Positions 1-64,000 of a DNA stretch of 64,000 nt are shown piece after piece (the first letter of the stretch is position 1; every line of letters begins with the position of its first letter). Source of the DNA: Botryllus schlosseri (Eukaryota); assembly GCA_051294905.1 (NCBI GenBank), contig CM119378.1, positions 24,490,001-24,554,000 of the forward strand, in the 5' to 3' direction. The notes under the pieces are model-generated. The model saw nothing but the letters and a program-made list of their open reading frames with translations, was not told the DNA's origin and did no database searches. The position numbers were made by a program, and so were the translations under genes.

Positions 1-545
1 GCGACCGATTTTGCAGCTTCGTTCCGCTTCACTGAAGCTTTACTCAGACTTATTTTACGGCAGCTACTGTAGGATTTATGGCAATCCAAAAGTTGTCTTC
101 CAGAGCTCAGAACTTACTGAATCTGGTCTTGATCGAAAGCTACTGTTGCACTGATTCCGAAAATATCAATCAAAATACGATCAGGCTCCGTACTTAGATG
201 ATAAATCACCCTCAACATCTAAAATCTTCATTGTTCAGAACAATCGGATGAACGCAAAACAATGACCACAACAATGACCCATTGCGGCTCTTCGATTGTT
301 CGGACAATGCCGATAATTCAGACTTGAAGGGCGAATTCTAAGCGGCCCAGTGCCTGATCATATTTTCATTTACATTTTCGGATTCAGTGTGACAGTAGCT
401 TTCGATCAATACCAGATTCAGTAAGTTCTGTAAGTTCTCTGGAAGACAACTTTTGGATTGCCATAAATCCTACAGTAGCTGCCGTAAAATATGTCTGAGT
501 AAAGCTTCAGTGAAGCGGAACGAAGCTTCAAAATCGGTCGCTGCC
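1..545. mobile_element. Fold-back MITE with long inverted arms, cut by the window start
   Basis: 1-~165 is the near-perfect reverse complement of ~378-541. A diverged copy of the internal part recurs at ~56580-56730. Confidence 0.75.
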
Positions 546-569
546 ATTCCACGTTTACATTCTATAGTG

Positions 570-1281
570 ATACCAAAGTCCAATATGACCTGAGTGAGGT
601 GATATTAAAGTCCAATATGACCTGGACATCAACTACCCACGCCTCTCCGGCTCCTTCCTGCCAGCAGACGTGGTCTGGTAACTAACTTTCCGCTGGACAG
701 GCGGATGTGGGGTTCCGTAACCGTCCGAAACTAGGTAGCTCTCGGGACAGGTCTGGCTAATATGAGACAGCGTCTCCCGTCGGTCACGAGACCTGCATCC
801 GTGTGATGGGCGCATCGGGTTCACGTCACTTCGTCTACTGGCGTCTCTCGCTCGGAATTTTGCTAAATTACCATGGATCTTAATCGTTTCGACGAACCCG
901 CGACCACTGAGAAACTTCGTGCCGTCCGTTACCCACCGGTGCACCGTGGGCACATCATCAACTTCCGCCAGCCCTCTACCGTCCGCCGACTGATAGAGCC
1001 ACTCGGCGTACTTCGACTTCTCGTCGTCTAAGGAATCGACTCCAATCCCTTGAACATTAGGTAGCCCCAACCTCTTCAGTACCCTTGACACGTACCGTCC
1101 ATGCCCAAGCGCTCTCATTGAAGGTTCGCTGGAGTCCTGCATCCGGGTAAGCCGTTTTCTCTGTAGGAGGGCTAGTCGAGACGCCAGGGAGGACACTCCA
1201 AGTCCACCATATGATACATCGGCATGAATGAAGGCCACCGTCGGGTCCTTCGGAAGATGGAGCCGTTTCCTCACATCATAG
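570..1281 (-). mobile_element. R2-clade non-LTR retrotransposon fragment (RT C-terminus, CCHC zinc knuckle, REL endonuclease start), frameshifted
   Basis: ORF 633-1346 has LHLPKD..FIHADVSYGGLGV, RWVTDGTKFLSGRGFV and CR..ETLSHISQTC. Shifted frames at ~610-720 give VTEPHIRL and PDHVCW...VVDVQV, the REL PD..D motif. Confidence 0.85.
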
Positions 1282-1282
1282 T

Positions 1283-1850
1283 ATTCTAAGGTGGTGTAGA
1301 CACTAGCGATGGTTCCGCTTCGGCAGTTTGGGAAAGCAGTCGCCAAGATACATTCTCTGCCGCTTGAGCATAGGGAAAAGTTGCGTTCTAATCAGATGTA
1401 GGAGGTTAATTGGTTAGCGCGGTATGTTTTCTGTGCGCAATTCCTGATGATGAGATATCAATTCATAAATTAAGATGTGAAATTTTGCTGCCGGCAAGTT
1501 TTTTCAGGTAGTGTGATTGGGATGTTATCGTATGGCATTGCAACTGGAGTAACCTGTCATAAATTCCTTGTTAATCTTATCGTTATCATGCTATATGTAC
1601 GCCAACATGCCTTTTGTATCATATCAGGCAAGTAATATATCCGACGATTCTATAATTTTTCAAAATGTGACCTGTGGCTGGTACCAAGAATCCTGTCCGT
1701 ACAGTGAGAGACAAAAGAATCACAAAGTTGGAGGAATTTGTTGAAGAGCTACTGCGGTGAAAGATGTGTGTCAGTTAAAAGAATTCAGCATTATATCTTC
1801 TATGACATTGATCACTTACATGAGAAAGTGGAATAATTCGGGCAACAGAA
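1283..1850 (+). repeat. Dispersed repeat, copy A (inverted copy at ~20490-21075)
   Basis: Blocks such as aaattttgctgccggcaagtttttt and caggcaagtaatatatccgacgattctataatttttcaaaatg match the reverse complement of copy B. Confidence 0.85.
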
Positions 1851-2599
1851 TCATAAATTGTCCAGCAGAAATTTCGTCTTTTTGTGCGAGAGGCGTCTTC
1901 GGAAGATGGATTTTGTGAGGCCATGTACATTTTCTCAAGGTATGTCGGAAGCTATTTTGGAAACCTTTTTAGAATCGTTGAGGTTCGGGGGTCACATTTT
2001 TCCCTTAGTCAATATGATACCTTCCAATCAGGGGTGGACAACCTGCAGCTGTAGTGAGAAATTGGTTCTCATATACCTAGTACCCTCTGTTACACGGAGA
2101 ACACTGTTTGAAATTCGAGAGAATGGTTGTAAAAGAAGTGTAATATGACGAAGCATATATTTTATTGAGGTTTATTTGAACTCATATGGAACAGATGAAC
2201 TTAACCCCACCAAAAATTGACGTGTAAGCGTAAAGAAAAGGGTAGAAATGTAGTGTAGAATAATTTGAACTTGAAGGCATTAATGTAGTATTCGTGTACC
2301 GAGGATAAATACAAGGAACGAACATTAACGATCAGAGGTATAATCTGTCGGCCATTTTAATTGAGGCGAAATGTGAACTCGCCGGCTGTATAGTCAGTGA
2401 ATCGCGGCAACCACATATTTAAATCTAGCTTGGTAGAGTGAATAACTGTTATCGCTTAATGGGCGATGCGAATTCAGGAAGTTATAAGGGGTCAAATTTC
2501 ATAATCGATGCCATATGGTATAACTCGAATGAGATGCGAAGACCTATCGTTGCGGCAAAGTTAATATGACGGCGAGCAGCGGACTTTTAATTTACCAAA

Positions 2600-3620
2600 T
2601 TAATGCGACCTGTAGTTGCGTTTTTTTTATATACATACGGGAATACATGACCTTTGGAATTATTGTTGAAATTAGTTCGGTAAGCTCACGTCAGAAAAAC
2701 GACAATTGTATGTGATCCTAAATTCACACTCAATTTGAATCTCCATTCACGCGGGTGAAAAGCGCCGTGTGTTAGCGATCGTGGGGATGCGTTGTCACGG
2801 GTATTTGACATAGCACGTAGGAAAATGTGAATTATGATCTCACCTTTATAGGGGAGATACAATAATAGCCTGATCATTCGCGCGTTATTATCTGTGCTCT
2901 CCCGTATATACCGCATGATGGATGTTAATTCTCATCTGCTTTGTACAATTGATCGCTTGGTCAGTATGGTAAGCGTTTGCTCTGTAATTAATACTGTGCA
3001 GAAGTGCATTATGCGGTGCTTGGCGTTGGGTTGTGCTGTCAGGTGCTGATGAGGCGCGAGATTCGCGGCGGTGCGAGTTCTGAATTAGTTCAAGTAGTTT
3101 TGCTGAACGGACGTTTTCGACACTGGCTTGCTGGTTGGTGATGCAACATGATAACGAGATTACCATATGGATGGCCGCGTAGTGAAAACCCGCGTGAACC
3201 TACCACTTTTTGATCATGAAACTCGAGAACAATCCATCTAAGGTAAACACCCAGCTACGTATCTCGTGCGGCCGATATAAATATACAAGCGAAGATATAT
3301 CTGACGTGATACTGTATCTATACCAAAGTAATGTGACCTGTAGTTGTATTTTGACCCTTTTAAAACTCCGCAATTTTGCAACTATTCGGTGAAAGAAAAC
3401 ATAAAGTTAACTCGACGTTGAATTTCAATAAATTCACCTCAGGAAAATCAACAATAGTCCGGGATTCTAAACTCGCACTAAATTCGGGTGATCAACGCCG
3501 TGTGTTAACAATCGTTGGCATATGATGTCGCATGTATTTGACACAGCGCGCAAGAATATATGTATTCTGGTTTCGCCCGTACAAAGAAGATACAAATTAT
3601 TCGTGCGGTACTCTCTATGC
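2600..3620 (+). repeat. Diverged direct repeat, ~300 bp units at ~2600-2900 and ~3325-3620
   Basis: Shared colinear blocks: gacctgtagttg, cgccgtgtgtta..atcgt, gtatttgaca.agc, gaagataca/ggagataca. Confidence 0.55.
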
Positions 3621-4863
3621 TATAATCCAGTTTAGGAGAACCTCGAATGAATTTCGTGTGCGCATAATGAAACAACAGCGCCCGCTGGCGACCTAAAGAA
3701 ATATATGAACAAAAGTCGCCCTTTTAATAAAAAAGGGGGGCTATTTGTGATGCGCTAGGTCGTCGCTTCGACCAATTATGGGCCAGCCAAGCTAAGGTCG
3801 TACAGGGTATGCCTCTGACGCCTAAAAATACTAGGATCCCGGAGTTCAAGCTAGGCTTCGCATGAAAACCCGAATTGAAGAATTCTTGTTGTTAGACGTT
3901 GTTGTGTGTGGGTTGCTGAGTAAGCTTGTAAAAGGACTGACAACCCAAAGGTAATGTATTTCTCTGAGTGGGGGAAAGGTGATTGCAGCGAGCGAGGTAC
4001 TGCAATGTATTGGGTTGGCACAAAATCAAAAAGGGCGACCGATGTTTCTATCCAAATAAGGAGCCGAGGCCGAATCGTGACACTTAGTCATTTCTGCTCG
4101 TGCACGAAGTCGTTATAATGGGTCATTTATAATGATGAGGGAGATTAACTCGCACACGAAGCTGTGCCATTTTGGTAGCTGGTAGAGCCGAAAACAATTA
4201 GTTAATGGCCGCGGATGGAGCACGAACTGTGATTCATAAAAAGATTAAAAAGAAAATAACTCATCACGAACTGGGCCCGAAACTTATAGCCAGCTCTTGG
4301 CAGGGAAGTCTTTGTTTGTTTTTGAAACAGAAATGCATATAAGCAGCCTCGAATCACCATCTATCCAGTCCAATTCGGACTCCAACACGAAGCGGAGGAA
4401 TTGAAGCTTAGAAAGGCCGCATCTACGTACGGACGAGGCTGGCATTGTTGCACCGAGGTTACGTAATCGAAGATCAGAGCGTATGTATATTTAAGTTTAT
4501 TCAGTATTTGATTCAAGATAAATGACCAATTAATTTGTCCTACACCCAGTTGGCAAAGTGTAGTGACTTTGCATCATCATGCATACTTCGAAAATTCAAT
4601 TTGGCTTGAATGATGAAGGTACTTGGCTGGGCTCGGGTCGAAATGTGTAATGTCTCAAGGTGACTCGAAGGTAGTGGTTTGATATCCACACTGTTCTGAG
4701 GTCACAAGAGTTTATGGTTATAGCTATTCTGGAACACAGTGCAACTGTATAAAAAGTGCTAGTCGTTTTGAATTCAAAGAAAGGGAACGCTGAAAGACAG
4801 AGAGGGTCCGAATTGTATGACTATTGCTAAAGAAAAGCTAAACTGACTTATGGATGATGTCAG

Positions 4864-6121
4864 CAGAGGTGGTCAAAGTAGTCAAGAAAGCTACTCAAGT
4901 AGAAGTAGGAGTAGCGACGGAAAAATCTACTCAAATACAAGTAGAAGTACTTCTTCAATAAGCCACCTAAAACTACTTGAAGTAGAAGTAGAATTAACTG
5001 ACTTTACATCTACTCAAGTAAGTAAGTAGTTTTGAAAACAGTCTCAATTCGTTCGCATGGACTGTCAAAAGCTGCGAATTGAGCTATGCGGCACGTGCAG
5101 GGAGCTTGATTCGTATTGATGCATCCCAGGAGGTATCAATTTTCGACATAATAAGTATTGTTTCGCATCATGGGATGCAAATTATAGTATTGATATGAAG
5201 ATGCAATACTTATCCTTTGTTTACTAGAGCATCCCGTTTTTAGAGAATATCATGGGATGGCGCCCTACCCCATATTATAAGGCCCCAAGTTTAGGCGAAG
5301 AGCAATACGTAGAAAATGTATCGGATACGGTTACATCACCTTGCGTGATTATTATACGTTAATAACAAATATTGTGGATCGCAAAAGTTATATTTAGTGT
5401 AGGCTAGTTTTATTTTCGGAAAATGGAGGCATTACCACACATGTGTTTATGCTTTAACATCTATGAAAGTAAAAGTATGATACTCGCAATAAAAATGAAA
5501 TACAAATACCACTTCTAAAAAGCGGATAATATATTTCCTGTATTTTGTCCACAAAGCTTAAAAGGTCATCTGCTAAAACAGGTGTAACGTTCAAAAAGGC
5601 TGGATTTTTCAGATTATCAAGACACGTAAGGGGCTGCTAGATTACAATATGATAGGTAATTGCTAGATTGCGAAACGGTAGTTTCAAATGTTGTGGTGGG
5701 CCATATTTACAGTGATGAAATATTTGATAAGGACGGCAATGCGGTGTGAGAGGAACCAAGCAATCCGGTACCTAAATTACATTCACTGATACTTTCATGA
5801 AAACATATTTGTCACTCCATTACTACTATGCGCCAAGCGCAATAAAATTCCTGGGCTTTACTTGACTCTTATGAATATTAAATGTTGGTACTCCATGAAA
5901 ACAGCCGCGGAATTCCTCAAGTTATCGTTCGTATTGGGGAATTAGACTACTTCTACTTGACAAACTGAAAATAGCGAAAAGTAAGTAAGTAGATCACAAA
6001 GTATTTCGAAGTAGAAGTAGAAGTAGAGAAAATCAGATCTACTTGAATAAGTACCAGAAGTAGAGGCAAACTACTTGAGTACTTCCAAAAAGTAGAAGTA
6101 CTTCGTGACTAACCACCTCTG
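4864..6121. mobile_element. Non-autonomous hAT element
   Basis: TIR CAGAGGTGGT/ACCACCTCTG. 8-bp TSD gatgtcag/gatatcag (7/8). Subterminal agtagaagta repeats. Same family as 46071-46348. Confidence 0.85.
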
Positions 6122-6162
6122 GATATCAGTCATATTCTGTTGTAATTCGAATGGGTGATGAC

Positions 6163-7135
6163 TAGGTCCATTTTTATATGACCTTAAAAAATCAATTATA
6201 TGACTTTATGCGAAAATCGTGTATTTTTACATGTAACCAACGTCACTCATGGAACTGACGAGTAAGACATGAACAACATAACAGTAATACGCATCCATTT
6301 TTATTTTAAACCACTTTTGTAGTAGTTTCATGTAGTGTGGAATGTTGGAGACTTTAAAGTTACGATTGGACGTAAAATTACTTTAGTAAGGAAAATGAGC
6401 GCTCCACAGACGCTGATGTGGGTTGACACTTTGCAGTTTTGCATACAGCGCTGGTGAAATGTCTTGTCTTTGTAGCTCCATAATTTGTTTCACATCGTTT
6501 TTGTCCAATCGCTTCTTAATGTAATTTTTGAGCTCAAGCGGATCTTTTGCGAATTCGAGGGCATTTAGATCAGCATGAGCCTCTTTGATAGTGTACGTTA
6601 CATTTTCAGTATCAAGTTTGAAATATTGTTGTAGTGGAGGCATATTTCTGTTAACTCGTCAACTTTGGCTCGTTCACTGAATCTTTGACGCTCTTTATAA
6701 AAACTCCTTCAGCTTCCCATGCGTTGACTATTTCTTTCACTTGTGGAAGTCTCTGAACTTCAAATGACGTCCCACTTCAGTGCACAGAAGTAAAACAGAT
6801 TGTGTAGCAACACAATGCAATGTGTGACCTCATAATGCAATGTGTGACCTCGTAAGTCTGCGACTGTAATGTTATGTAGGCTAACCTTACAGTTTGCCTT
6901 CGTTCAATCGGAAATTGCCTTACTTTCTTAGTGCGTAATTGTTTCATTTGGCACTTTTTATTTAAAGTATACAACAATATGACTTTATAACTCAAATATG
7001 ATCTAACCAGGAAAATATGACTTTATATGACTTTATAACTTTCTTAATATACCCCATATGGATGCGGGTTTTGCGTTAAAATTGATTTCACGACTTACTG
7101 ATGCATAGAAAAAGATATGACTTTAAATGGCCCTA
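6163..7135 (-). mobile_element. hAT deletion derivative with transposase C-terminal remnant
   Basis: TIR TAGGTCCATTT/AAATGGCCCTA. Perfect TSD GTGATGAC. ORF 6383-6643 continues, after a frameshift, into CQPTSASVERSFSLL (hAT dimerization motif). Confidence 0.9.
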
Positions 7136-10100
7136 GTGATGACATATAAAATCCTTCGCGAATATTGCCGTTTGTTCTCAAACATGCGCAGTATATAGTC
7201 CTAGTCGCCACGGATGAAACAAAGAAGGCTACACCATATTAACACATTTTATCGATAGTATTCAAAACGGATCATGCTTAACGGTATTGATCCATATCTG
7301 CAGAAACCCGCTCGAATAATCAATACGAAAAGTATGTAATTCATTTACGCGAAAATTTGAGTAGGACAGTTAGTATAGTTTAATTAAAGTCCAGAGATAC
7401 TAATGTCTAGAGATATAAAAGCAGGAAATGACGAGTGCTTATGCCGCGTTTAGTCAATCAGTTTTAATAATATTTTCATCATTTCAAAACACCACGAAAC
7501 TGCGATCCAGGGCAGTAGTACTAACTATCCTGCCGCGTGTATAGTAATTGGCTGCGACAGATTTGGCGAGATGAAAGTGCCTAGTTGAAAGTGAGCCTGA
7601 CTCCAGTCAAGACTTGAATATGCCGAAAAACACTCTATTATTTCGTGTAAGCTTACATGGGCCGAACTAGGACCAAGAATTAGTGAGGATGGAAAATAAT
7701 CACTAGCAGCGATAAAGTTTCCGTAGGGTATGTTGCGGCGTTGTAAATGTGTGGTATCGCAGTGCGCCAATTGTGCCGTTCGCTGTGCATATTTATGCCG
7801 ACAATAAGGCAGGTGCCTTTGTACCTAGATATTCCATGGTTTTGTCAGCATTTTAGAGCATTCTTGTTTAGTGTTTTTGAGGACAATTTACCTCGCTGAC
7901 GTAAGATGAAACGCACTAACTCAAGAATAGCTTCAGAAATATACCCACTTGTCGCATTAAGTAATAACAAGGACAAAGTCAAATTGGATTTATTATTGGT
8001 ACTGCCAGCAGGCGACTCGAACCAGGCTTGGACAACTAAATAATTCTAGTCGTCTAATCTCACGGAATTATAGCGAAATGCCAGTAATCTAATTCTAATT
8101 TTAACATAATTTGGAAAAGCTGTGTAGCTCTAAATCTCATCTAATTAGGAAAAGCTGAAAATTTTCTAGTTGTCCGGGTCTGACTCAATCAAATTGCTAC
8201 CTCGGTACCTTGGTGGTAGACCCTGGAGAAGACCGATATACTTTCCAAAACGATTAGGGCTACTAAAATAATGGATCGATACCTTGGTCTTTAGACCAAG
8301 AATATCGACAGACTTTCCAAAACGTTTTAGGCACCAACTACAATAAATACAGAAATATTATATAACCGGAATTACTAGGCCTATAACATTAGGAATACTT
8401 CAGGCCAGTACTGCTAATATAAAGACCTTAGAAAAGTAACCCATGGTTGAACTTATCCACACATTCGTTTTTCGAAACTGATGTGTCGATGATGGAATAT
8501 GACACTAGCCTAAAACCCGCTTTGTCCGCGTATTCACTTTACGAAGTGAATGCGCCTGACGAGCGCCATTTTGTCGTATTGCAATCATGACGTGTATGAA
8601 CTATGAAGTTTACTGTATTGGCAAAAATCAATCTGCAAAAGGGTATTTTCATGGGAGGGTTTACTATGACGTATTATTGCAACGTGACGCCTATCTTTCT
8701 TATATTGTTCAAGTACTGCATTTACCTAATCTTTGACATTTACCATCATATTGCTTTAAGATGACGCTAACATGTCTTAAATATAGGTATAAGTTATGAA
8801 CATTTAATATGAGAATAGTTGGTTGTTACTGCAGTAATTTAATAAGTACTACAACTGTAGGTATTAATAAGGCGTCATAACTGACCCCGCCCCTATACTA
8901 GTGTCAGGACCCTTCACCCCAACGGGACAAAAGTTTGAAAATTTGATGTGTAATGGACCATAGGACAATAGAAACATGGGCATTTAAAGACCTCTTGGGG
9001 TAAGGCATTGGAGCATATGTGAGTTCGAAATTCGCGATAAGCCTAGTCTATTGCCTATGAAGCACGATATATACGAATGAATAAAAAAGCTTAAGCACAC
9101 CAATACTGGAAATTAAGGAATATAGCATGATTACAATTAGGATATTGGTTCACATATGACTATTATAAGTGAGATGGTATCATTTTGTGCTTATCTGGGA
9201 CTGTGTCGTATGCATGTTAAGTGTTAGCTATACCATCAGTTTGCTTAACCAAAAATGGCGCCACCATTTTTTCATGTATGCGAGCTTTTACAGTGAGCCG
9301 AAGTATGACTGATATATGTATGCATATCTATGCCATATATGATGTCCACATGAATTGTACACTCAGTTGTAGTATCCAATTATTGCATATAAAGACGACA
9401 TCGGTGCGTCCGCTAGTTTCGGCGAACTTGTGACTCTATGCCAATGTAAATCCACCAGTCTGAAACAGAGCCCCAAACGAAGCATCCAGTAGCAGACTAT
9501 ATCCAGAAAACCGGACATTGACGGAGGCATTGCGGAAGGGTTTGACGTCTTTTGAGATTTAAGGGTGATGTTCCGATGTCCCTCTGAAAAATGTTGACAT
9601 GCTATTGATTTGGTCGGCTGCTTGCCGCAGTTGCAAAGTATACAGAAATAAAGCAGTGCGATGAAATAGGAGCGACTGCTAACCGAAATTGCAATGTATA
9701 CATAAATGAAGAAGCTCGATTTAATTTGCTGGAATCGCTCCATAAAGCCGATGGGCTAAAATGGAAAGAGCCAAGAACATAGAGGTATTGCATTCGGAAT
9801 ATCGTTACAACGAACCCTCAACAAACCCCGCGTTCTGTTGGACTTGGAATGCCCGATCTCCGAATCGACAGCACGCAAGTAGGCTATTTGATGACCCTAA
9901 GTAGTAACGACTCAAACAAGGGGTCGGTTCCTGGACTAATTGCGGTTTGATATCTGCATCTGGAAGATTAGGGAACTCTTATAAACAAGGTGGTTGGCAA
10001 ATTGGTCAACTTGAACTCTGTGTGGTATTGTTTTTTTGTGGCATCGATTGGCATATTTCTTGTATATTATATGCATGTTTATTGTCGGCAGGAAATACCG

Positions 10101-11164
10101 TCACATTTATGGTGTAAACACACCTTAGAGTATTGAACTGTTATTAATCGTGCATGAATATGAATAGGTTAAATCTTGACTCGTGTTGTGATTGACGTAT
10201 GTTCCGTGTGCTAACTTAACCGAGTTTGGCATAGATACTTCATTGCTGCCTGCATGATAATTATTGGAGTATTTGGTTGTTATAAGCCAAGGGGCTTGTC
10301 TATTGTATGAATAGTTTGAGCCGCTGGACCTTCCAAGGTCACTGCTTCGTTCGATCAATCTACAACCAATGCTTCAATCAATGTCGACAAAACCGGGTTG
10401 TATAAGGGGTGTGGAAAAACGTGGAAAAGCCAGGAGATGGGGTTGAGCTCTGTGAAGTAAATCGAACCAAGTGTGGAATACTTGTATGGCAAGCGCCATG
10501 AAGCTACACTATAATCAAATGGAGGCACCAACTGGTCTTCTGGGGCTCAGCGTCATTTCTTGGCAATTTCAGTGGACGGGGGAGAGTCTGAAGACGAACA
10601 CATCGATTACCTCCTTACTATCTGCGAACGCCAATCTATGAAAAGAAAAGATCGTCGAAGGATCACAACTGGGGTTTTCTGCGCCGACACGGGAAGCGTC
10701 CTCAAATTGAAAAACGTCGTAGAAACCTAATACCCGCCAAGTTGGGAGGAGCGACAACCTATAGACATGAAACTACGTGATATAGGTGACTCCTCCCACG
10801 TTGACTCCTTAGTAATAATCAATTTCGACGGACTATCGGCTCCATTTGCGATCGAGGAAGGAGACCTCTCGATATTGTAGGTCTAAAATGGATTGATCAT
10901 GTACAACAATTACCAAACATAGCGACTGAATTTGAATCTCCGCCTAATGCAAACGAAGGGTTGTCTTTAGTAACGCTTCATGACGGGATCTCGTGTGATC
11001 AACGGGACGGAACCAAAGTCGGAAGCAGTCTTCGCGACACTGTAACCGATGATGGGTTGATGGAAGCTGCAAACCAGATAAGCGTCGAGCCGGCACGTTG
11101 TCTGTGTCGCCGCAGGCCGTTGCCGCTGGCGCAAGTGTCGGGATGGTAATCACCACTGGCGCGA

Positions 11165-11425
11165 AATGTGTCGAGTTAGGAATCCCTGCTGGCACCAATC
11201 ATAAATACGCCGATCTTACGACGGCAACTGTCTTACCTTCTTTCCCAAAAGGTCAAAAAAATATGGGAAATCCCTAGTGTTGGGTCAGGTAGCCCCTGCT
11301 GGCACTAGTCGAGAAAGTGTCGGGTCAGTTAGCACTGCTGGCACTAACTAAAGATGTGTCGAGTCAGGAATCCCTGACGGCACCAATAATGAAGACGTCG
11401 AGCGCGGAATCCCGGCTGACGTAAA
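11165..11425 (+). repeat. Degenerate ~39-bp minisatellite, about 5 copies
   Basis: Recurrent gtgtcg(a/g)gtcagg.a.cccTGCTGGCAC units at ~11168, 11277, 11318, 11357 and 11397. Confidence 0.7.
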
Positions 11426-12561
11426 TAAGGACCTGCACGAGAAAACTGGTCCTGAAAGCTCTCGTGGATGCAGTTGTCCGAATAACTGTAACAATTCGGC
11501 CCATAGATGCATGACGACAGCCACAGTTATGAGTAATTTCCCAAACAAAGCAGCTGTTACCGGCTAACCGGACACATGTCCGGTCATGACCGGCAGGGAG
11601 TCTGGGGATTTTAAGATGCACGTCTCCCCAGAAACGGGCCCCCGGCGGCGACTGAATCCGCCGGCGTGACGGTAGGCGTGGGCACACGCCGAGATCAGAG
11701 GTCAGATTGAATAGGTTGGGAATCCCCGCTGACAACGAATAACCTCGCCCTTCTCTCCACCAACACCAAAACCCCGTTCATAACGAGATTCGCATTGGGC
11801 CAATAACTGGCCCAATTACTATGTAACCTTACAACAAGACACCAGTCCCAGCGTGAAGACGGAACTCGAAAGTCTCTGTGCACAATCGGTAGCACTGGCG
11901 AAACTGTCATACAAACCTCCTGACTTTTGACTGGCCTAGAAAAAATCGCCATTCCTGAAGGAGTCTTGACAGCCGTTTATGATCCATTTGCTTCCGAACT
12001 TGATAGCCTGCGGGGCCAACTCAGCGCCCCCCAATCCATGAAATACCAATGCGACATCGGACGTAAGGACCCATCGACTAAGCCTTTCGTTTCTGGCCCT
12101 TATAACCCGACGCGGGAGGGTCAGGCGAAGGCACTAAAGGAAGCAATAGATATAATACCTTATTTTGGTATTATTGAACAAGGTTTTGCCGAATGAAAAT
12201 TGGCTATTTTTGTTGTTCATGAGAAAATAAATGAAAGACTACAAGACAAGGCGTGTCGCACTCGATAGTAGCAAGACGGACGTCAGAGGTAAACCCCCAT
12301 CCCAAGAAGTGTACATGATCGCTTACTACAGTCCGACGTGGGTAACTCCAGCGGCGAAAGACTATGATCCAAGCACTACAGCGCTGAAACATCTGCCACC
12401 CCTAACAAAACAATGGCGGATGAAAGCGAGGCTGGTGCAAGGAAGACGATCGAAATCGATGGCTAATAAAAAAGGGGGAGTATAAAACTGTCAAACCAAC
12501 TGATGCGACTTATGGGAAGCAACAGTTGCAAACTCTTCGCGCGTGAAACCAAACCTACGGA

Positions 12562-13173
12562 ATGAAGAAAATCATTGGTGAAACACCAACAACGACGCGA
12601 GTGCATCCGGTCACCACTGCGAAGGCTCTGCAGAACACCACGGAAGACGGCAGGACCGACATCGGAACGGACTACCAAAACCCAGACCACAACCGCAAGG
12701 TAAGTACCGAAACAACTGTTTTGTATTCAACAGGAGACGACAAAGACGACTCGTCCTCGAAGAGTGTCGAACTAATGAATATTACCTTTGAGTCAACGAT
12801 GGCTAACACATCGCCGCAGCCCGGGCAGAAAACCCGAAGTTTGGGAACACCCGCTCCTGAGTATTCCCGAATATCAAGAACCACCGTGGGGAAGACAACC
12901 ACAGATTTCGTTGACCACAACTATACTCGATGGCTGCACGAACTGGTGATGATGGAAGGTGGATATAAGGTAAGTGGATTAAACTTGATCGATAGGATGA
13001 TTATGAAAGGTGCGAAACTGATACCTACACTGAAACCGGTTGCTGTGATAATGATGGTAACCGGGTTGATAGCTCTGGTGATTGTGTTATGGGTAGGTTG
13101 TATAAGGTGTCGTCGACGTAGAACCTTAAGTCGTATGAGGAACACGAGGAGACGAAACGGAACAAGTCAATAG
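12562..13173 (+). CDS. 203-aa Thr/Ser-rich putative type I membrane protein (env-like candidate)
   Basis: T/S-rich N-terminal part, N-X-T/S sequons (NTT, NIT, NTS, NYT), hydrophobic stretch VAVIMMVTGLIALVIVLWVGCI, then an Arg-rich tail. No signal peptide is visible. Confidence 0.5.
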   Translation: MKKIIGETPTTTRVHPVTTAKALQNTTEDGRTDIGTDYQNPDHNRKVSTETTVLYSTGDDKDDSSSKSVELMNITFESTMANTSPQPGQKTRSLGTPAPEYSRISRTTVGKTTTDFVDHNYTRWLHELVMMEGGYKVSGLNLIDRMIMKGAKLIPTLKPVAVIMMVTGLIALVIVLWVGCIRCRRRRTLSRMRNTRRRNGTSQ

Positions 13174-14304
13174 ATGGCGATAAGAGTAATACGGAACACA
13201 ACGGAGAATGACTAAATCTGAAGGTAAGAATGGGTGTTTAAGATTTAGATGTAAATACGGGATTTTCATAGTTTGTTATAGGGAAGTAATGAAGTGTAAC
13301 GTTATAATTTTGGTAAATCGTTAAGAAAAATGGTGATAGGTATCATGCGTATAAAACAAATCCTTTGGCGCATCGTTTATGATGAGTCCCAAGCACTCCG
13401 TGTTTCACGTAATGGGCGTTAAAGGGAAAAACTGTGAGTCATGGTAAGATAGCTATGTAACGAAGCATAAATGAATGGCAGTACATCGTTTATAATAGGT
13501 ATCAAGTGAATTATTTTACGTAATGGGCGTAAACGGAAAAAACTGAAACCTCGCAACTAGAAATCTGTTGAGTAATGAAATATCAATTCGAGAGAACAAT
13601 AAAAGAAAAAGGTTGACGTGTGAAAAGATTGAGTCAATAAGGTGATTACCATGAACGGGTAATGTTGGTGTATAGTGCACTAGTTCCGAGAAATTTATGC
13701 GGCCGTCGACCAGTAACTCAATTAGTACTATGTGCTGGCGGCCGTAAACATGGGTAGGTCTATTGGCGGACATGACTTGGGATGCGGTCGTAGGCTACAT
13801 AAATAATCGAAATTCAACTGTGAATAGCAAAACGGTTGCTTCGCCTGCTTTGAACAAATGATGTTGGGAAGATTTGTCGCAAAATTCTGACATCCTAGAA
13901 GTGGAATTCAATGAGAGATCAATGGAGCATACGGTATGCAAAATACGGTTACCATAGCACCTAAAGTACTGAGTGCAGAGGTGGACAAAGTAGTCAGCCC
14001 TGCTGCTCAAGTAGAAATAGAGATAACGGTGTAAATATCTACTCGGCTACAGACGGTTACCCCTGACGAGAGTGTCAGCTGAAAATATTTGAGTTCATTT
14101 TAATACCGGCATGGTGTAACAGGTAGATTCCTCGAAAATCTATTCAGTTACCCGGGGCCTACGATAACTTACGGCCTTGTACGGCCTTATCTGGTACAAA
14201 ACACTTGCAAGATCGAGGAGGCCGGCGCTACCAAAACAGACATCGGCGATTGTTTTCGATTTCTACCAGACGACTCCCTTTTGAAGCCATAATACTCATT
14301 ACGC

Positions 14305-14850
14305 AGCTACCGTTGTGCATTTGCGATTGGGCTTCTCTGTATAGCAGACGTCTTACAGTTTGAGTACGCAGCTACCGTTGTGCATTTGCGATTGGGCTTC
14401 TCTGTATAGCAGACGGCTTACAGTTTGAGGCAAAGATTTCGAGCTAGTAGCTGCATTTGAATTATTATGGATTATGGAATCATGCCGTGACTAGCTATGA
14501 TACTACAATAACGAATGTGTTCGATTGCAGTCGCGACTGAGTTATGTTTAGGTGCCGTTTTGACTAGCTTATAACTATGAGGTAGGCTACCTTTACTCGG
14601 CTAACCGTTGTGCATTTGCGATTGTGGTTCTCTGTACAGCAGACGGCTTTCATTTTAAGGGAACGATTTTTAGCCATATATTCGCTGGGTTTGAATTATT
14701 ATCGATTATGGAATTATGCCGTGATTAGCTATAAAACTACAGTAACGACTGTGTTCGATTGCAGTGGCGACTGAGTTACGTTAAGTGCCGTTTTGACTAT
14801 CTTGCGTTTTGACTATCTTATAACTATGAGGTAGGCTACCTTTATTCAGT
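14305..14850 (+). repeat. Subterminal tandem repeats in the P element (~65-bp and ~230-bp units)
   Basis: ccgttgtgcatttgcgattg recurs at ~14310, 14376 and 14606. The longer downstream block is duplicated. Confidence 0.8.
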
Positions 14851-15992
14851 TGGTCAATAACTCATTACAATATATTGCGGTGTTATGCGCGCCCACTATT
14901 ATCAACCGAGAATTCATGGCGATATTTCATGCGGCCTTCCTGACAGCGAATTTCGACTGACTATATACTTAGTAATTCAGACTTGACTGAAGGCATAATA
15001 ATGGCCAACAAATGTTGTGTTTATGGTTGTAAGACAGGATATCTGACAACTGGGAAAAGGTTTCGTCATTCCGGTTTACATTTTATGATTTGAAGTTCCT
15101 CTGCTTCCTTGGTTCACACAAGGAACAAGTGCTACTCTGACTAAGTTTGGTGCTTTACTTAATTTAGCGAAATATCTCGAAAATGTCCGAAAAATCCGAC
15201 AACAATTTATTGGAAGAGCTTCCAAATCTACTATATTACAAGACTTGGTGTTGCTCATGTTGCGTATTCTTCCGAAATAGATTCATTTTGCGCTCCTACT
15301 TCGGTATACATCTGCGCAAGCTTATAGAATTCATACAAGAAGGTTTCCATTTCCCTCAACGTCAACGTTGTCTCGGTACAGTAAATGGAGCGTTGACGCA
15401 TTTAAAGTCCATGGAGATATGAAAGAAGAGGGCGAGATCTCCACTGAAATAATGTTGATGGTATAGATGAGATGTACTTACAGAAAGGTGTTCAATAGCA
15501 CGCTGGTAAATATTATGGAGTAGATGAAAGCGGTCACTTATAAAGGCATTGTTGTAATGATGATCTCTTCAAAAATCTTCTTCAATCGTGGTGGAGGCAC
15601 TGCCAGAGACCGAAATTACGGAAAGATGGTAGACGGAAGAATTACTAGAGTGTATTGCTACTCTCAATGAGAATGGAGTTTTTGTTCGGGATAATCATCC
15701 ATCCATTGTGAAAGCATTTTAAATATTGCGAGAAAAATACCTTCTTTTCGTTAATACACCCTGCAAGAAACTATCAATTGAAAGATAGTTCTCGCAGTAC
15801 AGGCAAATGAGTGGGGGACGGTTTCTAGTCGGTTTAACAGAAGTTACCAATTCTGAAAGGATAATACTGCTCCGTTCCATGCTGAAAATTGACATTAATT
15901 TCTGGGGACATCAAGTTTGTGTGTAAAGCTCAGCTCATTTGGATCGTTTTAAATATGTGGCAATTGAACTTACTCGATGACTTATATCTCCT

Positions 15993-16076
15993 GACAGTGA
16001 GCAGGTGTCCTGCTATGTTGGACAGTGAGCAGGTGTCCTGCTATGTTGGACAGTGAGCAGGTGTCCTGCTATGTTG
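15993..16076 (+). repeat. 28-bp tandem repeat x3
   Basis: gacagtgagcaggtgtcctgctatgttg occurs three times inside the transposase remnant. Confidence 0.95.
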
Positions 16077-16634
16077 CTGGGTACATTGACAAAAATGTCC
16101 TCAAAAATTGCAATTGCAAATTGCTTGCCTCTGTGAGAAAATATGCTGCGAAGGACTTTAAAAAACGGAAGTTGAGCAGGTTTAGCTTGCATATGATTCA
16201 TTGATGCATTTGATTTCTCGAATTTGTTGTTGAAGCTTTATAACCATAAGCTTGGTGTTCGTTTTTGCAGTAGTTACTTGTGAAAACGATATCAATTTAT
16301 TCTTTACATACTTTTATTGATTTTACAATGCAATAAAATACTTAACATTAGCAGGTTTGGTCCGTACCGCTATACAGCCTATTTCTGTGATTAGTGGATA
16401 ACTGTTTCTTCAAGGATGTCAATTGTACCTTTGGGTTTTAAGACGTGAAAGTACTTGATTCGTCTGTTATACGGCTTTGTTAGACTTATATAAAGGGAGG
16501 CATCTGGTTGCGCGATGCGAAATCGTAAGCAATCCCTGATGTCTGTTTTGCAAACGTCGGCCTCCCCGATATTGCGAGTGTAATGTGCCATATAAGGCCG
16601 TAAGTTATCGTAGTCCCCGAGTTACCTTTATACG

Positions 16635-17934
16635 CAGGGTTGCCATACCGGCCTTATTTCTAAGATTTGTCCTTATTTTGAAAGGCCAGGTCTTAAAAAA
16701 CTCGACTGTCCTTATTTCTAAGAAATGTCCTTATTTTGTCTTATTTTCAACAACTATACAGAACTTCGATCGTTTTCCTCTGGTATCTGTGTTGCGATTT
16801 TATGACATCATAAATGAAAGAAACTCCCGTGGCGTCTAGTGGTGAGATAGCTATGGCATAGTGGGTGGTATAGCAGTTTCGGCTGTACAAAGCTATCGCA
16901 GCGTGCGTCAGTTTAGCAGTAAACAGCAGTACCAGGTTTCTGCTGTATATATAGTCTACAGCAGATAGGCTGTAAGGAAGGTAGCATTTATTGCATAGCG
17001 AAATAGGGTGCAGTGCGAACGACACTTTGGTTAAAAAGTAGTAAAGCTATATATAAACCATTGATAAATTTATCTAAATTATATTACACATAATAGTTTT
17101 AGCTATAATAACGTTAAACTGATTATTTAAAATGAGCAAGCGTGAAAATGTTTTTCGTGACGATTATGATGGAGAATTGAAAGGCATCAAACGGAGCTTG
17201 AAGGGCGCGAGCATTTCGCATATTGCAGTATCTGTAATTGTGACATTAACCTGAAGGCCATAGGAAAGGCCGCTATTTAAACTCACATTAATATCCAAAA
17301 ACACAAGAAGTGTGTCATAATGATTAATTCGAGCCAGTCGATGAATAATTATTTCACAAGTCGATCAGCACTAACCACCACAGACTACAAGGCAGCTGCT
17401 GCTGAGGGTATCTGGGCATTCCATACTGTCAAACACCAGCAATCATTCCTCATCAACGAATGCACATCGCAATTGTTCAAAACAATATTCCCCGATTGAA
17501 ACATCGCAAAGAAGTTTGCTTCGGCCACGACCAAGACTACAAGCATTGTTACTGGAGTTCTTGCTCCATATGCTCAAAAAATGATTTTGTCTGAACATGG
17601 TGTGCAGCCTTTTTCCATCTCTGTTGATGCCTCTAATCACAACGAGTAGAAGTTTGGTTTACCACCCTATGGGGGGTCCGGGTCCAAAGTTGTTGTTTTT
17701 TTTGGGGGGGGGGCTGACGAAGTGCCCTGAGTAAAGGTAAACCTAGACCTGAGCTGTCGTGAGATCCACGAAGCACTTTCTAATAACAAGGAGTTGCTGG
17801 ACCAGATTATTTCTGGCGAAAAGTATGGAATGTGATGGGCCACGGTTCGTGTAAGTATGTAGAAAAACGCTTTTTAATGCTAATCTAATTTTTCGACTGT
17901 CCTTATTTTTGGGGCTATGTCGATGGCAACCCTG
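16635..17934 (+). mobile_element. hAT deletion derivative with transposase remnants
   Basis: TIR CAGGGTTGCCAT/ATGGCAACCCTG. Perfect TSD TTTATACG. Remnants AAAEGIWAFHTVKHQQSF...APYAQKM..FSISVDASNH at ~17385-17640 and a C-terminal ..SGEKY. tccttatttt subterminal repeats. Confidence 0.9.
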
Positions 17935-18193
17935 TTTATACGGCTATATCACGTAGTTCTTAAGAAAATTTGTAAATGTGATGCAAACTTTTCCCAAATA
18001 AAATTTATACTTTTCGAAATCCATATTGTGAAAAGGACTTCTGACTGAAAACTGTTCCAGGAAGAACTGCAAGTATTCCAAGACATAGCCACCTGAATAA
18101 ATAGTGCGGATAGGCAAAACGTTTACTTATGTAGCCTACTTTGAAAATGTAGAAATACTTTGTTCCTGACCACCACTAACTCAATGTTATGAG

Positions 18194-19072
18194 TAGGGCG
18201 ATTTTTTAATTTTGTAAACGAAAGATGTTGACCTAAAAAATCATAATTTTTACATTTTTGACCCTAAAAAATTTGATTTTGACCAAATTTGACCTAGCGT
18301 ATGCAAATTAGGTGTTTATCCACATAATGCTAGAATTGTAATACTCATCTTCATTTTTGGTCGGAACTGTCTGTCCTTACGAAGTAGTTTGGTCTGAAAC
18401 ATAACTTTTTTGCCTCAAAAACTTGACGAATTTTTGCATGAGAAAACTTCATTTTAATGAAAACTGGCCCTATGAGGAATTCCAATAGTTAGGCTACATT
18501 CTTTCATTACGCATTATGTTAGATATAATTGAAAAAATTTGTAGTAAGGCTACATTCTTTCATTACGCATTATGTTGGATATAATTGAAAAAAAATTTTA
18601 GTATTGAAAAAAATTTGTAGTATGGTACAACGAAAGATACTTTCCTACATTCACGGGTTGAAAGAGTCTGTCCCCTTACTAAATAGCTTGCCAAGAATGG
18701 AGTAAGAACGTTCAACAGCAGTAGTTTTTGGCGGACAACACTGAAGTTGTGCGTACACTGCTGGTAACAAACCGTGTTGCTTCAGTCTGGCAATGGTGTC
18801 TACATCACAATTTTCATCATGCGCTTCTTGATATAAGAACCACACAATGCCCACGTAGTCTCGCCTCAGTTGAGATATTGCGGTACGTTGCTACGTTTCA
18901 TTTGAGTGTTTATGATTCACAACGAGCAGACAATGGGCCATCTAAAACGGGTAAGCCTATGCTACAAGTTGCCAAATGTCAAATGATAAGTTCCCCCGAC
19001 AGTGCAAAATCTACTATTAAAGTTTTGACACAACGCTACAACCTTTTTTGACATGTAAAAAAAATCGCTCTA
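18194..19072 (-). mobile_element. hAT deletion derivative
   Basis: TIR TAGGGCGATTTTTT/AAAAAATCGCTCTA. Perfect TSD GTTATGAG. ORF 18651-18854 has PAVYAQLQCCPPKTTAVERSYSIL (dimerization motif), related to 6163-7135. Confidence 0.9.
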
Positions 19073-20489
19073 GTTATGAGCCTTAATCGAAGCGCCAAAA
19101 TATGATGGTTAGCCAATCGAAGCGCCAAAATATGATGGTTAGCCAGAGACCCAAGGTAGTTTTGGTATGGTTGCTAGCTTACATCTCATTCATTTTTAGA
19201 AATTCCTCAATCTTCTGTCGGTGTCAACTGATCTCTGCATATGAACGCCAAAAACCACGCATATTTGTCATCCATCAGTCGGTTCTTTGGTGAAATATAT
19301 GTGCTTAAGATAACTTCCATAATCAGATGGAGATGTTTGAGTTACAATTTATATACTTCCTGCTTGAGTAAACTATAGCACTTGTACTTAAATAATTGTT
19401 TCTGCATAAATGGCATTAGGCGACTCCATTCACGCATTTATATAGCATAAATCATTTGTCCAAAACTGTGCAGAACAGAGCATTAATTTGGTCAGATTAG
19501 TTCAAAAAAGTATTGTACTTTGATCATTATGATTGTATCATACAATTTTGGATATGCTTATTGGCAACTCTGAGTATGCCTCTAGTCTCAACTATTCATC
19601 TGACTAGTTGCATTATCTCTTGAATATATTTAATGAAGCCTTGAATATATTTAATAAAGCCAATATGAACCCTGACTGGTGCTTGATCTAGTGCTATCAC
19701 AATATAGTGCAGGTAACTATAAGTGGTTCTAGATTGAAGCTTATCACTAGGAAGTCTTGTTCGTATGACTATGAAAAATGTCAAGAAGGTCCACCGCTGA
19801 ACCTGCGATTAGAGATCCCCTCTCATCTTTCAAGAGATGCGAATAAAGCATTTTTACTACATATATGCTAAAATATATTTTTGCAAATCCATTTACCGAG
19901 AGGAATTACCATGGTAACAACATGCAATATAATCTCTGCCTTCAAGCCATGATAGTAGCCTTTCAACATACATTTTCGAAAGCTGATTGGTGATTCCATA
20001 AATGTGGCTTGAGCTTTCACGTTTTGGTTGACAGTTCAAACTAGCCATGAGAGAGCTGTTTTCAGATACGGATACTGAGCAAATCCCTTGGGCGTAGCTG
20101 TAGAAGATTGTCACATTCATTCGTCGGTATTTCCGTAAGTCTTTCATTAATTCTAATGAGCATAGGTATTTGGAAATTGCTTCAGAGATTAGAAGTAGAG
20201 AATGAAGAGGATCATCATTATGTTCATCAGTATCTTTAAGACATTACGAATGCTTCAAGGCTTGCTTGGCTCTTGCTGATTAAAATGCCACGATTTTGTG
20301 CCAGACCATTGTCATGCATCCACATTCTGACATTTTGTACTCCAAACGATTTCCATTCAAGGTGTTAAGATGAACCCTGACTTCCATAAAAGAAAGGTGT
20401 CGTCAGTTACTTCCGGCATAGCTATTTTCCCACGATGAATGCATCCGCAAAATGTCTTCATCAAGCATCAGTAATTCGGGGTGATGGAC

Positions 20490-21075
20490 TTTTCTGTTGG
20501 TCGAATCCATTCATTTCCTCTCATATGCGATCAATGGCATGGAATTCTTGTAACCGATACGCATCTTGCACCACAGCTTCTAGCTCTTCAATAGATTCTT
20601 TGAACTTTGCAATTCTCTGAAGTGTCTGACTGTTCGAATAGGATTCTTGGTGCCAGTCACAGCTCGCATTTTGAAAAATTATAGAATCGTCGGATATATT
20701 ACTTGCCTGATATGATACAAAAGATATGTTGACGTACATATAGCATGATAACGATAAGATTAACAAGTAAGTTATGACAGGTTACTCCAGTTGCAATCTA
20801 ACATGATAACATACCGCTTACACTGCCTGAAAAAACTTGCCGGCAGCAAAATTTCACATCTTAATTTATAAATTGATATCTCATCGTAAAGAATTACGCA
20901 TAGAAAACATACCTCGCTAACCAATTATCTTCCTACATCTGATTAAAACGCAACTTTTCCCTATGCTCAAGCGGCAGAGAATGCATCTTGGCGTGGCGAC
21001 TACCTTCCCAAACTGCCGAAGCGGAACCATCGCTAGTGTCTACACCACCTTAGAACACTATATATGCAGACTTAA
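20490..21075 (-). repeat. Dispersed repeat, copy B (inverted relative to 1283-1850, lacks the R2 insert)
   Basis: Reverse-complement match to copy A. It also continues into sequence resembling 551-569. Confidence 0.85.
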
Positions 21076-21209
21076 ACGTTTGAAGTCAACAGTACTCCAC
21101 GCAACATGCACGATCTTGCTTTCTCGTTGTAAACATTAAGCCCGATATCATACGACGCGCACTCGGTGGTCCCATCGACACAGGGGATCCTAATAGTTAT
21201 GACCTGGCC

Positions 21210-21340
21210 AAAAAAGCGTTGACGCGAAGGTCCCACACTACCATCGACAGCCTAGCAAATAATTTATGACCTGAAAAAAAAAGCGTTGACGCGAAGCGAA
21301 GGTCCCACACTCCAATCGACAGCCTAGCAAATAATTTCGA
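21210..21340 (+). repeat. ~60-bp tandem duplication
   Basis: aaaaaagcgttgacgcgaag..ggtcccacact.c.atcgacagcctagcaaataattt occurs twice. Confidence 0.85.
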
Positions 21341-23710
21341 CAACCTTCTAAAAATTGTACACCAAAACAGGCATACGATACGGTAGTTCAGTACCACTGT
21401 ATTCATAAAGATAACGAATCCACCAGGCGCACGATGAAATCAACATTTCATTCCTTGCTTGACCAGCGCCTGCAGTCAGCTCTACTCTTTCATGTGAACG
21501 AGAAGTCTCTCGACGAGTTACTCGGGATGGCACAAATACTATCTGCACAAATGTCGGACAATGTCCAACACGTCAACGCTGTCCACACCAACACAGTCAA
21601 ACCGTCTCAGAGCACGTGGTAATGCGACTAGTTTCATTCACAGCAGACAGTTAGTAAACAACCCAGCTGTTCGACGAATTTACGAATGAGCTCCGTCTTC
21701 TTATTTTCTCCTCTTTCAAGCCAGACAGCAGCATGTCTCATCTCATTCTTTCGTGCTCTCTCTTTTTTTGCTTTCATTGTTTTCGTCCTAGTTGCACAAA
21801 CAGTCAGTTTTCCCAGCAATCCCTAATTATCCATTAGCCACGGGGTCGCCTCCACTTAATTGCTATATCATATCTCCGTCGCGTCTTGATCTCTCGTAGA
21901 ATCTTAGTATTATCGTGACGTAACGTGGTGACGTAACGTGGTCGGGTAACTAGCGCTGCTCAAGTATAAGGACTGTCTTCCGGGCTCCGTCTGTTCATAA
22001 CGCTTGAACTTGGCACACGACACCTTTGAGGATCCATCTAGTGCTCTGGGACACTCGGCAATATTCATTGATTAGTAAGAGCGAACACTATAGCTTCGAT
22101 GACTCTTCAGATTTATGTGCACACGTGTGACCCTGATCTACCAGCGTCCTGCCTCACAGGCAGTCTTGGTTATTTTCATTACAGCATCCATTTCGCTGTG
22201 GCCAGCTGTGGCCATTGCGCGGTTTCGGAGTGTCTGCTGGCAGATACGATGAAAGCGGGGTGGAGATGCATCTTCCGTGGGCGATGGATCAGGGGTCGCA
22301 TGAAGTCTGTGGAAGGATTTGGTACAGTTAGACTCACATCTGAATTCATTGAATATTGTCGTGTTCCGGTTATTTATGTTCCTTTATCACGCGATAAGAA
22401 TGTTCACCTTTGCACCTCCTACTTCGCGAACCGGTGTGATGGATGGGTTCCTCTACCACAGACAACACGGCGTATACACATTATACATACAGTGGCCGCT
22501 TCTTTACGATATCGGTCGGCACAGTGCTATACCTTGAAAAACATGCATCATTATAGCATGACTACAACAGTTACGATTGCACGCGCTACTTCGAATCGTC
22601 GTTAGGGTGTCACGCGTCTAATTAAGCATGAAGATGGCCCTAATTAATCCCATGTGGTGAGATATGTCCTCCATACACGACACACACCGCGCCCTCGCAT
22701 CATTTCAACACACCACTTTGCCTATGCGAATCATAGGCAAACCGGCAGGCCACAGCATCCTGTCCTACGCTGGGCACTGACTTCACTCCCGTTCATTACA
22801 TACCCCGCCTGGATTGTGGTTATTAGGCTGTGGTAATTGCATTGTTTTACTTACCAAATGTTCTGTACTTCGTCTAGGCTTAGAAATCGTTACACTTACT
22901 TCGTCTACACTTACTTCGTCTAGGCTTAGTAATCGTTACACTGTTTTATTATCACATTATGCTGGCGTCTAGCTTGTTTTTAGCCTACCCGCGCAATTCC
23001 CGACAAGGACGACGGTACGCCGCTCATTTGAAGATGACTTCGGATGCTTGGCCAACATGATAACTAACTGCGATCGGTCAATCATGGCTACCATTCGAAC
23101 GCGTGACAGATGGACACAACCTATATTGATTCGCTCATTCCATTACCGACAGCCGAACGACGCACAGTTCACGGCCCTGTCTCAACGCACGACTTCAACA
23201 ACCAGCTCTTACTCCACGTTCGCCTCAAAGCTTCGTACGAACAGATTCCTCCGGGATTTGACACCGACATACAACGGTGCACAACAGTACAGCAGCATAC
23301 GGCAACGGAGTAAGACAACTAGCGCGAATCGCCCGGTTTCGATACTGAGGTCCGAGATTCAACTGTCCACACGCACGCAATCATGACGCCACACGCAATT
23401 ATGACGACACACGCTCATGGCTCGGTAGCGACACCAACCACCGATTCCAGCATCCCAGCACGTACCGTCAAGGGTCCTGCATATATTGACTCATTAGTCA
23501 CACACTCAGGGCCGTAACAGCACTTCGTCAGCCCCCCCCCCCCCCAAAAAAAAAAACGTTGGTCTTGGTCCCTCACATGATGATGAACCCAACCAGACCC
23601 CCCTCACACTATCCACTGTTTACCGTGATACTTGTCATCTACATCGGGTGCCTTTCACTGTGTCAGCTTTTCTCGCCTAGACGCGCTAAGCGCGAAAAAA
23701 TTCTATAATT

Positions 23711-24140
23711 CATGATTGAATCGGCCAATATGATCGGGAATTGCATATATATTGCTATCAATTTTTATCCTCTCACTGCTCACGTAATAAGATTTTACAG
23801 AGGAGGTGTGTTTGAAAAGGTAAGACCCCTCAATAATAATTAAACACCTTCTGGCGTATACCCGTTGGCAGGAAGAAAACAGCACTTCATCAGGTCCCCT
23901 ACAAAAACTTAGGTCTTGGACTACCATAGGGTGATAAACCTACACCTAATCACGTTGTTCGCTTTTGCCACGAAATTAGCCGTACTGTGCAGTGAGGCAG
24001 CGCGAGAAGTTTCGATAAATCATGATAAAATCGGTCAAAAAGATAGGGAATTGCATATCTATTGCTATCAATTTCATGTCCTCCCTGCTCACGTAATCAG
24101 ATTTACCGGTAGACTTGGGTGAGGTGTCTTGGAAACTGTA
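23711..24140 (+). repeat. Direct repeat of ~120 bp with ~310-bp spacing
   Basis: catgat..aatcgg.caa...gat.gggaattgcatat.tattgctatcaattt at 23711 and 24021. Confidence 0.7.
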
Positions 24141-24991
24141 GGGCCCTTTGATATGACTCCGTAACATGATGTTATTTAGTGACCTCCTGTCTGCTAAATC
24201 AAAATATATAGAATCGCCCAAACGTAGGCACCTAAACTAAAAGACGCACACGATTTCAAATTGGTATTTCTTCACTGGCATATAATTTTTCCAATTAAAC
24301 CTATTTGTATTTTGTATATATAACGAAGTTTTCGGTCAACATAAGGGCGGTCGTTTTCGGCCAAGGTTTTCTCGCTGCCGATCGTCCTGGCCCACTTCTT
24401 GGAGTCACATGCTTCATGGCCTAAAACTTAATATGTCTTGGTAAATCGCAGCGCGATAATGGCCGATGCCGACATGCCCATTTCTATAAATCTTGCGAAT
24501 TTTTTTTGGGGGGAAGAGTACTCAAAATTCAAGACATATGGCAACTTGAAATCGCGCGTGGCGCGAAAAACTCTGGAAAAAGTTGCATGAATTTTCAAAA
24601 AATACTCTATAATTTGTGCTAATTCACGAAATAATTTTGGGGCCCCCTTCGAGCTCGCCCCCCCCCCCCCCCGTAAGACCGCAGGACCGTAAGAACCTTG
24701 CCCCCACGCGCGGCGTGATCGATTTGACTATCGTATTGCCACCCCTGCGTGGGTTATTACCTCTTTTTTTGTCGTTTTTGCATAGGCTATTTGTTAGGGC
24801 TAGTAGTGTATTTGTAATAATATAAAATTCGCTCGGTCCATCCATCAATCATACATAACTGCATGTTTTGCACTTGTCCGCTTCGAAGCCACGCATTTGC
24901 TATCTTCTTCATGTCAGATACCGACTACGATAATTTATTGATTTGACTCTTCCACGCCACCTAGTTCCGCTCCCTCCCAAAGGGAGGTCGG

Positions 24992-25435
24992 TGTAGCAGA
25001 CCGCTGGTCCTTTTAATCCACTGTCCCTAGTTAACGCCAGGTATCTGTTATCTGTCCCTAGTTAACGCCAGGTATCTAGTGTTGCGCAAGCTTAGTAACC
25101 ATCGTTACGCCAAACATAAGTTCTACCTTTTTCGTATCACTAGTTTACAACCCGTTTCTAATTGGCTCATTAAGCTTCACAATTACATGCATTGTTACGC
25201 ATTTTCGGGTATGTTTTCTCTGTTGCGGCCCTTGAGACTTGAGATTCATCCACGAACCGTACGCATATCTTCTGCAATAAATCCGACCGAGTGAACATGT
25301 GAGTTAAGGAATCACCGACCTAAAGACAGCCAGTCGCCAGCTCAGCTACGTAGCTCCAGCACGACACAGCCTACTGTTACATGATGCCATTGACTTCGGT
25401 AACACAGCTCACTGTTACATGGTGCCTGAGTTCGG
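24992..25435 (+). mobile_element. Probable LTR followed by a tRNA-His-like PBS
   Basis: Starts TGTAG after purine-rich aaagggagg, has AATAAA at ~25277, ends TGTTACA at 25419, then TGGTGCCTGAGTTCGG. The LTR-end/PBS unit is tandemly duplicated (~39 bp). Confidence 0.5.
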
Positions 25436-25499
25436 CAACTCACCGTCTGTTACAGATTGTAGCCCACCGGAAACTTGCCATGGCACGGCGTCACTGTCG

Positions 25500-26110
25500 C
25501 GAATACAAAAAATGGAGCGGACACAACAAGATGCTGCCTTGAAAGTCGGGGACCATGTATACCTGCAGAATCTAGTTGGGAACCATCCGAAACGCTGGGA
25601 GAGAACAGGCGTCGTCGAGGTGCGCCAGCATCACCAGTACGTAATTCGCGTTGACGGGTCTGGTCGCGTAACCATACGAAACCGGCAACATTTGCGCCGC
25701 TTCACGCTATTTCCAGTGCCTGGGCATTGGGCAACCGACATTTACAACGACACCGCTTCAAGATCCTGGGCCTGCGACGGGGCACCACACCGCCTGCTGC
25801 CTCAGAACCAGCCAGGAAACTTGCCTCCTGATGTCTACGACCCTCTTGCAACGATGACTCCACGACCACAGCTGGCCCTGGCTCGCTTACAGCGATGCAA
25901 CAAGCCAGGACTGTCAGAGTCTCATCTCTTGCCCAGGTCACGAGGCGCTGTCGTTGACCCTTGAGAGCTACTGTCTTTTGTGCTAATATCGCCTTGGCAC
26001 TCCAAGACTCGTCCGTGGTGAGGGGAGATAGAGATAACCATGCTATCTCTCTCTACAGATCCTAGTCATCCTTTTCCTCACCCTTACTTGAGATATCGAA
26101 ATACTAGGGG
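25500..26110 (+). mobile_element. Ty3/Gypsy integrase C-terminus, PPT and start of a 3' LTR
   Basis: LKVGDHVYLQNLVGNHPKRWERTGVVEV..QYVIRVDGSGRVTIRNRQHLR. Purine tract gaggggaga at ~26020. Confidence 0.75.
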
Positions 26111-26329
26111 GGGGGGGAGGATAGCAATTTACCATTTCGTTGCAATACGTTTCTTTCTGCGCTGTGATATTTATTTCCATTCTGTAAGGTTGTCGGAAAA
26201 GTATTTCATCCTTGATATGCTTAGTAAATATAGGTAGACACTAGACATACATGTTTGTTTACAGATGAAGACCGAACTAAGCTGTAGCATGTGACCTTGG
26301 CTCAAGAGGTTGAGAAGCTATGGAGGTTC

Positions 26330-26900
26330 CAACTGATAACAACACTGTGGATCAATGTTACTTTTTGCGTTGCAGGCTGTTCGCTTATGACAGGAATGAT
26401 GATTTTGGTAGAACGTCGTATGTCAGGAGTACAGAGTTACTAGAGTGGCCCAAATTTGGTTATGAACCAGTGAATTTTGAATTAATTCCACCACTCTCAA
26501 GATGCTCTATTGAGGCGTATTTCATTAAGTTTGGGAGAAAGGATGGATCGAAGACAGTGAAATCCTTGGAAAATGAAAAAAGTGATGTAATAAGGGATGT
26601 GCGTGAAGGCCTTCTCAGCTTTGTTGGTTGAGACTGTACACTATTTCACTGCCATTTTTAAAGCATCGATGAAGAGGCCTGTCAGTTATTGGAGCAAGAT
26701 CAGTTGTAAGAACAGTGGGGAACTTGTACGGCGAATGTGAATGGCCAAGAGGAAGCGGTCCAAATGCAACTTGCAAGCATTTATCATGCATGTCTTGCCC
26801 TGATGTTGCTGGACTATAAGCAGTTGAAGACTGTTGTTGTTCAAATTTCAAAGGCAAGCACAGAAACATTGCAAACGTCTCATCACCCTTCTCAAAGAAG
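26330..26900 (+). pseudogene. SWIM zinc-finger protein remnant, probably a DNA-transposon accessory ORF
   Basis: Across frameshifts: HFKASMKR...ECEWPRGSGPNATCKHL (SWIM-like CxC..CxH) and TETLQTSHHP (resembles CTxxLQxWHxP). Confidence 0.55.
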
Positions 26901-27299
26901 TTCAGGTATTACTTTATACTTTATATATATGGAAGGTTGATAACTTTCAGATATTTTTTCATTTACGTAAAATTCACAAAATCAGTGACATTTTTGGGAA
27001 CTCAATTTCCCCGAATGAAAACACTTCCGATAGCAAATTCACCGACTTTGTACGCAGCAAGACAATCAATCATTGCAGGACCTCAGGAACAGCGATATCT
27101 TTCAAATATATATTTGAGAGAGCAGACATGCATGCTGCAATGATTGATCACCATTATCTAGAAAGACCATTCGGTGAGTACTGGATTGATCAAGCTCTTG
27201 CTGTACGTATGATATTCCTCACGTCAATGCTTAATCACAATTATGTTGATATATTTCAAGTGCCCACCATAGAAAGCTGCAGGAATATTTGAGGCGACA

Positions 27300-30200
27300 A
27301 TCAAGCAACGCCAATCCCCTCGGTGGTATTTTAAAAGAAAGTGGCGATTGACCATGGTTTGGAGAAATCCTGTCGGCCACTGGTCGACTTGACATGTGGA
27401 AATTGTGCGAATCGAAGTACAACAACAATGATTCAAGATCAGATGCCAATAAACATGGAAGTTTGTATGAAACAGCAACACCTTAGTAACGGTTTGAATG
27501 GTGCCATGATGGTAGAAAGCCGGCCATAATGGGATATCTGGTTGACCAGCCCAAACCATGCACGTATATCTGCTATTTTTGTTGGCCGTGGGAAGCACTG
27601 TATTGCTTCTAAATATTTGGGCAGAGGGCGAACATTCTCAGCAGTAGTGTCGAATCGAAGCCGGCGAACTCGATGTGTCTGCGGCAGAACTGGAACTTGG
27701 AGGCGTTTAGGATGATACCTTCACGGCTCATTAATTCTAGCTAGTCAATCATTCGCCACCAGTGCGTGGCAAGGTCAGAGGACCGTGTCGTCCACGCACT
27801 TCGTTTTACATGGTGTGTCGGCAATGATGCTGTCGTAGCGGTAAGCGTACCCGTCGCCACTGGCCAGGTATCCCTGCGGGGCCACTCTATACCGATATAT
27901 CCCGAACTCAGTGATAAATGTCAGAAGGTCTATCCTCTTCACGCACGGGCACGAAATGGTAACCATTCCAGGCATCTGTGACAGACCTGTAAGTGTTTGG
28001 AGGAATCGAGCGTGCTTGTCTGAAAGGAGGCACAACATGGTGTGTTTCTCTAGAGCAGAAGCGGTTCAGCGATTGGAAGTCAACAACTCTCCTCGGCCTG
28101 CCATCTCTGCCTTGCGGACCGATATGGCCCTATGACACCAGGTTGTTGGCGTGTTCGGCTCCACGTTTTCAATCACCCTAATTTTACGTCCGCCTCCAAC
28201 TGCTTCTAAATTTCCTCTTTCCAATGAAGTGGAATGGGAGCCGGTGTGTGGACTGCCGTCGGTGTCGCCGACGGATCGATATGAATGGAAATAGGAAGCC
28301 CAGTCATGGTTGGCAGTGGGCTGTGTTTGCACTTGTTGAATGTGGATGATGCATACCTCTCAAGTAACCACTGCTTCGTTTTATCACCATTCTCCGCACA
28401 AGGCTGGATTAGCAGTTGCTGGGGGCGTGGAGGAGGGGTTGACCTCTGTGGGCAGCTACATGTTTGATGCGGGTTACCCTCAAGGGTTGACTCTCGTGTC
28501 GCGTGGAGTGCGGCTGCCCCAATTTGGGGAAATTCGGGCCCAATGACGCCCAACTTCTGCATGGCATCTCGACTAGGGTAGAAGAGTTTGGTAGAATCCG
28601 TAATGTATACCATCTCAGCGGTTTCTATGACATCATCAGAAACTGCTGCACCCGAAAGTCTCAGAAACACAGCGCCCAGGATGTGAATACACTCATCATT
28701 AGCTGCAACCATGCGTTTCTTCACCGGGATGAGACGCTGGTCTTTAAAGCCGCATGCTCGAAACAGTCAATCCCATCAAGGATGATTGTGCACCAGTGTC
28801 CGATATCGCCTTCATCTTCTTGGGCGTTATTTTGGGACGCTGGATATTGAACCTGGCATAATCGGCTTGCCGGGTGGAGACCGGGTGGAGACCAAAAGAT
28901 CAATGGTCGGTTGTGACTTGCAGTCTTTCAGCAACCAACCAACCGTATGTGCCATCGAATATGTATATGTGGTGGTCCCATATGACATCCGAAGCATGAG
29001 ATTCGACAGTGTTATTGGTACGGTTTGATACTGAAGCGATATTAATACTAGAAGCGGTGCCAGTACTAGGCGTCTCCGATTGTTTGCTTTGTCTCCAGCA
29101 GGCTAGACATTGTTCAAACTCGCGCAACCTCGGCCTACCAAACTTCCCATGCAAGAATTCATACTTCTTCATGACATTGCCACATTTGACGACTTGAGAG
29201 AGACCGGGCAAAGGCGTGCAAGTAGAAGTGCTGGCCGCAACGCTAGATTCATGCTGATTTCTCATTGTGGAGGAGGTGGCACGTAGAGCCAATTCCTTGT
29301 TTTCAATAATCTGGACAGTTTCGTCTAGCGATTTTGCATCGAGATTTGCAACACTAAGGACTTGCCGCTGAACCTCATCATCAGCCAGGCCAGCGATGAC
29401 AATGTGCTTAACAATTCTATCAGAAAAGTCATTGACTTGGGTGCAGTCAGGCATCGTGCAATTCATTTGAAACGAGCAAATTTTTGCAGACGCTTTCACC
29501 TCGGCTAGAAATGCACTGAAGGATTGTCCTTGATCCTGCTGGGCCGAAAATAGAGCAACGGTGCGCAATGCGCATGCTTGTGGCGATTTTGACAACTGCT
29601 AGAGATCCAATAGCTTTTAGCATATCACCTTCACTGACTTGTTTGAAGAGTTCGTTCGATAAAGTTATCTCACAGCATTGCCACAAGTGGCTCCTGATTA
29701 GATTGTCGGGAATCTCGGTCCCTTTTTTATAATCGCCCCATTTTCTGAGGAAGATTTGCCATTCCTCAGCAGTGGAGCCACGCGAAATGACGGGTCGTTC
29801 CATGACAGGTAGTCTCGAACGCGAGACAGGAGGACCTGTTGTGTGGCTCGTAGCATGGGTTGAGAGCTGTACGACGGCGCCGGTCGCATCTTCGGTTTCA
29901 GTCTCATAATTGCAGACTTGGAGTGGGCAAGAAAGCTTCGGCATTGTTAATCCGTATTAAGTTTGATCATGTGCAACTTTGCATTTATTCATAGGTTAAA
30001 TACCGTAATAAATGATCAAACTGAAATACAAAAGAACAGTTGCATCGACTAGCCTAATCCCTATTGCTCTAACAACTCACAAGACGTGGGTGCTAATCAG
30101 TGATGAGCGGATAGTGCTTTTCGAGACTCCGAATCTCTCCGACAACTTTATGTCTGAGGAAAACTCCCTCCGACTCCGAAGAGCTCAATCCCAGACTCCG

Positions 30201-30675
30201 AGATACTCCGAAGAATCTCGTCAAGTATCCGAAACATTGGCAAGCATGGTACACATGGCCTCATAGTATTGTTTACTCTCCAGTCCCCAATTACAGTGCA
30301 GATGGCTGATTTTTACGCACTTGGCAATCATTTTTGCATGTTACCCGTCATATTACAACTTTATAAGGTGTCAACTGTCTGTGTGTTGGTTTGCAATCAT
30401 AATCAATAGTGTATTCTGGTCAGAGCTATCCAAAGATATCGGAGACAAAAGGTACAATACTCCTAAAAATATCTGTAGTAAACTCCGACTCCGCTCCGAC
30501 TGTCACAAAATCGGCAAAACTCCGCTCCGAATCCACTCCGACTCCGCTCCGATGCTCATCACTGGTGCTAATACATACTTGCACACACGTCGCACAATCA
30601 CAAGAAGACGAGATCGCTCATGCGTTTAGGGAAACTATTAGAGAGAGAGATAGTAGCAAGAGATAATATCACACA
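27300..30675 (-). mobile_element. Degenerate Ty3/Gypsy: 5' LTR (split by a hAT MITE), gag, protease region, RT, RNase H start
   Basis: gag ORFs 29447-29944 and 28900-29595. RT remnants FITEFGIYRYRVAPQGYLASGDGY..KCVDDTVL, then GIILNASKFQFC..IEFAGF and WFGLVNQ. LTR ~30675-29970 reads TGTG...GCACA (~230 bp without the MITE). No 3' LTR found. Confidence 0.85.
30098..30564 (-). mobile_element. hAT MITE, deletion derivative of the 42751-45080 family
   Basis: TIR CAGTGATGAGC/GCTCATCACTG. Perfect TSD GTGCTAAT. Both ends match 42751-45080 in reverse. ctccga repeats. Confidence 0.92.
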
Positions 30676-30841
30676 TTTTTGAAGCGTCAAGTCATTGACT
30701 CGAGCCATCCCAAAACTGGAATGCAGCAGATAAAATGTTGATTGTTGAATAAAATTTTACAGCAGTAGTGTCGAATTAAAATAATACCACCAAATCCATA
30801 CCTTTGTTTTTCACTGGAACATATCTCATATCACTATAAAC

Positions 30842-32024
30842 CAGGGGTGGGCAAACTACGGCCCGCGGGCCGCATGCGGCCCGCAACACCGTTCTGTGCG
30901 GCCCGCGAGAGTCTAAAGAAACTTATTAAAAATATTGATAGAAAGCGTAGCCTACTAAAAATCGAATTAATGTAGGGACGTGATTAAATTTTTTCTTAGT
31001 ATATTTCACCATGATAATTATAAGGCATGATAATTATAAGGTTCTCAAACTGGGGTGCGCGCTCCCATCTGAAGGGGGTCGCGAAGCTGAGCTCAACTGT
31101 AATTTTTTTCGCGCTTCGCGCGATTTACATTCAATTCATAATTGTTGCTCTGTATTTAGTCTGAATTTCATATTTAAAAATCTCTCATCCACAGTCGTAA
31201 CCTTCCATGCCATCAAACTACCCGCTATGTTTGCTAGCATCCTGGTAGCGTTTTGTGATATGACGATAAGTGGGGCGCGAAATCTTTCACCATCATAAGG
31301 GGGGCGTGTCTTAAAAAGAACCACTGTTCTAAGTTGAATACTTTCTATATTATTTCTTATGTTTAATTTCTGGCGCGACAGCCCGATCTCAAGGCCCACG
31401 CAGTTTGAAAGGTTTCAACTGCTAAACACCACAGAAATCCTACACGACATTGACATAATTCGGATCACGAGTGTGATTTCAGATTGGCCACTCCAGTTTT
31501 AATTATTTCAGTGATGTGCTCACAAAAAACGATTCGCGCGTGTCTTAATTAGGTAAATTCGTTCTCTGTATGCGTAGAATTAGAGTATTTATATTTTATC
31601 TACACATATAGTAGAAGCGTGTTTGAAGCTAACATGGTTATGATGCTGTCAGCATTGTGTGTCCTGGAACTGACCCAAAAGCGGAATTAGTAAATCTATG
31701 AACAGATCGCTCTTCACATATTTAAATTTCAATCTTGTTCTAAGATTCGGGACAACCGACTTTCATCTCTATAGTTTTGACAAATTGGTTATTGAGGTCG
31801 ACCAGCCTATGAAATCTCGCCACTGTTTCTGACGTGTGTACGATATCATCAAAGCAATCTTTGGTTTGTTTTAAATAGGCATATATATTATCTCCATGTC
31901 CTCACTATATAATCAAACACCAATATTGGGTTTTGGTATATAATCTCAATTTTATATAGTGCGGCCCGCGAATGGATTCAGATGTTGAATGCGGCCCGCG
32001 AGCTCAAAAGTTTGCCCACCCCTG
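30842..32024 (+). mobile_element. Buster/Charlie-type hAT non-autonomous element
   Basis: TIR CAGGGGTGGGCAAACT/AGTTTGCCCACCCCTG. Perfect TSD CTATAAAC. GGCCCGCG subterminal motifs. Confidence 0.92.
31041..31326 (+). mobile_element. Nested ~290-bp hAT MITE (CAGTGGTTCTCAAAC family), copy 1
   Basis: Left end gttctcaaact, right end agaaccactg. Core ccttccatgccatcaaacta is shared with 40036 and 50592. Confidence 0.85.
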
Positions 32025-32711
32025 CTATAAACGGTGACGTTGGAATTTGTCAATTTGGTTTATCATTTTTCAATCACCAATCGGATTTCTCTGATTGCCG
32101 GGGACCTTTTGCGTCAAAAGTAATATCACAGATATTTGAATTATATCCATTGTGTAGCCTGTAGTGTATATATATTCCTAATGTAACTTACGTAAAACGG
32201 ATTTGCATTTTTTTCATCTATGAATAACTGAATGTCCATTCGGTCCAACAGAGTTTTCACTTTTTCGCCTTCTCAGAATTTGGTGTCAAGGTCACCGACG
32301 TGGTGCTAATGATGACTAAAGTGAAAACTCATATATTGACGTGATCTGCATTTGCTGTCTTGACTGAATATTATTGCGTGAAAGTATATTTTTCTTACTA
32401 GAAATTTCAACTTCTGTTTGAAATGTACTGGGTAATACAAACATTTTTGCATTTACTTGGAATTTCTTTGCGGGTCGGATGAGGTCGTCTGGCGGGTCAC
32501 ATCCTACCCGCGGGCAGTAGCCAGTAGGCTATGTATGTTTTACATTCCTGATTTACTCTTATAGCGGTATTTGGAGACTTGCAAAACTTCGCTTTGTTGA
32601 CTAAAATGTCCATCCCTCTCATATGGTATTATGTTATTGGTGACACCCCAGCTATTAAATAAATGATATATTTGTGTTTAAGCGGTTGCAAAGTTACTAA
32701 AAATATATTAA

Positions 32712-32954
32712 ATGGCCAATTGCTGTATCCCTGGCTGCTCATGGTCGACGGTAAAGGCAAAGGACTTGAATACGACGAGGTCATTTTTCAAAATACCACG
32801 TGTCGACTTGGCTAAAACTGACGAAGAAAGGTCACGCGGGGAAGAGCTTAGAAGGCTTGTTTTATCTATGCGAGATCCACACAAAGATGATAATATCAAG
32901 TGTCTCAGCTCAAAAAGGAGAGGTAAATATTTCGATCTCTTGTTGCTCAAGTAG
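32712..32954 (+). pseudogene. THAP-like zinc-finger N-terminus of a DNA transposase (truncated)
   Basis: MANCCIPGC...RSFFKIP pattern. The C-terminal C..HF of THAP is not intact. Confidence 0.55.
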
Positions 32955-32994
32955 GATGAATGATTATACATCATGTGGTAAATGGGGGGGGGGG

Positions 32995-33952
32995 GGGAGC
33001 GAGTGGCGCAGTGGGTTCATCATCATCATCATTGGTTTATTAGCAATTTTATAAGTTCAATACACCACAAAAATGCGATACAATGAAAAGAAAGGAAGAT
33101 GTCGAAGCGACGAGGAGTTGTCTATGGAATCGGACACCCACCTTGGCCTATGCGATGTAAAGAGGAGGTATGTACACTGAATGAAAGTAAAGAAGATAGT
33201 ATAGAAAAAGGAAGCGACAAGAAATAGGGCGGCATGCCATGGGAAGCGAGATCGATAGGTCAGTCGTGGTCCGGTAATCTTGAGGATGGACTGTATTTAT
33301 TTAGTAGTAATTGCTTGTATTTCGACTTGAATGTGGACATGCTCGTCGACTGCCGGATGACCGGCGGGATACTGTTCCACACATTAGGTCCGGCATATTT
33401 AATGGAGCGATGATCTTTTCGGTCGATCATATGATATTTGGACGACGTGGACGCGCGCGTGTTGTACTTGTGCGCTTTTGATTCAGAGGTAAAGAAGTCA
33501 TTGAAATATTCGGGGCAACGACCGCAGTGAAACTGATACATAAACTTGGCGATTTCTAGTTTCCGCCGCCAGCGTCACGACACCAATGGTTGTGGTTCGA
33601 ATCCCGGTTCGGACTAATTACTACGTGTCGGAGGTTATGTGGGCTCCTCATCGCCGACCTCACGGCTAAGCAGTGTCTTGAAAATCCCAGCTACAGTGAG
33701 CCGAGCTATAATTCGGTAGCAACAGAAACGATGATTAACTGATGAAGCATGCCTGAAATAGACTGAGAGAGTGCAAGAAGAAGGAAAAACTACAGCAAAG
33801 AAACGATGATACAGCGAGCGTGCCAGAGACTGCATGAGAGAGTGGAAGAACGTCAAAGACCCGGAAAAATGCAATTCCTTGTACTGTCCGCGTAATTATA
33901 ATGTCGTGGAGCACAAAGCCTTAACTTGGCTAAAAGCACCACCGTTGTGTCC
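32995..33952 (+). mobile_element. tRNA-derived SINE split by a LINE insertion
   Basis: A-box-like TGGCGCAGTGG at 33004-33014. B-box GGTTCGAATCC at ~33594. Removing 33018-33562 gives tRNA-like spacing. Related to the SINE at 42570-42742. Confidence 0.65.
33018..33562 (-). mobile_element. CR1/L2-group LINE 3' fragment
   Basis: KLEIAKFMYQ..PEYFNDFF..H.YNTR..SIKYAGPNVWNSIP..FKSKYK. 3' end aataaacc(aatg/atg)n tail. Confidence 0.85.
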
Positions 33953-33960
33953 TATAATAA

Positions 33961-34480
33961 TAGGCTTACCATACGTCCTCTTTTAAGAGGATTTGTCCTC
34001 TTTTTTGACTTTTTTGAAAGTGTCCTCGGAGGACGCCCTTTTGTCATCTTTTTTGAGATTTTGTCCTCTTTTTTAGGATTTAGAGCAGATTTAGAGCAAA
34101 TTGCGAGTGATATGCCACATATTAGCACAGACGTGAAGCTCCGACGGGTGAAAAACGGTGATTTTAGCTCTGAGCGAAAAGATGACCTTTTTTTTTTTTT
34201 TTTAGTCATCCACCTGGCAATGTGGGGAGAAAAACGGTATTTTGAGTTCTGAGCGGAAGAGATGACCTTTTTTTTTTAGTCATCCACCTGGCAATGTGGA
34301 GAGAAAAACGGTATTTTGAGTTCTGAGCAGAAGAGATGACCTTTTTTTTTTTTTTTTTTAGTTAACCAGTCACAAAGTGGGAAAAATTAACCGGTTTTTG
34401 AGAATTCTACTCCGATTTTGAAAGTTGGGAATTTATGAAAAAGTGTCCTCTTTTTAGATTTCCAAAATATGGTAAGCCTA
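33961..34480. mobile_element. hAT MITE with internal ~78-bp tandem repeats
   Basis: TIR TAGGCTTACCATA/TATGGTAAGCCTA. Perfect TSD TATAATAA. gtcctctttt subterminal motifs. Confidence 0.92.
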
Positions 34481-34546
34481 TATAATAATAATAATTAAAG
34501 CTTGGAAACTGGCAAATTTAACATGGCTTGTGGTAATGGAGCCAAG

Positions 34547-34956
34547 ACCGACATTTCATTGTAATTTCGAAGTCAACACATTATTGGGATTTTGTTTGTT
34601 GGTACTGGTGCTTGGAAATGCGACCAGAAACTGCTAAAAGTGAGGAAAATTGATATATTTATAAATGCGAACCATTCAATATCACCAAACAGAGTTAAAA
34701 AAAGTGGGTTTAGGAAGACTTCAACTGGAAACTGATGAGTCCGAGTCCAAGTCATTGTGTTGACTGATCAGTTTCCAGTTGAAGTCTTCCTAAACCCACT
34801 TTTTTAAACTCTGTTTGGTGATATTGAATGGTTCGCATTTATAAATATATCAATTTTCCTCACTTTTAGCAGTTTCTGGTCGCATTTCCAAGCACCAGTA
34901 CCAACAAACAAAATCCCAATAATGTGTTGACTTCGAAATTACAATGAAATGTCGGT
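34547..34956. repeat. 190-bp near-perfect inverted duplication with a 30-bp spacer
   Basis: 34547-34736 is the reverse complement of 34767-34956, with one visible mismatch. Confidence 0.95.
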
Positions 34957-35155
34957 ATTATGACTCGAGTCCGAGTCCAAGTCATGGTGTTGACTGGAGT
35001 CATAATACCATGACTCGGACTCGATCCTCTGTTCGCTGACTTGGACTCGAACTTGACTCGGTGGGAATTGAAAATGACGCGACTTGACTCGAGTCAAAAA
35101 TACAAAAGTGAGATTGACTTGTGACTCGTAGCCTTGTGACTTGGTTACAACCCTG
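34957..35155. mobile_element. Right end of a hAT-like MITE (gactcgagtc-repeat family); left TIR missing
   Basis: Ends gtgacttggttacaaccctg, identical to the end of 58273-58646. Confidence 0.75.
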
Positions 35156-36264
35156 TGTGTCAGCTTTGAAATATTGTGTTTTCTTAGTGTTCAAACAATA
35201 AGGATGCACATGTAACCCTGCTACACATGTGCCACTGCCGTATGTTTATGTCGGACAGCAGATATCCAGGAAAACTAAAATATCTAAATTATTTCCCGGA
35301 AAACCTTGGCGTAGTCAGCGATATGCATCTGAAGATGATGAGGGTAAGATACCAGGCTAAGTTGGAACTTACATATGTTAGGTGACTATTGCTCGAATAT
35401 CAAACGAGACAACCCACATAATTATGAGTTATTTGCGTGAATTTGGACCATGAAACTCTCACTTTATTTGCCTACCCTGCAGAAGCAATATCAGTTTGAA
35501 TCAACCAAATAAAGCAGTGCAAATGTTTATTTCGAGTCAATTGATTTACTTTTGACTGCTTGTGGTTTTTGAAACGTTTTATACACTAAACGCAAAATAT
35601 TAAAAGTGGTACTTGAATGTGGGTTATGAGACAATGTGGTAGGTGCCCAACCCGAAAACTTGACGTGACAGAAAACGGGAAATCATTTTTGAATTCAGTG
35701 ACATTTTTGAATTCAGCGCCTATAAGTTAGTCGAAATCAATTGTTAAAAATTGTGTTGACCAGTGTAATTCTACATATTACGGTCGCAGTATCTTTATCA
35801 ACAGCCTACTATTTCATTCAACAAATGGCAACTGACAGCCGAAACCGGGCCTTCGCATCATGATGCAATAGATAACACCACTCAATGGGAAAATCGGGAC
35901 ATCTCGAGTATAATCATCGCGCGTAGCCTTATCCAAGTGTATGCGTCGAGTTTAGCAGTTTTTTATCACACGATTAGAATCCTTCCGGATCAGCGAACTT
36001 AATAATATCCGCCTAAAATGCGTCCCGATTAGTAGTTTTCAATCACACGATTAGCATTCTCCTGATTCAGCAGACTTTAAGATCTCGACCCTAGTCATTA
36101 TTTGCTGCATCATCGGCTAATTCGGGGTAAGGATCGCCACAAAGCAATGACAATAGAATGTCAATGAAAAAAATGCATACGACTCAAAATCATATCAGTT
36201 CGGTTGTAATGAGGCGTAAAGAAACCCAATGCGTCATCATCCCTAATCCATTACGCTTTGTGCT

Positions 36265-37485
36265 TCAAGTTGCGTAGAAATGTATTATTCGGCTTGATTC
36301 CTTCACTCCTGTCCGATATCCACCATCGACTGTGCTAAATCTAGTACGGTGCATCGCCTCGCCCGCGAACAGAACTCTTGGCCTTCCGTTGACAGCAAGC
36401 GGGGCGGAGACGAGGCGTCTGTCATGCCTTCTTTGCCCGACCGGAATATAACTGTATGATCCCAAAAAGTTTTCATTCTCATGCCATCTCGTTACGAGGA
36501 CATCGTCTGGGTCGGGGATGGCGGTGTTTCGCAGAATTCTTCGTAGTAGAAAGGCTAAACGCACTCCAATTTCCGAGTCTGAGAGATCGGACACGGCTTC
36601 GGAAGAATACGCGTTCATCCAAAAAAGAATTGAATGGTTTGAGATATGCTGGATACTATAGAGATGCCGGAACCAATGTAAATCCGCTTTGTATTCACCT
36701 CTCCATGTATTTGAATTCCACAAAATAAAATTGAAGCAGGTATCGTTCTCCCAAAAGCCATGCTGATAATAAAGAAATACTTTATTCACCGTACCCATGC
36801 CCATCCTACCCAATGCCATCTTTTTGTGGTTTGGTAACTGCGGGATGAACATTGAGTGATGGTATTTTTGTAGTACTCCCAGTGATACAGTAACGATTAC
36901 GTGGTCGGCGTAAATTCTTTCCACAACGTTGTCGGCATCAATGCTTTCCACTAAAATGTGGTTGAGGTCTAGTTCCCGATCGGTCACATCTTGATTTTCC
37001 GATTCTCTGTCCCAGTGAATTCCGGTCACTTTTTTACCTAGTTTAACGACAGATGCTGGCATATCCTTCACTAAATACGAAATTAGCGACTTCGAATAAC
37101 CGGCAGGTATCGTGTAGTCGTGTCCATGTTCTTCAAAATAGTAATCCTCAAGAACGCTAACGTTTTGCGTAAGTTGACCTGCCATTATGGACCATATATT
37201 GTCGATGAAATTAAAAGTTGCGTCTGCGAGCGATTCGTCCAATAGACAGTTATTTTTCGGTAGAACTTTGTCCCACACTTTCCTCCCTGCTTCATTAATA
37301 GTTAATTGCCGGGGAACTAAAGGGTGTCTATCCGAGTAGCTATCCAGTTTCTGAATTGTTTCCTGTAGGCACAGGAGAAGACTTCTCTGGGTAGCTGCAT
37401 CTATCTTTATCCCGTTACTCGTATAGAAAACATCACCAGCAATGGTTCTCTTGGCCTTAACAACCTCGCTTTGTTTCGAAATGAT
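36265..37485 (-). CDS. Flavin amine oxidase (spermine/polyamine oxidase-like), large 3' exon (406 aa + stop)
   Basis: Acceptor ttcttAG|ATC at 37485 is in frame with ORF 36265-37278. Motifs DHVIVTVSLGVLQ, FIPQLP..K..GMGTVNKVFL..FW, TRWHENENFLGSYSY, VLFAGEA..FSTVDG..TGVKESSRI. Confidence 0.9.
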   Translation of the reverse strand: MISKQSEVVKAKRTIAGDVFYTSNGIKIDAATQRSLLLCLQETIQKLDSYSDRHPLVPRQLTINEAGRKVWDKVLPKNNCLLDESLADATFNFIDNIWSIMAGQLTQNVSVLEDYYFEEHGHDYTIPAGYSKSLISYLVKDMPASVVKLGKKVTGIHWDRESENQDVTDRELDLNHILVESIDADNVVERIYADHVIVTVSLGVLQKYHHSMFIPQLPNHKKMALGRMGMGTVNKVFLYYQHGFWENDTCFNFILWNSNTWRGEYKADLHWFRHLYSIQHISNHSILFWMNAYSSEAVSDLSDSEIGVRLAFLLRRILRNTAIPDPDDVLVTRWHENENFLGSYSYIPVGQRRHDRRLVSAPLAVNGRPRVLFAGEAMHRTRFSTVDGGYRTGVKESSRIIHFYAT

Positions 37486-37655
37486 CTAAGAACAGTTGCA
37501 ATGATAAATCTCTTGGGGAAATAATTGCGGATGTTAGTACAGTGGTTTTGAACTTTTTCAGCTTCTGGAACAATGGAAAAATTAAACTACTCCCTCCACA
37601 CTTGGGCCGAGAAAAGCTGCTTGAAAAAGATGGACGTGGTTGTTTATACGAAGAG

Positions 37656-37768
37656 TAGGGTTGTTCAGAATTGACCGACTTTCAAATGGTCTTATAGGTT
37701 TTCAGTCCGTTTCCCATGCCTAACACCTTAAAAAAATTCTGGCTACCTTTTTCTGTAATTCACCCCTG
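37656..37768 (+). mobile_element. ~120-bp hAT-like MITE; inverted sister copy at 39281-39401
   Basis: tagggttgttcagaattgaccgact...ctggctac...gtaattc.cccctg is present at both loci. No TSD seen. Confidence 0.65.
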
Positions 37769-38099
37769 CATGTTGCCGTTTTTTCATGCACCCAAAAATT
37801 TCTTCGGAATTAGGGATACCACGTTGTCAGTGACTCAAAAGGAATGGCATATCTTCCCATTGACTTGAAGCGCATGTTCTTGCGTTGATGAAGCGCTAGG
37901 CACGGCTGTGAAATGGGGATCATTGATTAGTCAGGTGTCTCGATGTTTGTTGTTGACGAACTGTGTTTACGATTGAGGTGCAGAACTTACCAGGCGGCTT
38001 TTTGACTCATGCCGTTAGCGAGTTCAGCACGCGATGAGTGATCATAACGCGATTAGCGATCATAGCATAGTATTATATCAGTATTCAACTATTTGATAT

Positions 38100-38330
38100 A
38101 ATAGACCTGGCACTCCTTTCCTTACTGGGATAGAAACAAAGCTTGGAAATGTCTATTCCAGTGACTTGGGAAACGTTTCCCAAGATATCAATATTGGGGT
38201 ATGAGTATTTCCAAGCATAACTATCTTCGATAATCTATAACTGGATGATCTAATCTGGCTATAGACCCTTGTGCAAGTTATGGAGTATGTGTTCGACCTC
38301 AGAGTCAATGGGTATGGTTGATTTGATTGG
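38100..38330 (-). pseudogene. Possible non-LTR RT N-terminal remnant
   Basis: SEVEHILHNL..PD and FP..VSIPVRKG fragments, with stops and frameshifts. Confidence 0.3.
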
Positions 38331-38534
38331 GCCAGAATCGTGGTTTCTATTTGATGCTATGCATGTGTAACATGATTGGTTGAGTCTTCGGAATGGCATA
38401 CTGATCCGGATTTCCTGACTGCTCAAGAGAGAGAGAGATATGATATTATTTTTCGCCTGCACCATCGAGATGCTTTGACGACTAAGTTGCGATACGGCCC
38501 AATGAGGTCATCTAGTCTGCGCCCCCGATTTTTT

Positions 38535-38680
38535 TCTCCTCCATGCTATCCGTGATTGCTGAGCGCCTAGCAGGATAGCTGCGGATACCAATTTTCGAGT
38601 CTTTGGTATGACCCGGCCGGGGATCGAACCCACGACCTACCGCTCGAGAAGCCGGACGCATAACCATTACACTATCTCGC
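38535..38680 (-). mobile_element. tRNA-derived SINE
   Basis: A box TAGTGTAATGG and B box GGTTCGATCCC, followed by ccgggtcataccaaagac..aaaattggta..ctgctaggcgctcagca. Sister copy at 42083. Confidence 0.85.
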
Positions 38681-39887
38681 TCAAGAATTTGTGAATAGTG
38701 CTGGGGTAGAGCGTATGGTAAAATTGAATACCGACTATGCTGCGTTCATAAAGGATGACAAAAACAGCAAGCGAACCTTCTACAAGCCGTGGAAGATCAC
38801 CGGAACAGATATGCAGATTTCCCAAAATGCAGATTTCCCAAAAGCAACCATTTCATCCACCTGATTTATGCATATTTTGCCAAGTTGATCTCTTTCTTTG
38901 CCTTATTCTTTCATTTCCTCTGATGTTTAATATGTGGCTTTGAGTGGATGATACATTTGCAGTTGTATTCTTGCACATGATGATCCAGGAAATTGATGAA
39001 CAGTGCCGGGTAGGTTTGAGGGGTGTGGATATGCGATACAACAAAATGACTATCAGTCTTAGGTAGGTTTGAGCAGTTCTAAGGCAGTGTGGGACATGAA
39101 AATGAAATCCTGAACTAGGAAGGCCTTATATAGTGAGGTTTTGTAGCACTCCAAACCGCAACAGCTGCACAAATATAGCTTATATGTTATTTTAACTAGG
39201 CTAGGTAAAATCGTGACAATCAGATTTTAGGAGAATCCCCTATGCTCAGCCGTTCTTCCAGCTCAACATGCACACGGATGCAGGGACGAATTACAAAAGT
39301 AGCCAGAATATGTTTTAAAGGTATAAGGAATGGGAATCAGACTGAAAACCTGGACTTTTTGAAAGTCGGTCAGTCGGTCAATTCTGAACAACCCAACCCT
39401 AACGAACAGTACATAAACAACAAAAATACCCGCATTTCTTCCTCCAATCAGTGTCTCGCTTGCTTTTAATCTCAGGCAAAAAGGAAAAGCTATATTCATA
39501 AAGTGTGCAAATGTTAACATAATTTTGATTTTTATGCACCAATCATGGAATAGGATTTTGAAGGAGACAGCCAAAAAAACTCCTACATTTTCATTTGTAG
39601 AAAGCTTATGTTTCAATACCGAGCGGTTTCAAATTTACTCAGGTGTTAAGAAATGATATCCAGTATCACCAATATGATACACAATTGAATAGTAAATTCA
39701 TATGGAAATGAACCCGAATATTTTCAGCTGACAGGGTTAATCGTCAGTAACTAGTAGAGAATGAAAAAGAATATCGAATATCAACAATCGCATCACAAAT
39801 CGAATATCAACAATCGCATCACAAATATGACGTCACCAAGCAGCATAAAATTTCGAATACGAGAGCGTTCAATGTACTATGTTAGAT

Positions 39888-40650
39888 CAGGGGTCACCAA
39901 CATGCGGCCCGCGAGGTCATATTTTGCGGCCCGCGACCTGATTTGAGATTTCGAAAGAAAGCTAAAAAAAACATTATGAAATGCCGAAATTGACGTGCAG
40001 TGGTCCAAGCACTGCTGAGACCGATACGCTTAGGGCAGTAGTTCTGAAACTAGGGGCGTGAAAGTATCTGAATGGGGCGCGAAGCTGCGGTTACCTCGAG
40101 TTCATGGTTAGAGTTATTGCGCTGTGTATAATCCGGAATTCATATTATAGTAGCATTGTGTCATCAACATTCGTAACCTTCCATGCCATCAAACTATCCG
40201 TTGGGATTGCTTTGCTAGCATTATGGATGCATTTTGGTATATATACGATAAGGCGGGGGCGGAATTTTTCGGTATCATAAAGGGGCATGTCTAAAAAGGA
40301 TTGAATACCACCAACTTAGGGCTTCCCACACGATCAAGGTTTACGTGGAGATCTTTCAGCTAGTATCGTATCTCGCTAGCCCCCTAAGCGTTCCCAGATA
40401 TCCTGCACAGCTCAGAGTTCAAGATAGAATGAAATTGATTACAGTGATCCTTTGTTGTAATTTCATTCCTTAAAATAATACTTCTTTTGTGGTCAATGTA
40501 CCCATCGCCTAAGGTAGGTAGCGCAGCGTGATACTGACGTGTAGTTTGAGACATGGTTGCCTACTTAACATCGAAATTGAATTCAGGCGGTCCGCGGCCG
40601 CGACAAAATTCGAAAAGTCGCCCGCGACCCGTTTGAGTTGGCGACCCCTG
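39888..40650 (+). mobile_element. Buster/Charlie-type hAT MITE
   Basis: TIR CAGGGGTCACCAAC/GTTGGCGACCCCTG. TSD tgttagat/atttagat (6/8). GGCCCGCG motifs. Confidence 0.85.
40036..40313 (+). mobile_element. Nested hAT MITE (CAGTGGTTCTCAAAC family), copy 2
   Basis: Left end cagtagttctgaaact. TSD gcttaggg/acttaggg. Shared core ccttccatgccatcaaacta. Confidence 0.85.
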
Positions 40651-40920
40651 ATTTAGATGGTACACACAAACTCTTTTTGTTGACACAGCCTTGGCTGGTG
40701 CTGATGCTCAACAATCAAAGGCCATAAATCCTGTCATTGGCAAACATCTGCCGAAAATATTCGGGTTCATTTCAATATGAATATACTATTGAAGTTCAGT
40801 AACTACAAGAAGCTTTTGAAGTAAAACAGAGACAGATAAGGTACATAAGACTGAACACGGAAGAGGTACGTCACTTGGGTACTATATAGGATAATATCGT
40901 ATCGATGATATCAGACTCAC

Positions 40921-41126
40921 CTCATATACCGGATTATTACGCTCTCCGTGAATAAACTGTGCACCGTGTTCGATTAAAGTGCCGTGGAAATATTCGCTGT
41001 TGATTCTTCCACCGAGACGACTTTCCGCCTCCAGCACAGTGATGTCTCGAATACCGTTTTTCCACAAATGATGTGCCGCAGACAAGCCACTGACACCACC
41101 GCCCACGATTACTACCTTTTGACAAT
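40921..41126 (-). CDS. Flavin amine oxidase, FAD-binding exon
   Basis: VVIVGGGVSGLSAA (GxGxxG), VLEAESRLGGRI, EHGAQFIHGERNNPVYE. Acceptor aatAG at 41127. Donor GAG|GTGAGT (phase 0) matches the 37485 exon. The start exon was not identified. Confidence 0.9.
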
Positions 41127-42082
41127 CTATTCCGTATAAAATGTATCGGTCAGCTATGCAAAGGAGAGGTTTGGTTAGGAAGTTTGAGCAATCGTAAATC
41201 GTAAGCCGTTTGCTCTGTTTATTCCTTATCGAATATGTTTTGAATAGGTCAACAATTTGAGAAAGCAAGTTTGAGGTTTCTCAATTGCATATCCGGGATT
41301 CGAATCGTAAACAATATGAGTCCACCAGCCGTCAATATTATCTACATTGCATATATTCGTAGCGTGACTGGGGTGCTTTCATACTTCCTGCACCGTAAAC
41401 ATGCTTGCATTTTGAGTTCCGTTGTGGTCAATGCTCAGTATAAATTTTACTGTTTTCTGTATATCTTTCATTTTGATAACTATAAATCGTGCGAAAAATA
41501 TTTACACCATTGCTGCGGTCATGCGTGATCAATTTTGTCGTCATTGTTGTTACAGCCCCGATGACCTATCGGCAAGGAATGCAGAGACAAAGCGCGCGGC
41601 GAATAATACTGTTCATAACATGTTTCCTAGCGATCTTACGCCAGGCTTGGACAAACTACTTGATTTTGTAAATGCGAAACTAGAATTTTAGAACTAGAAC
41701 TACACGCTTTTGAAGATTAGCACTTAAACCGCACCTAACTAATCAAACCACAACTAACTAGACTCAATATCGAAGCGAAATATTACTTTATATTTTATGA
41801 AGATCGGATCGTTTTATCACATGGACATCAATAGATAAAATTATCCAACACACTTAACTAACTACGGGAATGCAGGGTAACCCAAACCCGAGTCTTCAGC
41901 TGTTGCTGCTAGCAGATAATTAGCATCAGCCGTGGCAGGACAAACGAATACAATACTCCAGCATGCGAGAACGCCCTTTTACTGGGTGCAAATATCGCAG
42001 CCCTCCCGAGAAATTCCTTCGTCAAGTGTCACAATTCTGGCAGTTCTGTATTATTCCGGCAAAATAGTTCATTAACCACCAA

Positions 42083-42245
42083 GATAGCGCACTGGCGAAG
42101 CGTCCGGCTGCTTGGTCGGTAGGTCGTGGGGTTCAATCCTCGGCCGGGTCAGAGCAAAGACCCGATTAGTACCAAAGGTGATTTGTAACACTTGGTAACC
42201 ATGATTTCCCCGCTTGGTGCCCGGAAAATATGAGATGTGGCGCAA
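42083..42245 (+). mobile_element. tRNA-derived SINE (same family as 38535-38680)
   Basis: gatagcgc..cgtccggct..ggtaggtcgtggggttcaatcctcggccgggtca..caaagac. Confidence 0.75.
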
Positions 42246-42569
42246 ATCTTAGAAGGCCTTACAAGGCTATATCTGCGCCATCATCGATCGGCATATGCAC
42301 ATCATGGATCCATGTTATGCATATTACATATGCACAGAACGTGTGTATGTATGAAGGCTATATCATGAGTCGATGTATATGCCGCAAAAACATCCAGGGA
42401 AAAAATACATCACGTTTCTTTCCTCCGTAATTTTAGGCACATTCTGATCAGTAGTCATAGTTACGTCTAGTACTCTAACACGTTTTTTTCTAGTTGTTTT
42501 TGTGTTTGTGCCATACATGGTTGAATGTTTGTCGACTACAATGGTCATTTATACCAGGCCGATTCCGTA

Positions 42570-42742
42570 ACTGCCGACTTTGTAGCACGACCCATTCTAG
42601 GCTTTTGTGAGACACCGCTTACGCGGATGAGATGACCAAGAAGAGCCTAGATAAACAACCTCCACCATGTAGGTAGGAATTCATGAGTCGACCTCGGACT
42701 CGAACCCACAACCTATTGATTGGTGTTGCAGCTGTGGATTAT
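42570..42742 (-). mobile_element. tRNA-derived SINE; head interrupted by hAT 42751-45080
   Basis: B box GGTTCGAGTCC. The caccaat..ggttgt...ggaggtt context matches the SINE at 33563. Confidence 0.6.
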
Positions 42743-42750
42743 ACTACTAC

Positions 42751-45080
42751 CAGTGATGAGCACCGGAGCGGAGTCGGAGTGGAGTCGGAGCGGAGTTTTG
42801 CTAATTTTGTGATACCCGGAGTGGAGTAGGAGTTTACAACAGATATTTTTCCGGAGTTTTACGGAGTATTGTTAGTTTTGCCCCCGATATCTTTCGATAG
42901 CTTTGACCAGAAGACACTATTGATTACAAACCAAAACACAGACAGTTGACACCTTGTGACACCTTGTAAAGTTGTAATATGACCGGTAACATGCAAAAAT
43001 GATTGACAAGTGCATAAAAATCAGCCATCTGCACTGCAATTGGGGACTGGAGAGTAACCTAGTGATCTAGCAAGGCATTTCCGCTGAGCAGTGTCTGTAG
43101 TTCACAAACTTGATAACACCCAATATCGTTCGCATATCATTTTCTCCCTGCAATGAGATGCAGTCTTTGAATCCACTGCTGAATGTCACCATATTATGAG
43201 ATAAGATCTCCAGAATCTTCCATGTTGCTGTCATTGCAGTCTTCTATAGTCACATCATATTCCTCCTTGCGTATTTGTTTCGTGACTAATTTTCATGCCA
43301 CCCCAGTAATTGTGCGAAACATTTACAATCAGCAACATACAGCGGGGCTTCCCTATGGTACAGCCTTTGGCTACCCTGATTCTTCCAGCAAGTTGATGAT
43401 CATAACGGAATATATCCCATTATCCTGATGACATTCAATATAGTAATAGGTAATTTTGTGAAAATGTATTCCCAACGTTGGTATCAGTTGAAACAAGATA
43501 ATATCCGATACCACTTTTGTGATAACTTTTCGCAACTTTCATCGTACTTGCAGTTTGCAGTGAGAGATATCGATAATAAGTGTTACATCAATATTACCTT
43601 TATATCTGTGAGAAATATACATACAACAAGCAAGTATCTGGATGGAAACAATAATAACTTATGCAATGTGTTACATGATTTAATGACATTGCGACGAATT
43701 TTCGCTAGTAAGATCCGCTCACAGAGGCATACCAGCATCTAAGCCCGCTTTAAAGATTTCAACAATACATAAATCACAAAGGTCAGCTGATCTTACCCTG
43801 TAAAAACAGAATATTCCGAATTTCTGAACAGCCACACTAAATAACTACAACCGTCTGCTTTGCTCTGCTCGCATCAACTCAACTACGCTTCCTTCAATAT
43901 TGATTGACGTAGTCAGTCATCCAGAACTCTTCTGAATTTTCGTCATGTAATGTTTGGTTTGATTGAGACATGACTTTGATGTGATATGAAAAATCAGCAC
44001 CGCAATCAAGTTTCTGCTGCTGGTCTGTCTCAGACTACAAATTCCAGATATCATGTATCAGCTTCAAAATTGGAAGTCACTAGTCATTTAGTCAACTTCA
44101 AGAAGCGTCGATCGGTGCGTCAGTGATGCATCATGTATGTTTAGTGCAGTGCAGTTCCATCAACTGTTTCATGGCGATGCGGAACTTAATTTACTGAAAC
44201 CTGTGATGTGATCGTCGATTTCAGTGGTGTTAGTGGTAGTTAGTTCGAACTGACTGGTCTTCCTTCGTCGTTTTAATATAATGGCTGAAGCACCGTCGAC
44301 GTCAAGTGGGTTACTCACTAAGACGCAGAAAAAGTGTGACGTGTGGAAGGATTTCACTCTGATGCTGCATGATAATAACGGCCAGTATACTGGGTTTGCG
44401 AGATGTCAAAACTGCAATATTCAGCTAAAGCATCACAAGTTGACAAGTGGTACGTCGCATCTTCGAAGACATATCGAAGCTTGTAAGAAGAATTGATCGC
44501 AGTTGAAATGCAAGTAAGCGAGTAATCAAAGGAGAAGGTGATCATGGGGAACACTGATCGCCGCTCGCCGGGTGGAGAATACCGAAGAAGTGCCGGTTTG
44601 CCGTGGTGTTGTGCAGAAGACGTTTTGCCATCCAGATTTACGGTGAAACGTAAGTTCGATGAGGAGGCTTCATCTTTGAAGCAGAAGCTGTCAGAGGAAC
44701 TAAGAGTTGCTATCAACAGTATCAAGTGTTATGGGCTGGCTGGCATCACCACAGATATGTGGACCGATCTAAAGGGTCGCAGTTCTATTAGCTTGACTGT
44801 CCATTTTGTTGGAGAGAACTTGACTCTCAGAAGTAATGTTGCGACTGTTCGGCAATTCACGGATACTAAAAAAAACTGGTATGAATATCAGACAGGCTAT
44901 CGAAAACATCGATTGGGATTCTTCGACAATGGTCTGAATATATTTCGGGGACTGGGCAAGATTCTTCGGGTTATCTCGGAGTCTGGGATTGAGATCCCCG
45001 GAGTCGGAGGGACTTTGCCTCAGAGACCAAAGTTGTCGGAGGGACTCGGAGTCTCGAAAAGCAGACTCCGCTCATCACTG
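42751..45080 (+). mobile_element. Ac-type hAT element, internally deleted, with BED finger and transposase N-terminal half
   Basis: TIR CAGTGATGAGC/GCTCATCACTG. Perfect TSD ACTACTAC. 44281-44496 BED finger (VWKDF..ARCQNC..SGTSHLRRHIEAC). 44538-44880 LPSRFTV...ITTDMWT..SISLTVHF (first catalytic Asp). Confidence 0.93.
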
Positions 45081-45365
45081 ACTACTACGCTTGCGGTTCG
45101 GCAACTATAGTTTTAATTCTTGTAAGTTGTAATGCACCACGAGAACTAGAACTACTCACTTATCAAGATCTGAAATAAGAACTATACAGAATCACCGATG
45201 GCCGTAGTGACGGACGATTGGCCGAAATAACACTAACATCACAGAAATTGGCGTATGACATATGCACACGACAATTTTAACAATATTCATTTGATAAGCA
45301 TCAATTATTCTGTATTCGCGCTGCACGCAAATAGCCTTCAAGTATTTCCGTTCCTACGTGTGTAG

Positions 45366-46063
45366 TAGAGGTGTCCAAAATTTGGAAAATCTTAAAAATG
45401 CTCGGTGTTAGTGTCTCATTCTATAGATCATTGATAAAAAATGAAAAAAATGAGCCTTAAAGAAGCTCACAGGAAAGCCGTTAATGTTTCAGTCGATGCG
45501 GTTGAAAGTAGCTGCCCAAGAATGGGCATACCACTGACCACAGAACGGCGAGAAGACTAGTTACACATAACCACGGCTCTTGATTGGCTTCACATAACCA
45601 CGGAGCTTGATTGGCTAATCGGCTATGCTTGAGCGATGCTTCAATGATCATGACAGCAGCAACTTGCTGGTTAGGTGTTCATTGTTCGAGGAGTCTGCTA
45701 CCTGCGGGGATTCTGAAAGCGCATTGTTGGTAGGTTGACGGATGATGATTTAAAATTAATTCAGGACACGTTGAGGTGCTAAATACATGATGAACAAACA
45801 ACAGCTGCTTCAGAAAAACTTCTACAGCATGACCGCTTTATTGTGAAGGAAACGGCTGTAGCCCACATGCCTTGTTTTCATCGAGGGAACGCAAAGGCGC
45901 TTATGCAAGCGGCGAACGAATTCTTTGTTTCAGAAGGAATCAGTGAATACAAATATACAGCTTCAATATGTCACTATACCTTGTGTGATCTCATTGGATC
46001 CAAGTTGTATAGTATATAGTTGAAGTTTTGAATGCTCTGGGGATCAACTTTTGGACAACCCTA
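45366..46063. mobile_element. Possible Tc1/mariner-like non-autonomous element
   Basis: Ends tagaggtgtccaaaa / ttttggacaacccta, TA-flanked. Confidence 0.45.
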
Positions 46064-46070
46064 TAGTCAT

Positions 46071-46348
46071 CAGAGGTGGTCAATAACGAAGTACTTGAAG
46101 TAGTGTGATGTATTCTACGCCTATTTTTGCCTACAAAACTGTCAAGTAGAAGTAGATTTTGCCTACTCACACTACTTTAAGTAATGATTTTAGACCACTT
46201 CTACTTCTACTTGACAGTTTTGTAGGCAAAAATAGGCGTAGAATACCTACTTACTTTCTTGTAAATCATCACTCCTACTTCTACTTGAGTAGAAATTCCG
46301 GCGTTACTTTTACTCGAGTAGCGACAGTGACTACTTTGACCACCTCTG
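46071..46348. mobile_element. hAT MITE, internally palindromic
   Basis: TIR CAGAGGTGGTCAA/TTGACCACCTCTG. TSD atagtcat/gtagtcac (6/8). Internal ~45-bp inverted repeat. Confidence 0.85.
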
Positions 46349-47379
46349 GTAGTCACATACCAAATTCCATTAACAAGTTTTGTTTATCGAACCGTGAACC
46401 AAATCCCGATGAGATGATGATTGATTGGTCTTGCATCGATTAGAAAGCCAATATGCGGACCGTGGTTTGACGATGTTGTTTATATCTGGACCGCTTATCA
46501 AAAAGGTGGTAACACCCCGAGGAGTTGCGAAGGTGAATATTAAACTCAAATCGTATGAATAATGAAATGTTGTCTCACCTGAGAAGTTCAACAGGAGCGT
46601 CACAACTAGACTGCTGATAGGGAATCTTAATGCATACATTAGCAATCGTTCACTGTAACGCATCGCAAACAGAATATGACGACGATTTTATGTTTATGAA
46701 TTATTGTCGCGGATGAATGCACGCTCACGCTATGACAGGTATACCAGAACTAATCAATACACGGCGGATTTTCCCTTGGCGGTTTCATAAAAGCATACAT
46801 TGCTAGGTCAACTGTGCTGAGTTCCAATACTTCATCTGCAGCGCTACTTGTTTTCATTAAGCCGCGAGCCGCTATAAGTGACATTTTCAAGCTATGAGGC
46901 TTGATTTCAAAGCACGTCTCCATCGTAGATGCGATCTCTCAGCATTCACACGCACATGATATGCGCTTGTCTAACAATAGAGGCGTACTTGTTATACACG
47001 CCAGTAAAACTTCTTATAATCCGAGCGGCGACTGAATTTAATATTGTGCTGTGTGCGTTCAGGCACAACAACAATTTTTACGTTTCGCTCCTGAAAACAA
47101 ATTCAAGAAAACAGCGGTTTGTTGTGATCCAAATGTTATGCACCAGAACGCACGCTAACACCAGGTTCCCTTGCGTGTTGTTTTGTATAAAAGAGAGAGA
47201 GAGAGAGAGTCTTTATTTTCATCGAACCAAAATACATAACAAACGGCAGTGATGGTGGTACAGAAAATATGCGTGCACACTGCACAGTATTCGGTATTAG
47301 ATAGGAATGATCGATAAGACCGTGAAGGTCATCTAGTCTGATCACACCAGCATCAAACAGGTACACTTGACTCTGAACA

Positions 47380-48010
47380 GTCTGGCTGTAAAAAAATATT
47401 TAGTTAAGAAAGATAAATAGAAAAAAAATCAAACAATGGTAGCAAATGATCAATGAAGCAATGTCTGGGCGAGGTACGGCAACAGTGTTAGTGTAACGAT
47501 AAGAGGTGATCAAGTAGGGCTTTTTTGAATCTATTATAAGGCAATTCACGGATATGTGGTGGTAATGCATTCCAGATGATAGGTCCCGAGTAGTCGATAG
47601 ATCTCTTAGTTAGGTTGCTATTGGGTGGGGGTAAGTAGATGTTTCCTTTAGACGAGGATCTCGTGTAATGGGAATGGACATGTTTAGCAGGTATGAAAAA
47701 GTCATCAAACACAGGAGGCAGACTATTGGAAAAATATTTGTGAACAACTTTCGATACTTCGAAGCGATATAGTTCATCAACTCGCAAAATTCGATGCTTA
47801 CGGTAGTAAGGCGATAAATTGGTACGTAAAGGTACCGATGAGATCAGCCGTATCGCACGGTTTTGCAGGGTTCGAATTCTGCACAAAAATGTTGTACATG
47901 CATTTCCCCATACTACGATTCCATATTGCAGATGAGAGTGGAAAAGAGAGAAGTAGATGGTTCGTAGTACTGATCTGGAAACCAAAGATTGGAGACACAC
48001 ACCGAGCTAG
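47380..48010 (-). mobile_element. CR1/L2-group LINE 3' fragment
   Basis: ORF 47488-48000: IYFSLFHSHLQYGIVVWG..LQNRAIRLI..H.H.TR..SIDYSGPIIWNALP (ORF2 C-terminus). Confidence 0.9.
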
Positions 48011-49439
48011 TTTTGATATTATGCATTCAATATGCTTTCAATGCATTCAATAGGCTTCATCAATGTACCATGTTACTATGCCTTTTACTATGTAACAAAC
48101 TTACATGTAACTAACTCTGTCCCATGCAATATGGCATATCATTACATGAAAGAAAACCTACAACGTATTCGAGGGTCTGGGTATTGATGTAATATATTAT
48201 GTATCATCGGGTGAATAGGTATTGAAAAATGATTTCCTGATGTACCGATAAATTTCTAAGAGGGCCACGTTGTAAAAAGGTTGAAAGCTCATGCTTTAAA
48301 TCCACGAATCTTGGAAATTTTGAACAAGCCAAGAAGACTATCGGAAGATAAATAGCTCTACAAGAAAAATCACTTTGTTACTGAATCTGATCGTCCTACA
48401 CACGGTCTTTAATGTATTGTATTGCATTGACTCCCCTACCTGAAACGTACCACGCTGCAATTCCTGTTCTTGTCCAGATCTATCAGAAGTGGTGGTCCAC
48501 GACAGGGATAACAAACAGGAATTCTTCAACTTCGCCACAGGCGTCACGTTTACCCGGCTCGACCCGACAAATGCATGGCCGTCTGACTCTGGCACCCAAT
48601 GCCACCAAGCCTAAGCGCATCTGCTGCCAGGGCACTTTGAATAGTGTTGGTTGTTCAGTACTTTCTCTCGTGGCCTTGACTTCGTGTTTATGTTGTGGAT
48701 GTCTTGGGTTGTGCTAAATCGAGCATTACTGATTATCATGAACCGCGCATTTGACTTCTAGACTTCTACAAACTACCTATCTAGTTATTTGATGGTCAAC
48801 CAGCAGCTATTGTTTATTTGGCAGTTCTGGTTCTAGTTGCACAATTTGAAAGTAAATAGTTCTGGTTCTAATTACAAACTTTATAAAGTGAGTAGTTCTG
48901 CGGTAACAAAAGTTGCGGTAAAAAAAGTTACTCGATCATTCGAATTTGGAAACGCACAACAAATATCCTGTGAAATGAATACGAATTGCTCAGTTCCATA
49001 TTGTTTGTACTATTTTATGCGAGTTATTCGAATTATTTTATTCAGAAGATTAAATCCCTTCCACGGCCTTAAGAAGGTGGATAAAACAGCATGCCCCGAA
49101 TCACCCGAGGAGAGCGGCAGATTCCAACCCCCTTGACTAAATATTCGGTAAGTACGGCCATCCCTAGCTATCTTCGAAACATGAGTGTCTTTGTTTGTGA
49201 CACTTTCGCATGTCACGAGAACTAGGCAACGTAGATCCTGTATAAGAGTGAAATGTTGAAATCTGTTCAAAATGCCGGTTAAATACAGAAATTTTAACGG
49301 ACGAAGCAGACTTCTACACGGACACGCTTCACATAAGGCGGTGCATTTTTAGTTATGATAGTTTTAGGCAGCGGGGATGGTGCGAACCCCTCAAAGGATC
49401 TGGCTCGTGGGAACACTAACTTCAAATAAAGGTTCGCTG

Positions 49440-49457
49440 TTAGGGTTAGGGTTAGGG
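49440..49457 (+). repeat. (TTAGGG)3
   Basis: Three exact telomeric-type units. Confidence 0.9.
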
Positions 49458-50416
49458 TCTAAACTTGCTGCCGTGAGGACGCAGAAATGAAGCTGTCTAA
49501 AAACTATTGTGAATCTCTTTACAACGAACATATTCGGAGGTCTTCCACAATGGCGAGCACGCCAAATAACAAAGTCGATGCTATATCCTTGTGTGCGGAG
49601 AGCTATCTGGAGTCACGCAACAGATTCCTAGTGCTCGACACGATTTCGGATTCGGATGACTCTGGCGTTATCGGTACCGGTATGGATGGAAAAGTCAACG
49701 AGGGCTTGGCGAGATTGGACACAATTATTGAAGGTATTCCGCAGAATATGGCATACGAAGCAAAGCGTAACGCTGCGGAATTAATGACTTCGGTCACTGG
49801 GGATGTAGCCGCTCTCTACTTGCAAGTTAAAGGAATTGAATAGAAGTTGCAGCTGATGAATAGATGATTTGAAGAGAAGTTCCAGCTGATGAATAGATGA
49901 TTTGAAGATAAGCTTCAGCTTATGAGCAGTAGCATGATAGGCGACATAAGAGGTATGTTGGCAACTATGGTGAACTCGCCTAAGGTTGACGCCGACAGCA
50001 AAGGGAAATTAGGTTGTGAGGATTTGAATAGGCCCAAGGTTGCATTTGTGATAGATTCCTGTGGAGATGAGACAGCGTTTGTCCCTCCTGGCAACGGTGC
50101 TTAGTTGTCCCTCCTGGTAATGGTGCTTGAAGTAGTCCTGAAGTGATGACTGCGGGGCCGTTACCTTATGGCGCAGATAAGTTGTGAGGATTTGAATAGG
50201 CCCAAGGTTGCATTTGTGATAGATTCCTGTGGAGATGAGACGGCGTTTGTCCCTCCTGGTAATGGTGCTTTAAGTAGTCCTAAGTGATGACTGCGGGACC
50301 GGTCCCTTATGGTGCGTCTGATTGTGTTAAAATGGCCCCTGACACAATTGATGGTGCTAGCGGAACTTTTCTAGAGGAATATCTCTGTCATTTTGAATTT
50401 ACGGCTTCATGTAACC

Positions 50417-51988
50417 CAGGCGTTCTCAACCCGCGGCCCGCGGGCCGCATGCGGCCCGCAGACGTATATTTTGCGGCCCGCGACATCTTTCATTATAAAC
50501 GCAATTACCAATGACACGGTATTGTCACAAATTAACTTAGATACTTAGCTCTTTTATCGTTATGTTTCGTTTGATTACTCATTCTTGAAGACAGTGGTTC
50601 TCAAACTGGAGGGCGCCCCCCCCCCCTTTGGTGCGTGAAAGCATCTGAAGGGGGTGCGAAGCTTCGGTCAACAGAAAAAAATTTTCGCACCGCGCGCAAT
50701 TTATCCCCAATTCATAGTTATTTCTCTGTGAATAGTCCGAATTTCATATTTGAGAATTCTCTAATCAACGGTCATAACCTTCCATGCCATCAAACTAGCC
50801 GTTTGTATTGCTAGCATTCTGGTTGCATTTTATTATATGACGATAAGGGGGCACGGAATTTTTCCCTATCAAAAAGGGGGGGCGGGGGGGGTGTCTAAAA
50901 AAAGTTTGAGAACCACTGCTTCAATGTGTTCTCGTTTCTTGATATATGCTCGACTTCAGGTTGTTATTGTTTTGAATCGGTATTCGGCTGGACTCTGGTT
51001 CAAGAGAATCCAGATACGTAGTAGGCCTACACTTTTAAAGAGTGATTGACTCAATGCGAACGGTTGTTGAGATTGCCGACGACGCTACAGACGTATCGTT
51101 TAAAATTGCTTCGAATATCTCTAAGCCCGAGAAATCTGATATAGAAGGTGTGATTTCAATAAAAACCGTAACATACTTTGCGAATATTTGCTGTTTCCGG
51201 AACTTTGCAGCAAGGACAACATCACCTGACAAATTTCGAAGATACAGTCGTCTGATTCATTCGTGACCAGACGAGTAACATCAATATCAATCAATCTTTT
51301 ATAGCATGTTCTGAAACACGTTGCCGCGTTAACCCAGCCTTGGACGAATCCACCGACATTGCATAACTAATTATCTGGTTGAATTTTATCAGAGTGGACA
51401 CTGGACATATATGCAGAGGAAATGCTGGCTGGGCAAACGTGCGGAGGGGACCAACGAAAAACATCAACTTGACAAATTTGACTTCTGTAACTATTGGTGC
51501 AGGGACCCAGGCATGGACGGAAAGGAGAAGGGTTTATTGGTTAGCTCAAAAATGGCCACAAACACCAGACTTCTTCTCATATCACTCAGAGCTTAATGTG
51601 ATAATGGCCTCTGTAACGCAAAAGTTATCGTAATTTTATACTTGCTCGCCCACGCATTGGAACAGAGAGTTCGGCTCACTGGTGGAATTATTTGAAGTTG
51701 CACATACCGACTTGGCAACGAATGTAATGCACGCTCCATGAAGGGATTTATATGCGCCGCTAGAAGATACATATTCTCACAAGCAGCAGCTGCAAACTTA
51801 CGAACGCTGTCCATTAATACTTTAAATGCATAGAAATGTACTAAATGCCCGTATACGACTGGTAAATAGGCTGCAATAGCCTAAATTTGATAGTCGCCCA
51901 TAAATACAAGGTAATATTGTTCTGCGGCCCGCAGCGCCTTTTGCTGTTAAAATGCGGCCCGTTATACAAGGGAAGTTGAGAACCCCTG
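50417..51988 (+). mobile_element. Buster/Charlie-type hAT deletion derivative
   Basis: TIR CAGGCGTTCTCAAC/GTTGAGAACCCCTG. Perfect TSD ATGTAACC. Remnants GQTCGGD..LTSVTIG..PGMDGKEKGL at ~51420-51540. Confidence 0.92.
50592..50918 (+). mobile_element. Nested hAT MITE (CAGTGGTTCTCAAAC family), copy 3
   Basis: Perfect TIR CAGTGGTTCTCAAACT/AGTTTGAGAACCACTG. Degenerate TSD cttgaaga/cttcaatg. Confidence 0.9.
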
Positions 51989-54587
51989 ATGTAACCAATG
52001 GAACAATGAACGTAAAAGGTTGCTACTTGGGTGCCAGTTTGCGTGTGAGTTGTCGGGTGAGGTTCGTGTGCATTGAACATTGGAGAAAGAGGTGTAAAAC
52101 TAGTTCTCATGGCTCATTGGTGTATTGTAATTCCTTCACCACTAGGAAGAACTTGCCAGGAGAGTCACCCACAGCTTTTGCTGCGGCCCTGCGAAGTCTA
52201 GCCCATAACGCGTATCCTCAAATGTCTGACCAAGTTTGTGAGCAGATGGTAATTCAGCAGTTTTGCCATGGTTTCTCAGACCCCCATGTGTGCGTGCTTT
52301 ACAGGATTCGAGCAATTTGGACGACCTCATTAAAGTTGCAGAGGTTTACGAAGGCGCTTTTTCAAGTAAAGTAGACCAGGGCAAGGTGGTCAAGTCTTTG
52401 AACAAAACTGATGATGGTTATGACTCTGATGGAAATTGTATGTCTAGTAGTGGAGTGTGTTCTGGTGTTTCTGATCTTCGCAAAGACTTGGAAACTTTCT
52501 TTGGAGGTTAAGAAACTGGTAAAATCGATGGAATCTGCCTCAGTTAACTATTCAAAACCAGAACGTCGTGTAATGCCGAAATGCTATCGGTGCGGTGATC
52601 CGTATCATTTGCTACGTAATTGTCCAGTTCCTGTTTGCGCAAGGTGCCGTGTGGCTGGCTGGTCACGGTGGCCGAGCAATGTCAATTCTAGTATCGTGCT
52701 CCGAACCAGATGTATGGCCCTGTGTTTAACCAAAATGTTCCTGCTCAACCGACCCATCAAGCTGTAAACCGATAGTAGCGGATCATTGGTCCAGTGATAA
52801 CGCGAATGAGACCAGTGCTATAGACCAATCATTGGATAGGATGTTAGAACATGATTCTCTGGTTTTTCGTTAGCTTTATCAACTAATTGGTTTGCGATGG
52901 TGAGTGTGAATGGTTTTTCGATCAAGTTTCTTATTGACACGGGTAGTGCGATTACAGTTATCGATATTTCTGTGTGGGATGGTATGCCTAACAAAGGTGA
53001 GCTGTTTCCGTATGAGAAGTCGTATAAAGTTGCCAATGGTGGATGGCTGAACGTGTTAGGTAGGTGTGAGGTGCAGATGTGCATTGAGTCTGTGTGTGTC
53101 GTCAAGGAAGTGGTTGTTGCGGAGCACGGCGCCGCTGTTGGGATTTTGGGTTATTATTTCAAAGAGTATTGATTGTGTATTGTATGAAAGAGACTGGAAG
53201 TGTTGGGACAAAGGGTCAATCTTGAAGCGTCCACTCCATCAGTACCCCGCTGTAGAATCTTTTTGGATAGTTATGTAGCTATGTCCGGGTACAGTGAGAG
53301 GATAATATTTGGTAAACTTAATGAGAGTTGGCCCCAGTTGGGTGGAATTGCAGTTAATTTTGAACCTTCGGGCAATTTCATGAGTAAATATGAGTCGAGG
53401 GGTCTGTATTTGGTCCCTGGATTGGTAGACCCAGAACTGGATAGGATACCCTTGCTGTTGGTTAATTCTGGCGGCGAGGACATTATTTTGGCAGCTGCCT
53501 TGTTACTGGGAGTTTTGTGTCCGCAAGAGGGTCAAGCCTGTGGAATTTTGCTGTCCCACATTTGTTCAGGATGTCCCTCATCATTCTGAATCCCTACCTG
53601 AGCATATGGAGTGTCTGGGAGATGATGTGGAAGGTCTCTCTGATTCCAAACTATAATCATTGCGGAACCTGATTGAATTTCAGGATGTTTTCTGTGGCCC
53701 AGATGGTCGCTTGTGTCGTACTTCTGTGATCAAGCACAATATTGTAACTTCCTCGTCTAAACCAATCAAAGTACCTTCGCGACGATTAGGCTGGGCCATC
53801 CGAAACATAATGGATGTTTCGGAGATTGATAAGATGCTTGATCAGGATGTTATTGAGCAATCGGACTCCCCATATAATACACCATTGTTGTTGGTACCTA
53901 AGAAAGATGGGTCATCTCGTGTTGTTTTGGATTTTCGAAAAGTGAACGAAGTTACAGTGAAAGATGCCTATAGTCTGCCAAGGATTGATGACATTTTGGA
54001 CTCGCTCGGTAATTCCACTTGGTTTTCTGTTTTCGATTTAGCCAGTGGTTTGAAAAGGATCGCCACAAAACTGCTTTCAGCCTTCCTGGGAGAGACCACT
54101 ACCAATTCATGGTTGTGGCTTTTGGATTGGCCAACTCACCACCTTGTTTCAAAGATTGAAGGAAAAAGTTCTTGCTGGTATTTTATACAAGAAAGCTCTG
54201 GTGCCATACTCCATATTCTGTGTAAATTTTGGTTTTTTTAAATAATTCCTTGGGCCCAAATCGGGGGGGGGGATTTTGAAATTGAACTCTTGTCATGTAG
54301 GAAAGTCTTTCTCTTCAAGGAATGCTTATGAACTCCACACAATGATTTACTTAGTTGTCTATGAACCCCTAGACCCTAGAACACGCCTGATTCTGGTATT
54401 GAGCCAAGTTTGATCAAGATTTGAGACCATTTGATACCAAAATTGCCTTCCGCAGATAAACCATACCAGTAAAAACTAAAAAGCCGAGTAAATCAACTTT
54501 GAAAATTTAAAATTGTATTCATGAAAAATTAGAACAGGTATTCGAAATGCGATGCTTTTCCAGTCATCAGACATGTTTGAATTAGGA

Positions 54588-55272
54588 CAGGGGTGGCCAA
54601 CCTTTTGAGCCAAAGGGCCGCCTTTGATTGACGAACTATTGCGCGGGCCACTACCCGCGGGAAGCGCGAAAATTGTTGGAAGTTCATAGGTCAATAATAT
54701 TGTCACTTGACTATATTGCGAGCCAGCTGTATATCGCTGGGCTCAGTTTGCAAGGAATGGACTATTCGGCGCCTGGACATATCGATATCAAAAGCTTCGT
54801 CCAACATGCGTCAATAATTTTTTGCCTATGTTTCATAGTCGCAAGGTCGTATATGTTGAACGACACTTCGTCTCGTAATCGCAAATATAGTTAGATTCAA
54901 TCTGATACATTCGGCGTTCTTTAATTTTCAGAAAGGGGTAACAATATTAAAAGCAACAAGTCGAGTGACAAAATGTTGCGTGAAGCGTGCAGAAAATTTT
55001 TACTTTTGATAAATCTATCGCAAATTATTCTGCTTTATTGTAGGTTACGAAGATCCACCAAAATGTGACTTGACTGGCTCATGGATCTGCCAATGCGTCG
55101 GAACTGATATTTTGTCATCACATCTCAAGTGTTGCGGCCAGACTAATCAAATTTTTGGTTAGCTTGCAAGTTCACAATCTGTGCAATCCAGTTTTGATAA
55201 TATTACTAATTTCGGAAATTACCTCGCGGGCCACTCAAAACCTTCTCGCGGGCCACGGGTTGGCCGGCTCTG
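54588..55272 (-). mobile_element. Buster/Charlie-type hAT MITE with no nested insert
   Basis: TIR CAGGGGTGGCCAACC/GGTTGGCCGGCTCTG. Perfect TSD AATTAGGA. CGCGGGCC motifs. Confidence 0.9.
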
Positions 55273-55680
55273 AATTAGGATATAGCCAAATTTGACAGAG
55301 ATTGAACATCTTTAAATGCATAATAATTGATATGAAGTATGACTAGTTTCACAGTTCTCCACTCAAGAACTGCTATTCAAAATGTGAAATTTTTTGAAAT
55401 CGTGAATTGGACAAGCATAAGATCAGAGATTTTATATAGAACAGTTGAAATGACATATTTTAATCCCTGTGACACTGTCAAGATTCACCGGAGTTGTTAT
55501 GAGTGAACATATTATGGCCACCACTGGATATCTTCAAATATACAATTTCTACCACCAAATTCATGCCACAAACAAAGCATGGTGGAATAACGGTACATGG
55601 GAGAGCCCAGAGTCAAGAATGAAGTACCGATATGAATAAAATTTCCCTGCAGTGTGAGTAGTGTCGTCCTTCTTTTCAAA

Positions 55681-55826
55681 CTCTCTTTCCTTACATATAT
55701 TTTCTAATTTCCTTCGTTTTCGATTACGGGTTGTGTCAATTTGGGCGTCAGATACTCTCTTTCCTTACATATATTTTCTAATTTCCTTCGTTTTCGATTA
55801 CAGGTTGTGTCAATTTGGGCGTCAGA
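55681..55826 (+). repeat. ~73-bp tandem duplication
   Basis: ctctttccttacatatattttctaatttccttcgttttcgattac.ggttgtgtcaatttgggcgtcaga occurs twice. Confidence 0.95.
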
Positions 55827-56350
55827 ATTCGAATCGCGTTGTCGCGTTGTCTCTTAAGTGCTGCATCCCTGACCCCACCGATTCTGACACCTCGAAAAGA
55901 CATGTTGCACCGTTATTCCATCTTATCACTGCAAGAGCAACCGCGAACTCCAAGTAATCTTTTCCAACGAAAGTCTCCTTTGAGCATCGCTTCCAAACCG
56001 TGCTATAGAGGCACTCGTTAGCATTCTGCGTTTGCAAGGTCATGCACTTCAAAAGAAGTTCAATACTGGCAAGGTACTTGAAGACTGGTTTGGCGGCTTC
56101 TTACATTTTAGCTGTCAGCGGATACTTTCCACTCGGAAGTGCAATGGGATCGGCAGCACCTTCAAGTTTAGCCTTCAAGTAGAAGCATCACTTTGCATCA
56201 CAATTATCGTGCATCGGTTGTTCTGGAGTGTATAACTATTGTGCATCAGTATTGCCCATACTCTCTTTGATGCTTCATGCGCATCTGGTGCACCGTTTAC
56301 TATGGCGTTGTGATAATATTGGCTCCACTTTTTTATTCGGGGTCGGCTCA
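55820..56350 (-). pseudogene. Kolobok-like DDE transposase C-terminal remnant
   Basis: YYHNAI...VWAILMH..P.HDNC...AKPVFKYLASIELLLKCMTLQTQNANECLYSTVWKRCSK..AVIRWNNG, the TQNxNE family pattern. The superfamily assignment is from memory. Confidence 0.65.
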
Positions 56351-56739
56351 ATTTGCGGGCTCCTCCTATGCTATGTTATTTTTGTTTTTCAGTCTCGACA
56401 AGTTTGGTTAGTCTATAGAAAACTAACCTTAGATAACTAACCTACGGATAGATACCTAACACCCGTCGTCACGCTTGCTTGCCCGAAGGAAATTACTGCT
56501 CAGCGATCTGAACGCAGCATAATTGCTAATCCCATAGCTGACGACCCGCGCGCCTAAATTCAATAAAGTTGGTCTTATTTGAAAGCTAATGTCGTACTGA
56601 TTCCGAAAATATACATTAAAATCTCATCAGTGCAATGAAACCCTCTTGAAATACACCTCAAAGTCTGAAAATCGGCATTGTTCGGAACAATCGCAGCGAC
56701 GCATCGCAATGACCATAACAATGTTCCTTGCGTGAGAAC

Positions 56740-58010
56740 TCCTATTGGTATAGACCTGAAAGTTGAAACCGACCACAAACCACTAGTGCCCCCGCTCTCA
56801 ACGAAATCGTTCGACGATTGAAACCGACCACAAACCACTAGTGCCCCTGCTCTCAACGAAATCGTTCGACGAACTACCTGTCAGAATTCAAAGATTCAAG
56901 ATCAGGTTGATGTCCTATAACTTTATAAGTTTTTCACGCGCCTAGAAAGTCGACGTACAGAGCAGACGCGCTATCACGATGCCCTTTGCCGACAACGGAT
57001 AGCATCGAAGATGCTCTTCACAAGGAAGCGGGAGCATGTGCGCGTGCTCTGCTTTATTAGTTATCAACTGTGAAAATTGCTCCTGTCCTGGGTGGCTCGT
57101 ATCTGAAGACTTTGTCATATCGAGCCTTCCGTCTACCTTGCATGTCGCATTTCACTGTTACATTTTTGTAGTGTAATGTTGATATGTAATGTATCCGAAT
57201 AAAGATTCTCTCTCTCTGTGTCTGGTAAGCGGGCCGTCTGCTACGCCTGGAAGAAATAAAGAACGCTCTGAAAGAAGACAAGACACTGTCGACTTATGAC
57301 ATATGTTGTCGGAGGATGGCCAAAGAACAAAGAAACTTTAAATGGGCCGTTACTTATCTTCTGGAATCTCAGGGACGTGTTAACAGTGCATGACAATCTC
57401 TTGCTAAAAAGCAACAGACTCGTCATACCACCGCCGTTGCGCGAAGATGTTCTGAAACACCTTCACCAATCGCGCCTTGGAATAACCAGGACCAGAAAAC
57501 TTGCAGCTGAAGCTTGCTGGTTGGCGGGTTATTCAAAAGACATTGAACATGCAGTACTCAACTGCATCCGCTGCGAAAGCATCGACGAGATCGAACTGAA
57601 CCAATGATGGGACCGAATTTCCGAAACGCCCATGGGCTAGTAGTGCTGCTGATGTTTTTCAACTGGAGGACAAGTAGTACTTTTTGTTCATGGATTACTA
57701 CTCCGGTGACATAGAACTGTTCTCCGTGAAGAAAACGATCTCGTCACGGGACACAATTTCTTACTTCAAGAACGTGTTCTCTCATTATGGTATCTGCGAT
57801 GTTTTACTTACGGACAATGCTTCAGTCTTCGTTTCCTCTGAATTTTCCAAGTTCTCCAGATCCTGGAATTTTCAGCACCTCAGCTCTTCTCCGAAATATA
57901 GCCAGGGCAATGGCTTCATCGAGAGAGGAGTGCAACTATAAAGGGCCTGCTCAAGAAAACAGATGATCTCTGTCTGACGTTACTGAGCTATAGGAACTTG
58001 CCCTGACACA
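56740..58010 (+). mobile_element. Ty3/Gypsy pol remnant (RNase H end, integrase zinc finger and core)
   Basis: VETDHKPLVP..RIQRFK..ADALSRCP. RLVIPPPLREDVLKHLHQSRLG..C..C. DYYS..LTDNA..FVSSEF..SSPKYSQGNGFIERGV. ~62-bp tandem duplication at 56757-56871. Confidence 0.88.
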
Positions 58011-58032
58011 GCAGGTGCTCGCCAGAGTAGGG

Positions 58033-58215
58033 GTTAAACCCACTCAGAGGCCAGACGCCAAACGCCGAGCGGCGGTCAAATGTCTGTACGGTGTTTGGCG
58101 TCTGTTATGTTCAGACGCCGAGTAGCTATACGGCGTTTGGCGTCTGTTATGTTGAGACACCGATTAGCTATACGTCGTTTGGCGTCTGGTATCTCGGTAA
58201 ACTGAGCAGAGGCTA
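58033..58215. mobile_element. Short palindromic MITE-like repeat
   Basis: ccagacgccaaacg/cgtttggcgtctgg inverted repeat. Internal ~43-bp tandem units. ttaa at the left end. Confidence 0.55.
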
Positions 58216-58272
58216 AATCCTTTCATGGCGCGACTATGTGATATCTAAGATTGCATATTGTTGAATTTTTGT

Positions 58273-58646
58273 CAGGGTTGCAATGAATCGAGTCATGACT
58301 CGACTCACAATTTTTTTGATGACTCGAGTCATTTTCTTGAAAAGGGATTTACTCATTGTATGACTTATTCAAGAATGGTATATCAGGACTGATAAATGAA
58401 AAATAGGCCCAAACCTGCCTTTTATCTGTTACAATAACCATGTTTAGAATGGAAAAAATAAACATCAAAATTATCCGAGGCCTTCGATATCGCCCCCGCG
58501 AGTTCCACAGAAGTGATCTGAACTTGAACTCGATGGGGAACAGTAAACACCATGACTTGACTCGTTGGGGATTGCTCGGACTTGACTCGCCGGTGAATTG
58601 AAAACGACTCGACTTCTTCAAACCTAGTGACTTGGTTACAACCCTG
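58273..58646. mobile_element. hAT-like MITE (gactcgagtc family)
   Basis: TIR CAGGGTTGCAA/TTACAACCCTG. No clear TSD. Confidence 0.7.
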
Positions 58647-58942
58647 TCTGTCACCACCCCATATTTGTACACTCGCAATGAATTTCAGACCCAATTCTGC
58701 AGATACAGGATGTAATGAAACTGCAATACCACAATATGAAATAGCCAACGGAACCACAGCAGAAGGCAATGAAACCACGGTAAAAGTCATTAAGAAATGA
58801 GCAGTGGAATCATAGTAAAAGTCACAAAGAAATAAGCAAGCAGTGAAACCACAGTAACAGTCAGAGAAATATGCAATCAAACCACAGTAAATACATTGAT
58901 AAATTAGCAGTGGAACCACAGTAAACGACGTTTAGAAATAAT

Positions 58943-59671
58943 TCACACCACAGCACATATCATGCAATAAAAATCATCATCAGGATCAGGTATCTGCTGT
59001 CCCGGGCAACAGTCCTCGTGTGTCCATCGACCACAGCTGTCACACGCAACCTGGAGACGAGTTAGAATCAATATACCTGACAAATGTAATCTCGTAATTG
59101 CATACCCATTTCATGTCTTTTTTTTGGGTGGTCTCGACTACTGCATTTAATGCAATAATCTTCCAATTCTTTCTCATCTGCAGGAAAAACATGCAACGTA
59201 TTTAATATGGTTTTCATCTGACATGGACCAACATACCCGTCGCATCAAGCAAGATTTGACTAAACTGCTGGCGGTAGCTTTCGCAAGCTCGTCGAGAATG
59301 ATCAAAATCAAGGTTGTCATATGGGATTGATGATCCAGTGGTCAAGTAGAATTTGGCGGCCTATTAACTGAAAGTTTGCAAATCAATTTTCTCAAATCTT
59401 AATACATGAACGCATCACAAACCTTCAACGCAAGGACTCCACAATTAAATCCGTCATTTTGAACACCGGTCCTTATTAATCCTGTATATCTCGCAACTGA
59501 TTCTCTTCTTGAGTACGTTCGTATAAATTCGCTGGATTAATACAGAAATGAAATATGTCTCTTGAATACGACCTCATCGACTTACTCAAACCGTTGCAAG
59601 ACATTCCCATAGCGATCCTCGCAGCCCATTGGATCGTATAGTAGAACCATATCTGATTCAACGTCAGATAT
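58943..59671 (-). CDS. 3' exons of a Ulp1/C48-type cysteine protease + PHD finger gene (possibly frameshifted)
   Basis: Exons 59671-59586, 59531-59423, 59360-59237, 59177-59106 and 59050-58943, with GT-AG introns of 54-62 bp. Protease motifs LLYDPMG and QNDGFNCGVLALK. PHD CIKC..W|VACDSCGRWTHEDC..FYCMIC; this reading needs one base fewer in an A8 run. Confidence 0.75.
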
Positions 59672-59732
59672 CTGAAAGAGTATATAGGCCTACACACAGT
59701 ACACTAATACAGAATATATTGACGAGACAGAA

Positions 59733-62700
59733 TGTGATGAACCAGACCAATGAACGTATGGTAGGCTTTTATTAACAATATCCCGACTAGCGCCGACACC
59801 ATAAACTAGCGATCCACACTAGGTAAAGTCAGATGCAGAAATGAATGATTACTACGCTGGCAGCACCATGATCGTTCGTGGGGCATGACAGCGCTCACGT
59901 GATACGCTATAGCGAATCCGGCAAAACACGTCAATCTCCCCCTCTGAAAATTACGGTGACATATCACAATCAAATGCAACGTGAAATACTAAATATAGCA
60001 CTGCAAAATTGTTCAACTCAGTAATGAAATCTGTCCGGCGCCATTCTGATACGAGTTGAACGTCTTAACGGCACCTCAGGGGGTTCAGATGCCGGCAGTT
60101 CTTCAGCAGTTTCGACGTTCGACCCGCTGCCCGTCTCCATCTCGACATTGATGTCATCAGTAGCGTCATCATCAGCGCCATTACTCGTAGTTTCAATAGG
60201 AGTTGTATCGACGGTCTCCGACTCCGACGGGTATCGAGCCAAATCTTTATTCGATACGGTTGTTTGTCGCCCGTCTGGATATTGGATCAACGAGTATTGA
60301 GGGTTGGCTTCGATGAGTTCAACTGGCTCGCAGATAGGTTCATCTTTTCGTCGGACATGTCGTCGCATTAGCACAGTTCCACCGTCCAAGAGCCAATCAG
60401 GCATAGATGTGCCCATGCTTGATTTACGAGGAAACTTGAATAACCTGGAATGCGGAGTCTCGTTAGTAGCGGTACATAACAACGAACGAATTGAGTGCGT
60501 CGGGAAGTACTTTTTCCCAACTGCTTTCGGGCAGCCCGCGAGAAGCAAGCATGAGCTTGATTGTACGCCAGATTGTCTGGTTTACGCGCTCGCATTGGGG
60601 GTTACCATTCGGGTGGTATGGCGTGGTTCGACTCGTCGCGATCCCTTTCTCCTTCAGAAATTGTGACACTTCGTTTCCAATGAAAGACTGTGATCGGTCA
60701 CTGTGGACGTATTCGGGAAGTCCCATTATGCTGAATAGCGACACAAATTGTGAAATCACGGTTGACGCTCGCATATCAGAACAAGGAAATACAAAAGGAA
60801 AACGACTATACTCATCAACCATGATGAGAAGGTACTGCCTTTTCCCGTCCACAGGTCCCTTGAAATCCACGCTCAATCTTTCCCAAGGTCTGGTCGCTTT
60901 GATCAACGGCGTGGCCGGAGGTTTGTAGAATTTCGGCTTTATCTGAGCGCACTCTTTACAGCGGTTGCATTGTCTCTTCACTTCTTCGACTGAAAAAGGA
61001 AGATTTTTCGAACGTACGAAATGCATTAGTCTGCGAATCCCAGGGTGACCCAAAGAGACGTGAAGTTCTTCCAAACTCAGGCCATAATCACTAGTAGCCA
61101 AACATAGTCTGGTGAAGGCATCAGCTGCTGCATTTTCCAAACCTGGTCTATGTTCGATATCGTAGGTATATTCACTCAACTCCAATCGCCACAAAGCCAA
61201 CTTGGTGTTTTTGATCTTACTCTTGTGCTGCTTGTCAAATATAAATGAAAGAGCTTGTTGGTCGGTTATTATTTTGAATCGTCTACCGTGTAGTAAATAA
61301 CCCCATTTTCTCACCGCCCCGATAATAGCACACGCTTCTTTTTCCACGGCCGGATACTTCGCCTCGGACTTGATGAGAGTTCGTGAAAGGAAGGCTACCG
61401 GTCTTCCACGCTGGCTCAGGATAGCAGCTATGGTGGTATCAGAAGCATCGGTCTCGACGGAGAATGGTTCCTCGTCCAAAATGCAACCTAAACAAGCGCG
61501 ACGGAGACAGCTCTTCAACTTATCGAAGGCTTCGACAGCCAATCCTTCAAGAGGAAAATTTTCGTTATGGAACAAAGGTTTCGCAATCTCGGAATCCACT
61601 TAGAATAGTATGCAAAGAGGCCTAGGCAGCTCTTTAAAGCTTTGGCACTCTTCGGAGGAGACAGTTCCATTAGCGGCTTCAAATGCTCAGGATCAGGCAT
61701 GATCTCACCTCTTCTTATTCGATGTCCAAGGAGCTTTAGCTCTTCTACAGAAAATGTCGATTTCTCAGAGTTGATCGTCAGATTGGCGGACTTAGCTGCT
61801 GACATGAAGGACTTCAAACGTTCGTCATGTTCCTTCTGATCCTTGCCGTAGATGGTAATATCGTCCAAATATGCGACTGCTCCTTCAAGCGCATTCTTTT
61901 CGATGAACGAATCGATAAATCTCTGAAAAGCACTAACCCCGTTAGTGACGCCAGAGGGCAACCTACGAAACTGATAAAGTGACCCGCAGGCCTCGAATGC
62001 AGTGAATGGCCTGTCAGCTCGTTCTAACGGAACCTGATGGTACGCCGACTTCAAGTCGATAGAGCTGAACACTTTGCCTTTAGCGACCTCGTTCACGACA
62101 TCTGCAATCTTCGGCAATGGGTACGCATCTAGAAAGGTAAATTGATTAATCGTTTGAGAATAATCAATGACAAGGCGCTGCTTTTGACGTCGTCCACCAG
62201 TGACTAGCACCTGTGCTCTCCACGGGGAGTTGGAATCCTCGATTATCCTTTCATCTTTCAATCGAGATCCTTTCATCTTTCAATCGAGATATCTCCTTCT
62301 TGATGAACTCCCGATCCGGAGCACTATACGATCTAGATGGAGTTGCGATAGGTTTACACGACCCATCGAGAAATTGAAATATTCTTGGCGGGGTGCCCAC
62401 TTTTGCTGCAGTCAAGTTGCAAGTGTGTTCCTCGTCTCGTCCAGGAATAACAAGGGGATTCAAGGGTCCCCCTAATTCAAATATAACTTTACGGTGCTTT
62501 TTCATAAATGATTGGCCCAAGACCACATCAGCGCATAAGTACTCGATAACACCGAACACCACATCGGAATCCGCCCGTTCAGCTCAAACGACAGATATAG
62601 CATTCCGTGAACAGTTGATCGCTTTCCTTTATCTGCTAACTTGATGCTCTTCTTTTTACCAAACCATTTGAGTTTCAGCTCCCGCGCTATCTCAAGACTC

Positions 62701-63955
62701 AAATAATTGTCTGATGCTCCGCTATCCAACAATCCATCAAACTTCTTTCGCTTGATAGCAATGATCACCGCCGCTTTCGAAAGTGAGACAGGAATTGAAG
62801 CAATCATGGCTGCTAACTCATCGGACTCTTCGTCGGATTGAACAGAATTCAAGCACATCTTGTCAAAGTGCCCTTTTTCGCCACAGTTGAAGCAGACAGC
62901 ATTCCTTGCTGGACATTTCCAGACTCGCCCGTGTCGGTTTCCACAACTAGAACATTTCTTCGCTTTCGACACGGGGTTGCGATTCCCACTTCTCCGCGAC
63001 ACGGCTAAAGAATGTCCATCAGAGTCCTCTTCGTATCGTGACTGCGACTTGGAGGGTGTGGCCTGACTAACCTTCTGGCCTTCATCGACTTCGATGGAAG
63101 CTGCCGCCTGAGGATTCATGTATATCGCCGAACACTTCTGCGCTCTCTCCAGGGAATCTGCAACTTGAACAGCTTTATCAAGAGTCAGCTGATCGAATTC
63201 CAGCAAACGCAATCGTATCGCATTGGACGACAAGCCAGCAATTAACGCATCTCTGATAGATTGTTTACGGTGATCCTCAGCTGACACAGCCTCGAACCTG
63301 CAATTCTTCGCAAGGGACATCAGTCTTTGCGAAAACTCCATGACGTTTTCTCCTGGCTGCTGAGTGCTCGTCGAGAGCGTATGTCGAGCATATATGATAT
63401 TTCTCTTCATCAAATACAGTCCCTCTAGGACTTCGATCGCTTTTTCAAAATTTTCGGCGTCGCACACATACGAGTAAACTTCGGGGGCTAGGTAACCATT
63501 CATTATTCCTCGCTTGTCCAACTGTGGACCTTGCTCAGAGCCGGGCGTAGACGAGGTTGACGCCGAAGACTGACGACGGCGATCGTCCGCGGCTTTGATA
63601 AAACTAACAAGCATATCTTTCCAATGCTTGAATACCAGTTCAGTTCCCGGAGCACTCGGCAAAACTTTTAGAGTAGGAACATGATACAATCTCTCTTCGG
63701 CAGACGCCATCTGTTTCTTACGTCTATACGCTCAGTCGGAATTTGTTAATAAAATTGTGATGAACCAGACCAATGAACTATGGTAGGCTTTTATTAACAA
63801 TATCCCGACTAGCGCCGACACCATAAACTAGCGATCCACACTAGGTAAAGTCAGATGCAGAAATGAATGATTACTGCGCTGGCAGCACCATGATCGTTCG
63901 TGGGGCATGACAGCGCTCACGTGATACGCTATAGCGAATCCGGCAAAACACGTCA
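59733..63955 (-). mobile_element. Full-length young Ty3/Gypsy LTR retrotransposon (4.2 kb) with frameshifts
   Basis: LTRs 59733-59933 and 63756-63955 (TG..CA, 1 substitution + 1 indel). TSD CAGAA. PPT agagggggagat. gag with CFNCGEKGHFDKMC, protease LLDSGAS, RT YLDD, RNase H ETDAS, integrase HHCC + VDFKGP/SDRS/CERVN. Confidence 0.97.
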
Positions 63956-64000
63956 CAGAACATGGGTGAAAGGGGTGAGAAGCAATGAGTTTCACAAACT

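Follow-up and report, generated by a model that had tools for sequence, protein, structure and literature searches.

Structure and coding content of the element

The minus strand of the window, by which we mean the whole stretch of 64,000 nucleotides analysed here (it contains no N), carries at its far end an LTR retrotransposon of Ty3/gypsy type, 4,223 bp long. The coordinates of its parts, together with those of a second, unrelated retroelement fragment in the same window, are collected in Table 1. Aligned with each other, the two LTRs differ by one substitution and one single-base indel, and the element is flanked on both sides by a 5-bp duplication of the target site. The LTR pair, the TG..CA ends and the TTCTG duplication together confirm position 63756 as a true edge of the 5' LTR. 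The polypurine tract ahead of the 3' LTR has counterparts in the relatives described below, where similar GGGG-rich tracts precede the LTR.

Pfam searches on the open reading frame pieces identified zf-CCHC, an aspartic protease, RVT_1, RT_RNaseH, Integrase_H2C2 and rve. The order protease, RT, RNase H, integrase was found both in the pieces from the window and in intact relatives, which assigns the element to Ty3/gypsy (Metaviridae). Among solved structures, the best matches to the family's pol are Ty3 Gag-Pol and Ty3 RT (7q5b, 4ol8), and for the gag piece only the zinc knuckles were matched. The gag-pol region of this copy holds four frameshifts and zero in-frame stops, and intact relatives encode a single frame of about 1,200 residues. 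Since the four frameshifts break gag-pol, the copy informs on its family and not on its own activity.

A preliminary description of the locus had called the element non-chromoviral. The chromodomain (PF00385) was absent from the open reading frame pieces of the window, from the precomputed domains of the best 120 relatives and from six relatives that were scanned, so that this status is supported in the specific sense that no chromodomain is detectable in these sequences.

Table 1. Coordinates, strand and basis of the retroelement features located in the window
Feature	Position	Strand	Basis or remark
Whole LTR retrotransposon, Ty3/gypsy gene order	59733-63955	-	LTR pair and flanks; Pfam on open reading frame pieces
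5' LTR, 200 bp, TG...CA	63756-63955	-	Alignment of the two LTRs
3' LTR, 201 bp	59733-59933	-	Alignment of the two LTRs
Target-site duplication, upstream copy, TTCTG on the element strand	63956-63960	-	
Target-site duplication, downstream copy, TTCTG	59728-59732	-	
Polypurine tract, one base upstream of the 3' LTR	59935-59945	-	Sequence reading
gag-pol: CCHC knuckle, protease, RT, RNase H, integrase	60018-63710	-	Open reading frame pieces
LTR arm, perfect 12-nt core of the proposed self-primer, 3' end at 63789	63789-63800	-	Complementarity, RNAfold, shuffles, 22 relatives
LTR arm including the imperfect helix extension	63789-63815	-	RNAfold; extension predicted in most relatives too
Putative primer-binding arm, perfect 12-nt complement of 63789-63800	63743-63754	-	Complementarity, RNAfold, shuffles
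Putative primer-binding arm including the imperfect extension	63728-63754	-	RNAfold
Single spacer base between LTR edge and primer-binding arm	63755	-	Spacer of 0-2 nt in the clade, usually A
AATAAA poly(A)-signal hexamer within the LTR arm	63790-63795	-	Sequence reading
Same 12-nt arm in the 3' LTR, without a complementary partner after the LTR	59767-59778	-	
Small inner stem-loop, from the first base after the arm onward (U5-IR-like; suggestive only)	63764-63788	-	RNAfold
Hairpin of a second, unrelated retroelement fragment, arms 30012-30022 and 29960-29970	29960-30022	-	15 nt upstream of the gag ATG at 29944
gag-like open reading frame pieces of the second element, with no pol after them in the window	28206-29944	-	

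Pairing between the LTR and the post-LTR leader

Read on the minus strand from 63955 to 63756, the 5' LTR ends in ...CATCACA. No TGG occurs between this edge and the gag ATG at 63710, a leader of 45 nt, and the element thus has no primer-binding site of the tRNA-primed kind. After one spacer base, the leader continues with the exact reverse complement of an LTR segment. This segment ends, on its 3' side, 33 nt within the LTR, and a single base (63755) separates the partner of that end, 63754, from the LTR edge. When the region 63830-63700 was folded with RNAfold, the pairing was extended to a 26-bp helix interrupted by two 1-nt bulges, with a predicted energy of -43 kcal/mol (z = -4.9) that was equalled by 0 of 200 shuffles. 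Beyond its perfect core, this helix is imperfect and includes G·U pairs as well as bulges. The preliminary description had reported the same LTR end, the lack of a TGG, the 12 perfect base pairs and their distance from the edge, and had judged the pairing extendable to about 25 bp; all of these readings agree with the sequence and with the predicted fold.

An inverted repeat of this length might arise by chance in AT-rich sequence, and the window does contain 14 perfect hairpins of at least 11 bp. A match of at least 12 bp that starts no more than 3 nt from the LTR edge, however, was obtained in only 1 of 20,000 dinucleotide shuffles of the LTR, which corresponds to a probability of about 5e-5 at the exact position, and pairing recurs with covariation at the homologous position in 22 relatives. 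This specificity and covariation rule out a chance origin, to which we assign negligible probability.

Within the loop of the hairpin, 14 of 19 relatives form an inner stem of at least 4 bp from the first loop base onward; 39 of 2000 shuffles reach that number (~p = 0.02), and other start positions score alike.

Relatives form a compact clade with the same layout

Relatives of the element are numerous. Its pol is better conserved than its gag: a pol of 796 residues encoded in a marine assembly shares 51-60% identity with the pieces from the window, and gag relatives, with Styela clava among their hosts, show identities of ~40%. A search with the 796-residue pol returned more than 1,400 proteins, most of them encoded on contigs of about 4 kb and most as single gag-pol frames, and the named hosts of the pol matches in the clade include Mytilus edulis, Armadillidium vulgare and Cyamophila willieti. 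In all, 92 loci were retrieved, and the covariation counts given below are based on 22 independent elements. Two loci with no LTR arm (L003 and L088) and one with an aberrant leader (L005) were left out of the counts. In the last of these, an otherwise intact relative, the leader is replaced by GC-rich palindromic sequence unlike that of the other members (L005:1-161), and the locus may be an assembly chimera.

In relatives that retain both LTRs, and whose LTR edge is therefore defined independently of the pairing, the layout is the same everywhere. The LTR ends in ..ACA or ..TCA and is followed by a spacer of 0-2 nt, usually A, and then by an arm that is the perfect complement, over 11-18 bp, of an LTR segment located 31-66 nt upstream. 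This LTR segment mostly ends in a hexamer resembling AATAAA or ATTAAA, followed by GCC or ACC. This start, 0-2 nt past the edge of the LTR, is shared by the arm in the window and the arms of 20 relatives whose edges are defined. For instance, a copy from Mytilus has LTRs that are 100% identical, a TCTAT duplication and a pairing of 16 bp, and a copy from Armadillidium has a GAACG duplication and a pairing of 14 bp. When upstream regions totalling 43 kb were scanned, 28 such hairpins were detected, versus 0 in 49.6 kb of sequence coding for pol. The pairing characterises a compact clade of elements, about 4 kb long with one gag-pol frame, that includes members from Styela, Mytilus and Armadillidium.

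In several relatives (L007, L012, L020, L022 and L002) the gag ATG is found 0-5 nt past the binding arm, which leaves no room for another primer site in these elements. With the start of gag at the foot of the helix, translation and helix folding may compete in the same five relatives. Two further sequence features accompany the LTR arm in the clade alignment: a near-invariant AG located 10-11 nt ahead of the arm 3' end (alignment columns 36-37; the window has TG at 63798-63799), and an RCC triplet placed directly after the arm in nearly all relatives (after alignment column 46; window 63786-63788). These conserved positions could be candidate initiator and cleavage-site contexts, respectively.

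Covariation of the two arms

Across the 22 independent elements, the post-LTR arm pairs with the LTR of its own element over a mean of 13 bp, compared with 5.3 bp for the LTRs of other elements, and the own LTR is the unique best match for the arm in 19 of the 22. When RNAalifold was applied to a MAFFT alignment built without structural input, it returned, unaided, a 13-bp helix with compensatory double changes at 10 of the 13 pairs. Direct counting gave 96.4% of cells paired, 54 double-change cells and a covariation score of 0.55 versus 0.14. These pair-count values were reached in 0 of 500 shuffles, and versions of the helix slid by 1-3 columns retained 25-50% pairing.

The pairing is almost exclusively of the Watson-Crick type. 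G·U accounts for 1 of 279 cells, and the other nine non-Watson-Crick cells are mismatches distributed over five elements, two of which (L033 and L080) are visibly decayed. Such a near-absence of G·U is expected from templated copying and not from selection on RNA folding alone. In L080, the binding arm (L080:3617-3717) fits an LTR arm of the L020 type (12 bp) better than its own LTR (7 bp); this copy may be a recombinant, may result from template switching between families or may plainly have decayed.

Similar correspondence is seen between sister copies within one genome, where one copy carries a T variant in both LTRs together with the complementary A in its binding arm, and five other loci of the family (two of them possibly the same place) carry the matched G and C. 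In copies whose LTRs are at most 95% identical, the arms have decayed. A comparison of the binding arm with the LTR across related families had been put forward in the preliminary description as a check on its proposal, and the covariation proved to be strong both among the independent relatives and between these sister copies.

These comparisons also bear on the possibility that the host supplies the primer, for instance as half of a tRNA, as a fragment from within one or as some other small RNA. Such an RNA would prime at the post-LTR arm and leave the LTR match as a secondary feature. Priming by half-tRNAs exists in Ty1/copia lineages (PMC6317226), but only about 3-7 arm bases are constant across the clade, the rest being family-specific and tracking the LTR of the same element, and a host primer is unlikely for this reason. 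Moreover, without a TGG no tRNA 3' end can pair at the site, and no Rfam family, tRNA included, matches the duplex region. A comparison with tRNAs had been suggested in the preliminary description. ARAGORN detected no tRNA with which the arm could be compared in the window or in the loci of 40 out of 41 relatives, and gave one doubtful call in the remaining one. The site itself is not tRNA-like, as it lacks a TGG and an Rfam tRNA match and differs in sequence between relatives, and we consider priming by a host RNA highly improbable.

A second retroelement fragment in the window

The preliminary description had also cited, in support of self-priming, an unrelated element at about 30 kb in the window. 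Its 11-bp inverted repeat is present, and its open reading frame pieces, which gave no Pfam matches, are homologous to the N-terminal part of RT-RNase H-integrase polyproteins of 1,000-1,650 residues. In pol, those polyproteins have no more than 22-25% identity with the first clade, and the second element (28206-30030, minus strand) is a real, gag-only fragment from a very distant RT-RH-INT lineage. In the one relative retrieved as DNA, a hairpin occupies the homologous position, some 13-15 nt ahead of the gag ATG. Each of four differences in one arm is compensated in the other arm, in this comparison of two sequences with undefined LTR edges. A scan of viral contigs found no further relatives of this second family.

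Taken alone, the hairpin at this locus is weak evidence, because the window holds 14 such hairpins where 0.8 would be expected and because no LTR pair was found here that would define an edge. The repeat itself, the distant lineage and the hairpin kept in one relative stand; the support that a gag-only fragment with an undefined edge lends to self-priming is weaker than had been implied. Upstream of the gag fragment, at about 30097-30450, part of the sequence recurs in inverted orientation at 42876-43057 and 44940-45081 with ~86% identity.

Other features of the window

Further repeats and coding fragments were noted elsewhere in the window. On the plus strand, a short RT-like fragment at 53753-54153 (RVT_1, E = 1e-6) is akin to the pol of the compact clade and is probably the remnant of another copy. 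Long perfect inverted repeats with arms of 39 bp and 37 bp and loops of 30-43 nt, resembling MITEs or foldback elements, are located at 34698-34805 and 46120-46236. Just outside the element, short tandem or near-tandem duplications occur at 58084-58209, 55680-55826, 56763-56872 and 50010-50270, with units of 42 nt (three copies), 74 nt (two copies), 55 nt (two copies) and 93 nt at a spacing of 168. The minus strand at 36268-37278 contains a long exon of a flavin amine oxidase similar to spermine oxidases. Its closest named relatives are animal proteins with 30-35% identity, a few plant polyamine oxidases score similarly further down the list, and one close match reaches 82% identity. An animal is the most likely host.

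Self-priming as the proposed role of the duplex

We interpret the duplex as the probable priming site of an LTR retrotransposon that would prime itself in the manner of Tf1, independently of tRNA, with a primer arm that overlaps the poly(A) signal. We assign this reading, which is drawn from sequence comparison, a probability of roughly 0.7. Self-priming fits the observations because of the position of the arm, the lack of another primer site and a pairing that tracks the LTR of the same element.

According to this model, the genomic RNA would begin within the 5' LTR, either at the arm or before it (63800-63815), and the arm with its AATAAA would fold back over a 34-nt loop onto the sequence that starts one base past the LTR. 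The RT/RNase H of the element would cut the RNA between 63789 and 63788, directly after the arm and beside the small stem-loop, and the freed 3'-OH would be extended over 63755-63788, giving a very short minus-strand strong-stop DNA. This DNA would transfer to the 3' LTR and pair there with the corresponding bases upstream of the poly(A) site, a stretch of 10-30 nt that follows the arm. In LTR retroelements, plus-strand synthesis copies the primer and thereby regenerates the primer-binding site; here, it would copy the self-primer back, so that the binding arm would be rewritten in each cycle as an exact Watson-Crick complement. Such copy-back would explain why the core is strictly Watson-Crick, in contrast to an outer helix that tolerates bulges and G·U.

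Some considerations count against self-priming. If transcription started downstream of 63789, the arm would be left off the 5' end of the RNA, and the first strand transfer would have only about 10-30 nt at its disposal. A TATA-like motif at a fixed distance from the arm was not found in the family. None of the contigs had a poly(A) tail downstream of pol or was otherwise recognisable as derived from RNA, and two Logan contigs are not delimited like transcripts.

With the poly(A) signal inside the arm, the helix could also act in the control of polyadenylation, either in place of priming or besides it. In such a regulatory or structural role, it would shield the promoter-proximal AATAAA from polyadenylation factors and leave the 3' copy exposed, it could also gate gag translation or packaging, and the element would be primed by another route. 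The arm of most relatives does end in an AATAAA- or ATTAAA-like hexamer, yet L008 and L010 have AATAAA or AATAAG in the loop and a poorer hexamer at the arm end. The helix can form only at the 5' end of the RNA, since one arm lies outside the LTR, and the 3' LTR copy of the arm has no partner, as this role would require. Likewise, the gag ATG at the foot of the helix and an imperfect extension with G·U well past the perfect core, which looks structural, are in keeping with regulation; it does not explain why the offset from the edge of the LTR is constant at 0-2 nt or why the core is almost free of G·U, and a helix with this function alone would leave the elements without a primer site. We therefore regard regulation without self-priming as unlikely. 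The two roles are compatible, and both may hold.

Comparison with known priming systems

The self-priming that we propose has its closest model in Tf1, in which the primer-binding site pairs with 11 nt at the 5' end of the RNA and an RNase H cut makes the primer (PMC7175516). Self-priming has also been proposed for Tf1/sushi elements in hosts that range from fungi to vertebrates (PMC4600332) and for Tcn1 of Cryptococcus (PMC7175516). Tf1 and Tf2 of Schizosaccharomyces pombe, members of Tf1/sushi, share with the clade described here the lack of a tRNA-type site and a post-LTR stretch complementary to RNA derived from the upstream LTR. The duplex measures about 11 nt in Tf1 (PMC7175516) and 11-18 nt in our clade, and a further stem-loop may sit beside it in our clade, which would be another likeness to Tf1/sushi. 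Unlike Tf1/sushi chromoviruses, our clade has no detectable chromodomain and occupies animal hosts of several phyla. It also differs from Tf1 in the overlap between arm and poly(A) signal, in a short loop of 31-66 nt and in a mechanism that is read from sequence.

Other systems resemble the clade in part. Self-priming has been predicted, from complementarity between LTR and primer-binding site, for plant chromoviruses of the Tcn1 clade and for the Ty1/copia TAR elements Houba and Osr-1 (PMC6317226); these cases lie outside fission yeast and are likewise based on complementarity, but they belong to another superfamily or clade, have plant hosts and come with no reported overlap with a poly(A) signal. 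Fungal GalEa elements of Ty1/copia have a Conserved Hairpin Site (CHS) at the place of the primer-binding site, with no tRNA match (PMC5445492). Both arms of the CHS are downstream of the LTR, conserved in sequence and partly palindromic, and its authors found no complement in the LTR (PMC5445492), whereas our clade has one arm inside the LTR and freely varying sequences.

Retroviral RNAs offer a different kind of parallel. Their U5-leader and U5-IR stems pair the LTR with the leader around the priming site, and the poly(A) hairpin of HIV-1 holds the poly(A) signal in a helix. These structures accompany a tRNA primer-binding site, whereas the helix of our clade occupies the position of that site itself.

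Among invertebrate elements, Steamer and Steamer-like elements, which are compact members of the Mag lineage in bivalves, are similar to our clade in their compact single open reading frame, LTRs of ~180 bp and marine invertebrate hosts. They carry a 12-nt TGG... site for tRNA-Leu, or a tRNA-Asn site (PMC8905726, PMC11046912), and the tRNA-Leu site present in Steamer led us to reject Steamer as the identity of the family. The Cigr-1 clade (Ciona, molluscs, annelids) is a small Ty3/gypsy clade common to tunicates and molluscs (PMC6238403, PMC8556966). It is a lead only, likened to our clade by host range, and no statement on its priming was found in the literature searched. Similarly, we found no paper on self-priming in a Ty3/gypsy clade of tunicates, molluscs or other invertebrates in that literature, which leaves aside much of the older work as well as Repbase, so that a prior description is possible.

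Implications for animal retroelements

The preliminary description had suggested self-priming in another Gypsy lineage, and both the non-tRNA-like site and the covariation support this suggestion. On the sequence evidence, the elements described here would probably add one new lineage, and probably two, to a known mechanism. So far, fission yeast is the only host in which self-priming has been demonstrated, and it has been proposed for chromoviruses and for a single copia lineage of plants. If it holds in a compact clade of tunicates, bivalves, crustaceans and insects, tRNA-independent priming would be a mainstream option for animal retroelements. Annotation pipelines that require a tRNA-type site would miss or misclassify such elements.

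A broader proposition, which we advance as a speculation with the odds against it, is that hairpin self-priming might be widespread among the Ty3/gypsy-like elements of animals, and possibly ancient, and not a peculiarity of Tf1/sushi, with two lineages represented here. In the compact clade, one short sequence would have two functions, that of a poly(A) signal in the 3' LTR and that of a primer in the 5' LTR, and copy-back would provide each subfamily with a private pair of primer and site, conferring freedom from host tRNAs and from defences directed at tRNA sites. Small-RNA defence aimed at tRNA primer sites has been described (PMC7472051), and we infer that self-primed elements would be predicted to escape it. 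The finding is also relevant to the proposal that priming by hairpins is older than priming by tRNA (PMC3601003). Under the self-priming model, the strict Watson-Crick covariation of the two arms would represent a clean natural signature of primer copy-back.
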